From IMG/VR virus record IMGVR_UViG_3300001528_000580, positions 96,001-160,000 of that record: a stretch of 64,000 nt of DNA, one strand, 5' to 3'. The notes beneath the pieces were generated by a model. The model ran no database searches. It saw only the letters and a program-made list of their open reading frames with translations, and had not been told where the DNA came from. Below are positions 1-64,000 of the stretch, piece after piece; position 1 is the first letter of the stretch, and every line of letters starts with the position of its first letter. Source of the DNA: a virus (lineage: Duplodnaviria > Caudoviricetes). The translations under genes were made by a program, and so were the position numbers.

Positions 1-18
1 GAATTTTTTAATGAATAA

Positions 19-507
19 TTGGAGAATATAATTATGCCAGCATTTATAAAAACACCAAAAGATGAAAAAATTTGGCAAGACGCTAGACAAAAAGTAGATG
101 ATGAATATGATTATTCTGAAAATGGAGATACATATTGGAAATTAGTTAATAGTATATATCATAAGATGAGAAAGAATGCTGAATTAGAAATAGCTTCTGA
201 ATTATTTGACAATATTAAAGATGATGATAAGATAAATACTTTACCTGATGATATTATTACCGAATTAAAACAAAGAAATTATATTGCCAAAGAAAAAGTA
301 TTAACTAATCAATCAGAGGAAATACTAAAAGGTGGCATTGATTTAATGTTAGATAATCTTGAATCATTATTTAAAGATTATCCAGAGTCATATAAAGAGT
401 TAGTAGATTACTGGAATACAAATGAGTTCAGAGTTGGCACTTTATATTTAATTGAAGATTTAGAAAATCCAAATAATATTACATTTAAAATATCATTACG
501 TTTTTAA
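19..507 (+). CDS. hypothetical phage protein (likely start ATG 34, MPAFIKTP...)
   Basis: ORF track; co-oriented with the next gene; shares ELxIASxLF motif with it. Confidence 0.75.
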   Translation: MENIIMPAFIKTPKDEKIWQDARQKVDDEYDYSENGDTYWKLVNSIYHKMRKNAELEIASELFDNIKDDDKINTLPDDIITELKQRNYIAKEKVLTNQSEEILKGGIDLMLDNLESLFKDYPESYKELVDYWNTNEFRVGTLYLIEDLENPNNITFKISLRF

Positions 508-525
508 GTATGAAAGGAATTTAAT

Positions 526-921
526 ATGAAAGTACATTTTAGTCAAAAAGAATTAAAAATAGCTTCTGGTTTATTTAATTGGATGAAAAAAGATAATAAT
601 AGTGAAAATGATATAAAAGTATTATATTATGCTATCCCAAATGAGTTTCAAGATTATGTAGAGAGAAATGGCTTAGACAAAGATATTGATGGAAGTACTT
701 TATTATTACATGAAAACAAAAAATCTGCTATTGCTTTTACAGAAGCTAATATGATTGATATTGATAATGAATATTCTGGTGAAGCGGTTGTTTTTGAAAT
801 TAAAACAAAAGATTTAGATATCAATAAATTAAAACCAAGCAGCAAATACAAACGTAGTTCCGATAGAATATTTGAATATACTGATAAAATACCATATAAT
901 AAATTAAAAGAAGTTAGATAA
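526..921 (+). CDS. putative ADP-ribosyltransferase-fold (KptA/Tpt1-like) protein, atypical active site
   Basis: pattern LYY..(usually LYHGT)..NGL..LLL..A..F..VVFEI..FEY..IP; AAGGAA RBS. Confidence 0.4.
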   Translation: MKVHFSQKELKIASGLFNWMKKDNNSENDIKVLYYAIPNEFQDYVERNGLDKDIDGSTLLLHENKKSAIAFTEANMIDIDNEYSGEAVVFEIKTKDLDINKLKPSSKYKRSSDRIFEYTDKIPYNKLKEVR

Positions 922-925
922 TTTT

Positions 926-961
926 AAAGGTGGTTTGGTAATATTATTAAACCACCTTTTT
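926..961. terminator. bidirectional intrinsic terminator
   Basis: AAAGGTGGTTT..AAACCACCTTT inverted repeat plus T run between convergent genes. Confidence 0.75.
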
Positions 962-978
962 AAATCTTCATAAATATA

Positions 979-1149
979 TTAAAAACAAACTTTATTCCAA
1001 TATTCTATCATATCTTTTAGTTCATTTATATAAAATGAAATAATTTTAATCATTACTTCATCTTTATTATCCATAGCAGATTTTAATTTATTTTCTTGTT
1101 CACTTAATCTTTCAGTTAAAAAATATAATATTTCACTATTTGTTTCCAT
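979..1149 (-). CDS. small hypothetical protein (56 aa, METNSEILYF...)
   Basis: read by hand; below the ORF-track cutoff; AAGGA upstream. Confidence 0.65.
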   Translation of the reverse strand: METNSEILYFLTERLSEQENKLKSAMDNKDEVMIKIISFYINELKDMIEYWNKVCF

Positions 1150-1152
1150 AAT

Positions 1153-1386
1153 TTAATCCTTCTTTCTCATGACAACCCAATCAAAAAATATTCCATAATG
1201 AATATCACCAATAGGTTCGTATTGATCAGGAGATAACCTATCAAGTTCATTCATAATATCTATTAATTCATCAAGACGTGTTCTTAACAATAATATATAT
1301 TTGTTTCCAACACGTTTTTTTAATTCTTTTTTACTTAACAATAACATTATTCTCTTCCAATTTTTTATCAATATTATCTTTATCAA
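1153..1386 (-). CDS. hypothetical protein (start uncertain)
   Basis: ORF track; operon packing. Confidence 0.6.
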   Translation of the reverse strand: MIKIILIKNWKRIMLLLSKKELKKRVGNKYILLLRTRLDELIDIMNELDRLSPDQYEPIGDIHYGIFFDWVVMRKKD

Positions 1387-1666
1387 TTAAAAGATTGGCA
1401 ATAATGTTACCAAACAATAAGATGATATGTTCTAATATTTTATATATTCCATAAAACACTGACAAAACTAATATAACAATTGATGCTAAAACAATTGTTA
1501 TAATAAAACATGGGTAAAATAATAAGATAGTAAAAAACATAGAACCTAATTCTATTCTATTATTAATATCAATTCTATTTCTTAATGGTTTGACATGTTT
1601 TATTAATGTAAACCATACAATATTAATAACTAACCCAATCAGAAGATAAATAATAACAAAGTTCAT
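1331..1666 (-). CDS. membrane protein
   Basis: several hydrophobic segments; RBS. Confidence 0.7.
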   Translation of the reverse strand: MNFVIIYLLIGLVINIVWFTLIKHVKPLRNRIDINNRIELGSMFFTILLFYPCFIITIVLASIVILVLSVFYGIYKILEHIILLFGNIIANLLIDKDNIDKKLEENNVIVK

Positions 1667-1667
1667 T

Positions 1668-1871
1668 TTATTCTCCCTTGTACATTTGTTCTAACATTTT
1701 ATATTTATATTCCAATTCCATATCTTTGGCTTTATAAACATATTTATCATTTAAACAACAAGAGTGAAAAAGACATATAACGAGTAAAAGCCATGCAACA
1801 AACCAAAATATTTTCCATAAATTCTTAACAAAATTATCACCAATCTCAATACAAATTATCTTTTTATCCAT
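1668..1871 (-). CDS. small membrane protein
   Basis: one TM-like segment; tight packing. Confidence 0.65.
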   Translation of the reverse strand: MDKKIICIEIGDNFVKNLWKIFWFVAWLLLVICLFHSCCLNDKYVYKAKDMELEYKYKMLEQMYKGE

Positions 1872-2094
1872 TTTCTTTCCTCAATATATTTCTTATATGA
1901 AATGTTTTGATATTATTACTTTTATCTTTGTAACAACTCAACTTATACAATTTTCCTGTATAAGAAAATGTAGTAGAATATCCATTCCAAATTATCATGA
2001 AATATTTTATTTGTTCTCCTTGACAAACAAAATGATCACGAACAATCGTAATTTGAAACATTGATATTAAAAATTGTTTTATTGCTTTAAACAT
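1864..2094 (-). CDS. hypothetical protein
   Basis: ORF track; operon packing. Confidence 0.65.
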   Translation of the reverse strand: MFKAIKQFLISMFQITIVRDHFVCQGEQIKYFMIIWNGYSTTFSYTGKLYKLSCYKDKSNNIKTFHIRNILRKENG

Positions 2095-2297
2095 AATTCC
2101 GAATCTTTAAGAACACTGAAATTTCCTATCTTACTTTTCTTCTTTATCATCATAAATAAACTATCAGCTTCTTTTGTTAAGTTTTTTATTTCTTTATTAG
2201 CTTTTATAGTATCTTCTACTGATAAATTAGGTAGAGTATTCTTGATTTCCTTTATCTTTTTATGTATACTAATATATTCTTCTATACTACTCTGCAT
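2079..2297 (-). CDS. hypothetical coiled-coil protein
   Basis: AAGGA RBS; first gene after the promoter at 2328-2356. Confidence 0.65.
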   Translation of the reverse strand: MQSSIEEYISIHKKIKEIKNTLPNLSVEDTIKANKEIKNLTKEADSLFMMIKKKSKIGNFSVLKDSELCLKQ

Positions 2298-2327
2298 TCC
2301 TTATGCCTTATTCTTTTTCATTATAGT

Positions 2328-2397
2328 AATATACACTTTATTTTGATTTTTTCAAGTCCAAGTACTTGATTTTTTAAAAAATTGGTGTATGTTATAT
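2328..2397. promoter_or_regulatory. back-to-back divergent early promoters
   Basis: minus strand TTGAAA-16-(GTG)TATATT; plus strand TTGATT-16-(GGTG)TATGTT. Confidence 0.75.
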
Positions 2398-2418
2398 ATA
2401 TTAAAAAAGGAATATATC

Positions 2419-2877
2419 ATGAGCAAGAAAATTAATACAACTTTTACACAATATCGATGCACAGAATGCGGAAATGTATATTCCTCTGAATGGCAAGCAA
2501 ACGAATGCGAACAAAAAGATATTTTCAAAAGAAATGTAACTCCAAAGTTCAATACTACCGATCATGTTATTTATGATAACAACAGTAAGGCTATTGGAGT
2601 TATTGTATCTTATTGTCCTGATTTTTATTTCAAAGATATTTTGAATAAAAGAGAACAAAAGTCAATTGAATATTGTTACAAAATAAAAACAAATGGTAAT
2701 ATGATGATGGATTGTTTTGAATCAGAACTTGTATTATTCAAAACAAAAAATGATATTATCGAAGAAGGAAAAAGAATTAAACAACTTGCAAATGATATTC
2801 ATGTTGATGGTATGAAAGTATATCATCAATGGGATCAAAAACAATGTAAGTGGATTATTATTATCGAAGAAATTTAA
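2419..2877 (+). CDS. zinc-finger protein (CTECG..Y..A.EC), related to 31859..32497
   Basis: AAGGAA RBS before ATG 2419; CxxC motif. Confidence 0.75.
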   Translation: MSKKINTTFTQYRCTECGNVYSSEWQANECEQKDIFKRNVTPKFNTTDHVIYDNNSKAIGVIVSYCPDFYFKDILNKREQKSIEYCYKIKTNGNMMMDCFESELVLFKTKNDIIEEGKRIKQLANDIHVDGMKVYHQWDQKQCKWIIIIEEI

Positions 2878-2944
2878 AAAAGAAAGGAATATATTATGAA
2901 TGCTTTTGATGATGTTACATGGTAAGAAAGGAGATTAATATAAA

Positions 2945-3133
2945 ATGATTCTTGGATATATTTATGGTGGATTAATTACCACTATACTTTTTGCTTTCAT
3001 TCTCACAATAAATAATTCATGGAATAAATATAAAAAAGATAAATTAATTAAAATTTTTATGTTTATATTTATCTTCTGGATATTTGTTATTCCATTTATG
3101 TTTATCTGTTTAATTAAAAATACCACAAAATAA
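2945..3133 (+). CDS. small membrane protein
   Basis: two hydrophobic helices; AAGGAG RBS. Confidence 0.65.
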   Translation: MILGYIYGGLITTILFAFILTINNSWNKYKKDKLIKIFMFIFIFWIFVIPFMFICLIKNTTK

Positions 3134-3179
3134 TAAAAATAATTTTTAGGAACTTTATTAGTTCCTTTTTTGTTATCAT

Positions 3180-3640
3180 AATATGCCTTTAATTTAATTC
3201 TTTGGCACTTCTCATTGCGATTATATTATTTTACAAGTAAATATACTCACACAAACTATATCGTTGTTCTATGGCGTTGTATTTTAATTATATTATTATC
3301 GATAATAATATATATTTATTCTTGTAAAAACAAAATAAAAAATATTATTCTATTATTATATCTAATAAAATATAATAACAAAACAATATTCACAAAGATT
3401 TATTCGCAAAATTATTTCTAAACTATATTTTCGCACAATATATAGCACAAAAATCAGTCGCAATTTATTTCTAACTACGTATTCATAATATAAAACGCAC
3501 AATATCTATGAAACAATTCGTTTCAATATAAATACAATCATCTATTGTAATGTTTTGTGCGAAAATTATTAATAGATTAGATAAATATCTACGAAAATTA
3601 TCAAAAAGATTAAAAAATAAGATGAATATCTAATCTTTTC
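3180..3640. repeat. AT-rich non-coding region with degenerate short repeats
   Basis: TCGCAA(A/T)TTATTTCTAA x2, CGCACAATAT x2 plus a partial inverted copy, CGAAAATTAT..AGATTA x2. Confidence 0.5.
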
Positions 3641-3642
3641 TC

Positions 3643-3738
3643 AAAATGTGTCGCCTAATCTATAAAATTTTCAATTCTAAATCTAATCTGCTGCCGCCAG
3701 TCAAAAATTTTTTTAGATTTTTTGGATTTTGGAAAATC
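3643..3738. repeat. 96-bp dispersed repeat, copy 1
   Basis: AAAATGTGTCGCCTAATC...AAAATTTTTTTAGATTTTTTGGATTTT; matches 10399..10494. Confidence 0.75.
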
Positions 3739-3985
3739 AGATTTTTTGGAAATTCCTAGCTGTATTATTTTTATTTTTTATAATAGTTCTTACAATCTGT
3801 TGATATGCCCAATTATATTTTTCTGGTGACATTTTTTCAATACCACCTTCATATAATCTTAGAAAAAATTGTTTTTGTTTATCTGTTAATTTAGAATATA
3901 CATTTATCAATTCTTTCTTTTTAAAATCATTCGCCAAATCTTCTAAAGAGGCAAATGAATATTCTTTCATATTATATATTTTCAT
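3737..3985 (-). CDS. hypothetical protein
   Basis: ORF track; operon packing. Confidence 0.7.
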   Translation of the reverse strand: MKIYNMKEYSFASLEDLANDFKKKELINVYSKLTDKQKQFFLRLYEGGIEKMSPEKYNWAYQQIVRTIIKNKNNTARNFQKI

Positions 3986-3987
3986 TT

Positions 3988-4170
3988 TTATTCCACCACC
4001 AAAGGAGCAGCATTTAAATCTACTCTACGAATTGTACTAATAGAAGTAATAACGCCAAGCTCTTCAAGTTTTATATCATCTATTGGATGAATGAAAACAG
4101 GTCTTGTTTTATCTTCTATTTTATTTAACTTATCAATTAATTCCTGAACAGTAATAATTTTTCTATTCAT
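3988..4170 (-). CDS. hypothetical phage protein (TVxELIxKL N-terminus)
   Basis: common small phage protein start motif; RBS. Confidence 0.7.
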   Translation of the reverse strand: MNRKIITVQELIDKLNKIEDKTRPVFIHPIDDIKLEELGVITSISTIRRVDLNAAPLVVE

Positions 4171-4192
4171 CTTCTTCCTTTCTACAATGTTT

Positions 4193-4504
4193 TTATTTCA
4201 TCAATATTTTATTATTAAACATAATTAATTTAGTTTTAAAATCAGGTTGAACAAATGTTTTTTTATTTTTATCTAAATTCAATTGTTTTATAACATTATA
4301 AATATATCCAGTACATTGTATGCACTTATCTATAATTTTCTTATCCCAATCTGTTGTTTCGATAATGATAGTATCAACATTAAGTTCTTTGAAACGTACT
4401 TGATATTTTTTCATATCATCTAAATCATTACCTATTGAAAGTATAGTTGCTTTAATAGGTAATTTTTCATGAATATCAATTAATGTAAATTGTCTTTTAT
4501 TCAT
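4193..4504 (-). CDS. hypothetical protein
   Basis: ORF track; RBS. Confidence 0.7.
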   Translation of the reverse strand: MNKRQFTLIDIHEKLPIKATILSIGNDLDDMKKYQVRFKELNVDTIIIETTDWDKKIIDKCIQCTGYIYNVIKQLNLDKNKKTFVQPDFKTKLIMFNNKILMK

Positions 4505-4506
4505 AT

Positions 4507-5085
4507 CTAAATTCCTTGATTTAACAAACGTTTATTTCTTATTGCAATACTTCTTTTCTTATCGCAAAATTCACAATATTTTTTGTGATAAGTAGACATA
4601 GGATGTAACGAAAAAATTTGTCTCATAATTGGAATTGAAATTCCTTGTTTATTCATTTTCTTAAAATCAAAATAATATTTCTGCCATCCCCAATCTTCGT
4701 GTTCATAATCTACATCAACATATTCTATTTTGCCATCATGTTTATTGATAGCATAATAATATTCTACTTTATTAAAAAGATGAGGATAATGTTTATATAA
4801 CCATTTGACTTGTTTCTTTGTCATTGTTTTGTTATATTCTTCAATCTTCTTCAAACGCTTTTTATTTTGTACTCTATATTGAATAGCGTTCTGTTCTCTT
4901 ATATTATCTTGTTTTTGTTTTTCTTTATTTTCAAGCTCTGTAAGTTTTGCAACTAATTCAGCTCTTTCAATTTTTCCTTCTTTAGAACGAGGATCATGTT
5001 TCGGAAATTGATTATACTTTTGCATAAGTCTTAATCCTCTACGTATTTCACGCCTATACAACACATCTTCCGAAACGTTACTCAT
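4507..5085 (-). CDS. hypothetical basic protein
   Basis: ORF track; RBS. Confidence 0.75.
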   Translation of the reverse strand: MSNVSEDVLYRREIRRGLRLMQKYNQFPKHDPRSKEGKIERAELVAKLTELENKEKQKQDNIREQNAIQYRVQNKKRLKKIEEYNKTMTKKQVKWLYKHYPHLFNKVEYYYAINKHDGKIEYVDVDYEHEDWGWQKYYFDFKKMNKQGISIPIMRQIFSLHPMSTYHKKYCEFCDKKRSIAIRNKRLLNQGI

Positions 5086-5087
5086 TT

Positions 5088-5420
5088 TTAAACCTCAACT
5101 AATTTATAATTTATTTCAACTTGACAACATTTATTTTTGTCAATTAAATTATCTATATTATTAAAGAAATTTACTAAATCTTCTAAACTAACAACATGAA
5201 ATTGATCGCCTATTTCTTTTCTATCTATTGACAATATACTAAAATTAGCTATTTTAATATTATTTTTAAAAAAGTCATTTTTTTCTTGTTCTGAATCAAA
5301 TTTAATATGTTGGTTTTGTTCTAAAAATCTTTCAATATTTATTTTTCTAAATTCATCTTTATCTTGTACATTTGTACTCGAATGTCCGACACTTTTTACA
5401 AGTTTTAAAAATACACTCAT
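5088..5420 (-). CDS. hypothetical protein, tandem paralog of 5423..5752
   Basis: shared DEF..IN.ER.L..N.HIK.DSEQ..NDF.KNNIK..NFSI block. Confidence 0.8.
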   Translation of the reverse strand: MSVFLKLVKSVGHSSTNVQDKDEFRKINIERFLEQNQHIKFDSEQEKNDFFKNNIKIANFSILSIDRKEIGDQFHVVSLEDLVNFFNNIDNLIDKNKCCQVEINYKLVEV

Positions 5421-5422
5421 TT

Positions 5423-5752
5423 TTAATCTTTTCTTTTAATAATTAGTTTGTAATATATTGACATGTGATCACTTTTATATTTACTAATCAAATCTTCTAT
5501 ATTAAATAAATTTATCAAATCTGCAAAACTAATAATATTAAATTCATTGGTTATATCTTTTTTATCCATTGTTTGTATACTAAAATTAGTTACTTTAATA
5601 TTATTTTTAATAAAATCATTTTCATCTTGCTCTGAATCTAATTTAATATGTGGATTTATTTTTAAAAGTCTTTCTAAATTGATATTTTTAAATTCATCGT
5701 CATTCTCTAATGTTTTATTTGGATAACCATTATTTGTTAATATTTTTATCAT
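5423..5752 (-). CDS. hypothetical protein, tandem paralog of 5088..5420
   Basis: same shared block as 5088..5420. Confidence 0.8.
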   Translation of the reverse strand: MIKILTNNGYPNKTLENDDEFKNINLERLLKINPHIKLDSEQDENDFIKNNIKVTNFSIQTMDKKDITNEFNIISFADLINLFNIEDLISKYKSDHMSIYYKLIIKRKD

Positions 5753-5753
5753 T

Positions 5754-6092
5754 TTATATTTTCTTATATCTAGTTACAGTTACTTCATATGGTTCAACTT
5801 CTTCGAGATCTTTAATAGTAAAATGAAATCCCAAATCTTCTGCACTATCACCACCATCACTTTTTGATTTTAAATATGGGAAACTAAAATGTTTATCTCC
5901 AAATTTATATATTGCTTCATATAAGAAGTACCAACGATGTTCATCTTCATTTTGTAAACAAATTGGTGTTTCTTCTTTGATACATTCCAACAATATATCT
6001 TCTGATAGGTTATTATTATACTTTTTTGTAAACTCTGGATCAATTTTAGAATAGTATTGGTTTAAATAATTTATTTTTTCTTCATTTGTCAT
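5754..6092 (-). CDS. hypothetical phage protein
   Basis: ORF track; EHRW..EVEP.EVTVT.Y motif typical of phage hypotheticals. Confidence 0.75.
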   Translation of the reverse strand: MTNEEKINYLNQYYSKIDPEFTKKYNNNLSEDILLECIKEETPICLQNEDEHRWYFLYEAIYKFGDKHFSFPYLKSKSDGGDSAEDLGFHFTIKDLEEVEPYEVTVTRYKKI

Positions 6093-6103
6093 CTTTTATT
6101 TCC

Positions 6104-6613
6104 TTATAAATTATAATCTTTTTTATTTTGTTCAGCACATTCTTTACAAATTCTTGACAACCATCCTTTGGTTGTTACAATAGGATTGTTTTTATCATTA
6201 TCATGACCACATATTTCACATTTATAATAACAATCATGAGCTGTTTTTCTATATAGATCAATGTATATTTTATGAACCATATCTATAACATTCTTCTGCT
6301 CATCAGTTAATTTTAATTCTTTACCTTCTGTAACAGAATATCTTATTGTTTCATATATAGTTAGTTCAGCAAATTTTTCTTTAATCTGCAATGCTGTTAA
6401 TTTAGCATCTGTTTTATAATCAGTTAATACTTTATTAAGAAATGCAGTTTTTTCAGCTAGTTTTGCTAACGGCATAAACCAACCATCTCCACATTCGCAA
6501 CCCCAATACATACAAGTATCCATTTGATCCTTTTTCTTATTTTTACATGCAATTAAATCTTCATAAAAAATAGGATCAATTTCACATAATTCATTTTCTA
6601 GTTCTTTTCTCAT
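6104..6613 (-). CDS. conserved phage protein with Zn ribbon (CGDGW..QIKEKF..CEICG..GW..C)
   Basis: motif recognition; AGGAG RBS. Confidence 0.8.
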   Translation of the reverse strand: MRKELENELCEIDPIFYEDLIACKNKKKDQMDTCMYWGCECGDGWFMPLAKLAEKTAFLNKVLTDYKTDAKLTALQIKEKFAELTIYETIRYSVTEGKELKLTDEQKNVIDMVHKIYIDLYRKTAHDCYYKCEICGHDNDKNNPIVTTKGWLSRICKECAEQNKKDYNL

Positions 6614-6625
6614 TTTATAATCTCC

Positions 6626-6919
6626 TTATAAGCAACCACCGCAACAACCATGAGTTATGTTTTCATTTGCTAATTCTTCAATTTTTTCAATATCTTCAAC
6701 TGTTAAGTTTAATTTTTGTCTTTCTTTATTATCTAAATTAAACTCCCAACTACCTTCTTCAACATGTGAATCTTGATAATCGTTAGTGAAATAACACGAA
6801 CCGTTGCTTGATAAACAACTATTAAATTTGATTTCTTTACCGTCTATTTTAACAATTAATGTTCCGCTACATAAGTTTGGATAATGACCATCATAACTAA
6901 CAAATTCTATTTTTTTCAT
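6626..6919 (-). CDS. hypothetical phage protein (YPNLCSG...CCGGC)
   Basis: motif; RBS. Confidence 0.75.
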   Translation of the reverse strand: MKKIEFVSYDGHYPNLCSGTLIVKIDGKEIKFNSCLSSNGSCYFTNDYQDSHVEEGSWEFNLDNKERQKLNLTVEDIEKIEELANENITHGCCGGCL

Positions 6920-6921
6920 AT

Positions 6922-7146
6922 TTAATCTTCCTTATATTTCAAATGTATATTCCCTTCAAATTGATTTTCAATCTTTAATTCATTACAAACAAGTTGTAAC
7001 ATTAAATAATCATATTGACCTTCAAATTCATCTTTGAAATGAGCATTAACAACTTCTCTTGGTAAATTTTCTACATTACCAACATTTTCGATCCATTTTA
7101 ATAGAAATCCTTTGATTTGATTATACGTTGCTTTACAATCATTCAT
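6922..7146 (-). CDS. hypothetical protein
   Basis: ORF track. Confidence 0.65.
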   Translation of the reverse strand: MNDCKATYNQIKGFLLKWIENVGNVENLPREVVNAHFKDEFEGQYDYLMLQLVCNELKIENQFEGNIHLKYKED

Positions 7147-7171
7147 TTTCTTCTATTCTTCCTTCTGTTTT

Positions 7172-7699
7172 TTATCTACTATATTTTCTGATTGCTTCAT
7201 TAATTTTATTTTTATTATATTTATCTAACTCACCTTCATAAAATACGGTTGCATCTTGTTTGTTTTCAAACAACTCATTAATTTGTACCTCTATGGTATA
7301 ATATCTTGTTTGTTTTCCCCAATGTTCACTTTCATTTCTAAATTCAATAAGTTTATTATCTCCATTGATTTTTAATATATTTACAATTCTTGGAAGACAA
7401 GGTTTGTTATTGATAAATCTAACCCAATATTTCTTTTCTAATATATTAATAGGAAAAATTTTATCCGATCCATGATGAAATCCTCTATATGAATCAAACC
7501 AAGTTGTAATAGCATAATCATATTTATTGTTATTAATTGTTTTTCTAATATGATCTACTCTTTTAGTACTTTGAAACCAGTCGTCTGCTTTTTCAACTTT
7601 TACAATTTGATCATCTTTGAAATAGACAAATGCGTATCCAAATTTATATTCTTGTTCTTTAGTCAATTCAATTTTTTCATAATAAGTTCTGATATACAT
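7172..7699 (-). CDS. hypothetical protein
   Basis: ORF track; AGGAG RBS. Confidence 0.75.
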   Translation of the reverse strand: MYIRTYYEKIELTKEQEYKFGYAFVYFKDDQIVKVEKADDWFQSTKRVDHIRKTINNNKYDYAITTWFDSYRGFHHGSDKIFPINILEKKYWVRFINNKPCLPRIVNILKINGDNKLIEFRNESEHWGKQTRYYTIEVQINELFENKQDATVFYEGELDKYNKNKINEAIRKYSR

Positions 7700-7721
7700 T
7701 TGTTTATCTCCTGTTAATTAT

Positions 7722-8003
7722 TTAATCAATAAGCCACGGCATAGTTAGAAAACAAAATACATAAAATACACATAGATTTATTCTATGTATTACACTTGAT
7801 CTATCATTATATTTGAAAATACCATATAAAATTCCTGAATATATCATAAATAAAATAATTGCAGGAGAAAGAAACAAAAATATGGTTATATGTAACCAAA
7901 ATCTGATAAATATAATATTAATCCACAAAAAATCATGTCTCGTTAGAAATGATTCTGCTCTCATTGCAATTTTTTCAACTGTTTCCATTAATATTCCTTT
8001 CAA
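7722..8003 (-). CDS. membrane protein
   Basis: hydrophobic segments. Confidence 0.65.
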   Translation of the reverse strand: MKGILMETVEKIAMRAESFLTRHDFLWINIIFIRFWLHITIFLFLSPAIILFMIYSGILYGIFKYNDRSSVIHRINLCVFYVFCFLTMPWLID

Positions 8004-8587
8004 AAATTTAACTCTTCATCTATTGAGTTTTTAATTAAATCTTTTTCATTTATTGTTTTAAATAATTTATGGCAATCAAAACAATAATAATCAGAAATTA
8101 TTACTCTTCCATAATCGCCATTAATTTCTTTTGATTCTATATGCTGAATCTTTCTATATTTACAATATGGACAAAAAGCATTTTCTTCTATCCTGATTGC
8201 TTTAATATCATATGGTGTAAAAGATGGATAAGCATATTCCTTATATGATTCCACACACCATTTAGCATGTTTAATCATCACATCTGTTTTACTAAATCCA
8301 CAACATTCAAGTTCAAAAAATGCTCTTTTCCAAGCATCTTTTTCCATCAAGTAAATAGATGCTAATTGAATATCTTGTTTAAATTGTTGAATATGACCAT
8401 ATTCATGAAGAAAAGATATTAACATTATCTCATGATTGTCATATACACCAACATCAATCTGTTTTCTATTACAAGAACTAAAATTGATATATTCTTTTTC
8501 TTCTCTGTTATGAAATACTATTTGTATTTTATTAGAGAATCTATCAATAATAAATTGTTTAACTTCTGTAATAGAGTTTAAGTTCAT
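8000..8587 (-). CDS. zincin-like metallopeptidase domain plus C-terminal Zn ribbon
   Basis: LHEYGH..E.DAW motif; CPYC...CFDC. Confidence 0.6.
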   Translation of the reverse strand: MNLNSITEVKQFIIDRFSNKIQIVFHNREEKEYINFSSCNRKQIDVGVYDNHEIMLISFLHEYGHIQQFKQDIQLASIYLMEKDAWKRAFFELECCGFSKTDVMIKHAKWCVESYKEYAYPSFTPYDIKAIRIEENAFCPYCKYRKIQHIESKEINGDYGRVIISDYYCFDCHKLFKTINEKDLIKNSIDEELNF

Positions 8588-9069
8588 TTTACAATCTCAC
8601 CACCATAATAATATTCCCTGTTTTCATGGAAATTTTTAGAATCAAAAGTTTCATGCCCAACAATGATCCTAGAATTATTGCTATATTTTTTGCATTTAAC
8701 TTTGTAAATAGTATATCTTCCAGTTCTTGAATATTGTGAAGCAACAGTGCAATGTTCAGTATGATATTTTTTCCGTTCTTGTGCTTCTTCGATAGTTTTA
8801 AAAATTCCTTCAATGAAATTTTCATAACTACAGCAAGTACATCCAGTGCTACCATGAATAAGATAAGCATCAAATTCTTCACATGTGATATTGCTTGATT
8901 TATTATATTTATTAATAAATTCATTCAAATTTAACAAATCATCTTCACCAAAGTTTTCTTCAAATTTGTAATCACATTCTTTACAAAAAATAGAACCATC
9001 ACCTTCACTATATGAAGAGTATGCTCCAACAAAAATTTTATCACTTTCGCATTTAGGACATTTGATCAT
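8584..9069 (-). CDS. Zn-ribbon hypothetical protein
   Basis: CPKC..CKEC, GCTCC; AAGGAG RBS. Confidence 0.75.
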   Translation of the reverse strand: MIKCPKCESDKIFVGAYSSYSEGDGSIFCKECDYKFEENFGEDDLLNLNEFINKYNKSSNITCEEFDAYLIHGSTGCTCCSYENFIEGIFKTIEEAQERKKYHTEHCTVASQYSRTGRYTIYKVKCKKYSNNSRIIVGHETFDSKNFHENREYYYGGEIVK

Positions 9070-9084
9070 TTTTCATACTCCTTT

Positions 9085-9543
9085 TTATTTGCCATGAAAA
9101 ATCCAATGAATATTATCATTACTAATCTCTGATGAATGTTCTTCATATTCCATGTAATCAAAAAGAGTATCAACAGCGATTGACATAGGATCATAACAGA
9201 ATTTTTGTTGTGTAAAATACATGAAGAAATAACCTTTGTTTAAATATTCCTTCACAATATTGTTAACTTCTTCTGTATAAAAAAATGCTGACATATCTTT
9301 AGAAATTTCTTTAAAATTTTCCTCATTATAGAGTTTATAATAAAGAAAATAACCTTTACCAATAGTATTTGGTTTAAGGATAATGTTAATTTCAGCAAGT
9401 TTTTCAATCATAGTTTTAAAATTATTGAAAGCATTGATATCTTTAAATGCAATCAATGATTTGATGTCATGATTTTTCCACCATTCTTTTACTTCATCAT
9501 TGATTAATGCTGTGCTTTCAACATTGATAAAATGTATAAACAT
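9085..9543 (-). CDS. hypothetical protein
   Basis: ORF track; AAGGAG RBS. Confidence 0.75.
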   Translation of the reverse strand: MFIHFINVESTALINDEVKEWWKNHDIKSLIAFKDINAFNNFKTMIEKLAEINIILKPNTIGKGYFLYYKLYNEENFKEISKDMSAFFYTEEVNNIVKEYLNKGYFFMYFTQQKFCYDPMSIAVDTLFDYMEYEEHSSEISNDNIHWIFHGK

Positions 9544-9561
9544 TTTGAATACTCCTTGTTT

Positions 9562-9936
9562 CTAAAATACATTATCATTTAAAATTAATCTGAAACATCT
9601 ACCATCTTTTGTTTTCATATATGGACTAGTTTTATTAATTTTATAATAAAACCAATCATATTCACATTCAATATCTTCATGATATGTAGCAAAATAATGT
9701 CTAAAATAATTTTGAACAATCTTACCAGAAGAATATTTCTTAATATGTTCCAATGTACTTTCATTGTAACCAATATTATAAACTGTCATTAAAATCTTGA
9801 CAAGTTCTTCATCATTTTTAAATACATTAGTTTGAATAACTTTATTTGATTTTAAATTATCAACTTCAATAATAACGCCTTCAACATAATCTTCTTTATT
9901 TTTCTTGAAGTTTTTCAGAAAATTTTTGAAATTCAT
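9562..9936 (-). CDS. hypothetical protein
   Basis: first gene after the promoter at 9976. Confidence 0.75.
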   Translation of the reverse strand: MNFKNFLKNFKKNKEDYVEGVIIEVDNLKSNKVIQTNVFKNDEELVKILMTVYNIGYNESTLEHIKKYSSGKIVQNYFRHYFATYHEDIECEYDWFYYKINKTSPYMKTKDGRCFRLILNDNVF

Positions 9937-9975
9937 TTTGAATGTTCCTTATTCAATATTTCTTTTCTTCCTACT

Positions 9976-10008
9976 ATATACTATACACCATTTTTACTAA
10001 AAAACAAG
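9976..10008 (-). promoter_or_regulatory. early promoter
   Basis: TTGTTT-16-(TGGTG)TATAGT. Confidence 0.7.
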
Positions 10009-10098
10009 CTGTCATTCTGAAAAAATGGTATATTTTTTAAATTACTTCTACTGATTCTATTGAAAATTCTAATTGAAATGAAATTAACTTTATATATT

Positions 10099-10374
10099 TT
10101 ATTCATAATCTTTTTCATTATAATTAAATTCTGCTTGACATTCTTCACACACTTCCAAATTTTCTTCATCATCTGTCTTTAAAGAAGTTTCACAATATTT
10201 ACATTTTTTTGAATGAAAACATTTCAAACAAATTTTCTCATTATATTCATTTTCAATTAAATGAGATTCTGGTTTATCTATTTTGCATAGTTCACATGGA
10301 ATTTTAGCTTCTGATCTATCAATATTATCATTTTCAATAAAGTTTCTATATTTGTTTACATAATTTTTTGCCAT
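10099..10374 (-). CDS. stand-alone double CxxC..CxxC zinc-finger protein
   Basis: CELC..CLKC, CKYC..CEEC; same finger spacing as the amidoligase N-termini. Confidence 0.7.
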   Translation of the reverse strand: MAKNYVNKYRNFIENDNIDRSEAKIPCELCKIDKPESHLIENEYNEKICLKCFHSKKCKYCETSLKTDDEENLEVCEECQAEFNYNEKDYE

Positions 10375-10398
10375 TCTATTACCTTTTATCTTTTGTTT

Positions 10399-10494
10399 AA
10401 AATGTGTCGGCTAATCTTATAAATTTTGGTTTATAATCTTGAAATGCTGATTAGGTGTAAAATTTTTTTTAGATTTTTTGGATTTTCAGAAATC
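10399..10494. repeat. 96-bp dispersed repeat, copy 2
   Basis: matches 3643..3738 in both end blocks and spacing. Confidence 0.75.
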
Positions 10495-10682
10495 TACTTT
10501 TTTATAAATTTCTTAACTATTTCAGCAACAGAATCAGATGTTATGATAATAGAATCTTGATTTGATATAACAAAATCAGGAAAATTATAATTATTTAGTT
10601 TTCTAACTTCAAAAATATAAACATTTTCATTTGTATCTTCAAATTTTTTGGTAGCTTCTTTTAATGCATCTTGATAATTCAT
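10494..10682 (-). CDS. hypothetical protein
   Basis: ORF track; RBS. Confidence 0.65.
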   Translation of the reverse strand: MNYQDALKEATKKFEDTNENVYIFEVRKLNNYNFPDFVISNQDSIIITSDSVAEIVKKFIKK

Positions 10683-10708
10683 ATTTTATTTATTCCTACT
10701 TTAAAAAA

Positions 10709-11221
10709 TTAAATATTCTTTTTAATATCAATTTTCATTTGTTTATCTTTTAAAGATTCTCTTTTATCATAATTGTGTTTACCTTTAACAAGAGCAATCT
10801 CTACTTTGATTTTGCCTTTGTTGTTAAAATAAATAGATAATGGAATTATATTATATCCTTTTGATCTTACCTTTAATGCAAGTTTGATCATTTCATTTTT
10901 ATGTAGAAGAAGAAATCTATTTGCTTTTTCTTCATGGTTATTATATGTTCCATTATTATATTTGCCAATAAAAGCATTGTGCAAAATAACTCTATTATTA
11001 TTTATTGTAATAAAAGAATCTTGTAAATTTACATTGTTTGCTCTGCAAGATTTTACTTCTGTACCAACTAATGATATTCCAGCTTCATATTTATCAAATA
11101 TAAAGTAATCATGAAACGCTTTTCTATTAGTACAGATGATTTTTTTATAGTTATTTTTTTCTATTATATTGTTCGATTTATATATAGCATTTATCCTATT
11201 ATTTGTTTTCGTGTTTTTCAT
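10709..11221 (-). CDS. smpB: SsrA(tmRNA)-binding protein SmpB
   Basis: NRKAFHDY..EAGISLVGTEVKS.R..LLLHK.E..GK..YDKR signature. Confidence 0.95.
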   Translation of the reverse strand: MKNTKTNNRINAIYKSNNIIEKNNYKKIICTNRKAFHDYFIFDKYEAGISLVGTEVKSCRANNVNLQDSFITINNNRVILHNAFIGKYNNGTYNNHEEKANRFLLLHKNEMIKLALKVRSKGYNIIPLSIYFNNKGKIKVEIALVKGKHNYDKRESLKDKQMKIDIKKNI

Positions 11222-11232
11222 TTCATCTACCT

Positions 11233-11502
11233 TTAATGATCTAATTTTCTTTTAATTGTAGGAAATTTTTTCCTGTTTTTGAATTGATCTAATCTTCTAA
11301 CGCATAAAAACTTTGTACTCATTTCCTGCATATTTTTACAACCACAAAATAACATTGCTTCCTTTTTTGAATTGAATGTTATCGCTTTTTCTAACATATA
11401 ATGATATGAAAAATGTTTGCAAGGAATATAATTCACCTCTGATAAAAAACCATTAAATTTAATAGTCCCATCACAAACAACCCATTTGTTTTTCCATTTC
11501 AT
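11233..11502 (-). CDS. hypothetical protein
   Basis: ORF track; RBS. Confidence 0.65.
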   Translation of the reverse strand: MKWKNKWVVCDGTIKFNGFLSEVNYIPCKHFSYHYMLEKAITFNSKKEAMLFCGCKNMQEMSTKFLCVRRLDQFKNRKKFPTIKRKLDH

Positions 11503-11535
11503 TTTTAAAATCCTTGTTTTAAAAATATATTTATA

Positions 11536-12267
11536 TTAGATAAATGTATCTAAAATATTCATTATTCTATTTTTTAATTTTTGTTCATTAGGATAAAATA
11601 TATAATCATAATAATATGTATATTGTTTATCTCCATTATTAAAACTATATGTGTCAATTATTCCATATGGTTGTCCTACTACTATTTTACCTACAACATT
11701 TGTGAAAAGTTTTTCATCTAATATCCAACATTCACTAGTATTTTTTGCATCAGCAACATATTTCACAATATCTTTACTATATAAAACTTTTTGAGGATTA
11801 ATTGGAACATGAACATATAATTCATCACCAGTTCTACCAAATTGAATAGCAGATAATGCTCCAAATATGGATTGTGCAAAACAAATTCTTGGTATGGTGT
11901 TATTCTCAACACCTGATTTTGTTAGTTTGTTGACTGGTATTCTAGGTTTCATTAACTTTGGTTTATCATCTAATGATAAATGAATTAAAGATAAACCATA
12001 ACTTTGCATTTCTTCATTATAATGTTGTTTTATTTTTTCAATATAAATACCTTCTTTTGCATATTTTTCCATATAACGATCATTTCTATCCATATTATTT
12101 TCACCAAATATTTTTATGGATTCTTTGTCACTTTGATTTCTTTGTTCATCACTCATATTGAAAAAATCTTGTGCTAAAGATTCTTGTTCATAATATGAAT
12201 TAGCTTCATATATAATCGTTAAATTTTTATTCTTTTTTATTAATTTAATTTGATCAATTAAGTTCAT
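11536..12267 (-). CDS. putative ADP-ribosyltransferase-fold phage protein
   Basis: LIHLS..PRIP..E..TIPRICFA.SI.GAL.A..V.DA..T.ECW pattern. Confidence 0.45.
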   Translation of the reverse strand: MNLIDQIKLIKKNKNLTIIYEANSYYEQESLAQDFFNMSDEQRNQSDKESIKIFGENNMDRNDRYMEKYAKEGIYIEKIKQHYNEEMQSYGLSLIHLSLDDKPKLMKPRIPVNKLTKSGVENNTIPRICFAQSIFGALSAIQFGRTGDELYVHVPINPQKVLYSKDIVKYVADAKNTSECWILDEKLFTNVVGKIVVGQPYGIIDTYSFNNGDKQYTYYYDYIFYPNEQKLKNRIMNILDTFI

Positions 12268-12306
12268 TTTGTTTCCTTTTTAAATAAAAAGAAAATAAAA
12301 TTTTTA

Positions 12307-12759
12307 TTAATTTTTTACATTCCTGCGAATATTAGCTAATTTTTCTAAACATTCAAGGCTTTCAGGATCAAAATCTCTTTTTGCTTTATTGCAAATTCTA
12401 CAAAACAGTTGATAATTATCAATGTTATTTTTGCCGCCCTTACTTTTAGGAATAATATGGTCTTTAGTCATTAAAATTGCACTCATATTTTGATCAAGAC
12501 AGTACAATTGAAAAAAATAAACATCTTTAATTTCTTGATGTTTATGCAATTTAAAAAAGTTTGCTTTTCTTTGGCAATTAACGCAAGCTAAGTTATCAAT
12601 ATATTTCATCCAAAGTTGATATGCAGAATATTCCGCATATACTTTCATATTATGAAATTTTTTATTTGATCTACTTGCTGATTTTGCAGAAAAAATCTTA
12701 TGTAAAGAAAGATAATTGATTACTTCATCTATTGAATATGTTTCCATTTTAATTACCAT
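12307..12759 (-). CDS. HNH endonuclease
   Basis: CVNC..TKDHIIPKSKGG.N..DNYQ..CRICN. Confidence 0.88.
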   Translation of the reverse strand: MVIKMETYSIDEVINYLSLHKIFSAKSASRSNKKFHNMKVYAEYSAYQLWMKYIDNLACVNCQRKANFFKLHKHQEIKDVYFFQLYCLDQNMSAILMTKDHIIPKSKGGKNNIDNYQLFCRICNKAKRDFDPESLECLEKLANIRRNVKN

Positions 12760-13261
12760 ATTTAAAATTTGGACAGTGACAATTTAAATTGACAATACAT
12801 TCTTGATTTGTATTATCTCCTTTTTTCTTTTTTAATTTACAATATCCTTTTGCCTCTTCATTATACCTTCTATCTTTATCAAATGGTATAATATGAATAC
12901 AATTTCTACATCTTTCAAAACTATGAATAAATTTTATTTCTTTATCTACTTCGGTAGTATATCTACGTACTTCTGGATATTGTTTTTTATATTCTTTAAA
13001 AAAGTTATCTTCTTCTTGTATTTTTCTTTTTAATTCATCTTCTTTTTCTTTTTGCTCACGTATTCTTTTTTCTTCAATACGTTTTCTTCTTTCTAATTTT
13101 AATCTTCGTAGTTCTTTATTTTTCTTTTCGATTCTATGTTTTTCTATTCTTTTCTTTTCTTCATCTAATCTTTTTTTACGAATGTTATTCTGTACCAATA
13201 CAAAAGCAATTGCTAATATAGCAACTATTACAAGTAAAATTATTAATGTTTTAATTATCAT
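12749..13261 (-). CDS. membrane-anchored coiled-coil protein with C-terminal Cys cluster
   Basis: N-terminal TM, K/E/R coiled coil, CxxC..C..C..C. Confidence 0.7.
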   Translation of the reverse strand: MIIKTLIILLVIVAILAIAFVLVQNNIRKKRLDEEKKRIEKHRIEKKNKELRRLKLERRKRIEEKRIREQKEKEDELKRKIQEEDNFFKEYKKQYPEVRRYTTEVDKEIKFIHSFERCRNCIHIIPFDKDRRYNEEAKGYCKLKKKKGDNTNQECIVNLNCHCPNFKYGN

Positions 13262-13707
13262 TGTCTACCTTTGTATTCATATAATTCACAACAATTGTCT
13301 TCTGAAACATGACAATTTTCAATATTTAATCTTTTCAATTTCTCAAGACAAATGAGTTTATTTAATTTTATAGAAAATTTGCTTTTCTTACATATTGAAC
13401 AATTAGAATATTTAATATTTATTGCCCAACATCTTGGAACATCTTTATCTATTTCTACTTGATTCAATTCTAATTCTGCAAGTAGTTGTTTATTTCTTTC
13501 TTCAAGTTCTTTAATTTTTGTATCATCTTCATCATTTAATGTTCTTCTAATATTTGAATATTTTCTATCTTTCATTCTTCTTTTTCGTTCATTAATTTCC
13601 TCTTCATTATTTTTAATGATATTCATCATTGTAGCAGATACAGCAGGAGCAATCATCATATATGGTGGAATTGGCATTTTAGTTATCTTCCTTACATGTT
13701 TTTGCAA
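13258..13707 (-). CDS. coiled-coil protein with C-terminal Cys cluster (similar layout to 12749..13261)
   Basis: CSIC..C..C..CC; likely start MPIPP. Confidence 0.7.
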   Translation of the reverse strand: MQKHVRKITKMPIPPYMMIAPAVSATMMNIIKNNEEEINERKRRMKDRKYSNIRRTLNDEDDTKIKELEERNKQLLAELELNQVEIDKDVPRCWAINIKYSNCSICKKSKFSIKLNKLICLEKLKRLNIENCHVSEDNCCELYEYKGRQ

Positions 13708-14296
13708 TGTTTAAAAAAACATTTCTATTTTCTAAACAATTAATAATGAAATTGATAGAATCAAGTTTCTTTCTCATAATATCTTTGTCAAATTCAATAT
13801 AAAAAAACAATTTATGAAGCTCAATATATCCTTTATGAATTTCTCTTACTTTTTCTAATTGATTATTGATATAATCTTTTGTTGGTTTTACACCCCAAAT
13901 TGAATAATCATATTTATAAAGATTTTGAAATAATTCTCTTGCTTCATCAAACTTTTCATTATCTTTTTGCCTTTGAAGAAAAAATTTAACTTCGCAAACA
14001 TTGAAATTAAAATCATGAACATCACTCTGACAATAAAAATTATAATTATGAAACAAAGAAGATAAACTTGGTTTATTACCAATTAACTCTCTGCGAGTAA
14101 ACCAAAGTTTAAATGTACTCCAATCAACATTAATTTCTTTAGGACGATCTGCTAACCATTTCAACCATTCTTTTGTATCAAATTGTGACATTAAATATTC
14201 AGGAATATCAAAGTTTTTAGTTAATTTTCTCAAAAAAAGAGCAATGTTGAAATTTGTATCAAAATTTAAATCTTTATTGTTCATTTTATTCTCCAT
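13679..14296 (-). CDS. hypothetical protein
   Basis: ORF track. Confidence 0.75.
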   Translation of the reverse strand: MENKMNNKDLNFDTNFNIALFLRKLTKNFDIPEYLMSQFDTKEWLKWLADRPKEINVDWSTFKLWFTRRELIGNKPSLSSLFHNYNFYCQSDVHDFNFNVCEVKFFLQRQKDNEKFDEARELFQNLYKYDYSIWGVKPTKDYINNQLEKVREIHKGYIELHKLFFYIEFDKDIMRKKLDSINFIINCLENRNVFLNIAKTCKEDN

Positions 14297-14573
14297 CCAA
14301 ATATTGAATCATTTCTTTTATATAAGAATCTTCTACCTTACCATATAATGTATTGAGTTGTTCTTGTGTGCATTTTTCAAACAATACTCTTCCACAAGAA
14401 ACTTTTATCCAACCTACATCTTCAAGTTGTTTTTCATAATTTATTTCAAATTTTCTTGTATCTAATCTTTCTGCTGAATTTCCTGTAATAATCTCATAAG
14501 CACAACGAATGTGTTGATAAGGTTCACAAATAACAATTTTACCACTAGGACTAATCCATGCAGAATGTAACAT
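14286..14573 (-). CDS. hypothetical phage protein (WISPSG..H..A..GWIKV)
   Basis: motif; RBS. Confidence 0.75.
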   Translation of the reverse strand: MLHSAWISPSGKIVICEPYQHIRCAYEIITGNSAERLDTRKFEINYEKQLEDVGWIKVSCGRVLFEKCTQEQLNTLYGKVEDSYIKEMIQYLDGE

Positions 14574-14574
14574 T

Positions 14575-14853
14575 TTATTTCCTCAAAATATTGTAAGATT
14601 GTTCATCTTTTGCAGAAATGCGATATCTTGTTTCTTTGTCATTTGCTTTAATCAGCCAAAGATCAAATTGATCACAATCATCTCTACACGTTTTAATATC
14701 ATACAGTTGTCCTGCGCCATTAAACAATGGACTATACCATCCCGAAAATTTCCAAACACCATTTGTTTTGTGATAAGTTTCACATAAAACATTGTTATCT
14801 CTTGTATATTCACTAAGAAAATTTTTGATTTCAGAATAAGTAATTTTTTTCAT
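14575..14853 (-). CDS. hypothetical protein
   Basis: downstream of the promoter at 14899. Confidence 0.7.
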   Translation of the reverse strand: MKKITYSEIKNFLSEYTRDNNVLCETYHKTNGVWKFSGWYSPLFNGAGQLYDIKTCRDDCDQFDLWLIKANDKETRYRISAKDEQSYNILRK

Positions 14854-14898
14854 TTTTCAACTCATTTGGTTTATGGTTATAGTTTTCTTCTTCAATAA

Positions 14899-14931
14899 TA
14901 TACTATACACCCAAATGACAATAAAATCAAG
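14899..14931 (-). promoter_or_regulatory. early promoter; near-duplicate of 22233..22266
   Basis: TTGATT-17-(GGGTG)TATAGT. Confidence 0.75.
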
Positions 14932-14960
14932 CAGGAAAATAAATATTTTCCTGCTTTTTT
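14929..14960 (-). terminator. intrinsic terminator after the YqeY gene
   Basis: AAGCAGGAAAATA..TATTTTCCTGCTT inverted repeat. Confidence 0.65.
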
Positions 14961-14984
14961 AAGAAAAATTTGTAATATAATATA

Positions 14985-15422
14985 TTACATCATTGCTTTT
15001 GCAAGTTTAGCTACAATTCCTTTATCTGCATTGAGATTTTTGAAGTTAGTCATAACCAACTTCATATCAATTTTTCCACCATTATCCTCTTTGAACTTGT
15101 TCAAAACATCCTGAATTTCTGCTTCATTCATCTGTTTCGGCATATCTTTTTCAAGTTCTTCCATAAGAACAGAAATTGCATCTACTTCATTCTTTTCTTT
15201 TTCAGCCAGATCATTTCGATTATTTGCTTCATAAATTTCAAGTGATTTCTGGCGATCTGATTTCATCTTTTTGAGCATTTTGTATTGAACTTCATTGGTG
15301 ATATCTTCACGAATATCAACATATTTTGTTTTTACTTCACGAAGAACTGTAAGCATAGCATCTCTTACTACACCCTTTTCAGCTTTCATCCATTCTACAA
15401 TCCGCTTTGCTACATCAATCAT
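14985..15422 (-). CDS. GatB/YqeY domain protein
   Basis: MKA....L..LR..K..LKKM..R..S.E.Y....R.DLAEKE..E....PKQM.E.EI..M..VM..ADKG.V. Confidence 0.85.
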   Translation of the reverse strand: MIDVAKRIVEWMKAEKGVVRDAMLTVLREVKTKYVDIREDITNEVQYKMLKKMKSDRQKSLEIYEANNRNDLAEKEKNEVDAISVLMEELEKDMPKQMNEAEIQDVLNKFKEDNGGKIDMKLVMTNFKNLNADKGIVAKLAKAMM

Positions 15423-15439
15423 TTGTTACACTCCTTTTG

Positions 15440-15709
15440 TTATTCAAATGTTTCTCTAATTCCACTTATAATTGCTACAATTATTGATTTAATAAACGAT
15501 ATGATAACTTTAAAAGTTTTAACAATCAAAGTAACAATCGCAATTATAATTAACAATGGATATACAATTAAAAATAAAAATTTTTCCAGTCGTTGATTAT
15601 CTGATTTATATTGATATTTATCAAGAAATAATATCATTTCATATAAAGACATTCCCAATAAGAGATAAGAACCTAATAAGAAAACTATTTTTGAATATAA
15701 TACCAACAT
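15440..15709 (-). CDS. membrane protein
   Basis: hydrophobic segments. Confidence 0.65.
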   Translation of the reverse strand: MLVLYSKIVFLLGSYLLLGMSLYEMILFLDKYQYKSDNQRLEKFLFLIVYPLLIIIAIVTLIVKTFKVIISFIKSIIVAIISGIRETFE

Positions 15710-15734
15710 TTTCTTTAAGAACTTTCATGTGCAT

Positions 15735-16058
15735 TTATGGCAAATCAAACAAATGAATGTAATCTTTATTATATTCATTGTTAAATTTAACAAATTCTTC
15801 TTTAATTTCAATTACATCTTCAAGAAGAAATGTATTATATGTACTTTCGCTGATTTGATTTGTATTTTTAACTTCAAAATCAAAATGAAGATTAGGATCT
15901 CCATTACCATAAAAATGTGGGACACCAGCAAGATACAGGTTTTTCTTGTCGGAAAAAAGATCACCATTTAAAATCAGATGATCCACTTTAACACAACAGC
16001 CTGTTTTTAAACATTTCATCGAACTAATCATTATTGTATTAATCCTCTTTAAATGCAA
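15735..16058 (-). CDS. hypothetical protein (start uncertain)
   Basis: ORF track. Confidence 0.6.
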   Translation of the reverse strand: MHLKRINTIMISSMKCLKTGCCVKVDHLILNGDLFSDKKNLYLAGVPHFYGNGDPNLHFDFEVKNTNQISESTYNTFLLEDVIEIKEEFVKFNNEYNKDYIHLFDLP

Positions 16059-16197
16059 TTACAAAAAATACAGAAAGACCAGAAAAAATTCCAAACATAC
16101 AAGCCGTATCCATATCTTTTTTTGCAAGACATGACCCAAACAAAACACACGAAAACGCAAGAGTTGCAATTGCCAAATAGAAGAATTTCCCCTTCAT
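16039..16197 (-). CDS. small two-TM protein (52 aa, MKGKFFYLAIA...)
   Basis: read by hand; ATG overlaps the HD-gene stop; AAGGAG RBS. Confidence 0.6.
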   Translation of the reverse strand: MKGKFFYLAIATLAFSCVLFGSCLAKKDMDTACMFGIFSGLSVFFVIAFKED

Positions 16198-16757
16198 TTT
16201 TTATCTCCTTTATGAAATTGATAATATAAAGACATTACCTCTGTCAAAAGATTGACATGCACTTTTTTAAATCTCATCCACGGTTTATTTGTCTCTCGAT
16301 ATAAGCTGTCAAACAAAACATCTGCTTTATGAAAATATGTTTTTGCATATTTGTAATCTCCCATGTTGAGAAAATCTTTAACATTGCAAATTCTATCTGC
16401 AATTTTAACAGTAAATACCGAACTTGTATTATTCAATGCAATATTTGCTAAATATCCTGATTTAGCAAATGGATTATTCTTGTTTTCATAGAATGATATT
16501 GATTTAACAAGAAAAGCCACAGAATATCCGAAATTATCTTCAATTTCATATTCTGAACATTTTGTATCTTCTAAAATATCGTGCAATAATGCAACAATAT
16601 AATAATATTCTTCAAGATCATTCGATTCATCACATTTTTTCAAAAGATTATAAACATCAAGAGGATGGTTCCAATATAATGTTTTACCATCTTTCCTTAA
16701 ATCATCTCCATGCCATTTTTTCATAAATTCAATGGCTTTTTTAATTTTATTACTCAT
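16194..16757 (-). CDS. RelA/SpoT-type HD hydrolase (small alarmone hydrolase/Mesh1-like)
   Basis: H....RKDG..Y..HP..V..ALLHDILEDT..VKIADR..N. Confidence 0.85.
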   Translation of the reverse strand: MSNKIKKAIEFMKKWHGDDLRKDGKTLYWNHPLDVYNLLKKCDESNDLEEYYYIVALLHDILEDTKCSEYEIEDNFGYSVAFLVKSISFYENKNNPFAKSGYLANIALNNTSSVFTVKIADRICNVKDFLNMGDYKYAKTYFHKADVLFDSLYRETNKPWMRFKKVHVNLLTEVMSLYYQFHKGDKK

Positions 16758-16905
16758 TAATATTTCTCTTTACCTCTTTTGCTTTATTGATCGTAAGAAT
16801 TAATGTAACCAATTTTAAAGCAATATCTTCAATTTTTACCTTTAAATCACACGAAACAGTATAATATCCTAAATCAAGATGAACAAAACAATCATCATTA
16901 GTCAT
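16750..16905 (-). CDS. small hypothetical protein (51 aa, MTNDDCF...)
   Basis: read by hand; AAGGAA RBS; overlaps the HD-gene start. Confidence 0.55.
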   Translation of the reverse strand: MTNDDCFVHLDLGYYTVSCDLKVKIEDIALKLVTLILTINKAKEVKRNINE

Positions 16906-16978
16906 CTTATAATTCCTTGATTTTATCATATTTTTTTATATTTCTTTATATTATATAATATAACACAAAAAAGGAAAA

Positions 16979-17551
16979 ATGCAAATGAAATTAAGAGAAT
17001 ATGCTAAGAAACATGGATTACATTATAATACGGTATATGGATGGTTTCATCAAGGAAAATTAAAAAATGCAGTTCAGTTAGATACAGGAACTATTTTAGT
17101 TTACGAAGATGAAGATAATTTGAAAACCAAAGAAGAAAAAATAGTTACATATGCGAGAGTAAGTTCAAGAGAAAGAAAAAATAGTTTAATAGAACAAGAG
17201 AATAGATTAATAAACTTTTGTAATGCTAGAGGTTGGATAGTTAATAAAAGTTATAAAGAAATAGCAAGTGGAATAAATGATAACAGAAAACTATTATTAG
17301 AAATGCTAAATTCTAATCCGACAAAGATAGTAATAGAAAACAAAGATCGTTTAACAAGATTTGGATTTAATTATTTAAAAGTGTTATTAGAAAAACAAGG
17401 TTGTGAGCTAGTAGTTTTAAATGATTCAGAAGATCAAGAAGATTTAATGAAAGATTTAGTTAGTATAATAACAAGTTTTTGTGGTAGAATATATGGATTA
17501 AGAAGAGCAAAAAATAAATTAAATAAGATAAAAGAAATAGTAGAAGAATGA
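16979..17551 (+). CDS. tnpA: IS607-family serine recombinase/transposase
   Basis: MerR-like HTH, YARVSS catalytic motif, KDRLTRFGF, DLVSIITSFCGRIYG.R. Confidence 0.95.
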   Translation: MQMKLREYAKKHGLHYNTVYGWFHQGKLKNAVQLDTGTILVYEDEDNLKTKEEKIVTYARVSSRERKNSLIEQENRLINFCNARGWIVNKSYKEIASGINDNRKLLLEMLNSNPTKIVIENKDRLTRFGFNYLKVLLEKQGCELVVLNDSEDQEDLMKDLVSIITSFCGRIYGLRRAKNKLNKIKEIVEE

Positions 17552-18909
17552 TAACTTATAAATTTAAATATGAATTTGAAGATAAAGAAATTATAAAAGA
17601 TTATATAAGAGAGTATAATGTAGTTTATCGTTATGCTTATAATAGGTTTGTAGATAATTCAAATTTAAGTTTAAATGAAGTTATAAAATTAACAAAAGAT
17701 AATATAAAAAATATAAAATTATTAGATGCTACGATAATTCAAAATGCCTGTGAAAAAGCCAAACATACTTTTAAAAACAATGAAAATAACAAAGTAATAT
17801 TTGGTGGGAAGAACAATTATTTTAGATATATAAAAGGCTTGATATCTAAAGAAGAATATAAGAATAAGAAGAATATTTCTTTTTATATAAGAGGACAAGA
17901 AAATAGCTATGGTAATAGGAAGTTTAGATTAAATACTAAAGTTAGAGAATTATTTTTTCAACCGAATAGGAAAGAAAAATACGTTTTAAAATTTAAATTA
18001 GATAATAAACGTTTAAGAGAATTAGAGATATTAGAAAACAAATGTAAATTATGTGAAGGTAGTATAAATGTAGGAATAGATTTAAGTTATATTTATTTGA
18101 GTTTTGAAGAAACTTTAATAAATTATCAACCAATAGAATCAATAGAAAACCGTATATTGAGTATAGATTTAAATCCTAATTATATAGCTTATGTTATTTG
18201 TGATTATAACGAAGAAGCTAGAAAAAACATAATAACCAAAGAAATAATAAGTATAAAAAACTTAAATGATAAAGATAAGAAAAAAAACTATAAAGATAAA
18301 GAAAACAAGTTAAATTATAGAAAATATTTAAATAACAAGAAAAAAACAGAGATATTAGAAATAAGTAAATATATAATTGACAAAGCAAAACATTATAAAG
18401 TAGAGAGTATAGTTATAGAAGATTTAAATATAAGAAGTAGTAATAAAAATTTAGGTAGAAGGTTTAACAAATTATGTAATAATGATTGGATTAGAAATGC
18501 TTTTGTTAATAATTTAAGTAAAAGATGTAATATTTATGGAATAAGATTACAAAAAGTTTTAGCTTGTTATAGCAGCTTTATTGGACAATTAACTAATAAA
18601 GATGAATTTGACTCCATTGCAGCCGCAATGGAGCTTGGACGTAGAGGAAATCTTTTTATAAGAAATTATATAAAAAGTAAAAATAAAATAGATGTTGTAT
18701 ATCCAAGATTTAATATTAGAAATTTAATGGATCAATGGAAGAAGAAGTTAAATTTTGATGAAAATATTAAAGATTGGAAATCCTTATACAACAAAATAAA
18801 AGAAACGAAACAGAGCTATCGTTTCTTGTTTGATGAAAATAAAAATTCATTAAGTTCTTTTAGATTAAATTCTTATAAATCTTTCGTTAATGTTTATAAC
18901 ATTTTGTGA
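17548..18909 (+). CDS. tnpB: TnpB-related RNA-guided nuclease (lacks Zn finger)
   Basis: RuvC-I SIDLNP, RuvC-II IVIEDL, YSSFIG, RuvC-III DSIAAAMELGRRG; ATGA overlap with tnpA. Confidence 0.85.
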   Translation: MITYKFKYEFEDKEIIKDYIREYNVVYRYAYNRFVDNSNLSLNEVIKLTKDNIKNIKLLDATIIQNACEKAKHTFKNNENNKVIFGGKNNYFRYIKGLISKEEYKNKKNISFYIRGQENSYGNRKFRLNTKVRELFFQPNRKEKYVLKFKLDNKRLRELEILENKCKLCEGSINVGIDLSYIYLSFEETLINYQPIESIENRILSIDLNPNYIAYVICDYNEEARKNIITKEIISIKNLNDKDKKKNYKDKENKLNYRKYLNNKKKTEILEISKYIIDKAKHYKVESIVIEDLNIRSSNKNLGRRFNKLCNNDWIRNAFVNNLSKRCNIYGIRLQKVLACYSSFIGQLTNKDEFDSIAAAMELGRRGNLFIRNYIKSKNKIDVVYPRFNIRNLMDQWKKKLNFDENIKDWKSLYNKIKETKQSYRFLFDENKNSLSSFRLNSYKSFVNVYNIL

Positions 18910-19224
18910 AAATTTATAATTATTTAAGTAACTCAAACTTAAAGTTATTGTATTATCATGATTGGTATAAATCAAAAGATTTATCTTATCAGAATGTTCT
19001 ACTTCCAATCTATCATAATAACAATCTGGAATTGGTTTTTGAATAATATTATGAAGATAATTCAATGCTAATCCAGTACAAGTACTTGGAAGCGGTGGAA
19101 TATCTTCTTTTTCATCAAATTCTGAAATTTCTGGAAAAATTTTTTGAATAAGTTCAAAAAAGATAGGTTCTCTTTTTTTGAAACTACGAATTGTGAAATT
19201 AATTTTATTAAAATCAACATTCAT
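18865..19224 (-). CDS. hypothetical protein with C-terminus replaced by the IS607 insertion
   Basis: native end ..LSLSYDKIKEL* lies on the far side of the element (16907..16930). Confidence 0.7.
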   Translation of the reverse strand: MNVDFNKINFTIRSFKKREPIFFELIQKIFPEISEFDEKEDIPPLPSTCTGLALNYLHNIIQKPIPDCYYDRLEVEHSDKINLLIYTNHDNTITLSLSYLNNYKFSQNVININERFIRI

Positions 19225-19388
19225 TATTTATTATTCCATCTTTTTGAAAAATGTTCAGGATACAAATCTCTTAAATCTTTCAACTCATTGCATTTTATTT
19301 GCAATGCCTGATCTTGTTTCATTTTTTTAAATTGAAAGATATCAGAAAGAATTTCATCTTCCTTTTTGCAATATTCTTCATAATTCAT
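19224..19388 (-). CDS. small hypothetical protein (54 aa, MNYEEYCKK...)
   Basis: read by hand; GAGG RBS; follows the promoter at 19411. Confidence 0.6.
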   Translation of the reverse strand: MNYEEYCKKEDEILSDIFQFKKMKQDQALQIKCNELKDLRDLYPEHFSKRWNNK

Positions 19389-19410
19389 TCAACACCTCTT
19401 TCTATGTATT

Positions 19411-19441
19411 GTAACATAGCACTAATATTTCAAAAGTCAAG
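19411..19441 (-). promoter_or_regulatory. sigma70-type promoter
   Basis: TTGACT-17-(TGC)TATGTT. Confidence 0.7.
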
Positions 19442-19470
19442 AAAAATTTAAAAATATTTTTAAATTTTAT

Positions 19471-19553
19471 TTTTAGCGATTTTAAGGCGTTGTAATAACA
19501 AATATGTAGCAACACTTACAATTTATTATAACATCGCTCTATGTCGCTGAAAA
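19471..19553 (+). other. long imperfect hairpin with G-T wobbles
   Basis: TTTTAGCGAT/GTCGCTGAAA and GGCGTTGTAATAA/TTATTATAACATC stems. Confidence 0.5.
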
Positions 19554-19584
19554 TGGCTTTATTTGGCGTTATAAGGAATTGTTT

Positions 19585-19848
19585 TTAAACCGCTTTGTTA
19601 GATTCATTATAATCTAAGATAATATCATCAATCAATGATTGAGAGATTCCTTGTTTTTCTTGTGCTGTTTCTGAGATAATATCCATAATTTCTTTAACTT
19701 GATTATCAGTCAAATTAATTTTAAGCTGTTCTTCTGCTCTATTTTTAATTTCTGCGAAAGAAATCTTAACAGAAATGTTATTATGATTACCAACAATGTT
19801 CATATAATATCCTTTCATTTTTGGTTCATAATATATAATATACACCAT
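19585..19848 (-). CDS. hypothetical protein (likely start MNIVG ~19803)
   Basis: ORF track; promoter at 19833-19865. Confidence 0.65.
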   Translation of the reverse strand: MVYIIYYEPKMKGYYMNIVGNHNNISVKISFAEIKNRAEEQLKINLTDNQVKEIMDIISETAQEKQGISQSLIDDIILDYNESNKAV

Positions 19849-19865
19849 AAAACATAAAAAACAAG
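19833..19865 (-). promoter_or_regulatory. early promoter
   Basis: TTGTTT-16-(TGGTG)TATATT. Confidence 0.7.
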
Positions 19866-19944
19866 TATCACCAAGAATTTTTTGTAAATTTATTTTCAGA
19901 TAATTTTATAATTTTTAATTTAAAAACAAATAGGAGTATATAAA

Positions 19945-20448
19945 ATGCAATTTAAAGATATAGTTTCTAAAGCAAAAAAGATTAGAGCTAGTTATAATAA
20001 TGAGCAATTATATCAGTATTTAATAAATAATGGTTTTGAAGTTTCAAATTATAATGATGCATTTGAAGATTGGCTTGATGAAGGTGACAGATTTTATAAG
20101 GGTATTCCTAATAATCTATCAGAAGATGAAGTAAAACAAATATTTGAAAAAAGTGATGCAATGTATAACATTAATTACGAATCAAATTATGAAAATGAAG
20201 TTTTTATTACAATTAATTTCACTCCAATATATACTTACAATAGTGCAAATGGATTACTTGAAATTACTGACTATGAAATATTTGAATGTAGTATGAGCGA
20301 TTATGATTGGGATATTGAAATTAATTCAACTAATAAAACAATTATGACTAACTTTATGAATGGTTGTGATGATTTAAAGAAATTATTTGCAAGATATATA
20401 AATTTATTAAATGATTTAGAAAAATATGGAATTAAATGTTGGAGATAA
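19945..20448 (+). CDS. hypothetical acidic protein, putative virion/internal protein
   Basis: AGGAG RBS; basic N-terminal leader. Confidence 0.75.
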   Translation: MQFKDIVSKAKKIRASYNNEQLYQYLINNGFEVSNYNDAFEDWLDEGDRFYKGIPNNLSEDEVKQIFEKSDAMYNINYESNYENEVFITINFTPIYTYNSANGLLEITDYEIFECSMSDYDWDIEINSTNKTIMTNFMNGCDDLKKLFARYINLLNDLEKYGIKCWR

Positions 20449-20461
20449 AAGGAGATAAAAA

Positions 20462-20836
20462 ATGAACAAATTAGCTAAAGAATTATTAAGTATTGCAAAC
20501 TCATTAAAAAATATTTATGGTGAGGAAATAGATATTGGTGAAGAATATCAAAAGGAATCCGGTAATAGAACATTTGTATGTTTACCAAAGATATATACTC
20601 TTAGCGTTGAAGTTTTAAAAGATGAAATAGATTTTAATGTTTTAAATAAACTTATAAATTCATTAACAAAAGAATTAAAGTATGAATTAGAAGATTTAAA
20701 TTTACAATATAGTAATTTTTATATTACAATAGAACCAAATTCTAGTTCTGATATTAAAATTGTTGTAAAAGCAAATTTAAACAATCAAACTACCGAAGAT
20801 GTTTTATTAAAAAATGGATATAAAAGATTAAAATAA
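20462..20836 (+). CDS. hypothetical protein with KELLSIANSL leader
   Basis: AAGGAG RBS. Confidence 0.75.
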   Translation: MNKLAKELLSIANSLKNIYGEEIDIGEEYQKESGNRTFVCLPKIYTLSVEVLKDEIDFNVLNKLINSLTKELKYELEDLNLQYSNFYITIEPNSSSDIKIVVKANLNNQTTEDVLLKNGYKRLK

Positions 20837-20855
20837 TTTATTAAGGAAATATATT

Positions 20856-21287
20856 ATGTATAGAATATCAAGAGAAATATTAAGTATTGCTAATCAGGTT
20901 GATCATTTTTATTTAGATGAAAAATTAAAAAATGTCAAAACCAAAAGAGGCGCTATTAATTATATTTATAAAGTAGTTAATCCTTATACAAGAGGATTTT
21001 TTAGAGATTTTGCATGGGAAAATGTTAATAAAGTATTTAATACAATTAGAAATTTAGGAGTTGATTTAGAAGTCGATACAGATAAATCTAAAGGTGGAGA
21101 TTATCATGAAGTTCAGCAATCAGGAAATCATGTTACAAAATATAAACAATGGAATCTTGAAATAACTTTCACAAATAAATATGATCAAGATTTCAAAATT
21201 ACTGGTAGATTGATTGCTAGTGATGCAAGTGATGTTGGATCATTACATGATTTTGAAAGATATGATATGTCACTCATTTTGGATTAA
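20856..21287 (+). CDS. hypothetical protein with REILSIANQV leader
   Basis: AAGGAA RBS. Confidence 0.75.
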   Translation: MYRISREILSIANQVDHFYLDEKLKNVKTKRGAINYIYKVVNPYTRGFFRDFAWENVNKVFNTIRNLGVDLEVDTDKSKGGDYHEVQQSGNHVTKYKQWNLEITFTNKYDQDFKITGRLIASDASDVGSLHDFERYDMSLILD

Positions 21288-21338
21288 TATATTATTATCA
21301 ATAATAATATAAACTAATTTTTAAATTTAAAAAAAATA

Positions 21339-21372
21339 AAAAAGAAGAATGGTTATTTCCATTCTTCTTTTC
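21339..21372. terminator. bidirectional terminator
   Basis: AAAAGAAGAATGG..CCATTCTTCTTTT between convergent genes. Confidence 0.7.
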
Positions 21373-21390
21373 ATCTTAAGTAACTTTATA

Positions 21391-21735
21391 TTACTTCTTT
21401 TCCGACTTCGGAGCAAACATGCGCTTTTCAACTTCATTCGGAGTAGCACCGTAATCTCCGGCATTTACCCGACCATAGTATTTGAAGTTGATTTTTTCTT
21501 TCTTGCCGAGATATTCCTTCATTGGAATACTCTCCTTCTTTTCAAGAACCTTGCGATAACGACCACGAGCAATATTTACTGCAATCGTCTTATCGAAACG
21601 ATCCTTTGAAGAACAAATCGACACTCCACGATTGACAGTGCCATCTTCATTCATCGACACAACCACAGCGCCATACATGTCACCACGCTTGCCATTCTGA
21701 CCTTCCTTACGGAGATAGTAATACCGTTCACTCAT
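21391..21735 (-). CDS. GC-enriched monocistronic early protein (MSERYYYLRK...)
   Basis: AAGGAA RBS before ATG 21735; own promoter and terminator; GxSxCxxxDxF..IAxxR motif. Confidence 0.8.
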   Translation of the reverse strand: MSERYYYLRKEGQNGKRGDMYGAVVVSMNEDGTVNRGVSICSSKDRFDKTIAVNIARGRYRKVLEKKESIPMKEYLGKKEKINFKYYGRVNAGDYGATPNEVEKRMFAPKSEKK

Positions 21736-21798
21736 TTTTCTTTTTCCTTTTTGTTTGTTTATTTGTTTTTCTGCACCATGCAGAATTAAGTTTCTACC

Positions 21799-21830
21799 TA
21801 TAACATACACCATTTTTTCAAATATTCAAG
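21799..21830 (-). promoter_or_regulatory. early promoter
   Basis: TTGAAT-16-(TGGTG)TATGTT. Confidence 0.7.
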
Positions 21831-22207
21831 TCTATTTCAGAACATTTTTTGATTTTTTCAATAATACTTGAACGTTCTTTACCTCTTGAAGTATCATTTT
21901 CCATCATCTCAATCCACTTTTTGTATGATTTTAAATTTTCAAAAAAAGTGAAACCGTTTAACATCTCTTTTTCAATTTCGTCATTTGTTAAATCATTGCC
22001 TTCCCATTCATCACAACAAGGACAACTACCATATGAATAACGATAACTTGCAACTCTTCCATCTTTCAGGAAGATATCAATATCTACTTCTCCTGACCAG
22101 CTATCTTCAAAATATAAAAATAAAACATAAATTCCATTGAGTTTGTTAATAACATTGATTAAATTTTCTGAATAATTGCAATTTGAAATTTCATTGAGTT
22201 CAAACAT
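21818..22207 (-). CDS. hypothetical phage protein (YSYGSCxxCDEWE)
   Basis: motif; RBS. Confidence 0.75.
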   Translation of the reverse strand: MFELNEISNCNYSENLINVINKLNGIYVLFLYFEDSWSGEVDIDIFLKDGRVASYRYSYGSCPCCDEWEGNDLTNDEIEKEMLNGFTFFENLKSYKKWIEMMENDTSRGKERSSIIEKIKKCSEIDLNI

Positions 22208-22232
22208 ATATCACCTTTTCCCTTGTTTATGA

Positions 22233-22266
22233 ATATACTATACACCCCAATAGCAATAAAATCAAG
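22233..22266 (-). promoter_or_regulatory. early promoter
   Basis: TTGATT-17-(GGGGTG)TATAGT. Confidence 0.75.
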
Positions 22267-22356
22267 CAAGAAAACAAATATTTTTCTAATTTTTTCGATT
22301 TTTAAAAGATATAAAAAAACATTATTTATATTTTTTTGATATAAATAATGTTAAAA

Positions 22357-22432
22357 TGGTAGGGATGACAGGAATCGAACCTGTGACCAATTGCTTAGAA
22401 GGCAACTGCTCTATCCTCTGAGCTACATCCCC
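22357..22432 (-). tRNA. tRNA-Arg(UCU)
   Basis: GGGGATG/CATCCCT acceptor stem, GCTC/GAGC D-arm, loop CTTCTAA, ACAGG-TTCGATT-CCTGT T-arm, encoded CCA; 76 nt. Confidence 0.97.
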
Positions 22433-22442
22433 AATTAATTTT

Positions 22443-22970
22443 TTAATTAACACATGGTATTTCTACCAATTCTTTTCTTCCTATTGGATTTTCACCATTT
22501 TTAATAATTTCATATGCTGCTTTAACGGCAAAGCAATTATCACTTGAATGAATTGATTTATATAAACTTAACAAATAGTTTGGTTCAATTACTTTAAAAC
22601 CATTCACAATAATAAATGGTGGATTACCAACGAAAAAGTCAATAATCAATTTTTTGTTATCTTTATACAATTCATATCTTCTAAAATCAGCTTCACCAGC
22701 AGGAAATCTTGTGTGAACTTTTTCAAAACCAATACTTTTCAGTATTGATATAACTGTTACAACATCTTCTTTATTAACAAATATATCAACATCTTTATGA
22801 TCATGAGCATGTTTCAGCTCTTTATGATCTATGGGAGACATGAAATGCCAAGCCCAACCACCAGAAAATATAGCATAATTCTTTATCGCTTCCAATTTTT
22901 CAAGATATAAATCAATGACGTCTTGGTTCCATGTTTCTCCATATCTTTTTTTATTATGAGCATCAGCCAT
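22443..22970 (-). CDS. pol-beta-superfamily nucleotidyltransferase (ANT(2'')/Lnu-like motif)
   Basis: SGGWA...H.DVDIFV, later D in IIDFF. Confidence 0.7.
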   Translation of the reverse strand: MADAHNKKRYGETWNQDVIDLYLEKLEAIKNYAIFSGGWAWHFMSPIDHKELKHAHDHKDVDIFVNKEDVVTVISILKSIGFEKVHTRFPAGEADFRRYELYKDNKKLIIDFFVGNPPFIIVNGFKVIEPNYLLSLYKSIHSSDNCFAVKAAYEIIKNGENPIGRKELVEIPCVN

Positions 22971-23007
22971 ATTTTATTGATTCTACTTTTCTTTTTTGTT
23001 TATATAA

Positions 23008-23039
23008 CATAATATACATGTGTTTTAGAATTTTTCAAG
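23008..23039 (-). promoter_or_regulatory. promoter of the NTase-tRNA unit
   Basis: TTGAAA-16-(TG)TATATT. Confidence 0.65.
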
Positions 23040-23111
23040 TTCAAAAATTAAATTTTTTTCATTTTTTTTATAATTCTATAATATCTCTTTCAAGTTTTAA
23101 AATTTCTATTT

Positions 23112-23552
23112 TTAATTCAGATGATAGTTCAAAAAATATTCTTCTGTATCTCCAAGAAAAGTTCCCAAATGTAATTTTTTCTTTTGTAATTCATCAATCA
23201 AATTATTAATCTGTTCCATTTGTTCTTCGTACAATTTTTGAACTTCTTTGATAATATTTTTCCTAATATTTTCTACCTTATCTGAAATATTTTCATTATC
23301 TTCAAAATAAAATCCACCAGCAAGTTGAACACGATCTTTATCTTCATAAAAATCTTGATCCAACACTTTTAATCTTTTAATATTACCATCAGAAATATTA
23401 TCAGGAAAAAAATATGCTCCCTCTTTATCGTTACACCATGCTCCATGAATTTTTCCATTTTCATATCTACATGTTGCAATCTCCATATTGCAATAGCTTT
23501 TTGCAGGATTCTTCTTATTAAATATAACATTTACATAAAAAACTTTTTTCAT
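23112..23552 (-). CDS. hypothetical protein
   Basis: ORF track; RBS. Confidence 0.7.
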   Translation of the reverse strand: MKKVFYVNVIFNKKNPAKSYCNMEIATCRYENGKIHGAWCNDKEGAYFFPDNISDGNIKRLKVLDQDFYEDKDRVQLAGGFYFEDNENISDKVENIRKNIIKEVQKLYEEQMEQINNLIDELQKKKLHLGTFLGDTEEYFLNYHLN

Positions 23553-23812
23553 TCTTTATTCCTTTTTTCTTCAAAGCCATCACATGAAGTTAGCCAAGCA
23601 GGATCATAATTTTCAGGAAAGAAAAACCACCCTTGATCAAAGCCATGTTTAATACATGTTACTTTGCAGGTCTTATTTGCACAAGAAGAATGACAATCTT
23701 GTGGTACATCCCTTCGATGAATACATTTATAACAATCTTTTTTATTTGAATCATCATTATTAAAACTGAAACGAATATTTCCAGTTAAAAGATTTTCTAT
23801 AAATTCAAACAT
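23549..23812 (-). CDS. Cys-rich phage protein (C..C.HR..P.D.H..C..GWF..P.N.DP.W..C.GF)
   Basis: motif; AGGAG RBS. Confidence 0.75.
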   Translation of the reverse strand: MFEFIENLLTGNIRFSFNNDDSNKKDCYKCIHRRDVPQDCHSSCANKTCKVTCIKHGFDQGWFFFPENYDPAWLTSCDGFEEKRNKE

Positions 23813-23824
23813 TATGTTATCTCC

Positions 23825-24265
23825 TTAGATTACACTTAAAATTTTAATAATAACTTCTTTAGGAGCTATACCAATTATTTTTCTTGCTTTTGCTAAATAT
23901 TTTTTCTTTGCTTTATTTATATCCCAACCATCTTCTCTTTTTTGAGCAAACCATGTACAATTTGTATAATGATCATCTCGGCAAATAATGCTATGAAGAA
24001 TACACGCAAGTTGTTGCTCTTCCGAAAGAGTTGTTGGACTATATTTTTCTTTTGCACATTCATTAATAGCTTCTTTATGACTACAAATATCTGATTTCCA
24101 AAGTTCTATGCTTCTTTTATTAGAACCATAAAAATTCGTCCCTTTTTCTTTATCTCTTTTTTTATCATTTTCAAGCTCATTAATTTGAGCGTTCATACAT
24201 TTTTCAGCTTCTTTGATTGCTTTTTTATGTCTTTCAATTAAAACATCATACCATAAATTTAACAT
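23825..24265 (-). CDS. hypothetical protein
   Basis: ORF track; RBS. Confidence 0.7.
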   Translation of the reverse strand: MLNLWYDVLIERHKKAIKEAEKCMNAQINELENDKKRDKEKGTNFYGSNKRSIELWKSDICSHKEAINECAKEKYSPTTLSEEQQLACILHSIICRDDHYTNCTWFAQKREDGWDINKAKKKYLAKARKIIGIAPKEVIIKILSVI

Positions 24266-24307
24266 TATTAATTTCCTTTCCTAAGTTTAATAACAATAAA
24301 TTGAAAT

Positions 24308-24718
24308 TTATTCTACTTTTGTATAATTGTTAAAAATATTTTCTTCTGCAAATGGACTATTTACATTTTTGATAATTCTCGTGCCATGAGATTCATTTTC
24401 AGGATTTTCTTTATCATAATGATAATGTACCAACATTTCAATGTAATATCCATCATAATACTGCCAATAGATTTTTTGAACATGATATTCTCTATCAGGA
24501 CATGTATTATCAATAAATTTATCACCTACTTTAAAAGGAAGATCATCGAATGCTTTTTTGAGATTAGGAAGATTAGATGGCACTTTTTCTTTCACTCTAT
24601 CTTCTGCCAAATCAAAACATTTTAATCCTCTTTTTTCTCTTTCTTTATGAATTGAACAATAATGATCAATATCAAACATAAAATATGAATTATCTTTATT
24701 TCTTTCAATGATTTTCAT
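24308..24718 (-). CDS. hypothetical protein
   Basis: ORF track. Confidence 0.7.
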   Translation of the reverse strand: MKIIERNKDNSYFMFDIDHYCSIHKEREKRGLKCFDLAEDRVKEKVPSNLPNLKKAFDDLPFKVGDKFIDNTCPDREYHVQKIYWQYYDGYYIEMLVHYHYDKENPENESHGTRIIKNVNSPFAEENIFNNYTKVE

Positions 24719-24733
24719 TTTGTTTTTTCCCTT

Positions 24734-25075
24734 TTATTGTTCAAAATATATCAGATAATGTAATGATATTGCAGTTCTTAATTCAGCTTTTGCACCATTG
24801 GAATTTTCCCAACCCTTTAACATATATATTGCTTTACAATCTTCTTTTAATACTTTTATAACAGTATCAAGGACGAATTGGTAATCGTAATTATTGTTAA
24901 GCAAATCATCCATTGAATATATTTTAAGAATAACATCCATAGGATTAATAATAACGCTTTCAGGGAATTGTCTTTTTAATTTTATTTCAGCTTTTTTAAA
25001 GCCATCATAATTATATTCAGGCATTCCTGACATCTTTCCTGAAATATATATTGCGTTTTTATTATTGTTATTCAT
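24734..25075 (-). CDS. DUF4406 family (nucleoside deoxyribosyltransferase-like) protein
   Basis: IYISGKMSG....N...F..AE..L..INP..IYMLKGWENS.GA.AE. Confidence 0.85.
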   Translation of the reverse strand: MNNNNKNAIYISGKMSGMPEYNYDGFKKAEIKLKRQFPESVIINPMDVILKIYSMDDLLNNNYDYQFVLDTVIKVLKEDCKAIYMLKGWENSNGAKAELRTAISLHYLIYFEQ

Positions 25076-25089
25076 AATTTATTCATGTA

Positions 25090-25611
25090 TTAAAAAATTA
25101 AAACAAGATCATGACCATTATTGAAGGTAAAATGATAGTTTGGATGAAAATTATTCACCCATGTATCAACACTCATCAATCTTTCATCTCCGAAAGATGG
25201 AGTTTTATATTTATCTGTTGGAACATAATGAATAACAATATTCGCCTCTTGTTTTTGACGATTCAAGATATTACGAATATTATTATCAGAAAAATGTTCC
25301 AATACACCATGAGAGAAAATCAAATCTGTTTTTCCATGATTTGAGAATATATCTCCAACATAAGGAGTATTTGAATTAGTGTTTTCTTTTGAAAGTTCAA
25401 CTTGGTCAGGATCAATATCAAACATTTGCATTTGAATGTTAACACGTTGCATGATAATCTTAGAGATAGTAGCAATGCCACATCCTTCTTCTCTTACATT
25501 TTTCCCAATGTTTGAAATAATTGAATCAATAAACGGTTTATATCTATCTTTACAATAGTTAGAATAACCATTACCAACCCGACTTTTATAAAAATCAGAC
25601 CATACACTCAT
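25090..25611 (-). CDS. class I SAM-dependent methyltransferase
   Basis: EEGCG motif I, FDID, GDIF, SHGVLEHF. Confidence 0.85.
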   Translation of the reverse strand: MSVWSDFYKSRVGNGYSNYCKDRYKPFIDSIISNIGKNVREEGCGIATISKIIMQRVNIQMQMFDIDPDQVELSKENTNSNTPYVGDIFSNHGKTDLIFSHGVLEHFSDNNIRNILNRQKQEANIVIHYVPTDKYKTPSFGDERLMSVDTWVNNFHPNYHFTFNNGHDLVLIF

Positions 25612-25623
25612 CTTAAATTCCCC

Positions 25624-26010
25624 TTAGTCTTTGGTTGTTGATTCATAAGTGATATGTTTTACGCTATCACAATCTTTACATAATGGAAGAAAAATGTCAC
25701 GCTTCTCAATATTAAATGATTTACATTTTGAACAATATAATTTTAAATCACTACCTAAAAATCCTAATTCAGCAAACATTTTTGCCGTTTTAAATTTATC
25801 GCTTTCAGAAAAATGAATGCCTCCATTGTAGGGAACATTATTAATTCTTACTGTTTTTGTTCCATCTCCAAAATCAACAATCTTACCGATTATGATGTAA
25901 CTTCCATAGAAACAAATCCTATCTTCTGCAACACTATTAATTCGTCTTTCTTCCTGCAGTTGACTTATCAGTTTAAGATATTCATTATATCTTTGAATAA
26001 TAGTTTGCAT
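25624..26010 (-). CDS. hypothetical protein with Zn ribbon
   Basis: CSKC..CKDC. Confidence 0.7.
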   Translation of the reverse strand: MQTIIQRYNEYLKLISQLQEERRINSVAEDRICFYGSYIIIGKIVDFGDGTKTVRINNVPYNGGIHFSESDKFKTAKMFAELGFLGSDLKLYCSKCKSFNIEKRDIFLPLCKDCDSVKHITYESTTKD

Positions 26011-26053
26011 TTTTATATTCCTTAAATGAAATGAGTTTTATTTTCTTCTTAAT

Positions 26054-26086
26054 ATATACTATACACCATAAAATAAAAAATTCAAG
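26054..26086 (-). promoter_or_regulatory. early promoter
   Basis: TTGAAT-16-(TGGTG)TATAGT. Confidence 0.75.
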
Positions 26087-26177
26087 GATTTTTCAAAAAA
26101 ATAACAATTTATTTTCAAAGATATTTTTGTATTTAAAGCAAAAAAGTTAGATTAAAATCTATCTTTTTATTGATTGA

Positions 26178-26453
26178 TTATTCTATATCTAACAATTGCT
26201 GATTGATAATATCTTTTTCATGCGACCGCTCGATACCATGAATATTATCTTTTTTAATATCTTTATTATGAGAACGATTATTCCATTCACCATCAGCAAT
26301 TAAAACTAAACTATGTTTATAATCAATACGTTTAGTCTTTTTTAATTTTCTTTTAAGACTGTTGCGAAAATGATTATCCATAGTTTGATCATCTTGATAT
26401 TTTTCATCAAATTTATGATATTTGACAGAATAATTTCTAAATGTTTTTCCCAT
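26178..26453 (-). CDS. hypothetical basic protein
   Basis: ORF track. Confidence 0.65.
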   Translation of the reverse strand: MGKTFRNYSVKYHKFDEKYQDDQTMDNHFRNSLKRKLKKTKRIDYKHSLVLIADGEWNNRSHNKDIKKDNIHGIERSHEKDIINQQLLDIE

Positions 26454-26465
26454 AATAAAATCTTT

Positions 26466-27257
26466 CTAAAATTTTGGTGAGATTGGCATTTGTCTTTTAT
26501 GTTTAGAATTGTTATAAAGTTTTACAATTCTTTCAAATGCTTTTTCTTCAATTTGTTTATTACTAAGAAAGTCATCAATATTTTGATAACTAATTCCTAA
26601 TTCATCTTCATCTGTTTCACTAATTCCTAATCCCGCTGCTGGAGCTTTTTCAATAAGTTTATTGGGAACACTGAACCATTTTGCAATCTTATAAATTGTA
26701 GATTTTTTCAATCCACTCAAAGGATTTATATCAGTTCCGCCATCACCATATTTTGTAAAAAATCCAGTCAATGCTTCACCTGCATGATCAGTTCCAACAA
26801 CAAGACCATTAACATCTTGAGCATACATATATTGTAAAATCATTCTTGCTCTTGCATGAACATTTCCTGCAATAGTTTTACTTATATCTTTTTTGTATTC
26901 ATTGTAAAAACTATTTGCAATATTATAAATATCATAAGTTTTAAAACAGTATGGTTTAATTATATCAACCGATAATATAACATCATCCATATCTTTTTGA
27001 GTTCCGTAGGGTAAACTAATAAGATGAAGTTTTATTTTATATTCAGATATTTGATTGATATAATTACAAATAAGACCTGCAACTAAACTGTCAATGCCAC
27101 CAGATATACCAAGAACAAGATTATTCATTCTGTTTTGTTCAAGATAATCCTTGACAAATATTGCTCTTTTTTCAACAAGTTCTTTTATATCTAGACATAA
27201 TTGATCTTTGCTTACAAGTTCTTCAATAATTTTTTCTTGTATAGTTAATTCTTTCAT
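26466..27257 (-). CDS. nadE: NH3-dependent NAD+ synthetase
   Basis: LGISGGIDS P-loop, N..AR.RM, GTDH..E..TGFFTKYGDGG.D..PL, DEDELG..Y, HKR..P. Confidence 0.95.
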   Translation of the reverse strand: MKELTIQEKIIEELVSKDQLCLDIKELVEKRAIFVKDYLEQNRMNNLVLGISGGIDSLVAGLICNYINQISEYKIKLHLISLPYGTQKDMDDVILSVDIIKPYCFKTYDIYNIANSFYNEYKKDISKTIAGNVHARARMILQYMYAQDVNGLVVGTDHAGEALTGFFTKYGDGGTDINPLSGLKKSTIYKIAKWFSVPNKLIEKAPAAGLGISETDEDELGISYQNIDDFLSNKQIEEKAFERIVKLYNNSKHKRQMPISPKF

Positions 27258-27265
27258 TTTTATTC

Positions 27266-27487
27266 CTATTGAGTTAAAATAAACTTAAGAGGTGGATCAA
27301 TTGTAACGTGCATTGGATTTCCATAATATGTAATAATAGAATTAACTTTTAAATTATCAAGATGATATTGTTGGATTTTATTTTTTCCAGCATATTGCTC
27401 AATAATCTCTTTTGCACTATCAATACTTGAAACATGTTCTAAACATGTTCTTGTTGCTAAATGAGTATTAATAATGATTAATTTCAT
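27266..27487 (-). CDS. hypothetical protein
   Basis: ORF track. Confidence 0.65.
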   Translation of the reverse strand: MKLIIINTHLATRTCLEHVSSIDSAKEIIEQYAGKNKIQQYHLDNLKVNSIITYYGNPMHVTIDPPLKFILTQ

Positions 27488-27496
27488 ATATTACCT

Positions 27497-27829
27497 TTAT
27501 ATGTTATATGATTCTACCTTGATTCCAAGTTTATCTATTACTTTTTTACAAGTTTCACATGGATGAATAGGAAGCAAACTTCCATCTTTTGCACTTCTGA
27601 TAATAACAATCTTTCTAATTTTCATGCCATATCTTTTAATCAGTTCTCTTTCGGCATGTTTTCCTTTACCTTTTCCAAGACCAATAGCTTTAATATCACC
27701 AAAACTATTGGAGCGCATACCAATATAATCACCTTTATTATTAAACCCCAAAGCAATAACTCTTTGAGTTAATATCTTTGGTTGTTTCTTTGCTTTTTTC
27801 AACGCTTTTTCTAACAAAACATCATTCAT
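27497..27829 (-). CDS. cytidine/dCMP-deaminase-fold zinc protein
   Basis: HAE ... PCETC zinc ligands; likely start MNDVLL at 27829. Confidence 0.75.
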   Translation of the reverse strand: MNDVLLEKALKKAKKQPKILTQRVIALGFNNKGDYIGMRSNSFGDIKAIGLGKGKGKHAERELIKRYGMKIRKIVIIRSAKDGSLLPIHPCETCKKVIDKLGIKVESYNI

Positions 27830-27843
27830 AACAATCAACCAAA

Positions 27844-28176
27844 TTATTTGTGCTCCACATGCGTACAATTTTCATCATGAATATGATTATGATCTTTATA
27901 AAGAGCATAACCAATAAAGATAATAGCAAACAAAATCATAATAGTTGTGATAATGTTAAACCAATTATGACTAATTTTGTGAAAGGTATTTTTCATTGCC
28001 CCGTACATTCCCTCTTGATGGGAAATAATATTTTTCACAGCACACTTTTTAGTGCAATGGGAGCATTCTTCTTTAGTGGCATGGCATTTACAAGTGCATT
28101 TCTTCCATAACCGAAGCCCAAAACCAAGAATTGCCATTCCTAAGCCAATTTCAATAACACCACCACACATACACAT
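27844..28176 (-). CDS. Cys/His-rich membrane protein
   Basis: two TM segments, CTCKCH..CSHC loop, HNHIH tail; AAGGAG RBS. Confidence 0.7.
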   Translation of the reverse strand: MCMCGGVIEIGLGMAILGFGLRLWKKCTCKCHATKEECSHCTKKCAVKNIISHQEGMYGAMKNTFHKISHNWFNIITTIMILFAIIFIGYALYKDHNHIHDENCTHVEHK

Positions 28177-28226
28177 TTTTTATTCTCCTTGCTTTTATAC
28201 ATAGGGTTTTTTATTTCCGTTATATT

Positions 28227-28259
28227 ATATACTATACAACAAAAACGAACTTTTTCAAG
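28227..28259 (-). promoter_or_regulatory. early promoter
   Basis: TTGAAA-16-(TTG)TATAGT. Confidence 0.7.
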
Positions 28260-28286
28260 TCCGTTTAAAGAAAAAATCATGTTTTT

Positions 28287-28724
28287 TTAATAGAATCTGC
28301 GAATGATGGGTTGTATTTCAAGTTTACTATATCTTCCAGAATGACTTATATAAAAATCTCCACATTTTACTCTGCCCCCTCTAAATACACCACATAAATC
28401 TCTTGATGCTATATGTAATTGTGATTCATAAATTATTAATCGATCAATTTCACAATTACATTTTTTACATAAATCTACATATTGACTCCACAGTTTTTCA
28501 CAATATTCGTTTGCAAAGTAGTTAAAAACTTCTTTTCTAACTTTTGCTTTATATAATTCTAATTGTTTTTGATAATCTTTTTCATATACTTTGCATGTTG
28601 GGAAATGATCAATAGCAAATCTTTTTTTGCGAAAATATGGATCTTCCAGCATAAGAAAATATTTTGGAATTAACCATGCAATGAATACCAAAATCCCAAT
28701 AAAAATAAACAATCCCATAACCAC
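28287..28724 (-). CDS. membrane-anchored hypothetical protein
   Basis: N-terminal TM. Confidence 0.7.
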   Translation of the reverse strand: MVMGLFIFIGILVFIAWLIPKYFLMLEDPYFRKKRFAIDHFPTCKVYEKDYQKQLELYKAKVRKEVFNYFANEYCEKLWSQYVDLCKKCNCEIDRLIIYESQLHIASRDLCGVFRGGRVKCGDFYISHSGRYSKLEIQPIIRRFY

Positions 28725-28746
28725 CCTCCAATCTTTTGTTTAAAAA

Positions 28747-29376
28747 TCAATCACTATCTTCCATATACATTATTGCAGAATCTATCCAAAATAATGCCAT
28801 ATTAATCTTCTTTTCAGTAGCATATGCTTTTTCAACTTCTTTATGAATATATTCATATTTCATAACATGAAATTCATCTCTCAAATCGCCATAACCATAT
28901 TTAAAATTATTTTTTCTAAATATATCCAATTGTTTTTTTGTTAACAATACAGTGATAATTTTTGGGCAATAACCTAAATATTTAATTATAACAAGATAAT
29001 TATCATCAATGCAAATATCACAATCATGAATTATGAGAACTTCTTTTTCTTCAATGATTTTATTATCTTCTTTAGTAGAAGCTGGAAGTCCTAAGATTTC
29101 GTTTACATCAAAATCTAATTGAATAATTTCAGGTTTTACATCTTCTTTCCAAAATCTAAAATCACAATCTCTAAAACTAAGACAATTTTTATATCCAATA
29201 GGAGCAAATGAAAATAATTTTTCGATATTTTTTAACCGTCTTTCAATTTTCAAACCATAAAGTTTTTCTTTTATACGCTGAAAATAATAACCACTATCTC
29301 CACCATCAAATTCAACTTCTGAATTTTCAATAGTTTCAGCAATTTTTAAAATATTGTCTTCAAGTTCTTTTTTCAT
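28747..29376 (-). CDS. hypothetical protein
   Basis: ORF track. Confidence 0.75.
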   Translation of the reverse strand: MKKELEDNILKIAETIENSEVEFDGGDSGYYFQRIKEKLYGLKIERRLKNIEKLFSFAPIGYKNCLSFRDCDFRFWKEDVKPEIIQLDFDVNEILGLPASTKEDNKIIEEKEVLIIHDCDICIDDNYLVIIKYLGYCPKIITVLLTKKQLDIFRKNNFKYGYGDLRDEFHVMKYEYIHKEVEKAYATEKKINMALFWIDSAIMYMEDSD

Positions 29377-29395
29377 ATTTTTCTCATTTTATTTT

Positions 29396-29602
29396 TTAAA
29401 CATTATAATAATTTTGATCAAAAGGTTCAAAATATTTTTTCTCTTTATTACATCTTTTGCATTTGATATGCTTTATAGGAACGTTACCTAAAACTCCAAT
29501 AGGATAATATTTAATTAATTTCCATTCATGAAAACAAAACAATTGTTTAAGAAAGTTTTTCATAATCAAATTCTCCATCATCTTTAAACAAAGAAAAGTC
29601 AT
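29396..29602 (-). CDS. small Zn-ribbon phage protein (LFC.H.W..C.RC.K; likely start MKNFLK)
   Basis: DUF1660-like motif. Confidence 0.6.
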   Translation of the reverse strand: MTFLCLKMMENLIMKNFLKQLFCFHEWKLIKYYPIGVLGNVPIKHIKCKRCNKEKKYFEPFDQNYYNV

Positions 29603-29951
29603 TGTTTTTTAATGCTTTTTGCAAACAAATAATATGAATCTTTTTCATTCTTAATTCTTTTTCAAGCTCTTTTACTTCTGATAATACATCATTTAAACTA
29701 TTTTGTATTTTAAATTTAAAGTAATCTTCTTTTGATTTAAATAGTTCAAATTCAAGTGCGCTAAAAGATTTAGAAATATTACCAGCCTTAATTTCTACTC
29801 TATAAAGATATTTAACTCCACTATGATATTCTTCATATATATCTTTATAATTATAATGTTTTTCTACTATATCTATAATCCTACATTTTTGTAGTGGTGG
29901 TAATCCTTTCCACGCATAAAATACTGTATCATTAATATTATATTTTTGCAT
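29547..29951 (-). CDS. hypothetical protein
   Basis: ORF track; RBS. Confidence 0.7.
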   Translation of the reverse strand: MQKYNINDTVFYAWKGLPPLQKCRIIDIVEKHYNYKDIYEEYHSGVKYLYRVEIKAGNISKSFSALEFELFKSKEDYFKFKIQNSLNDVLSEVKELEKELRMKKIHIICLQKALKNNDFSLFKDDGEFDYEKLS

Positions 29952-29963
29952 TATTTATCCTTA

Positions 29964-30389
29964 TTAAATATATTTATCTTTATGTTTGTTTTTATGTTTA
30001 ATAATGAAGTCTTTAATTTTTAACCAATCAATAGGTTCATAAAGAAAAGATTTATCATCAATATAAAAATCTGCAAATATTTTTCTTGAATCATTTTTCC
30101 ACTTTTCAATAATAATATTTGCATTCCTATTTATACAATCGTAATGAATATCATGATATTTGAGAAAATCAATTGCAACATTTAAACCGTCAAAGTAGTA
30201 GTTATCTCTACATGTCCAAATAATTATTTCTACATTTAAAATATCATGTAAAAAGTTAATTACTTCTTTTGCGTTTGGTTTTATCTCATTTGCATAATAC
30301 CAACAATTTTCATTTGTAATAGTTCCATCAAAATCAACAGCAAGAATTAGTTTCCGCTTGAAATTTAATTCTCCATCATATATTCTCAT
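29964..30389 (-). CDS. HAD-superfamily hydrolase (BT0820-like)
   Basis: AVDFDGTI, IIWTCR, RKIFADFYIDDK. Confidence 0.88.
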   Translation of the reverse strand: MRIYDGELNFKRKLILAVDFDGTITNENCWYYANEIKPNAKEVINFLHDILNVEIIIWTCRDNYYFDGLNVAIDFLKYHDIHYDCINRNANIIIEKWKNDSRKIFADFYIDDKSFLYEPIDWLKIKDFIIKHKNKHKDKYI

Positions 30390-30658
30390 TTATTTTTCCC
30401 TTTTATATATTTATTATAAAAAGCAGATGTTACAGTTGGTTTATCTTCATCATCACAAAACAAATCAATTTTCACATATCCACGTTCATCATAATTAGTA
30501 TCATCTACAAAATTATGCCAAATATTTTTTCCTTTGCACCATATGCAAGGAATTTGCTTTATAGATAATCCTTCTGTATATAATCTTTCATCAAACATAT
30601 TTACAATATAAACATGTTTGTTTTCACAAACGCATTGATAATATCCTTCGCAAGACAT
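30386..30658 (-). CDS. Zn-binding hypothetical protein
   Basis: EGYYQ..C.N.H..C..C..VD.TN. Confidence 0.7.
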   Translation of the reverse strand: MSCEGYYQCVCENKHVYIVNMFDERLYTEGLSIKQIPCIWCKGKNIWHNFVDDTNYDERGYVKIDLFCDDEDKPTVTSAFYNKYIKGKNK

Positions 30659-30668
30659 TTTTATTTCC

Positions 30669-31100
30669 CTATTTTATACATTTAGGTTTATCTTTTTTAG
30701 TTATTGCTGGATCGCAAATCCATGCTCCACCAACTTTTTCTAATTTTCCACAATGATTAGACCAATCTTCTCCCGCATTCATAAGAAGTTCAATTGCACT
30801 CCAAAATTCATCTTGTTTAATAGTAACATCAGAATAAAATGGACATTGTGAAACTTTATTATAAGATGATTTAAAATCTGCACAAATACAGCCTCCAGTT
30901 TTTGTATCTGTACGATAATTTCCAGCATATATTTCTACTTTGATTTCTGGTTTACAACCTAAGAAAGAAATATATTTATTACCAAATTTGTCAACCTCTT
31001 TATCTTCATACAGGACTTTAAATCCTTTAGATAAAAGATATTCTTTCCATTGGTTACAAATTTCAGTTACATCAATCTTTTTATTCTTCATATATATCAC
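30669..31100 (-). CDS. hypothetical protein
   Basis: ORF track. Confidence 0.7.
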   Translation of the reverse strand: MIYMKNKKIDVTEICNQWKEYLLSKGFKVLYEDKEVDKFGNKYISFLGCKPEIKVEIYAGNYRTDTKTGGCICADFKSSYNKVSQCPFYSDVTIKQDEFWSAIELLMNAGEDWSNHCGKLEKVGGAWICDPAITKKDKPKCIK

Positions 31101-31290
31101 CTGTTATTTCCCATTGTTTTGTTCCGTCTTCATATTCAATTAAATCAGCTTTTAATTTTCCTGAATAAAAATCTTTGCAAGCCTTGATGTATCCATATTT
31201 AAAACCTGTTTCGTTAGCTGATTTTACTGTCATTACAAAAGTTGCTAATATCGCAATAATTGCTATAATTATAATTATTTTGTCAATCAT
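31081..31290 (-). CDS. small membrane-anchored protein
   Basis: N-terminal hydrophobic helix; promoter at 31320-31351. Confidence 0.65.
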   Translation of the reverse strand: MIDKIIIIIAIIAILATFVMTVKSANETGFKYGYIKACKDFYSGKLKADLIEYEDGTKQWEITGDIYEE

Positions 31291-31365
31291 TTAAAATTTT
31301 CTTTCTAAAATTTCTATATTATAACATACACCATAAAAATAAAAATACAAACGAATTATAAAAAA

Positions 31366-31842
31366 TTATTGATTTTTTTGGGATTTAAAATATCTCAATA
31401 TTTCATCTTTTTCTTTTAGAACATTTTCATATTCTTGCATTGTATTTGTTTTACGAGCTACATATTCAGCAAATGTGATATTGAAATTTTTTAATCTCAT
31501 TTTTAAACGAAAATATTTATGTTTAAAGAAATAAAAATCTTCTGCACGTTTGAAATATTTATTTAATATTTTAACTTTAATTGGTATGAAACCAAATAAT
31601 CTTATAGTTTTTTTCTTTATTCCTAAAATTTTATTTTCATCATGTTCATATTTATATATTGTTTTTTGTTCTCTAATGGAACATGTATCTCCACCTAAAT
31701 AAATATTATAACTGTATGTTATTGTAATTAGCTTAGAATATTCACTTATAAAAGGTTTAACGGAAACTTTTATATCATTATCTGTACTTGATATTTTATC
31801 AAAATAATATCTTTTATCTTTATACTCAAAATAATCTTTCAT
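31366..31842 (-). CDS. hypothetical protein
   Basis: ORF track. Confidence 0.7.
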   Translation of the reverse strand: MKDYFEYKDKRYYFDKISSTDNDIKVSVKPFISEYSKLITITYSYNIYLGGDTCSIREQKTIYKYEHDENKILGIKKKTIRLFGFIPIKVKILNKYFKRAEDFYFFKHKYFRLKMRLKNFNITFAEYVARKTNTMQEYENVLKEKDEILRYFKSQKNQ

Positions 31843-31858
31843 TATTATTTCCTATTTA

Positions 31859-32497
31859 TTATTTATCTTTAATTTCTATTTCAATCTTATTGCCAAAATA
31901 GTTGAATTTTAATTTAGATTGATTGAAAAAATCTTCTGCAATATTTTTAAATTTATTCATTGTTTGTTCGTTTATTTTATTATCTTTTTGCGTAGATATT
32001 AAATTACGAATATCATCTTCAACAATATATGCAGAAGTGATATTACCAAAATGATTATAAAATTTTACCTTATATCCGTTCTCACCATAACAGCTAATTG
32101 AATCACCGTTGTAAGTTTCATGATCTTCTGTTAATTTTAATTTATTAATAATTTCTGCATTAACATATCCTACATGATCCATAGTATAATCATAAAAACA
32201 AATTATATCTCCAATATTATATTTATATTTATGATTATCTTTTTCCGAACAACTTAAAGCATCATCTATAGTTTCATATTTCTTTCCACAAGTTTTACAA
32301 ATTTTTTGTTCTTCAATAATTTTATCTATTGTTAAATTCCATAAAGTTTCAAGTTCTTTTTGTCTATTAAAAATTTCTTTAATATCAGGACATGGAATAG
32401 AAAATCTATTTGCTTTTCCACAATTACAATTCAATGAGATTATTTCAACATTATAATTAAAATTAGGTTCTTCATGACATCCAGTACATTTATACAT
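31859..32497 (-). CDS. Zn-finger protein related to 2419..2877
   Basis: CKTCG..Y....A..C.EKD...KYNIGD. Confidence 0.75.
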   Translation of the reverse strand: MYKCTGCHEEPNFNYNVEIISLNCNCGKANRFSIPCPDIKEIFNRQKELETLWNLTIDKIIEEQKICKTCGKKYETIDDALSCSEKDNHKYKYNIGDIICFYDYTMDHVGYVNAEIINKLKLTEDHETYNGDSISCYGENGYKVKFYNHFGNITSAYIVEDDIRNLISTQKDNKINEQTMNKFKNIAEDFFNQSKLKFNYFGNKIEIEIKDK

Positions 32498-32520
32498 AAT
32501 ATTTTTCCTTTTTTATTAAT

Positions 32521-32913
32521 TTATGAAAAATCTCCTACAATATAATCATAAGTTCCATTTCCATGTCCAATACATCGTGAATCTAATGTTGACCTTTTTA
32601 AATTATTTAACTCATATTCGGCATTATTTTTTTCACATGAAGAAATTTGATTAGAATTATCTATGTTTCTATTTTCGATAATTCTAATCATTTCGTTGTA
32701 ACTGATCTTTCTATCATATTCATCTACAATATGTGATTTATTGTTATCAATTAATTTAAATATTTTTTTCCAATCATCCAAATTATTTATTCCCTTTTCA
32801 GGAATAACATGCAATTGAAAACACCAACCATAACTTGATAATCCTATATGAATAAGATGATCAAATTTTTCTCCTAACATTGATTTTTCTTTAATATAAT
32901 AATTTGTACTCAT
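32521..32913 (-). CDS. conserved phage protein (M.TNYY..HIG.SS.GW.F)
   Basis: motif; RBS. Confidence 0.8.
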   Translation of the reverse strand: MSTNYYIKEKSMLGEKFDHLIHIGLSSYGWCFQLHVIPEKGINNLDDWKKIFKLIDNNKSHIVDEYDRKISYNEMIRIIENRNIDNSNQISSCEKNNAEYELNNLKRSTLDSRCIGHGNGTYDYIVGDFS

Positions 32914-32931
32914 AATTTTGAAATCCTTATA

Positions 32932-33279
32932 TCAGTTTTTGTATTTATTATGCCAACTTACATTCATATAATAACGCTCATTGACAATAATCTTAACATC
33001 ATATCCTAAAGTTTCAAGAGTTGATGCAATGCAACCAATTTCCTTATTATTAAGCCTGAAAAAAGTTTGAAGTAAATTTACATTTATCTCCGATTTTTTA
33101 TTTGATTCTTTTTTAATTTTGTTAATAATCTGTTTTAATTTTTTGTTAACACGTTTATAATTTATTTTGTCTTTACCATTATTAAAATTATTTTTAGCAT
33201 CTTCTGCTGTAAACATTTCAACATTGATATTTTCATCAATAATAAACGGAACATCTATCTTTATTGAATTACTCATCAT
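32932..33279 (-). CDS. hypothetical protein
   Basis: ORF track. Confidence 0.7.
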   Translation of the reverse strand: MMSNSIKIDVPFIIDENINVEMFTAEDAKNNFNNGKDKINYKRVNKKLKQIINKIKKESNKKSEINVNLLQTFFRLNNKEIGCIASTLETLGYDVKIIVNERYYMNVSWHNKYKN

Positions 33280-33791
33280 TATTTCCTTTTTGCAGTTTTA
33301 CAAAGTAGTACATTATCTTTCGGATAATATTCAACAATATAATCACCAATATTTTTATCATTTCCATCAAGAAGAGTAATAAGATCTATTTCTTTAACAA
33401 ATCTTCTAATCTTTTCAATTTTAAAAAATTGTCTACCGTTTTCTAAACTTGTTGTTACTTTATGTGTTAAAGCATATCTTTTCACAAATTTGTTTAATAA
33501 ATTACAAAATTGTGGTCTGATTTTTTCTAATTCTTCTTCTAACTTAATGTTATATATAGATTCAGGAATATTTTCTTCTTTAGTAATATTTAATCTATCT
33601 TGAAAAAATGAACCTTCGTAAATAAATTCTTTTCGTTTTTTGGACTTATTATTTATAATTGGTTTAATCAAATTTAAAGTTACATCTTCATTTGATTTTT
33701 TAAATCCTGATTTTAACAAAATAATTGTAACAGTTATTAAAAAATAACTAAAAATCATTACGATTAACAAAGCTGGGAAATTATTTGGCAT
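33279..33791 (-). CDS. membrane-anchored hypothetical protein
   Basis: N-terminal TM. Confidence 0.7.
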   Translation of the reverse strand: MPNNFPALLIVMIFSYFLITVTIILLKSGFKKSNEDVTLNLIKPIINNKSKKRKEFIYEGSFFQDRLNITKEENIPESIYNIKLEEELEKIRPQFCNLLNKFVKRYALTHKVTTSLENGRQFFKIEKIRRFVKEIDLITLLDGNDKNIGDYIVEYYPKDNVLLCKTAKRK

Positions 33792-33803
33792 TAATCTATA
33801 TCC

Positions 33804-34244
33804 TTATTTAATTTCAAACAAAATAGTGACATCTTTATTTTCTGCATTCAAATCAAACTGTTTTTTCTTTAACAACTTTCTAAAGTCTAATCTTCCATAT
33901 ACAAAATCATCAAGATACGTTTTGGAAATTTCTTTGATTTTTTCAGGGACAATATTTTTATTATAAAATCTATCATAAATAATATCAAGATGATTTTTAA
34001 CATCTTCATCTTCTTCCATTTGCTTTTCATCAATCAACTCATAGCAAATCCACATAAAATAATGGCACATTTGTTTTAATGATACTGCAAAATTAATAAA
34101 ATTATATGCATCCAACAATTGATCGGGTGATGAAGTATTGTTTTGAATATCATTGGATACTTCTTTATATTTTTCTGACAAAAAGATGTTTTGTTCTTCA
34201 ATTATTTCTTTTTGACGACTGATTGCTTTTTGGAATTTATTCAT
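33804..34244 (-). CDS. hypothetical protein
   Basis: ORF track; GAGG RBS. Confidence 0.7.
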   Translation of the reverse strand: MNKFQKAISRQKEIIEEQNIFLSEKYKEVSNDIQNNTSSPDQLLDAYNFINFAVSLKQMCHYFMWICYELIDEKQMEEDEDVKNHLDIIYDRFYNKNIVPEKIKEISKTYLDDFVYGRLDFRKLLKKKQFDLNAENKDVTILFEIK

Positions 34245-34258
34245 ATAGATTAACCTCT

Positions 34259-34567
34259 TTATTTTTTTAATTCATCCAAACTTTGAATGAGATTTTCATA
34301 AACTTTGATAACTTCTTTTATCTCTTTTCTCATTTCACTAATCATATAATCAGTTACTTCTTTAATTTTATCTTTGTCTGGATTAATCAAATTAACCAAA
34401 TATTGACCGTCTGATTTTATGATTTCACCAATATTATCTTTGAAAACGTCCCAACCATTTACAACATATCGATCACCATCATCATAAATATCTGTGGTTT
34501 CTTTTTTAATAAAATCCATCCGTTTATTGGCTCTATTCCATGTAAGATACAATTGTACTACTTTCAT
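34259..34567 (-). CDS. hypothetical protein
   Basis: ORF track. Confidence 0.7.
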   Translation of the reverse strand: MKVVQLYLTWNRANKRMDFIKKETTDIYDDGDRYVVNGWDVFKDNIGEIIKSDGQYLVNLINPDKDKIKEVTDYMISEMRKEIKEVIKVYENLIQSLDELKK

Positions 34568-34633
34568 AATATACCTTTATATTATAGTTATTAATAATAT
34601 AACTCTTAAACAATTATTTTCAAGTTATAAATA

Positions 34634-35320
34634 TTATTTTTCATTTAAAAAAGTTATAATTTCCATAACTTTTTTTGCAATTTTCTTCATTGAAGAAACA
34701 TATATTAAATTTATTTTATTATCTAATCTGTTATTATGTATTGTTAACATCAATTCTCTCATTGCAGAACCAAATGTTAAACAATCAGGAGCCATACTTA
34801 ATGTAATGGTAGGTATCTTATATTCACGAAATACATTACCATCATTAAATGGCATTTTTCCTTTTTTACAATCATATAAACAATCTTTTAATTTATAAAT
34901 ATTATTGTCAACATGTATAACACCATTTAATCCAACAACGTCTAAATTGATTACAGCGTTAATTTTCTTTTTGTTTAACTTCATATATAAATCAACACCA
35001 CGACCACCAAGTTCTTCTTTATCTGTAAAAACAATTTCAACATTATCAGGAACTTTGTTTATTAATTTTAACAAACAAACAAGGCTGCTACTATTATCAT
35101 TGTAACCAAAACTATTTGGAACAACATCATAATGAGCAACCAAAACAATAATATTATCACTTACTTTTGCAGGAATAATAATATCAAATGTATTTCTATC
35201 ATCATTCCATATCTCATGATATATACTATCATCAGATAATAAACTGATTATTTTATTTCTTCTTTCATCAGTTTTGTTATCTGAAATATATTTTAAAAGT
35301 TTTTTCCAAGATCTAATCAT
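34634..35320 (-). CDS. M28-family Zn peptidase
   Basis: VAHYD, GYNDNSS, FTDKEE.G..G, INLDVVG, IH...D metal-ligand set. Confidence 0.88.
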   Translation of the reverse strand: MIRSWKKLLKYISDNKTDERRNKIISLLSDDSIYHEIWNDDRNTFDIIIPAKVSDNIIVLVAHYDVVPNSFGYNDNSSSLVCLLKLINKVPDNVEIVFTDKEELGGRGVDLYMKLNKKKINAVINLDVVGLNGVIHVDNNIYKLKDCLYDCKKGKMPFNDGNVFREYKIPTITLSMAPDCLTFGSAMRELMLTIHNNRLDNKINLIYVSSMKKIAKKVMEIITFLNEK

Positions 35321-35897
35321 TCATTTTTTCTTTTTGTTTTATCATAGTTCCAATCGTAAAGTAATCTATTGGTTTGAATCCTTTTCTATGAAGTTTATAT
35401 GCAAATTTATCAATATGTCTCATATAACCGAAAATAGCGCCAAAATTCTTATAATGTTCTACGATTTTTTTATATAAGTCTTGTATTGAAACATTATAAT
35501 TGCATTCTGATATTACTTCTAAGATATGAAATTCATTTGTAACATCAAAATTAATAATTCCATCGATATATTTCATTAATCTTTCATCTGGCTTAACATT
35601 ATGTTCTTTCAAATAATGAATATATCCTGATGGAATAACAAACGATACATCTCCAAATTCTACTTTTGATTCAGAACTTCCGTTATTCATATCACAAATT
35701 CTGCAATATGAATCTCCATGATAACTGGTTATATATCCATTGTTATAAACTGTTTCAATAGCTTCAATTACAATCTTTTTATATTCTTCTGTAACATTCC
35801 AACTATTTTCAATAGGAATAGGAAATCTTTTTGAATCATAAGAGTTATATTTGATATCTTCCCAATAAAGATAAATTAAATTATTTCTATTGTTCAT
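35313..35897 (-). CDS. conserved metal-binding hypothetical protein
   Basis: G.S.CRIC...NG..E..P.GY.HY..EH.V.P. Confidence 0.75.
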   Translation of the reverse strand: MNNRNNLIYLYWEDIKYNSYDSKRFPIPIENSWNVTEEYKKIVIEAIETVYNNGYITSYHGDSYCRICDMNNGSSESKVEFGDVSFVIPSGYIHYLKEHNVKPDERLMKYIDGIINFDVTNEFHILEVISECNYNVSIQDLYKKIVEHYKNFGAIFGYMRHIDKFAYKLHRKGFKPIDYFTIGTMIKQKEKMND

Positions 35898-36282
35898 TAA
35901 TTTTATTACTACTATTTAAATATTCTGAGTCTTTTAAGAAAAAGTATACATTACAAAACTGTATACCTCCTTTATATTTAACGTTTATTTTATATACTTT
36001 ATTATCTTGATCTTTTACATTACCAAAATATTGGTTTAATTCTTTTTGAAATTTAAAATCATTAAATTCAATTTTTTTATCATAATAGAACAAACAATAT
36101 TCAACTATCATTGATTTTATTTGATCTTCTGTATAATATTGAATTCTTTTTCCACCTCTACCAATTTCATGATCTACATTAACAAATTCTTTTGGAATAT
36201 TATTATCTGAACATCCGGTAATGATGAATGAGAATATTACAAAAAACATCAAAGATAACATTTTTATTTTATTCATTTTCAT
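35887..36282 (-). CDS. putative lipoprotein
   Basis: basic N-terminus, hydrophobic core, IITG-C lipobox; start 36282 after AAGGA. Confidence 0.65.
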   Translation of the reverse strand: MKMNKIKMLSLMFFVIFSFIITGCSDNNIPKEFVNVDHEIGRGGKRIQYYTEDQIKSMIVEYCLFYYDKKIEFNDFKFQKELNQYFGNVKDQDNKVYKINVKYKGGIQFCNVYFFLKDSEYLNSSNKINEQ

Positions 36283-36292
36283 GATTACATCC

Positions 36293-37789
36293 TTAATTTT
36301 TATTTTCAATTTTATAGTTAATAAAATCTCCAATAGTAACATCATAAATTTTCTTGTTGCTATTGTCATTACAAAAATGAACTAATTTTTCTACCATAGA
36401 CAAACGTTCAATAAACGTATTATAATCATAAGTAGATTTACAAAATCTAATTTCTACAGTATTTTCATTAGTGAAATTTACAGCATCACAATGAGCAGAC
36501 GAATCTCTTACTCCCCATTGATCTTCATTTTTATAATGTTTTTGGCAATAACCACCAAATTCTCTTCCCCCTATTTGTTGAAAATAATGTTCGTTATTAT
36601 TCACAATATAATCTAAAAGAGCAATAGAAATATTGTTTTTAAATGCCGTTCTATTTACGTGAAAATGCAGTCCACAATTGTTTACATCATTAACATCATT
36701 TTCATTTAAATGACGAAACAAATCTTTCCATTCATTATTACAATGATATTCGTATGTCGCTGGATGAGAAACAATCTCTACTCCACGAGTACAACTGAGA
36801 CTTCCATCTTGTTTGAAATAAAAGAACTTATTTTTATATACGTTTCTCAAAAAATTATTCCGTTCATATCTTTCATTTCCTTGAATTTCTAATTCAACAC
36901 CAATAAAGATGTTTTTATTTTGACCTACTACGGAATAAAAATGTGGATTAGGTTTATGAAAATAACTGGCAATAGCAATTTGTTCAAAACAACTATCACA
37001 AGGATCATTATGACCATTTTTATCTACATAATGACCACAAGTGTTACACTTTTTTGCATGATTGTTAATACAATTATCACAATACAAATACAAGATAAAT
37101 TCATTTTTTTTCGATATTGGATAATACTTATTACAGTCATAACATTCAAAATACTTGTTGTTGATACACGCAGTACAAAGACGTTTTTTTGTACCATCAA
37201 AAAGTGTGATAGTTTCAATATCATTCAGACTATTACATTCTTCACATGCTTCAAAATCTTTAGCGCACTTATTGCAATAAAATTTATTAATAATCCAATT
37301 TCTATCAACTTTATATTCATTTTTGAAAGTAGTGTCTATGAGACTATCACATTTTTCGCATTGAATAAGATAACTATTTGCACAACGTTTACAATAATAC
37401 CGTCCATTTATCTTAACAGTGTTAGGATTATTTTTCCAAACAATAGTAGTACAACGTTTACAATGTGCGCCAATATTGTTTAAGCATTGCTTACAAATAT
37501 ATTTGTCATTATAAGGATAGATTTCATCCGAAGAATGGTGTTTTCTGCAAGCCATACACTTGTATTTTTTATTTTTATCAAGATGAAAATGATTTTCAAA
37601 GCATTTATTACACATTTTCCAACCTCTAAATCTTCTGAAATTATCTTTGAAATCGTATGTACAGCAATTGCCGCACGAACAAATCTCATCGTTATTATTT
37701 AATTTATCATAACATTCACGACAGATATACTGGTCATTTCCGAAATTATAAAAGAAGGTAATAGTAGCTCCGCAATGACAACATTTCAT
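36293..37789 (-). CDS. putative amidoligase (Amidoligase_2/COOH-NH2 ligase) with ~8 N-terminal Zn fingers
   Basis: IGVELEI, KQDGSL, GVEIVSHP, CGLHFH, TVEIRF; ~16 CxxC; start MKCCHC after RBS. Confidence 0.85.
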   Translation of the reverse strand: MKCCHCGATITFFYNFGNDQYICRECYDKLNNNDEICSCGNCCTYDFKDNFRRFRGWKMCNKCFENHFHLDKNKKYKCMACRKHHSSDEIYPYNDKYICKQCLNNIGAHCKRCTTIVWKNNPNTVKINGRYYCKRCANSYLIQCEKCDSLIDTTFKNEYKVDRNWIINKFYCNKCAKDFEACEECNSLNDIETITLFDGTKKRLCTACINNKYFECYDCNKYYPISKKNEFILYLYCDNCINNHAKKCNTCGHYVDKNGHNDPCDSCFEQIAIASYFHKPNPHFYSVVGQNKNIFIGVELEIQGNERYERNNFLRNVYKNKFFYFKQDGSLSCTRGVEIVSHPATYEYHCNNEWKDLFRHLNENDVNDVNNCGLHFHVNRTAFKNNISIALLDYIVNNNEHYFQQIGGREFGGYCQKHYKNEDQWGVRDSSAHCDAVNFTNENTVEIRFCKSTYDYNTFIERLSMVEKLVHFCNDNSNKKIYDVTIGDFINYKIENKN

Positions 37790-37830
37790 TTTGAATTTCC
37801 TTAAATAAAAAATTCTTGTTTTTGTTTGTA

Positions 37831-37863
37831 ATATACTATACACCAAAAACAAGAAAATACAAG
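37831..37863 (-). promoter_or_regulatory. early promoter of the amidoligase-lipoprotein-M28 operon
   Basis: TTGTAT-16-(TGGTG)TATAGT. Confidence 0.75.
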
Positions 37864-37889
37864 TATATTTTTTATTTTTTTGCTATTTT

Positions 37890-38267
37890 TTATTTAAAAA
37901 ATTCTTCATAGTTAGGGTTTTTATACCAGTTAGTAATATAACCTTTTGAAATATTGAGATTAATATAATCTCCATATCCATCAGAATCAGGTATAGCTTT
38001 ATTAGGAACATAATTATCTTCAATAGAAGCAATTATGTTTTTGTTTTTGTCAAGAAGATAATAACTTCCAGAATCAACTGGTTTTGCAAAGAAATTATAA
38101 TCAATATCTTTAGGGAAATTAATTATTTCACCAGTTTCAACATCGACAATAATTTTCCAACGATCCCAACCATGTTTAGATTTTTCTCTACAAGGAAAAT
38201 CTTCTGGAATTTCATCATCATACATTACAGGAACATCAATTTTTAGGAATTTTATATCTTTCATCAT
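37890..38267 (-). CDS. conserved phage hypothetical protein
   Basis: W...D..TG.I.N..K..D.G.Y.LLD..YVP..GYGDYI.L.I..G.I.NW. Confidence 0.8.
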   Translation of the reverse strand: MMKDIKFLKIDVPVMYDDEIPEDFPCREKSKHGWDRWKIIVDVETGEIINFPKDIDYNFFAKPVDSGSYYLLDKNKNIIASIEDNYVPNKAIPDSDGYGDYINLNISKGYITNWYKNPNYEEFFK

Positions 38268-38559
38268 TTATAACTCCATAAGATATTTTATTTTATTAAC
38301 AGAAAAAACAATCCATAACAATATACTTGTTAAATTCAAGATAATAGAAATAACAAATAACTTTTTATAGTTACAAATCATTCCAATAATCCAAAGCAAC
38401 AAAGCTACAATAGCAATAAAGTTATATATCATATTAATTTCCTATTTATTATAAATTGATAAAAACAGAAAAATTGCAACAGCGATCATAATAATTGCGA
38501 TCATATTAACTCCATATATTTTTATAACATTAAAAGTTGCAATTTTTTCGTTTTTATCT

Positions 38560-38889
38560 TTAATAAGAATATTGTTTCCTTGATTTAACAATAAAAACTT
38601 TTCCGTTATCATAATCAATAAGATCAACATATTTCATCGAAAATTTTTCTTTCAATTGAATATCAAATTGATTAAATTTGTTAATCGTGTCAACATCAAA
38701 TTTTTTCAATCCATTGATATCTTGATCTGTTAAATCAATTTCAACATATTTCCAATCAGATTTGTTATAAGAATCATATTCTTCTGTAAGTCCTTCACAA
38801 TCAATTGTTTCAAAAATATCTTGTGTTACATTTTTGAATATTTTTGTATTGAGTTGTGAAAAATAATTATTGAAATTATAAACTGGCAT
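38560..38889 (-). CDS. hypothetical protein
   Basis: AAGGAG RBS; promoter at 38921. Confidence 0.7.
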   Translation of the reverse strand: MPVYNFNNYFSQLNTKIFKNVTQDIFETIDCEGLTEEYDSYNKSDWKYVEIDLTDQDINGLKKFDVDTINKFNQFDIQLKEKFSMKYVDLIDYDNGKVFIVKSRKQYSY

Positions 38890-38958
38890 AATAGAATATT
38901 CTCCTTATATTTTGATATTAATATAATACATTAACAACTGTTTTGCAAGTTTATTTTT

Positions 38959-39180
38959 TTATTTTTTCTGTATTTCTCTAAATGTTTGTTTGATTAAAGA
39001 GAATATTTTTTCAAATTCAGGATGATTTCCGTTTTTTATAGGAAAATTTCTAATAAGCCAAGATACAGAACTTAATACTGTTCCACTATCTTTGCTTTTT
39101 AATCCTTCTTTTCTCATTTCAGGAATGAGTAATCCTTCTTCAATTTCAATAGCTTCAACAAGTTTATCGATAGTACTCAT
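38959..39180 (-). CDS. hypothetical protein
   Basis: ORF track. Confidence 0.65.
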   Translation of the reverse strand: MSTIDKLVEAIEIEEGLLIPEMRKEGLKSKDSGTVLSSVSWLIRNFPIKNGNHPEFEKIFSLIKQTFREIQKK

Positions 39181-39203
39181 TTTTTCTTTCCCTATAAATC
39201 TAT

Positions 39204-39386
39204 TTATTCAACATCTGGCAACTTAATATCTGCAAATTTCTCAAGTTCATTTTTTGCATTAATCAATTCTTGTTTTTCTTGATTAAAGCATCCTAAATCA
39301 GTAATGCAAAAATCTCTATCTTCATTATACACATAATATTTTTCTGCATAGTTATGAATAAGTTTTGCAAGTTTGTCTTTATTCAT
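39204..39386 (-). CDS. hypothetical protein
   Basis: AAGGAG RBS. Confidence 0.65.
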   Translation of the reverse strand: MNKDKLAKLIHNYAEKYYVYNEDRDFCITDLGCFNQEKQELINAKNELEKFADIKLPDVE

Positions 39387-39888
39387 TTACATTCTCCTTT
39401 TTAAATTTATCCTTTAAATTTAACAATACCTTCAATGTATTTTCATCAGAATGTTTTATAAATTCATCGACATCAACTTTTTTAATAGTATCTATAAAAT
39501 ATTTTGTTCCATTATATATCATAATTTTTTCATCATCTGAAAATTTAGGATTCATTGATGCAAATTCTCTTGTTCCTGCTGATCCAATATAAAAATCATT
39601 ATTTTTAAATGTTTCACGAAAATTATTTCTTATTTTTGTGCTTATGGCAGCATCTCTTGAAGCCATAAAAACAATTCCTGATGTAAGGAATGTCATCATT
39701 ACACATACCATTAAATGGGATGTTGTATCTGCTGAAACCGAAAACATTTGATAACAATGTTCAATAAATTTATTTTTATTTCCCAAAATGCCTAATAAAA
39801 GAATAAACAAACCATATAAGATTATAAAAGCTACAAAAGAAAAACCAATTGTCCCAATGATCAATCCAACATTCCAATCATATTCCAT
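39379..39888 (-). CDS. membrane protein
   Basis: two TM segments; AAGGAG RBS; promoter at 39937-39966. Confidence 0.75.
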   Translation of the reverse strand: MEYDWNVGLIIGTIGFSFVAFIILYGLFILLLGILGNKNKFIEHCYQMFSVSADTTSHLMVCVMMTFLTSGIVFMASRDAAISTKIRNNFRETFKNNDFYIGSAGTREFASMNPKFSDDEKIMIYNGTKYFIDTIKKVDVDEFIKHSDENTLKVLLNLKDKFKKENVNE

Positions 39889-39991
39889 TATAATTTCTCC
39901 TTAAAATAAAAATGGTGTATAGTTACCACATACGAATAATATACACCAAAAATTGTAAAATTCAAATGTTGTCATTGAATTTTTTATTTTT

Positions 39992-40523
39992 TTATGCGAA
40001 TTGAACTTTGCATCCTTTTACTGTTTTTATTTTCCCTGTTAAACACTTTCTAACTGATGATTCATCGACACCTAAAACAGAGGCTCCAATACCTATTGAT
40101 GGTAATTTTCTTTCAAGTCCATTTGAATAAATAAATTTAATTTCTTTACCACCTTTTAATCTTGATTGTTTTATTCTTTTTTCATAATCAGAAGATTTTT
40201 TAATAAAATTTTCTCTGCGATTATGAATAACATAATCTAAGTTGAGTAGTTCTTTTCTTGTAATCCATTTAAGATTTTCAACACTGTTATTTGTTTGATT
40301 AAAATCTTTATGAAATACATCATATTTTATATCATTTTGCAGGTTTAAGAATCTTTTCATGAACATTAGACCATTTGATTGTTCTATGCTGAATAGTTCC
40401 TGTTATTTTATTATCTAATTCCGCTATTCCTGTTATATTACATTCTACTCTTTTAACTCTACCAAAATTTGAAATTTGATACAATCCCTTATAACCTTTT
40501 ATATCTTTCCATTTTTCTTGCAT
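39992..40523 (-). pseudogene. split NUMOD4-HNH-NUMOD1 homing endonuclease
   Basis: NUMOD4 (WKDIKGYKGLYQISNFGRV) in one frame; degenerate HNH (H.D..TNN.VENL.W) and NUMOD1 in another; the usual VHRLVA segment is missing at the junction ~40340. Confidence 0.7.
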
Positions 40524-40592
40524 TAATAAAACTCCTTTGTTAAGTTTAATATATAATATAATACAAGAATAACAAAATACAAGCTAAAGTTA

Positions 40593-41159
40593 TTAATTTA
40601 TTAATTGTGTTTTGATAAAATCAGTTGAGTTCATCCATTGCTTATGTTCTAAAGAATAAACTTCTTCAAGCATTTCAATTAACAACGGGTTGTGGCAAGA
40701 TAAAATAAATTGATTGTTATTTTCACAACTATTTTTAATAGCATTTCCAAGCGTTTTGATTGACCTAATAGATAAAGACATATCAGGTTCATCAAGAATG
40801 ATAAGCGTATTCTTGACTTCTTCTATATGCTTTAAAATTGATTTATTAATTTCTCCATGAGATTTAAAATGTGAAAGTAATGCAAATTCATACAAATTTC
40901 CATCGTTTGCATATTTATCAAGATTACTTGTTCTTGTATTCATTTTTTCAAAATCAAAAAAGATAAAGTTCATTTTATCTTTCATAATAACTTTAATATA
41001 ACTTTTATCTTTATTTTTTGTATGTTCGACGATAGCTTTAATTAAAGAACTTTTGCCACAACCATTATCTCCAACAATAGGATTAATTTTTTTAAATTCA
41101 ATAACTAAATCTTTCTTTAAACATCTAAAATCTTTAACAAATGAAATTTTTTCAAGCAT
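40593..41159 (-). CDS. stand-alone ABC/AAA-type ATPase
   Basis: GDNGCGKS Walker A, SHGE signature, IILDEPD Walker B, SCH H-loop. Confidence 0.85.
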   Translation of the reverse strand: MLEKISFVKDFRCLKKDLVIEFKKINPIVGDNGCGKSSLIKAIVEHTKNKDKSYIKVIMKDKMNFIFFDFEKMNTRTSNLDKYANDGNLYEFALLSHFKSHGEINKSILKHIEEVKNTLIILDEPDMSLSIRSIKTLGNAIKNSCENNNQFILSCHNPLLIEMLEEVYSLEHKQWMNSTDFIKTQLIN

Positions 41160-41240
41160 AATAAAAACCTTATATTTTTTAACTCAAAAAAAATATTGGA
41201 TAATTCTTTATCCAATATTTATATTTTATTTGAGAATTAT

Positions 41241-41435
41241 TTATTCATAATATTCGTCATCGTCATCTTCTGCAAATCTTATGTGTTCACGTTTATATTT
41301 TTTCTTTGGCGGTTTTGCTCTATCTCTATCCATAAAAGATTTATTCTTTCCATGTTTTTTATTGTATCTGTTTTTATTGTGACTTTTATCTGGATCGTAA
41401 TTAAAATCCTCAATTTTTTCTTTCATTATAAACAC
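41241..41435 (-). CDS. small basic protein with acidic tail
   Basis: ORF track; AGGTG RBS. Confidence 0.6.
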   Translation of the reverse strand: MFIMKEKIEDFNYDPDKSHNKNRYNKKHGKNKSFMDRDRAKPPKKKYKREHIRFAEDDDDEYYE

Positions 41436-41486
41436 CTAGCAGTTAATACTTATCCTATTTTTTTACAAACCTACTTCATGTAGATT

Positions 41487-41792
41487 TTATTTTTTAATTC
41501 CTGTATGAGTTATAACAGTGAACCCATTTTGTTTAAATTTTGGTCTTGCTGTAATTGTGATGGTTTGTTTATTATCAAATGCATCTTTGAATTCTTGAAT
41601 TTTTGAACCATAGTAATTACAAACATATTTGTTGTTTTCTTCATCTTCAAATTCAATTGTATATTTATCTTTATAATCAGCTCTTTCATTTTCGATCAAG
41701 TTGATTTTGATAACTTTTACTTTGATTACCAAACGTACTGGCTCAAGATAGCCACGGTTTTTTGAATCAAAAAATTTCATCTTTAGCTCCAA
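41487..41792 (-). CDS. hypothetical protein, possible OB fold
   Basis: beta-strand pattern. Confidence 0.6.
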   Translation of the reverse strand: MELKMKFFDSKNRGYLEPVRLVIKVKVIKINLIENERADYKDKYTIEFEDEENNKYVCNYYGSKIQEFKDAFDNKQTITITARPKFKQNGFTVITHTGIKK

Positions 41793-42109
41793 TATTTGTT
41801 TGTCTTGTTCTTCTGATTATTATTTGTGTAATTATCTACAATTAGATTGTTTAATTTTTCAAACTTTTTTGTTTGTCCTCCGAATAATGATAAATCAGAA
41901 TATTTTTTTAATCCTAATTCTAGATATAATCCTGATCCCCATTCAGAATATAAAATATAAAGACTGCATTTAACATTTATCGAATTAAAATATATTATAT
42001 TTGCAAGTCCGCCTCTTGACGTTTTTATCGTTTCTTTATTATAATATTTTATTTCGTTTTCTTTTAAAAATTTTCTTAGATTTTTTTCTATTGTGTCACA
42101 AAAAAACAT
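41783..42109 (-). CDS. hypothetical protein
   Basis: promoter at 42139-42168; RBS. Confidence 0.65.
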   Translation of the reverse strand: MFFCDTIEKNLRKFLKENEIKYYNKETIKTSRGGLANIIYFNSINVKCSLYILYSEWGSGLYLELGLKKYSDLSLFGGQTKKFEKLNNLIVDNYTNNNQKNKTNKYWS

Positions 42110-42251
42110 TTTTTAAAATTCCTATTGCTTCTTATACTAAATATACACCATATTTTGTAAAATGCAAATATTGAAAAACAAAAAACATGAAAAATAAAAA
42201 TATATAATTATGGATAATAATATAAATATTTAGGAAATAAAAAAATAAAAA

Positions 42252-42485
42252 TTATTTATCTTTATCCTTATCTTGATTTTTATTGTCTTTATCATTATTA
42301 TCTTTATCCTTATTGTCAAATAATGATGTTATCCATAAAATCGCTATATATAAAAAGCATATCAATGAAATGATATTCCAAAATATTGACATCTCATATA
42401 CTTTCATATAGAAATACTGATTTTTTAAAATGAGTGCGATTAATGCAAGAATTGCATAAAATCTTATCTCAACCATTCTCATCAT
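42252..42485 (-). CDS. small membrane protein
   Basis: two hydrophobic segments; AGGAG RBS. Confidence 0.55.
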   Translation of the reverse strand: MMRMVEIRFYAILALIALILKNQYFYMKVYEMSIFWNIISLICFLYIAILWITSLFDNKDKDNNDKDNKNQDKDKDK

Positions 42486-42650
42486 AATATTTTTTCTCCT
42501 AATCTACTGCATGTAGAAACTTTGCTTTAAAGATAAAAAATATAGAAAAAAATAAGTTTTAAAGCTCTTGTGATTGATGTTGCGTTTTTCCTATGCTTAT
42601 TTATTATATAGCTGTTAATTTTTCTCTATGGTGCTTTAAAACGCAAATAA

Positions 42651-42684
42651 AAAGGAGCTTGTAAAATACTTTACAAGCTCCTTT
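42651..42684 (-). terminator. intrinsic terminator of the DUF932 gene
   Basis: AAAGGAGCTTGTAAA..TTTACAAGCTCCTTT plus U run. Confidence 0.8.
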
Positions 42685-42697
42685 AGTAGCTTATTGA

Positions 42698-43675
42698 TTA
42701 AGCGGCAACATATTCCATTGCAGTATCAAAAGCGATATCTACAACCTTTTTACCGTTTCCGAAAAGGATGTTGTTACCACGATCTTTGATACGATTACCG
42801 CCAATATAATGTTCAACAGATTCTTCAACACCATTGAACAAACCATAAAGAGTGTTCACGATTCCAAGTTCCTTCGTGCCACTTCCCTTGTAAACGGACT
42901 CACGGAATGTCGAAAGAACATTGTTGGCAGTTGTCTTTGCCTTACCATCTTTCATTTCTTCAATGTCTTTGATGCTCATTCCATAGGCACGATCCATTAC
43001 CTTGTCAAGATAAGTATCAACAAATCCTGCATCGATTTTGACATCCAACATGCGCTTGAACGCATCGTTCTGCTTTTCAAAAGCAGCTTTGGTTTCAGAA
43101 TAAATCTTCCGAACTTCTTCCAAACGCATGTTCATCTTCATGGTATGTTTGATTTTATTCTTAATACCATCTTCGTTAAGAGCAACCTGCAACGTATTAT
43201 TGCAAACAACACGGATAGTTGTCGGCATAACCTGAACTGCACGACTTCCATCATGACTCCACATGAACAGAAGATACTGCTTCAAAACATCATCATGAAC
43301 AAGTTCAATCTCTCCTTGCTTGAGAAGAATCCAACACACTTCTCCATTACGCAAGGCTCCGGCAGTTTCATATGTCCACAAATCAGAAGTAATCAAAGGA
43401 TCACACCAACCAAATGCTTCTTTGTTCTGAAGGATATTATAACGTTCACGACAAGTTCCAAGAACTCTCATATCTTTATCACGAACAAGAGCAAACTCCT
43501 GTGTTTCATGGAGATTTCCATTGTGCTGAAACATAAGTGGAAATCTTTCCACTTTCCAATCAAGCCCACTTGCAACGTAGGCTTCATCTGTGTTGGGAGC
43601 ATCCGCAAGAACATTGCCAAGTCCATGCCATGCGTTTTGCCTGACGAAGAATCCAGATTCAAACAGAGCTGCCAT
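42698..43675 (-). CDS. DUF932 (TIGR03299 phage/plasmid-like) protein
   Basis: R..AWHGLG, GLDW.V, Y..LQN.EAF, ETAGAL..G, SHDGS, IRVVCNNTL, I.HT. Confidence 0.92.
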   Translation of the reverse strand: MAALFESGFFVRQNAWHGLGNVLADAPNTDEAYVASGLDWKVERFPLMFQHNGNLHETQEFALVRDKDMRVLGTCRERYNILQNKEAFGWCDPLITSDLWTYETAGALRNGEVCWILLKQGEIELVHDDVLKQYLLFMWSHDGSRAVQVMPTTIRVVCNNTLQVALNEDGIKNKIKHTMKMNMRLEEVRKIYSETKAAFEKQNDAFKRMLDVKIDAGFVDTYLDKVMDRAYGMSIKDIEEMKDGKAKTTANNVLSTFRESVYKGSGTKELGIVNTLYGLFNGVEESVEHYIGGNRIKDRGNNILFGNGKKVVDIAFDTAMEYVAA

Positions 43676-43730
43676 AGTAATACCTCCTATTTTTATTGAT
43701 TACTGGCGACAAGTTTTCCTTGTTTCTACA

Positions 43731-43762
43731 TATACTATACACCTAAAAAAGAAAAAATCAAG
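43731..43762 (-). promoter_or_regulatory. early promoter
   Basis: TTGATT-16-(AGGTG)TATAGT. Confidence 0.75.
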
Positions 43763-43798
43763 TCCTATTTTTAAAAAATTGTTTTTTTCTTTAAATTT

Positions 43799-44818
43799 TT
43801 ATTCATCTAATTCAGAACAAAAATTTTTAAATTTATCAAACAAATCACTTTTGTCAATTAAAATAACATCATTGAAAGATATTGACTTACTAAACGATAC
43901 AATATTCATAATAAACTTTAATCTTTTCATGAATATTTCATAATTGTTAGTTGAATCACAAAATCTCAATTCAATAGTTTTTTCATTAGTTAAATTTACA
44001 GCTTCGCAATGATCGGAACAAAATTTTAACCCCCATTGATTTTCACTTTTTGAAGCTCTTTCACAGTAATCGGTTAATCTTCTCCCACCAATTTTTTGCA
44101 TTAATTCTTCATTATTATTAACAAAATAATCAATAACACGAAGATTTTCTTCATCAAAAAACTTTCTTGATAAATGAAAATGAAGTCCACATCCGTTAAT
44201 ATTACTCATATTATATTTTTGCATAAGAGTAAATATATTTTTCCATTCATTCGATTCAATATGATATCTTAATGTAGCTGGATGTGAAACTATTTCAACA
44301 CCATCCAAACTTAAACTACCATCTGATTTACAATAAACAAAATTATTTTGATTTGATATATCTTTAACAAAATTAATGTTATCATAATTATCAATACATG
44401 GATTAATTTCAAGTTCAATACCAATAAATAAATTGGTTTTTTCATTTTTATTTTTATGGAAAATCGGTTTTGGTTTAAAGAGATAATCATGAATTTTACC
44501 ATTATCATTATTATCATTATCTTTATTAAAACAATCAGAGCAAATTAAATTTCCTGCCATTTTAGTATTTGGCTTTTCTTTATGGCAACGGCTACATTGA
44601 AAATATTCATATTCACAAAATGAGCATACTATTTTATCATTAATATGATATTTTTCAAAGTCATATTCACAATAACTAATCTTACAAGAACTACATTTGT
44701 ATAAACGTGATCTTGCACATTCTTTACAAGAAAATTCAAAACCATTAAATGTGGCAAACTTCCGCATTTCATCTTCATTGTAAGTGTTCTTACAAAAAAA
44801 GCATGTTTTTTGTTCCAT
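43799..44818 (-). CDS. putative amidoligase with 3 Zn fingers
   Basis: IGIELEI, KSDGSL, GVEIVSHP, CGLHFH, TIELRF. Confidence 0.85.
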   Translation of the reverse strand: MEQKTCFFCKNTYNEDEMRKFATFNGFEFSCKECARSRLYKCSSCKISYCEYDFEKYHINDKIVCSFCEYEYFQCSRCHKEKPNTKMAGNLICSDCFNKDNDNNDNGKIHDYLFKPKPIFHKNKNEKTNLFIGIELEINPCIDNYDNINFVKDISNQNNFVYCKSDGSLSLDGVEIVSHPATLRYHIESNEWKNIFTLMQKYNMSNINGCGLHFHLSRKFFDEENLRVIDYFVNNNEELMQKIGGRRLTDYCERASKSENQWGLKFCSDHCEAVNLTNEKTIELRFCDSTNNYEIFMKRLKFIMNIVSFSKSISFNDVILIDKSDLFDKFKNFCSELDE

Positions 44819-44829
44819 AAAATTAATCC

Positions 44830-45819
44830 TTATTTTTTATTTTGATCAATAACTTCCGCAAGTTTATTGAAGCATTCAATATTATTTAAAAATGATACAT
44901 ATAATTTCAATAATTTTCCTTTTCTTGTTACAATATCCTTCTTATCAATAGCTGAAAAAAATCTATTATAATCTTTAATACATATTGCTTTTTCTTTTAA
45001 TGATTTATTGAACATCTTAAAATTGAAAAAAAGTATTAAGGAATAAATAAACATTATTCTAAGATAAAATTCATTAATATCATTTGTTGATTTACAAAAT
45101 CTAAATTCAATTGTATTGGGATTTTCTAAATTTAAAATACAATATCTGTTAAATGTTGTTGAACCCCATTGATCATAATTTTTTCTTATACGTTGACAAT
45201 AATGATTTAATTTTCTTCCACCAATCTTTTCTAACATTTGTACAACTTTGCTATCGTTGATAAATAAATCAAGTAGAAATAATTCTCTTGAAGAAAAAAT
45301 CTCTTTATTTACATGAAAATGTAAACCACAATTTTTGTTTTTTGTCATTTCATATTTATTAATAAGATTAAAAATTTTATCCCATTTTGCATTTCTTAAA
45401 TGAAAATCAAAAGTACCAGGATGGCTTACAATCTCAACACCTTCATCTCCAATTGAACCGTCTCGTTTGAATATAAAAAAATTATTTTTATTAATTTTAT
45501 TACATTCTTTAATAAATTCATTAAAATAATATCCATCACGATTAATTGAATTAATTTCTAATTCAACTCCAATGACTTCTTTATCAACTCCGAATCTTTT
45601 CCACTTTGGCTTATAATAATGTGATTTAATAACATTACATATTGAACAAGTATGCTCAATACATAATCCCAAAAACTTTTTAGGTTTAAAATACCGATGA
45701 CATTTTCCACATCTCTTAAAATATTTTTCAAAACATTCTTCGCATAATGGTATGTTATCTAAATATACAATTTTGCCATATACTTCTTCATTACATTTAT
45801 TGCATTTCATATTTATCAA
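44830..45819 (-). CDS. putative amidoligase with ~2 Zn fingers
   Basis: IGVELEI, KRDGSI, GVEIVSHP, CGLHFH, RYCILN, TIEFRF. Confidence 0.85.
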   Translation of the reverse strand: MINMKCNKCNEEVYGKIVYLDNIPLCEECFEKYFKRCGKCHRYFKPKKFLGLCIEHTCSICNVIKSHYYKPKWKRFGVDKEVIGVELEINSINRDGYYFNEFIKECNKINKNNFFIFKRDGSIGDEGVEIVSHPGTFDFHLRNAKWDKIFNLINKYEMTKNKNCGLHFHVNKEIFSSRELFLLDLFINDSKVVQMLEKIGGRKLNHYCQRIRKNYDQWGSTTFNRYCILNLENPNTIEFRFCKSTNDINEFYLRIMFIYSLILFFNFKMFNKSLKEKAICIKDYNRFFSAIDKKDIVTRKGKLLKLYVSFLNNIECFNKLAEVIDQNKK

Positions 45820-46549
45820 AATCTTCTTTTTTAAGGTATTTCATTTTAAAATCAATTACAAATTCCTTAAACATATTGTAAATTTTTTCAGCAGAGTTAG
45901 ATGTAATTTCTGAAAAAGAATGACGCTTACAAAAATGTGCAATACAATAAATTAATTCCATACGTTTAAAAAATGTAGCCATGTGACTTGTTGTATTACA
46001 AAATCTTAATTCAATGGTTGAATTTGTAACGTGAAATGCAGAGAAATGATCTACATCTACACGACCCCATTCACTAATATTTTTCATTCTCCTATTAGAA
46101 TAAGATGAAAAATCTCTCCCACCAATAAAGGTAACGAAATTTGCTATTTTATTGTAGTTATTAATGAAGAAATCAATAGTTTTAATATTATCAGAATCAA
46201 AAAATGTTTTACTAAGATGGAAGTGAAGCCCACAACCATTACCATATGTGATCTTATATTTCTTAATATTATTGAAAATATTCTTCCATTCAAAGCAATT
46301 TTCATGAAATTTTATAGTTGCAGGATGGCTTACAATTTCAACACCGTTATAAACAGTACAATCTTCTTTGAAATAGATAAAATCTTCATCTTGATTAACA
46401 TTACTTAAAAAATCATTTAACATTCCATTTTCGCAATTATCAGTTGTTGTATTAACTTCTAATTCTACTCCGATAAAAAAATCATCTTTACATTTACCAT
46501 AAAAGACAAACTCATCTGGACGATATGAATCATAATGTATTTTTTTCAT
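45797..46549 (-). CDS. putative amidoligase, catalytic domain only
   Basis: IGVELEV, KEDCT, GVEIVSHP, CGLHFH, TIELRF. Confidence 0.83.
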   Translation of the reverse strand: MKKIHYDSYRPDEFVFYGKCKDDFFIGVELEVNTTTDNCENGMLNDFLSNVNQDEDFIYFKEDCTVYNGVEIVSHPATIKFHENCFEWKNIFNNIKKYKITYGNGCGLHFHLSKTFFDSDNIKTIDFFINNYNKIANFVTFIGGRDFSSYSNRRMKNISEWGRVDVDHFSAFHVTNSTIELRFCNTTSHMATFFKRMELIYCIAHFCKRHSFSEITSNSAEKIYNMFKEFVIDFKMKYLKKEDFDKYEMQ

Positions 46550-46558
46550 TTTAATTTC

Positions 46559-47296
46559 CTAAATAATATTTTTGTTTTTCAAAAGTGTTTTGATATATAA
46601 AGATTCTTCAAATCCGTTATTATTCAAAAAATCAACAAACATTTTGATATTATTTTTTACAGCAATATCAATAAAACTAGTTTGTTTAACAAATAATATA
46701 ATATTTCTAACAATAAATAATTTTTGTAAAAACATATTATATTGTGTTGGAGATAAGAAAAATCTCAATTCAATAGTTTCACTGTTTGTTAAATTAATTG
46801 CGTCACAATGATCGGAAATTACAGAAGAACCCCAATCATGAAATCTTTTATTTCTTCTTTTACAGTAATATCCAAATTCTCTATCTCCAAATGCTTCCAT
46901 CATTTCTTTATTATTATTAATAAAAAAATCAAGTGTTGCAATATTATCAATAGAGAATCCATTTTTGTTAATGTGAAAATGAAGTCCACAACCAGTATTA
47001 TCATACATCATTGTTTCTGATAAAATATCATATAATTTTTTCCATTTATTACTTTTAAGATGAAAGTCAAATGAAGCCGGATGACTTACAATCTCTATTC
47101 CTTTGCTACCAATACTTGCATCATTTTTACAATAGAAAAAACTATCGTTATCTAACATATATGAACATGTATATTTATCTTCTCCAATAATTTCCAGTTC
47201 AATGCCATAAAATTCATTGATATTTTTATTTAATCTTTTTTCTTCATCAGTTGTGAAAAATATTGGTTCAGGTTTAAAGCTATGTGACTGAATCAT
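46559..47296 (-). CDS. putative amidoligase, catalytic domain only
   Basis: YGIELEI, KNDAS, GIEIVSHP, CGLHFH, TIELRF. Confidence 0.85.
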   Translation of the reverse strand: MIQSHSFKPEPIFFTTDEEKRLNKNINEFYGIELEIIGEDKYTCSYMLDNDSFFYCKNDASIGSKGIEIVSHPASFDFHLKSNKWKKLYDILSETMMYDNTGCGLHFHINKNGFSIDNIATLDFFINNNKEMMEAFGDREFGYYCKRRNKRFHDWGSSVISDHCDAINLTNSETIELRFFLSPTQYNMFLQKLFIVRNIILFVKQTSFIDIAVKNNIKMFVDFLNNNGFEESLYIKTLLKNKNII

Positions 47297-47312
47297 TTTA
47301 ATACCTTTAAAG

Positions 47313-48638
47313 TTAAATAGCTACTTCAAGAATTTCAACATTTTCCATCGATTTATTTGATTCCAAAAATGATTCAAACATTTTTATATTATCTTCAGTA
47401 ATAATTTCTTTGAATGTAACATTCATTGAAAAATTAACAATATCATGGATAAAATTAAGTCTTTTCATGAATGTAGTATAATCAGGTGTTGATTTACAGA
47501 ATCTCAATTCAATAGTTTCACTATTAGTCAGATTAACTGCATCACAATGACGAGAAGAATAGCTCATTCCCCAATTATTCATATCCTTTTCACGAGATGA
47601 GCAGTACCCATCCAGTTTTCTACCACCAATGTTAGCGATAAATTCAGGATTATTATTGACAAAATAATCTAATACACGAATTGCTTCTTCTGTAAAGAAA
47701 TTTCTGCTAATATGAAAATGTAAACCACAATTTTCAATATTATCCATACCATTGTTTTCAAGAATATCAAAAATTTTGTTCCAAATATTTGTTTTAGTAT
47801 GAAAATCAAAAGTACCAGGATGACTTACAATCTCAACACCATTATCTCCAATTGAACCATCATGCTTACAATAAACAAAGTCAATGTTATTGTTCAAATC
47901 ATAAGCGCAACAACTACGATCAGCGCCACGAATTTCTAATTCTACACCAATAAAAAGTTTGGTATATTCTCCATCATACCGTCTAAAACATGGTTCTGGC
48001 TTATATTCATATGGATAAATACCTTCTTCATCCTCTCCACCAGTTTCTTCATAACAATCATTACAAAGATTAGAACAACAGCTTTCCTGATCATTCGGAA
48101 AGAGTTGATCGCATCTTTCACACTGGAAAAAATATTCCCTACGACAATCATCACAAATGTAATTATTATCATAGTCAGTATTTGAATCTTCATATGGGCA
48201 AAATTCACCACATTCATTGCATTTAAAATGTGTTTTATCAATGCAATCAGCACAAATATGTTTGCAATCTGATGTTCTTATAATGTCATCGTTATTAAAA
48301 TGTTTTTGACAACTTTCACAAAAACTATACTCTTCAATACAGTTTTCGCATACCATCCCAATATTTTCTACATAATAATAATTGTCATTAATGGTATCAA
48401 TTTTTTCTCCACACTCTTCACAACAAGGTATCTCATTGTAACAGTCGGAACAATAGATATTTCCTTTGAACTCATTAATGTCTTCGGTCAACACGTCATC
48501 GCATTTTTCACATTTAGGAAGATTGTTATAACAATCGTCACAATAATGAAAATTTTTTACATTGTTATCTTCATTGTTATTAAATTGCTTTTCGCAATTA
48601 GAACAGACAAACATGTTTTTTTCATCTTCGTGCAACAT
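47313..48638 (-). CDS. putative amidoligase with 6 acidic Zn fingers
   Basis: 12 CxxC; IGVELEI, KHDGSI, GVEIVSHP, CGLHFH, TIELRF. Confidence 0.87.
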   Translation of the reverse strand: MLHEDEKNMFVCSNCEKQFNNNEDNNVKNFHYCDDCYNNLPKCEKCDDVLTEDINEFKGNIYCSDCYNEIPCCEECGEKIDTINDNYYYVENIGMVCENCIEEYSFCESCQKHFNNDDIIRTSDCKHICADCIDKTHFKCNECGEFCPYEDSNTDYDNNYICDDCRREYFFQCERCDQLFPNDQESCCSNLCNDCYEETGGEDEEGIYPYEYKPEPCFRRYDGEYTKLFIGVELEIRGADRSCCAYDLNNNIDFVYCKHDGSIGDNGVEIVSHPGTFDFHTKTNIWNKIFDILENNGMDNIENCGLHFHISRNFFTEEAIRVLDYFVNNNPEFIANIGGRKLDGYCSSREKDMNNWGMSYSSRHCDAVNLTNSETIELRFCKSTPDYTTFMKRLNFIHDIVNFSMNVTFKEIITEDNIKMFESFLESNKSMENVEILEVAI

Positions 48639-48690
48639 TTTTTATTCCTCTTTTTTAAAAAATATAGCTTGAACTTTCCTTTATACAGTA

Positions 48691-48722
48691 TATACTATAC
48701 CATAAAATTAGAAAAATTCAAG
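48691..48722 (-). promoter_or_regulatory. promoter of the five-amidoligase operon
   Basis: TTGAAT-16-(TGG)TATAGT. Confidence 0.7.
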
Positions 48723-48739
48723 CTGTATTATTAAAAAAT

Positions 48740-49714
48740 TCATTTTTTTTGCCGTAACAAAAGACAATCACAGCATATTTTTTTATTTACATCTTCAATT
48801 AACAAAGAATTATGATATTCTTTATTACATTCATCACAAGTAAAGAATTGTTTACTGATAGGAAGACTATCAATACCATATTCATCATAGCAATTCCAGC
48901 AAAAATCTTTTTTACCGATAGTTATTCCACCATAATCATCAAATCTTTCGTCACAAATACAACAAGTGGACAATTCTTTATGAATTTTACTGCCTCTTGT
49001 AAATCCAAGCATATTAATTTTGGTTCTCCAATTATCTTCATAGTCATGATTGGAATAAAAAACGCCATTATTGTTAATCCAATTACCAAATATTTTCCAT
49101 ATTCCATCATCTTTGAGAATAGCTATTTTATTATATCCAATTTCTCTACTAATTTGCTTTTGATATTTTGTTGAACCATTAATAGTTTCTTTAATCATAA
49201 ATTCCAAATTTTTATTAGGACTATCATTAATTAAATATTCCCACAAACTTTTTTCATTATTGGAATTTATATAAGTATCATTCAGCTCTTCAAACATCTT
49301 TAATGTAAAAAGCATTGTATCTGAAATAGTTCCTGTTGGATCGTATTTTTTAAAAGTAAATTTGGGATAGTGCAAAATACCGTTATGAATAAGTCCATAA
49401 CCATTGAAAGAAATATTCTTTTTTCTCAAATCAGAAATTGAATTTGTAATCGGAAAAGGATGGGTATTTCCTCCATCCCTTAATCCATGAGTTGCAATAC
49501 GAAAGTGAATAAATATAGTGTCTTGTTCAGTAAAATTTTCTGAACAAAATGCAGTATAGAAATCTTCAAAACTCATATACCCTTTTTTAATATGAAGTTG
49601 ATTGTTCCTAACAAACATGAATCCTGCACCATCAGGATTATTATTGAAACAATTTAAGAAAGATGCACGGTCAGGAATTTCAACATTTTTGGGTTTTACG
49701 ATAGCTATACACAT
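48740..49714 (-). CDS. class II (Ntn) glutamine amidotransferase with 2 C-terminal Zn fingers
   Basis: N-terminal MC nucleophile, NPDGAG, HFRIATHG, NTHPF, HNG, SDT; CCIC..CWNC, CDEC..CCDC. Confidence 0.9.
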   Translation of the reverse strand: MCIAIVKPKNVEIPDRASFLNCFNNNPDGAGFMFVRNNQLHIKKGYMSFEDFYTAFCSENFTEQDTIFIHFRIATHGLRDGGNTHPFPITNSISDLRKKNISFNGYGLIHNGILHYPKFTFKKYDPTGTISDTMLFTLKMFEELNDTYINSNNEKSLWEYLINDSPNKNLEFMIKETINGSTKYQKQISREIGYNKIAILKDDGIWKIFGNWINNNGVFYSNHDYEDNWRTKINMLGFTRGSKIHKELSTCCICDERFDDYGGITIGKKDFCWNCYDEYGIDSLPISKQFFTCDECNKEYHNSLLIEDVNKKICCDCLLLRQKK

Positions 49715-49744
49715 TTAATTTTCTCCAAGTTTTTGTTTTCTTAT

Positions 49745-49776
49745 TATAAAATACACGTGTTTCTTGTTTTTTCAAG
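49745..49776 (-). promoter_or_regulatory. promoter of the GATase gene
   Basis: TTGAAA-16-(GTG)TATTTT. Confidence 0.6.
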
Positions 49777-49919
49777 CGATTTTACAAAAAAAATTAAAAA
49801 AAATAAAATATTATTATGGATAATAATATATTTATATTATATAAAACAAACAAAAATAGTAAATCTAACTATTATTTTTAATCTATGATTTATTATATAC
49901 AATTAGAAATAATCTTTTT

Positions 49920-50140
49920 TATTGAAATCATAATCATAATCTATAAAACAATTAAATCATAATTAATGATCGTTAAAAATAAAAATCATAATCAATGATC
50001 ATCTTTTGTGAATATCATTATCATAATCAAAAAATATTAATTATCATATTCATAATCTATTAAATTAATACATCTCTATCATAATTTTTATTTTGTTATA
50101 TCTTAATCAAAATCTAATAATTATAACATCTTAATCATTA
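49920..50140. repeat. AT-rich zone with ATCATAAT repeats
   Basis: six exact ATCATAAT copies (49927, 49933, 49956, 49985, 50020, 50078) plus variants; AAATCATAAT(T/C)AATGATC x2. Confidence 0.65.
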
Positions 50141-50197
50141 TAATAAGTAATACAATATCTTATTGTAATTTTAGAAAAATTTTGTTGTATAATAAAT

Positions 50198-51278
50198 ATG
50201 AATTTTAAAAAAATATCATAAATATTATAAATATAAATTTTATCTAGATATAAATTCTAGTTATCAAATTAACACAAAACATTACAATTGGATAGTTAAA
50301 TAATTTATAATCAAATTTTTATGTTATATACTGTAATTTAATATTATAATCTGATGATATTAAAAAAAACAAATAATAATTTATGTTTACTATATTAAAA
50401 GATATTTAATAGAACTTTAAAAGTTATAAATGTATGATTAGATTATTAAAATATATTAAGTATATAATAACTTATTAAAATGATATATAAATGTTATAAA
50501 TCATTTTTTAATAATAAAAAGTTAGATATAAAATTAAGAATATAAAAATTTAAAAATTATAAACATAAAATCTTTACATTAAAAAATCATAATTTAAGTT
50601 GACATAGAATAATAAAGTAATAATTTAATAAAAAATATAGATATTTTAAGAATTAATATTTTAAGAATTAATATTTTCAAAATATCTATATTAAATATTA
50701 AAAGAATAAGTATAAACAGAAATAGAAATAGTTTAGGATAATTATATTCAATAATTATTACGGATTTAGAAGAAACTAAAAGAATAAATGCTACTGGTAA
50801 ATCAGTGGGTTTTGACTTTGGTTTAAAAACTTTTTTAACCGCTAGTGATTATGAAGATATAAAAGCTCCTTTATATTTAATAAAAAACATCAAGAAGTTA
50901 AAAAAGTTAAGTAAAAATTTTTCTAAAATAGTTAAAGGTAGTAATAATTATAATAAAGCAAGGCTTTGCCTTGCAAGATTACATAAGAAAATATGTAACC
51001 AAAGAAATGATTTTTTATTTAAAGTTGCATTAGAAATAATTAGAAAATATGATATTATATTTTTAGAAACTTTAGATTTAGAAGCTATGAAAAAAAGATT
51101 TGGAAGAAAAATTAATGATTTAGGTTTTAATAACTTCTTAGAAATTTTAAAACAAAAAGCTAGTATTTATCACAAAAATATAATATTTAAAGATAAATAT
51201 TTTCCAAGTAGCAAAACTTGTAGTAATTGTGGATTTGTAAATAAAGATCTCAAGTTAAATGATAGAGAGTGGATATGA
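50198..51278 (+). pseudogene. tnpB: degenerate IS200/IS605-type tnpB
   Basis: intact 3' part (TGKSVGFDFGLKTFLTASD, LETL, FPSSKTCSNCG..DREW) stops before the second CxxC and RuvC-III; 5' part recognisable (YKYKFY, YKSFF, FTLK, NSLG*LY) but full of stops. Confidence 0.8.
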
Positions 51279-51545
51279 TTTTTATATTTTTTTTAATGGA
51301 AGTAAAATGATTTTTTATTATTTATATAGATTGCTATCATGTCAGTAATAATAAAAAACAATATATAAACATAATTTATTTTGATTATTACCAGTAACAA
51401 ATATAGTTTAATATGTTTTAATCTATACAATACACCAATGATAAATTATATATTAATAATAAAAATAAGTATATTTTGGAAATTTCACCACAAACAAATT
51501 TATAAATATTATAGTTTATATTTTATTTGATTTTATTTTATACAG

Positions 51546-51598
51546 AAATGAATCGGATTCATTATAAGAATAAAAAATTTTAATCCGATTCATTTTTT
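51546..51598 (+). terminator. intrinsic terminator
   Basis: AAATGAATCGGATT..AATCCGATTCATTT plus T run. Confidence 0.6.
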
Positions 51599-51626
51599 AT
51601 TGTTATAAATAGATTTTAGATCGTAC

Positions 51627-51741
51627 AAATAAAAGAACTATGATAAAAAATCATATTTATCATAGTTCTTAACTAACGTATAACAAAATAAGGAGTTTTT
51701 TAGTTATACCAATAACAATATAAAATAAATTATTGTTATTT
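51627..51741 (-). ncRNA. candidate small RNA, three hairpins, anti-SD loop
   Basis: TTGACA-16-TATTTT promoter (51748-51775) with no ORF downstream; hairpins 51711-51740, 51678-51709 (loop ACUCCUUA), 51633-51670 plus U run. Confidence 0.5.
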
Positions 51742-51781
51742 TCTATTAAAATAGCATATAAAATTAATTTGTCAAATTAAA

Positions 51782-52315
51782 TTAATTAAATTTATAACTA
51801 TTTTCAAAATTGAGTGTTCCATTTTTAATTTTATAGAGTTCATCAATAGCTCCTGCTATTGTTTTATATCCATGTTTGGTAAAGTTCATAGCAATTCTGA
51901 TTAAAATTATTCCATTGTTTTTACAAAATTCATTTTTAATTTTATCATTTTTTATTTCTTCTTCACTACTATGTGTTCCTTTATCATCTACTTCCACAAT
52001 AACTTTTTTTCCGTTAATTCTCATAATAAAATCAGGACGCAATGGTCTTTTGTTATAACAATTTTCTAATGATTCATTATATCGATAATTAAACTGATTT
52101 TCTGTTAATTTTGAGGCAAATAATTTTTCATGTCTCGACATGTTTTCTGGATGACAATTACACTTAATTGAATCAATCTTACAAGTAAATGTATTTCCAC
52201 ACAAGCGACAATAAACAGTTACATTATTATTTACAATAATTTGATCCTTGCTAATTTTAATATTAGGATTCTTTTTTTCTTCTGCAAGGCATTTATTATA
52301 TTGTTCATCAGTCAT
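51782..52315 (-). CDS. Zn-ribbon plus DUF559/PD-(D/E)xK-like endonuclease
   Basis: CRLCG..C.C; S..E..; RPDF..IVEVDD..H..D..KN.FC..NGI.LIRI. Confidence 0.75.
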   Translation of the reverse strand: MTDEQYNKCLAEEKKNPNIKISKDQIIVNNNVTVYCRLCGNTFTCKIDSIKCNCHPENMSRHEKLFASKLTENQFNYRYNESLENCYNKRPLRPDFIMRINGKKVIVEVDDKGTHSSEEEIKNDKIKNEFCKNNGIILIRIAMNFTKHGYKTIAGAIDELYKIKNGTLNFENSYKFN

Positions 52316-52510
52316 CTTTGAATATATCCTTTCTTATTTATATGAACATATATAAAATAACACAATTTTTTAAAAAATCAAGAATATTTTTGAAAAAAAT
52401 TCCTTTTTTATGTCCAATTTTTTGAAATGTTAATATTTTTTTATATTAATTATATTTAATGAAAGTTGTCCTACATTGTAGATACAAAATTAAAAAATGG
52501 AGATTAAAAA

Positions 52511-54631
52511 ATGGAAAATGAAATAGAAGATGAAATAAAAAAAATTATAAAAAAAGAAGCAGAAGAAGATAAAAGAATATTAAACTCAATTAGTGAAGTA
52601 TTAAATGATTCAGCAAAAAATGATGAAATAAGAATAAGAATAAATAAAAAAGATAAAGAATTTTTACAAGAGGCTGCTAAAAAGAATTATTTTGAAACAT
52701 TAAGTGATTATTTAAGATTTGCAGGATATAAATGTTCTACAATATCAAGTGATGGAAATATTTTACCGTTTAATCATTTAAGTAATGATAACAATTTAAA
52801 ACTTGAAAGTATATTAAGACAAATAGATTGTAAATTATATCAAAATGTTTTTTATGATAAATTAGTTTTAGTAGTTAATAAATATTCAGAAAAACAATAT
52901 TTACAAAACTACTTTTCTGATAATATTCCTGTTATCACTATTGAAAATTATTTAAATAATTCATATGATTTTTCTAATAATGCTGTTGTGTTTTATCCAA
53001 GTGTTTTATTATCATTTATTAATGAAAATATGAATTTACGTCAAGATATAAATTTATATAAAGAACAAATTAAAATTTTAAATGAAAAACTTGATTTTAA
53101 TATAAAAAAATATCTATATGACGATAGTTGTGAAACGATTAAAGAAAATATAGATGATATACTAATGTTTGCATGTAATAATGATTGGGAAATTGAAGAA
53201 GATGATCAATATAATTTAAAAATTATTAATGTTATTACAAATAAAAATGATAGAATTATTTATCTATTTGATAAACAAAAAAGCAAATATTATCTTAAAA
53301 CATTTGAATATGATAGTAATAATAAATATGATGAATTTAAGAATTATTTGTTAACTATTGAAAAGAAATCAGAAAACGATATAGAATATTTACTTAAAAA
53401 ACTTGGTTGTAAGTTGGATGAAAAAATATATTTAGGTGCAGAAAAAGTTAAAGAATTATGTAATTATTTTGAAAATCATGAAAAAAATTGGAAAGTAACT
53501 TTAAATAATGATGAATACCATTTTTGTGGAAAAGATAAATTTAATAATATTGATATAAATTCATGTGATTTATCATTGAATATAGTAATAAATATGATAG
53601 CACAAATAGTTCCATACGAAAATATGATTCAATATGAAATTAAAATTAATGTAAAAGAAAATAATGATATTAGTTGGAATGATCATAGTGATTTAAAAGA
53701 CTTTTTAGACTTTTTAAATAATGATTTCTTTTTTAAAAATATAGCAAATAAAATTATGCCATTGGCTAATAGAAAATTTACTAAATTATTATCAAAAAAA
53801 CATAGATTAAATAAATCAGATTATGATTATAAATTGCAAATGGCTATTGCAAGAAAAGATATAATATCAACAGAAAAATATATTAAAAAAGCCAGTTGTG
53901 AACTTATTACACAATTACTCAATGATGCTTTTACCAATAATGTTTCTCTTTATAATACTGACAATATTAATATGGAGTCATTTTTGAAAGTGTTAGTTCG
54001 TTTAATGTTAAATAGAAAAGTAAAATTCGATCCTTATGTAGCAATATTGTATTCTATTAATAATAATGATTTAGATTTATTAAATCAAATAATTAATTTG
54101 TTAAAAAGTGGATATAAAATAAAATCAGATTATTTTAAAAATAAAATAGATCTTGAAAAACCATTAAAAAATCAAATGCTTGACGATGTTTGTCAAATAA
54201 CTATTGGTTCGTTTATTCTCAATTTATTTGAACATGGAAATGATAAAGATTCTGTTAAGTTTTTAAAATATTTACATAACGCAGGATTTATTTTAAACTT
54301 ACCATTAATATTTAAAAGCCAAATATACACTGATGAAGTAATCAATTTATTTAAATTAGAATTTGGTTCTGAATCATTTGATATATTTAATAAAAAGAAT
54401 GAAAATTATTTAAAAAATGAAGATGTAGATAAAATAATAGAAAAAATTAATAATGGAAATATTGAAATGGAAGATGTAAATTTATTATATGAAGAACCAG
54501 ATGAACATGAAGAAGATATAGAATCAGTTGAATATCAAAATAATTTATTTGAAAAATCTAGTAATAAAATTTTGAAAATACGTAGCAACGAACGTAGTGA
54601 AACTATTCAAAAGATTATTCCATTAGATTAA
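52511..54631 (+). CDS. large protein with N-terminal ribbon-helix-helix DNA-binding domain
   Basis: EIRIRINKKDKEFLQEAAKK..TLSDYLR; GGAG RBS. Confidence 0.7.
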   Translation: MENEIEDEIKKIIKKEAEEDKRILNSISEVLNDSAKNDEIRIRINKKDKEFLQEAAKKNYFETLSDYLRFAGYKCSTISSDGNILPFNHLSNDNNLKLESILRQIDCKLYQNVFYDKLVLVVNKYSEKQYLQNYFSDNIPVITIENYLNNSYDFSNNAVVFYPSVLLSFINENMNLRQDINLYKEQIKILNEKLDFNIKKYLYDDSCETIKENIDDILMFACNNDWEIEEDDQYNLKIINVITNKNDRIIYLFDKQKSKYYLKTFEYDSNNKYDEFKNYLLTIEKKSENDIEYLLKKLGCKLDEKIYLGAEKVKELCNYFENHEKNWKVTLNNDEYHFCGKDKFNNIDINSCDLSLNIVINMIAQIVPYENMIQYEIKINVKENNDISWNDHSDLKDFLDFLNNDFFFKNIANKIMPLANRKFTKLLSKKHRLNKSDYDYKLQMAIARKDIISTEKYIKKASCELITQLLNDAFTNNVSLYNTDNINMESFLKVLVRLMLNRKVKFDPYVAILYSINNNDLDLLNQIINLLKSGYKIKSDYFKNKIDLEKPLKNQMLDDVCQITIGSFILNLFEHGNDKDSVKFLKYLHNAGFILNLPLIFKSQIYTDEVINLFKLEFGSESFDIFNKKNENYLKNEDVDKIIEKINNGNIEMEDVNLLYEEPDEHEEDIESVEYQNNLFEKSSNKILKIRSNERSETIQKIIPLD

Positions 54632-54645
54632 AAAGATAAATATTT

Positions 54646-54681
54646 TTAAAAAGGATTGCTAAAATTAGCAATCCTTTTTTT
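54646..54681. terminator. bidirectional terminator
   Basis: AAAAAGGATTGCTAA..TTAGCAATCCTTTTT. Confidence 0.75.
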
Positions 54682-54892
54682 GTATCAAAGTTTTATTAAT
54701 ATTAAAAGGATATTTGTTTAGATTTATTTTATCATTTTCCTTTTGATATTTTAATTCTTTTAATTCTTGTTTTAATGTTCTGACTTCTTTATGTGATTGG
54801 TACAAATCATATATTAAAAATCCAAATACAACTATAAAATAGATAAATAAAACTACTTGTAAAATGAATGCAAATTTTCTTAGTCTTGTCAT
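54665..54892 (-). CDS. small membrane-anchored coiled-coil protein
   Basis: TM plus coiled coil; RBS. Confidence 0.6.
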   Translation of the reverse strand: MTRLRKFAFILQVVLFIYFIVVFGFLIYDLYQSHKEVRTLKQELKELKYQKENDKINLNKYPFNINKTLIQKKDC

Positions 54893-54998
54893 AATATCTT
54901 TCCTGTTTTAAAAAATAATTTATTTATATTCATTTTAATCTTCATTTTATCAACTATGTTATATTATTATTATTATATAAAAAATACATAATATAAAT

Positions 54999-56669
54999 TT
55001 AAAATAAGCCTGAAATTTCTCCTGATTCATTTATTTTCATATTATCAGAATTAGGAATTGGTGGTAATCCTGGCATAGAAACAATACTTCCAGTATATAC
55101 AATAATAAATTTTGCTCCATTTGATATATCAATATCTTGAATAGTAATATCAAAATTAGTAGGAGCACCTAATAACTTTGGATTATCTGTAAAAGAATAC
55201 TGATTTTTTGCTATACATATTGTATAGTTGTCAATATCAATGAATTTTCTCATTGTTAATAATTTTGATTTTGCTTTACTACTATAATTGACACTATCAG
55301 CTTTATATATTTCTCTACATATTTTTTCTATTTTAATTTCAATGGGATCATTTATATCATATGTAAAATGAACATTTTTAACATTTTCGCAATATTGAAT
55401 TATTCTTTCAGCTAATTCAATACCACCTGAAAATCCATCTTTATAAGTACTATTTAATTCATATTTCATATTAAATTCATTACACAAACTATCAAATGTT
55501 TCATAATCATCTTTAGTATCAGAATCAAACATATTAAGTGCGATAATAACATTTGAACAAAACTTTTTCAAATTGTCATAGTGTCTCTTTAAGTTAGAAA
55601 ATCCTCTTTTAATATCATCTTTTCCATTATATTTAATAGATTGTATTGTTGCTACTAATACAATACAGTTAGGTATTATATTAGCATATCTACACTTAAT
55701 GTTAAAAAACTTTTCAGCTCCTAAATCAGCTCCAAAACCTGCTTCTGTAATAACATAATCAGCTAATTTTAATGCTGTTTTAGTTGCAATAATAGAATTA
55801 CAACCATGTGCTATATTCGCAAATGGACCACCATGAATTAAAGCACCTGTTCCTGCTAATGTTTGAACTAAATTAGGTTTTATTGCATCTTTCAATAATA
55901 TAGCCATAGCTTCATTAGCATTGATGTCTTTAGCCTTAATTAATTTATTATCATAACTATATCCAATTATAATTTCACCTAATTTATTTTTTAAATCAAT
56001 TAATGATTCTGACAAACAAAAAATTGCCATAATTTCAGATGCAGAAGTTATACTAAAATGTTCTTCTCTAGTATAACCATCAATATTATTCCCTAATCCA
56101 ACAACAATATTTCTTAACATTCTATCGTTTAAATCAATACATCTTTTAAATGTTATTGTTTTAGGATTTATATTTAATTTGTTACCATGAAATATATGAT
56201 TGTCAATTAATGATGCTAATAGATTATTTGCAGAAGTTATAGCATGAAAATCTCCAGTAAAATGTAAATTAATATCTTCCATTGGAATAACTTGAGAATA
56301 TCCACCACCAGTTGCCCCACCTTTGATCCCAAATACTGGTCCTAAAGATGGTTGTCTTAAAGCAAGTAATGCATGTTTATTTTTATTTTTTAAAACAAAA
56401 TTCAAAGCATCTGCTAGTCCAATAGAACATGTTGTTTTACCATTCCCATATTTTGTTGGACTAATAGATGTAACAAGAATTAGTTTACCGTTTTTATTGG
56501 TATTTATTTTTTCATAATCAATTTTTGCCATATTCTTTCCGTATGGAATAATATAATCTTCATTTATTCCATTGCTTTTGGCAATTTCATATATATCTTT
56601 TATTTTAACACTATGAGAAATTGTAATATCATCTTTCATATTATTTTCCTTATTATTTAACTTTATCAA
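54999..56669 (-). CDS. fhs: formate--tetrahydrofolate ligase
   Basis: PT..G.GKTT, R.PSLGP.FGIKGGATGGGYSQV.PMEDINLHFTGDFHAI, HGGPFANIAHGCNS, TEAGFGADLGAEKF, MPGLP; likely start MKDDI ~56639. Confidence 0.97.
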   Translation of the reverse strand: MIKLNNKENNMKDDITISHSVKIKDIYEIAKSNGINEDYIIPYGKNMAKIDYEKINTNKNGKLILVTSISPTKYGNGKTTCSIGLADALNFVLKNKNKHALLALRQPSLGPVFGIKGGATGGGYSQVIPMEDINLHFTGDFHAITSANNLLASLIDNHIFHGNKLNINPKTITFKRCIDLNDRMLRNIVVGLGNNIDGYTREEHFSITSASEIMAIFCLSESLIDLKNKLGEIIIGYSYDNKLIKAKDINANEAMAILLKDAIKPNLVQTLAGTGALIHGGPFANIAHGCNSIIATKTALKLADYVITEAGFGADLGAEKFFNIKCRYANIIPNCIVLVATIQSIKYNGKDDIKRGFSNLKRHYDNLKKFCSNVIIALNMFDSDTKDDYETFDSLCNEFNMKYELNSTYKDGFSGGIELAERIIQYCENVKNVHFTYDINDPIEIKIEKICREIYKADSVNYSSKAKSKLLTMRKFIDIDNYTICIAKNQYSFTDNPKLLGAPTNFDITIQDIDISNGAKFIIVYTGSIVSMPGLPPIPNSDNMKINESGEISGLF

Positions 56670-57132
56670 AAATAAACAAATTTGGTATTTTGTTTAATAT
56701 TGGTTCTATATTATTTCTTACAAAACTTATTTCTAAATTACCATTACTACATCCTGGCATTGGCAAATATATATTATAATTATGATTTAAATATTTTTTT
56801 TCATATGCCATTAATAATTCTTTACATGACATTTTTATTAAATCAATATCTGAATCATCTTTCCAGTGATATTTTGTTTGAAATGATAATATTCTATTGT
56901 TATTATATTTTCCTAAAAAATGAACAAATTTAAAATCAGATGATATTTTATTTGATAAATATTTACCAAGTACAATTGAGGTTTCAGGATAATAAGAATT
57001 AATTATCTTAGCTATTCCTGCACCCATCACAGCATTACCATCTTTTTTTATTATACCGTTTGTCGTTACACAGAAATATTTATCTTCACTATCTGATAAT
57101 ATATCTTCTGCATTTTTATAAATATATATCAT
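56653..57132 (-). CDS. macrodomain (ADP-ribose-binding/hydrolase) protein
   Basis: TTNG..G.AVMGAGIA, F.TK.HWKD.S....I, LP.PGC.NG.L. Confidence 0.85.
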   Translation of the reverse strand: MIYIYKNAEDILSDSEDKYFCVTTNGIIKKDGNAVMGAGIAKIINSYYPETSIVLGKYLSNKISSDFKFVHFLGKYNNNRILSFQTKYHWKDDSDIDLIKMSCKELLMAYEKKYLNHNYNIYLPMPGCSNGNLEISFVRNNIEPILNKIPNLFIFDKVK

Positions 57133-57404
57133 ATATTTGGTTCTAAAAATTTTAACTCATTTTGTTTACAAAAATTTAAAAAACTATTTTTGCTAGACTT
57201 TTGACCAAAATCATCTGATATATAACATGCAGGATTAAACGGAGCTAAATTTATTCTAATATTTTCTGGTTTATAATCATGTTTTTTAAAACAAGCAATT
57301 AATCCATGTTTTTTTGATGTACAATAAAGAACTGTATATTTTTTATTATCTAAAATAAATTTAAATATCTTTTCATAATCTTTTGTTTCTTTATAAGCTA
57401 GCAT
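57129..57404 (-). CDS. hypothetical protein
   Basis: ORF track; RBS. Confidence 0.65.
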   Translation of the reverse strand: MLAYKETKDYEKIFKFILDNKKYTVLYCTSKKHGLIACFKKHDYKPENIRINLAPFNPACYISDDFGQKSSKNSFLNFCKQNELKFLEPNI

Positions 57405-57434
57405 TATTATTAAATCCTTATGTTAATTTATTTT

Positions 57435-57653
57435 CTAACTACCAAATATTATTTTTTCATATAAAACCATTTGCAAGATTGCAATTGTAACGAAAGACAA
57501 AATTATTATAATACAAAAAGAAACTCCAAATATATTTGGATGTTTATTATAATTTACAATCTTTTCTAAAATATAAATTGCTAAGAAAGCAAATATAAAT
57601 ATAAAAAATTGCATACAATTTATTGTTAAAATTGATTCTATAAGATTTTTCAA
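57435..57653 (-). CDS. small membrane protein
   Basis: two TM segments; promoter at 57682-57712. Confidence 0.6.
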   Translation of the reverse strand: MKNLIESILTINCMQFFIFIFAFLAIYILEKIVNYNKHPNIFGVSFCIIIILSFVTIAILQMVLYEKIIFGS

Positions 57654-57720
57654 AAAAATTCCTTAATCATTTAATAATGTATTAATATAGCACAGTTTAT
57701 ATTATTTTCAAATAATTTTT

Positions 57721-58326
57721 TTGATATTTTATATGTTATATGAAATGGAGGACATAAAAATGATTTTTAAACGCTCAATGAATAAACAGGAAACTATTTT
57801 ATATAATAGTTCCATTTCTTTTATTAAATTTAGAACTAAAGAATTAGTAGAAGAGATTGATTTTTTAATCTCAAATCCATCTAAAATAAATTTTGTAAAT
57901 AGTTTTAATGCAAAATTCTTTTTTGACCAGATGAAAAATGATGAAGAAAGAATAGAATATTTAAAACAATTAAAAGATAAACTATTATTGATGAATGAGT
58001 GTGAAAAGGTTAAAGTTAAAGTTGGAACTTTCTTACATCCTATGTGTTGGCTTTATGAATTAGGATTGCTATTAGAACAAACTGAAAATTTTAAAAAGAT
58101 AGGTACAGCATTAAAACAATTTGAGATGCATGGGTTTTGTGTTCCATTTAAAATTGGCAAACCAATTATGATTACATTTAGAGTATTTCAAAGAGGTGAA
58201 GAAGAATTAAATCAAATATTGAGTCATGAGTTAACCCATTCTCTTATGAATACAAAAGATATTAATGCTACCGATTATAAAAAAGCAATCAATGACGCTT
58301 GGACAATTTGCATGTTATATATTTAA
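57721..58326 (+). CDS. zincin-like protein (HELTH..TKD); likely start MIFKRS at 57760
   Basis: HExxH; GGAGG RBS. Confidence 0.6.
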   Translation: MIFYMLYEMEDIKMIFKRSMNKQETILYNSSISFIKFRTKELVEEIDFLISNPSKINFVNSFNAKFFFDQMKNDEERIEYLKQLKDKLLLMNECEKVKVKVGTFLHPMCWLYELGLLLEQTENFKKIGTALKQFEMHGFCVPFKIGKPIMITFRVFQRGEEELNQILSHELTHSLMNTKDINATDYKKAINDAWTICMLYI

Positions 58327-58394
58327 TAATATAATTTATTTATTTTAACTATTTTTTTATTTTTTTTAATTATAAAATGTTAAAGGAAGTTAAA

Positions 58395-60845
58395 ATGATA
58401 AAGGATATAATTATATTAGCAAAAAAATATAAAATTGCTGGTAATATCAATAGTATTTCAAATGCAATTCAAGAAGAATTTTTAAGAAAATACCATTATA
58501 ATTCTTATAAAGATATTCCACCAGATAAAATTGAAAGATTAGAAGAATATATTTCAATAAGAAAAGATGAAATTGATAATGAATTAAAAAAACAGGTTAA
58601 AAATCCACAATATATTAGTTGGATTTATGATATTATTAAAAGCGGTAATCAAGGAATTGAAGATATTCAAAAATTAATTAATGAAATTGAAAGATTTGAA
58701 TATATTAGAAATCATGTTGATGCTATAAATGATAAATTTGAAAAGCAAGATAAGAAAAAGATAAATAAAAATATATTTAATATATTTAATTTTAAAACAT
58801 ACAGTGATTTACATTCATTTGTTTCTGAATATACTAGTTATTTAGAAGATAACATTGAAAGAGATAAATTAAAAAGTAAACCTATCAATTTCCCATTAGT
58901 ATATGAAAATTCAAAATATAAAGTATATTCAATTGGAGAAATGGAAGCAGATGATTTTCAAGAATTATATGGCGAAAAAGGTTGGGATACAGGTTGGTGT
59001 ATAGCACAAGGAACTGTTGATTTTAATGAGTATTTAGGTGAATATGATAGTTATTATCTTATACTTAATAAATCAAATGAACCTATATCATTAATTAGTT
59101 TAGATGATTTACAATTTAAAAATGTTCATGATGATACAATGATAAAGTTAGATAAATATATTATTGATGCAGTAGATCATATTTTATCAATTAATGGATT
59201 AGAAGCAGAAGACATAGATGAAGATGAATATAATGATTTTGAAGGATATATGTTAACAAAAGCATTTGAGTCAAATGCACAACAATTAGAATTATTTGAA
59301 GAATATGATAATTATGTAACAGAACACATGTATCATGATGTTGCGTTTATAAAAGATAAAAATGATAAATATAATTATTTTGTAACTAAAAATGGTAATT
59401 TATCATTAATTATTTCAACTAATTTACAAAATATATTATATATTAATTCAATGGATCAAGATATTGTTGAGGCTTTTTATAATATATTTAATTCTGAACG
59501 TTATCCATTAAATTATTTTGTAGTTAGAAATTATTCATTATTGACAAATTTTAATTTAAAAGAATATTTTGATTTCTTTATTAAAAATAAATTTATAGAT
59601 GGATTATCAAAAATTTTATCAACAAATAAAAAACTTAGTAAAGAACAAAAAGAAAAAGGTATTGATTTTATTTTAGAAAATGCAAGATATAAAAGTGATT
59701 TAGCAATTCTTAATACTATATACAGTGAAACAAATGATAAATTTTTAAAGGAATATATTAATAGTAAGGTTTTAAGTAGTAAAAGAATTAAAAATATTTC
59801 TGAACAAATTAAAAAATATCATTCAAAAGAAGATATTGAAGCCATAATTGATGAATTGTTGTCTAAAGTTATGTTGGATGGAACTATTATTGATGTTTTA
59901 TCAAAATATATTTATGTTGTTAGTAAAGAATACAAAGAAAAATTTATCGATTTTATATATGATGAAAATAAAATTGAAGCAGTTTTTTCTAATAATTCAG
60001 ATACAGTATCTTTTTCTCATAATTTAGATAAAGAGTTTAATAATATGTTAATTGAAAAATGTTTGAATGGTGATAAAGAAAAATATAAATTAATGTTGTT
60101 GACACAATTTAATAAAATGAGTGAAGAACAAAAAAATAAAACATTAAAAGAAGTATCAGGAATTGATTATGTATCGAGTTATTTGACTAATTTAATAATG
60201 AATTATCATATAGAAGATAAATTGATTCCAAGAATAGTAGATATAATGGTAACAGATAGCGAAATTAATTTTAGTAATATTTTAAAGTTGATTAAAAAAA
60301 ATAATATTAAAAACAGATTATTCATAAGTGAATTCATAAAAAAGGCATTATTAAATGCATATTGGGCTGTTGTAGCTGACTTAATGGTTGATCGTGAAAT
60401 TGTGGCAGATAATAATTTAATGAACTTTATTATTAATGATAATTATCCATATAAAAATGATTTGTTACGTTATTTAATATTAAAACCGACTATACATTTA
60501 AAAGAAGAACAAGTAGAAAAAATTATTGATTTTTTTATAAAAAATAAAAATACAATGTTATTGACTGAACTTTTATTTGGAGATGAATTACATTATTATA
60601 AAGATATTTTAAGAAAAGTAGCAATATATTTATTAAAATATTCAGATAATGATGATCCTCATTTATTAAGACGTATTTTGTCAGAATTTAAAAATGACAA
60701 TAATATTTCAAATGATGTATTAGATAAATTTAGAAAATTTTATAATAAAAATGACAAATATTTTAAAGAAGAAATTCAAAGAATAATTGATAAACAATTA
60801 TATAATTCAGATAAACAATTAGAATATTATAAAAAACTTTTATAA
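58395..60845 (+). CDS. large phage protein (T.WC motif, helical C-terminal half), putative virion protein
   Basis: AAGGAAG RBS before ATG 58395; DTGWCIA motif. Confidence 0.75.
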   Translation: MIKDIIILAKKYKIAGNINSISNAIQEEFLRKYHYNSYKDIPPDKIERLEEYISIRKDEIDNELKKQVKNPQYISWIYDIIKSGNQGIEDIQKLINEIERFEYIRNHVDAINDKFEKQDKKKINKNIFNIFNFKTYSDLHSFVSEYTSYLEDNIERDKLKSKPINFPLVYENSKYKVYSIGEMEADDFQELYGEKGWDTGWCIAQGTVDFNEYLGEYDSYYLILNKSNEPISLISLDDLQFKNVHDDTMIKLDKYIIDAVDHILSINGLEAEDIDEDEYNDFEGYMLTKAFESNAQQLELFEEYDNYVTEHMYHDVAFIKDKNDKYNYFVTKNGNLSLIISTNLQNILYINSMDQDIVEAFYNIFNSERYPLNYFVVRNYSLLTNFNLKEYFDFFIKNKFIDGLSKILSTNKKLSKEQKEKGIDFILENARYKSDLAILNTIYSETNDKFLKEYINSKVLSSKRIKNISEQIKKYHSKEDIEAIIDELLSKVMLDGTIIDVLSKYIYVVSKEYKEKFIDFIYDENKIEAVFSNNSDTVSFSHNLDKEFNNMLIEKCLNGDKEKYKLMLLTQFNKMSEEQKNKTLKEVSGIDYVSSYLTNLIMNYHIEDKLIPRIVDIMVTDSEINFSNILKLIKKNNIKNRLFISEFIKKALLNAYWAVVADLMVDREIVADNNLMNFIINDNYPYKNDLLRYLILKPTIHLKEEQVEKIIDFFIKNKNTMLLTELLFGDELHYYKDILRKVAIYLLKYSDNDDPHLLRRILSEFKNDNNISNDVLDKFRKFYNKNDKYFKEEIQRIIDKQLYNSDKQLEYYKKLL

Positions 60846-60900
60846 TTTATGAAAGTAATATTTGTTTGGTTTTTCAAACAAAAAATAAGGAGATAGAAAA

Positions 60901-61185
60901 ATGAGTGAAGAAGTAAAAAAAGAAGCGGAAGTTAAAGAAGAAGTAAAGAAAAGTTCAAAATTAAGAGAAATTATAAAATATATTATTGTTCTTCTTGTTG
61001 GAGCTGCCGCTGCAGCAGGAATAATTAAACACGAAGATATTAAAGATGCTGTAATAAAAGGTGAACAAGCAAATGTACAAATTCAAGATGCAATGTATAA
61101 GGTTGATGTTGTTATAACAAAAGTTAAAGAATCAAAAGATAAAGATAAAGTTGTTGAAGAAGTTATAACAGAAGAAGTAAAATAA
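60901..61185 (+). CDS. single-TM protein
   Basis: IIVLLVGAAAAAGII; AAGGAG RBS; terminator at 61211-61250. Confidence 0.7.
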   Translation: MSEEVKKEAEVKEEVKKSSKLREIIKYIIVLLVGAAAAAGIIKHEDIKDAVIKGEQANVQIQDAMYKVDVVITKVKESKDKDKVVEEVITEEVK

Positions 61186-61284
61186 TTTAATATTATTTTG
61201 TTGTTAATTGATAAATGGTAATAAGTTGTTAATTGTTACCATTTATTTTTTTAATATTTTTCTTTATAAAAACAAAAAGGAATT

Positions 61285-62091
61285 ATGATGAAACTTCAGT
61301 ATAAATTATATCTTATTGCAAAAACTTTAGAAGCTGGTGATATTGCATTTGATGAATTAAAAATCAACGGAGCTACTAATCTTGGAAACGTAAAAAACGA
61401 TTTAGATTCATATAGAGCTTATGAACCATATGGATTAAAATTAGAAAAAGGATCAAAGGAATATAAAGCGGTTCCTATTAGTGGAATGTTATATACCAAC
61501 CAATTAGTTTCTATTGCTTTGAACAGGATAAAAAATATTGATAAAGAAGTATTTAATAAACTCGGTCAATTATTTATAAATAATATTTTCTTAGATGCAT
61601 GTTTTAAAGTTTTAAATATTCCAATAAATCATAATCAAAATTTTGAAGAAGCAAAAAGACAAGTATTGGAAGATGAAAATGAAACGGTAATTACTGATAA
61701 AACAAGATTGAAAAATGGTTATACCGTAACTGCACCTGCAATATCACAAATGAAAAAATTTACAATTTCAATTCTCAATACAAGTGAGAAAGGTAGCATT
61801 GATAGTCTTGCAGAAAGAATAAAAGAAATTATTGTAAGAGAAAATGCAAGAGATTTAAGAGATATAGAAATTACCGTTGAAAATAAAAAAGTTGATGAAA
61901 TTTTAAGCAAAATTGATAAATATATTTCAGAAGATTATAAAGAAACTGGTGTTGAAGATGTAATTTTAAAAGATGGAATAAAAATAATAAACCAAATGAC
62001 TAAATCTAAAATGAATGAAAACTTCGATTATTATATGAATATGGAGCCTGGCGATAAAGAAACAATATTAACTTTTAGAGCTAAGTTATAA
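61285..62091 (+). CDS. hypothetical protein with KLYLIAKTL leader
   Basis: AAGGAA RBS. Confidence 0.75.
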   Translation: MMKLQYKLYLIAKTLEAGDIAFDELKINGATNLGNVKNDLDSYRAYEPYGLKLEKGSKEYKAVPISGMLYTNQLVSIALNRIKNIDKEVFNKLGQLFINNIFLDACFKVLNIPINHNQNFEEAKRQVLEDENETVITDKTRLKNGYTVTAPAISQMKKFTISILNTSEKGSIDSLAERIKEIIVRENARDLRDIEITVENKKVDEILSKIDKYISEDYKETGVEDVILKDGIKIINQMTKSKMNENFDYYMNMEPGDKETILTFRAKL

Positions 62092-63231
62092 TATATTATT
62101 CAACCAAGTTTTTAAATTTTTATCTAAATTATTTATTATATAAAGAGAGAAGAGTTCTGCAAAAAACTCTTCTTCATTTTTTAAACTATATGAAGTTGGA
62201 ACATTGACAAAATCAATACCATTTACTTTTTTAATTGAATCAAATGTAATATAATAATGCTTATTATCAATAACAGATTTGCAAAGTATTTTGCCATTTT
62301 CATATTTAAGAAAAATAAATTTTTCCCCATCATTATTGATTAATTTATCACCTGTTCTGAATTTTTTGTTTTTAGTAAAATTATATCTTGTTTTAATTCT
62401 TTCTTTTGTATGTTCACTTAAATATCTATCATATAATCTATGCCCTAATTCATGTATAAAATATCGTATTATTTCTTCTTTTGAATTTTTTGCATTTACT
62501 CTTATATAATCTTTTTCACTTGTGTAATCAGCTGCAGCATTAGTAATATTTTTAACAAATTCTACAATTCCATAGCAAAGAAAATTAAATTTATTACCTA
62601 ACTTATTTTCAATTTGATCTAATATATCTTTTATGTCATCTTGATTTATAATATTATCACTTGATATTATTTTCCACTTTTTATAATCAAATTTATAAAG
62701 TCCATTATTATTTTTATTATTAAAATCAATAGCAATTCCAAAATGCGTTTCAAAATCACCAATAGAAAATTCAATTTTCTTACTTAATTCAGAAAATAGT
62801 TGTTCTGCATTATAAGAATGTTGTGATTTAACGTATAAATTTAATCTATTTTTATCAATTCTATTAAAATTAATATTTCCAATAGTTGATAAAAAATCTT
62901 TTTTGTGGTTTTTAAGTATATCAATTAACTGATTTTTAGAAATTTGTAGATATGAATTTAACTGGTTATCTGGAATATCAATTTCAAAATCTTTTTTTAT
63001 AATTCTTTTTAATGATTCTTTAGGTATAGATAACTCATTAAATTTATTTAAAATTTCTTTAAAACTATTTATTTCAAATAATATGTATTCATTTTCGCTT
63101 TTGTTAAGAACTGTATATAATGGATATTTATTATTATTGAGAAATGTTATTTGATCTTTTAATTTTATATAATAATAAAATTTTCTTGATATTAATAGTT
63201 TAGCAATTTTAAATAATTTATTTGAAAACAT
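62086..63231 (-). CDS. zincin metallopeptidase-domain protein with KLFKIAKLL leader
   Basis: HELGH ... PT.YS..N.EEFFAE. Confidence 0.7.
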   Translation of the reverse strand: MFSNKLFKIAKLLISRKFYYYIKLKDQITFLNNNKYPLYTVLNKSENEYILFEINSFKEILNKFNELSIPKESLKRIIKKDFEIDIPDNQLNSYLQISKNQLIDILKNHKKDFLSTIGNINFNRIDKNRLNLYVKSQHSYNAEQLFSELSKKIEFSIGDFETHFGIAIDFNNKNNNGLYKFDYKKWKIISSDNIINQDDIKDILDQIENKLGNKFNFLCYGIVEFVKNITNAAADYTSEKDYIRVNAKNSKEEIIRYFIHELGHRLYDRYLSEHTKERIKTRYNFTKNKKFRTGDKLINNDGEKFIFLKYENGKILCKSVIDNKHYYITFDSIKKVNGIDFVNVPTSYSLKNEEEFFAELFSLYIINNLDKNLKTWLNNIL

Positions 63232-63320
63232 ATCTATTCCTTTTTATAGAAATAAAAAAATAAAAAAAATTGTAATGAAAAAATAATATCATTACAATTC
63301 TTATTAAAAAACAATAACTA

Positions 63321-63751
63321 TTAATTTATTTTGTTTCCTTTTTTAAAATTACATCTGGCGCACATTGTTTGTAAATTAACAAGTTCATTAAGACCACCTT
63401 TTGATTTTGGAAAAATATGATCTTTTGTAAAAAGAATTTCAACTCCTCTATTATTAAAACCATAAAGGTTAAAATGCCAACAATTTCTATTAGCTTGTTC
63501 TTGACAACCAGCTTCAATGCGAAAATATGATGCTTTACAGCCACATGAAGCACATGTAAGGCTTTTCCGAAAGTTTCATACCTTAAAGAATATTGCGAAA
63601 TAAGAGCACCGTCAACGTTTATTCTTGCAATTCCTTTTTTCTTTGCAGTATGCTTAGGAATATAGTTGATTGGTATTATTGAAAACACTTCTTCAATAGA
63701 ATATTTCTTGTCGTTATAACGAATCATATTTTTCCCTTTTATATTGGACAA
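63321..63751 (-). pseudogene. frameshifted HNH endonuclease (paralog of 12307..12759)
   Basis: after ..RYETF (~63570) the -1 frame reads RKSLTCASCG..TKDHIFPKSKGG.N...NLQTMCARCN..K*. Confidence 0.8.
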
Positions 63752-63837
63752 TATAATATATCATAAAAATTTGTAAAATCAACTATATTTATTCATAAAA
63801 TTTAATATTTTTTATTTATAAAAAAGGAGTCAAGATA

Positions 63838-64000
63838 ATGGACAAAAAATTAATGATTGCAATTGCAAAATTAAAGAAACAAATAGATGCTTTTGAGGAA
63901 GAATTTAAATTTAATAATTTTAAGAAAGATTATGATAAGAATTCAAAGTCAAAAAAAGAAGATTTGAAAAAAGATGTTTTAAAACAAATTAAAAATGATC
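63838..64000 (+). CDS. partial CDS (MDKKLMIAIAKLKK...), runs off the window
   Basis: AAGGAG RBS; open to the end. Confidence 0.7.
   Translation, partial: MDKKLMIAIAKLKKQIDAFEEEFKFNNFKKDYDKNSKSKKEDLKKDVLKQIKND

Follow-up and report, generated by a model that had tools for sequence, protein, structure and literature searches.

The five consecutive amidoligase genes described here, together with the gene for a glutamine amidotransferase (GATase)-like protein upstream of them, are one block of a lineage-specific expansion of a phage gene pair made up of an Amidoligase_2 ligase and a class II GATase. The complete 441-kb genome of this gut phage, which is known from uncultured sequence, has genes for 18 ligases, of which 17 are intact, and for 13 GATases, of which 10 are; together these 31 diverged copies take up 7.3% of the genome. 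The preliminary description had counted six ligases and one GATase, but the window (the stretch of 64,000 nt that was analysed) holds only a part of the set. Whichever chemistry they carry out, the copies probably form a parallel panel of target-specific enzymes; that the ligases are gamma-glutamyl writers and the GATases the respective erasers, both aimed by variable Zn-ribbon arrays, is the best explanation at present, though a tentative one.

Organization of the Array

The ligase ORFs follow one another with gaps of −23 to 16 nt (Table 1). ORFs, motifs and coordinates bear out the five paralogous genes, the sixth paralog and the upstream class II GATase (Met-Cys start) of the preliminary description. 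The start of the sixth ligase, L6, is an ATG; the TTG (37852) picked by the ORF finder falls within the promoter-like site of this gene. N-terminal CxxC arrays are found in three of the five array ligases, and the catalytic domains of the six ligases in the window share 34–49% pairwise identity, which, together with the presence of the same array in independent assemblies, rules out an assembly artefact or a recent tandem duplication. A short patch of L4 near 45400–45463 is almost identical to L1. Concerted evolution is ruled out, a single short patch being all that is shared.

One promoter had been proposed for all five ligases. A promoter-like site, situated between the GATase and the ligase genes, does head all five, while the GATase has a site of its own (49775–49748); but since the class of sigma-70-like matches shows no enrichment (171 observed versus 170.9 expected), the site at the head of the array is to be taken as a consensus match only. 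Its motif is repeated at 37816–37889, before the sixth ligase, and at 43715–43788, before a DUF932 gene.

Table 1. Amidoligase and GATase genes and promoter-like sites in the window
Feature	Position	Strand	Properties
Ligase L1	47313..48638	(-)	441 aa; N-terminal array of 12 CxxC, net charge -33; His variant; orthologs in L108, L109, L110, L139
Ligase L2	46559..47296	(-)	245 aa; catalytic domain only, no Zn array; His variant
Ligase L3	45797..46549	(-)	250 aa; catalytic domain only; His variant, with His also in place of the family Asn; orthologs in L108, L109, L139
Ligase L4	44830..45810 (or 45819)	(-)	326 aa from ATG; 4 CxxC; sole array member with the family Arg
Ligase L5	43799..44818	(-)	339 aa; 6 CxxC; His variant; orthologs in L109, L139
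Ligase L6 (sixth paralog)	36293..37789	(-)	498 aa; basic array of 16 CxxC; promoter-like site of its own; His variant; relative in L137
Class II (Ntn) GATase-like protein	48740..49714	(-)	324 aa; Cys2 nucleophile; C-terminal array of 4 CxxC; member of a set of 13 paralogs
Promoter-like site, GATase gene	49748..49775	(-)	TTGAAA-N16-TATTTT; consensus match in the sequence only
Promoter-like site, ligase array	48694..48721	(-)	TTGAAT-N16-TATAGT; consensus match only

The Ligases

Profile searches and structure comparison agree on the COOH-NH2 ligase fold and family that had been proposed. The AlphaFold (AF2) model of L2 (pLDDT 97.3) gave Z-scores of 11.2 with YbdK (rmsd 3.8, 210 residues aligned) and 10.6 with the glutamine synthetase (GS) of E. 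coli, and every one of the 18 chains with Z of at least 8 is a member of the GS/GCS/PafA superfamily; as modelled, L2 has the glutamine-synthetase/GCS2/PafA fold, in a minimal form of 245 aa that is far shorter than GS, GCS or PafA. PF12224 (Amidoligase_2) is matched by L4 with 28.2 bits (cut-off 22), by L2 with 21.7 bits (E 2e-4) and by 50 of 63 aligned homologs, and the best match in the ESM Atlas (0.97) is a PF12224 cluster; L1 and L5, which have no Pfam match of their own, are placed in the family via 38–50% identity to other ligases. The family is Amidoligase_2, of the type of Marvin gp105/gp106. A PDB sequence search found no solved relative, the hhalign alignment to YbdK covers the HxH strand only, and PADLOC and NCBIfam profiles gave no match to the ligases. 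For the Zn array, the ESM Atlas leads (LIM-like) are all below 0.9.

Members of the superfamily are recognized by a set of residues (PMC2588565): strand 1 carries GhExE, strand 4 HxH and strand 6 ExR, strands 2 and 3 contribute acidic residues, and of the two arginine fingers one lies at strand 5 and the other in the loop that precedes it. The strand 1–4 and strand 6 residues are present in all six ligases of the window and in 17 of the 18 in the genome. The preliminary description credited each ligase with the full canonical signature; the motifs it listed (G[VI]ELE, KxD, G[VI]EIVSHP, CGLHFH, TIExRF) are indeed found in all five array ligases, L6 having TVEIRF, but four of the five array genes, and L6 too, encode His at a putative arginine-finger position. 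This position, the Arg of a family RxxxxN motif, is Arg or Lys in 58 of 62 outside homologs versus His in five of the six window ligases. It aligns weakly with Arg344 of GS (hhalign probability 5%; Arg339 is the alternative), and the loop arginine may be an invariant Arg further upstream (Arg139 of L2). The change from Arg to His could mean reduced activity, a point against the main reading.

The GATase-Like Proteins

By sequence and model, the protein encoded upstream of the array is a class II (Ntn) glutamine amidotransferase-like enzyme: its model matches GlmS (Z 12.9), EgtC (12.4) and PurF (11.7), and the Cys, HxRxxT, HNG (oxyanion NG) and SDT (Asp) residues are invariant in 41 aligned homologs. 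To which branch these proteins belong is answered differently by different features. The Arg that GlmS and PurF have at the RGxDxxG position is missing in 38 of the 41 and present in three, and 25 of them match GATase_4, the stand-alone YafJ/EgtC family, versus 13 for GATase_6; both features would count for eraser-type enzymes. Against such a role would speak that, among the NCBIfam profiles, GlmS matches 27 of the 41 and EgtC only one, so that GlmS fits as well as or better than EgtC, the structural Z-scores of the two being tied.

Copy Number and Distribution

Beyond the six ligases of the window, 12 more are scattered across the genome. One ligase and three GATases lack all catalytic residues, and five of the ten intact GATases lie in an array free of ligases; the two families are not paired 1:1 (17 versus 10 intact; separate arrays). 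One ammonia-generating GATase had been thought to feed all six ligases, an idea that fails because the genome has 18 ligases and 13 GATases.

Elsewhere, the pair is nearly always a single one: 38 of 43 records of other pair-bearing phages have one ligase, and none has more than three, so that multi-copy arrays are as rare as had been supposed. The ligase subfamily itself, with 8,613 representatives (E < 1e-30) left after clustering at 50%, is very large, and its members are nearly always paired with a GATase. In a redundant set of outside loci, the ligase adjoins a GATase in 86 of 101; in phages with a single pair the two genes are at most 50 nt apart in 53 of 76 cases and often translationally coupled. 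No third conserved gene was found beside the pair in 58 loci, nor was a carrier, precursor or tailoring gene seen linked to the array. Both families of this phage cluster apart from outside homologs, although the ligase tree is a quick one in which AT-rich composition may help to group the paralogs. A literature search outside the subscription journals found no report of a multi-copy array and no measured substrate, product or activity for any member of the ligase family.

Among phages related by their MCP, LR745208, the only complete relative (61% MCP identity), has no ligase, and ligases are likewise absent from the IMG/VR records, which are fragments (1–31% complete). The best matches of FTHFS and GroEL have 51% and 55% identity, for which reason no host was assigned.

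Conservation in Related Phages

The order of the array genes is kept in four related loci (L108, L109, L110 and L139), where orthologs of 47–69% identity retain position, CxxC count (12, 0, 0, 4, 6) and active-site variant; dN/dS is about 0.2–0.45, with dS near saturation. All copies are thus under purifying selection, contrary to the relaxed selection that had been named as an alternative, and pseudogene decay is thereby ruled out. As position, CxxC count and variant are kept as well, the copies are not redundant; the diversified panel that had been proposed is supported. Members are also gained and lost: L139 and L140 have a sixth ligase inserted in the array, and L133 lacks four genes of a second cluster. 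The dead ligase and two dead GATases of this second cluster hold their positions in the diverged relatives L133 and L138, and the dead ligase has a dN/dS of 0.23 in L141. Dead and active paralogs lie together in a cluster at C1:270183–282789. The Zn arrays evolve with dN/dS of 0.05–0.4 and without positive selection in the one close comparison.

Relation to Known Systems

The closest known arrangement is the two-gene phage pair of a PF12224 ligase and a class II GATase, as in gp105/gp106 of mycobacteriophage Marvin, MEP401/MEP402 of OM43 phages (PMC10580990) and PHROG 16683. With it the array shares the subfamily of its ligases (TM 0.82 against the Tesla homolog; tblastn), CxxC arrays on both proteins, the adjacent class II GATase and the absence of a third conserved gene. 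In the Marvin type, however, there is one pair with the ligase first, whereas this phage has 18 and 13 copies in arrays, the array studied here is led by the GATase, and there are conserved dead copies and a His-variant sub-clade.

The phiEco32/LUZ24-type cassette, previously regarded as the template, also has an Amidoligase_2 gene and a class II GATase, with a function that is predicted there too, but its ligases are more distant (TM about 0.5), and it links COOH-NH2_lig (PF14395), an ATP-grasp enzyme and GGCT (gene content in PMC3890496). The PF14395 profile had no match in the genome, as was the case with its control, and PF14398 (YheC/D ATP-grasp) had none either; a GGACT gene (C1:210412) and R2K ATP-grasp genes (C1:43118, C1:223325) lie far from the array and are not linked to it. 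As the closest template, the cassette is therefore not supported.

PafA and Dop (Z 8.8–9.3) likewise combine GS-fold carboxylate-amine ligation on macromolecules with a writer/eraser logic; here, however, the putative eraser is an Ntn hydrolase, there are Zn arrays and the catalytic domain is much smaller. Among ORFs of at least 60 aa, no Pup-like or other small conserved one was found next to the ligases, either in the window or in the 58 loci, and no proteasome genes were seen nearby. EgtA, a GS-fold gamma-glutamyl ligase, is paired with EgtC, a class II Ntn enzyme by which the glutamyl group is taken off again (PMC9103826); the two are thus a precedent for a writer with an Ntn eraser, but they serve a small-molecule pathway with three further enzymes, in single copy and without Zn arrays. 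GatB and GatE, also GS-fold enzymes, amidate a macromolecule-bound carboxylate with ammonia from a partner and lack both arginine fingers (PMC2588565); they differ in the weak structural match (Z 4.0–4.6), a different amidase partner and a tRNA-binding tail that is not recognized here.

Possible Functions

Going by its superfamily, each ligase would use ATP and metal ions to phosphorylate the gamma-carboxylate of glutamate and then join it to an amine. Less securely, this amine may sit on a cytoplasmic macromolecule, most likely a host or phage protein, which would be chosen by the variable N-terminal CxxC array, whose targeting role is putative, or, in the case of the bare L2 and L3, by a partner subunit. 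The Cys-Ntn proteins, with variable CxxC arrays of their own, would hydrolyse the gamma-glutamyl amide again, as erasers and not as one shared source of ammonia, and the His variants may constitute a sub-clade of their own, specialised by an altered or regulated chemistry. The minimal GS fold and the variable Zn arrays on both enzymes fit macromolecular substrates, and ten intact GATases with differing CxxC arrays, half of them grouped where there is no ligase, are hard to explain by glutamine splitting alone. Among related ligases, the neighbour alternates between a GATase-like peptidase and a gamma-glutamyl cyclotransferase (PMC2588565); the latter cannot donate ammonia, which counts for writers and erasers, whereas the former is described as a thiol peptidase without mention of its class and need not be class II, which weakens the precedent. 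Co-occurrence of GGACT in only 2 of 22 ligase-bearing phages counts against this reading, and GGACT was rejected as a core partner. The tight coupling in single-pair phages fits 1:1 ammonia channelling equally well.

Such channelling is the essence of the main rival, a rather unlikely one, which sees a panel of glutamine-dependent amidotransferases akin to GatCAB or GatDE: several GATases would pass ammonia to different sets of ligases, which amidate carboxylates on macromolecules (protein Glu/Asp or C-termini, aminoacyl-tRNA, modified bases). It is favoured by the invariant glutaminase residues, by GlmS and PurF being among the best profile or fold matches, by the adjacency and frequent coupling of the two genes, and by GatB/GatE, given that the His variants of the array may keep neither arginine finger; yet a single substrate, glutamine, needs no ten diverged donors with different Zn arrays, the copies are not paired 1:1 and the GlmS/PurF Arg is missing. 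Small molecules or nucleic acids (metabolites, immune signals, polyamines, cell-wall precursors, DNA or tRNA bases) may be gamma-glutamylated or amidated instead of proteins, as most characterized members of the fold use small molecules (PMC2588565), some viral contigs have genes for an amidoligase and an amidotransferase together with those for thymidine hypermodification (PMC8989533), and cell-wall modification was the original proposal (cited in PMC10580990). This is improbable: the 58 loci have no third conserved gene, and for one or two metabolites neither 18 copies nor long Zn arrays that vary on both enzymes would be expected. The cell envelope, formerly the default target, is disfavoured by the lack of predicted membrane segments and by the occurrence of the pair in a virus that has been assigned to the archaeal Poseidoniales (PMC11706807), which speaks against peptidoglycan as a general target.

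The conserved dead copies and the two array ligases without Zn arrays would suit a hetero-oligomeric machine or binding panel, in which the folds mainly display Zn arrays that would act on host factors as decoys, sponges or inhibitors, and only some subunits catalyse; GS-fold enzymes frequently oligomerise (PMC2588565). The chances of this appear marginally slimmer still, as all but one of the 18 ligases, and 10 of the 13 GATases, keep all metal and nucleophile residues across near-saturated dS, which argues for a role of catalysis in most copies. The preliminary description also considered an assembly line, the five ligases acting in sequence on one peptide-like or multiply amidated product. 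Conserved gene order, a promoter-like site ahead of all five and a putative arginine-finger position that varies as pathway steps might are in line with this, but it is weakened to the point of being very unlikely by the gain and loss of members in relatives, the 12 scattered ligases, the sufficiency of one ligase in most phages and the lack of linked carrier, precursor or tailoring genes.

In its most far-reaching form, the writer/eraser reading would amount to a reversible post-translational code for many targets, in which 17 Zn-array-guided ligases and 10 Ntn erasers, tuned by pseudo-enzymes and including a His sub-clade with chemistry new to the GS fold, disarm or rewire host factors in parallel; in this form it is unlikely.

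Significance

What is new is the multi-copy expansion of a known two-enzyme phage module, for which nothing beyond predictions has existed since 2008–2009. It provides a natural test set, with bare domains of 245 aa, copies with 4–16 CxxC motifs, active sites with either Arg or His, and dead copies that are conserved. That a phage lineage devotes 7% of its genome to 31 diverged copies under selection indicates a chemistry useful against many targets and not a single housekeeping step, and the maintenance of these copies in the same order by related phages suggests a toolkit for chemically tagging many targets in the infected cell. If the writer/eraser reading is true, the array would be part of an undescribed phage system of protein modification and a source of programmable amide-forming enzymes.

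The phage and its relatives

The record that holds the window at bases 96001-160000 is rated complete (440,868 bases, 25% G+C, terminal repeats). Compared by major capsid protein, the phage shares 61% identity with the uncultured huge phage LR745208, in which no ligase was found, and 39% with Bacillus phage G. Matches to the window stretch come from three studies of gut metagenomes, pig and bovine among them (word shares 0.41–0.51). The phage uses the standard genetic code yet has, among 33 tRNAs, one with a CTA anticodon (C1:256421-256495; G000:C1, or C1, is the whole genome record), and L138, a related locus with the same second ligase/GATase cluster, translates only if TAG is read as Gln.

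Extent and arrangement of the expansion

The five tandem ligases (L1–L5), the Met-Cys class II glutamine amidotransferase (GATase) and the sixth paralog (L6) of the preliminary description all lie at the positions, and with the motifs, claimed for them. Searched with a profile of these six ligases, the genome yields 18 ligase paralogs, of which 17 retain the metal and ExR motifs and one (C1:271187) is dead. The GATase paralogs number 13; ten are intact and three lack the nucleophile, so the proposal of a single GATase that serves six ligases fails. Jointly, both families occupy 32.4 kb, or 7.3% of the genome. Most ligases carry 4–16 CxxC motifs N-terminally and most GATases 4–11 C-terminally, the net charges of these Zn arrays spanning −33 to +15; no membrane-like segment was found in the 26 intact paralogs (ligases and GATases) tested.

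The mixed cluster (see table) starts with an active ligase, a dead ligase, an inserted ATPase-like gene, a dead GATase and two active GATases, and ends with a dead GATase, two ligases, a GATase, a ligase, a short dead GATase and, later, another ligase. The array of five GATases directly follows a putative Cas12a-like gene (C1:227292-230852, from its N-terminal sequence). A second expanded family consists of six paralogous DNA methyltransferase-like genes (G000:C1:309482-335861), one of them read as an N6/N4 methyltransferase. An M28 peptidase (34634-35320) and an AAA_21/SMC-like ATPase (40593-41159) are encoded near L6.

As to the single promoter proposed for the window array, a promoter-like site (48721-48694) does lie upstream of the first ligase, but between it and the GATase, which has its own. 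The motif recurs ahead of L6 and of a DUF932 gene; promoter-like matches as a class are not enriched over shuffles. The DUF932 gene follows the ligase array in the related locus L139 too (86% identity).

Features of the window and of the whole genome (G000:C1)
Feature	Position	Remarks
Ligases L1–L5	window 43799-48638 (−)	
Array GATase	window 48740-49714 (−)	
Sixth ligase, L6	window 36293-37789	
L4/L1 near-identical patch	window 45400-45463 and 47799-47862	over GVEIVSHP motif
DUF932 gene	window 42698-43675	same promoter-like motif as ligase array; strong terminator 42684-42651
Very AT-rich stretch	window 49715-52510	17% G+C; GC-skew switch
Truncated IS605-type TnpB/OrfB gene	window 50805-51278	within 17% G+C stretch
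Formate-tetrahydrofolate ligase, full-length	window 54999-56669	about 51% identity to best bacterial matches; syntenic in L139
Five intact GATases, no ligase	G000:C1:231928-237111 (L062:3928-9111)	array
Second, mixed ligase/GATase cluster	G000:C1:270183-286947 (L063:2183-18947)	
GGACT (AIG2-like) gene	G000:C1:210412-210771	unlinked to ligase arrays
Two R2K ATP-grasp genes	G000:C1:43118-43825, 223325-224032	unlinked to ligase arrays

Family and active site

The fold predicted for L2 (245 aa, pLDDT 97.3) is that of the glutamine synthetase superfamily (Z 11.2 to YbdK, 10.6 to glutamine synthetase, 9.3 to Dop, 8.8 to PafA), its nearest viral structures being amidoligases of the Marvin/Tesla type; 50 of 63 aligned homologs match PF12224, and the ligases, which carry every motif listed for strands 1–4 and 6 (PMC2588565), are members of the Amidoligase_2 family, as had been proposed. 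The signature described as full has all its named motifs but is not fully canonical, because the Arg of the family RxxxxN motif is His in L1, L2, L3, L5, L6 and C1:178609, usually with Asp/Glu two residues downstream; judged by sequence, this would make the array a chemically distinct sub-clade. L4 has Arg; the position is Arg/Lys in 58/62 outside homologs and, among distant hits without a gap there, in 149 of 151. The His is retained in most orthologs, and the ortholog of L3 in the related locus L108 has Lys. The RxxxxN Arg aligns with Arg344 of glutamine synthetase in a weak profile alignment, while motif spacing offers Arg339 instead; both are candidates for the arginine finger in the sense of PMC2588565.

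The model of the array GATase has the class II Ntn fold, and GlmS, EgtC and PurF tie as its matches; catalytic residues are invariant among aligned homologs, and the GATases belong to the class II GATase family.

Rarity and conservation

The ligase-GATase pair as such is common, and the ligase profile finds 8,613 representatives at E < 1e-30. Copy number is low: 38 of 43 virus records, mostly small phages and 17 near-complete, have a single ligase, four have two and only one has three. The 69-kb complete phage G040 (locus L036) has expanded the pair independently and on a small scale, to three ligases that alternate with GATases. A GATase shares the ligase locus in 86/101 outside loci (a redundant set), usually immediately 3′ of the ligase, and no third conserved neighbour of the pair was found in 58 loci. 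In a quick ligase tree a branch with support 99 parts the 18 phage ligases, together with three long-branch outside sequences, from the other 59 of the 62 outside sequences; in the GATase tree a branch of the same support, 99, has just the 13 phage copies on its one side. The expansion is specific to the lineage of this phage. Its ligase and GATase belong to the Marvin-type two-gene module and are distinct from the phiEco32 cassette, the linked ATP-grasp and GGCT genes of which are missing here. The literature covered, which took in few subscription journals, yielded no report of an expansion this large, of dead copies kept by relatives or of the His variant.

Independent assemblies show the array in the same order: L109 (86–99% identity), L139/L140 (47–69%, with an added sixth ligase) and, partially, L108 and L110 (48–59%); the best match of each gene is the ortholog at the same position, and CxxC counts are preserved. 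The dN/dS ratios proposed as a check indicate purifying selection, 0.06–0.49 against L109 and, roughly, as dS nears saturation, about 0.17–0.45 against L139. The second cluster is seen again in L133 and partly in L138, and its dead ligase and two of its dead GATases keep their positions there; relatives differ by gain and loss of members. A patch of L4 (~50 nt) is 97% identical to L1 and differs in the L109 ortholog, probably owing to a short recent gene conversion. The last ~60 codons of the L5 ortholog (L109:5624-6625) fall from about 99% to 60–80% identity, likely through recombination with a diverged allele.

Possible functions

In the glutamine synthetase superfamily ATP phosphorylates a carboxylate, usually the glutamate gamma-carboxylate, and an amine then displaces the phosphate. 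If free glutamate were ligated with glutamine-derived ammonia, the result would be a futile cycle; so either a larger substrate's carboxylate is amidated with GATase ammonia, or glutamate is put on a target amine and removed by the GATase. The latter is tentatively favoured: the ligase would attach glutamate to the amine and the GATase would take it off again, and the targets, judging from the protein architecture, would be macromolecules picked by the Zn arrays. This is argued for by the ten intact GATases, which have variable Zn arrays of their own and no 1:1 pairing with ligases, by their resemblance to YafJ and by the loss of the GlmS/PurF Arg. EgtA/EgtC is a precedent, and beside related ligases a peptidase and a cyclotransferase alternate (PMC2588565), which points the same way.

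The best-scoring profiles on the GATases are those of GlmS, which counts against glutamate attachment and removal and suits ammonia donation to a larger substrate, as does the tight ligase-GATase gene coupling, which fits channelling; we nevertheless consider such donation the less likely of the two. Work in sequence as an assembly line, a role as a panel of scaffolds or chemistry on small molecules are further, less likely possibilities, and published functions for the pair are predictions. Orthologs that stay in place under purifying selection point to fixed sub-functions more than to a fast arms race.
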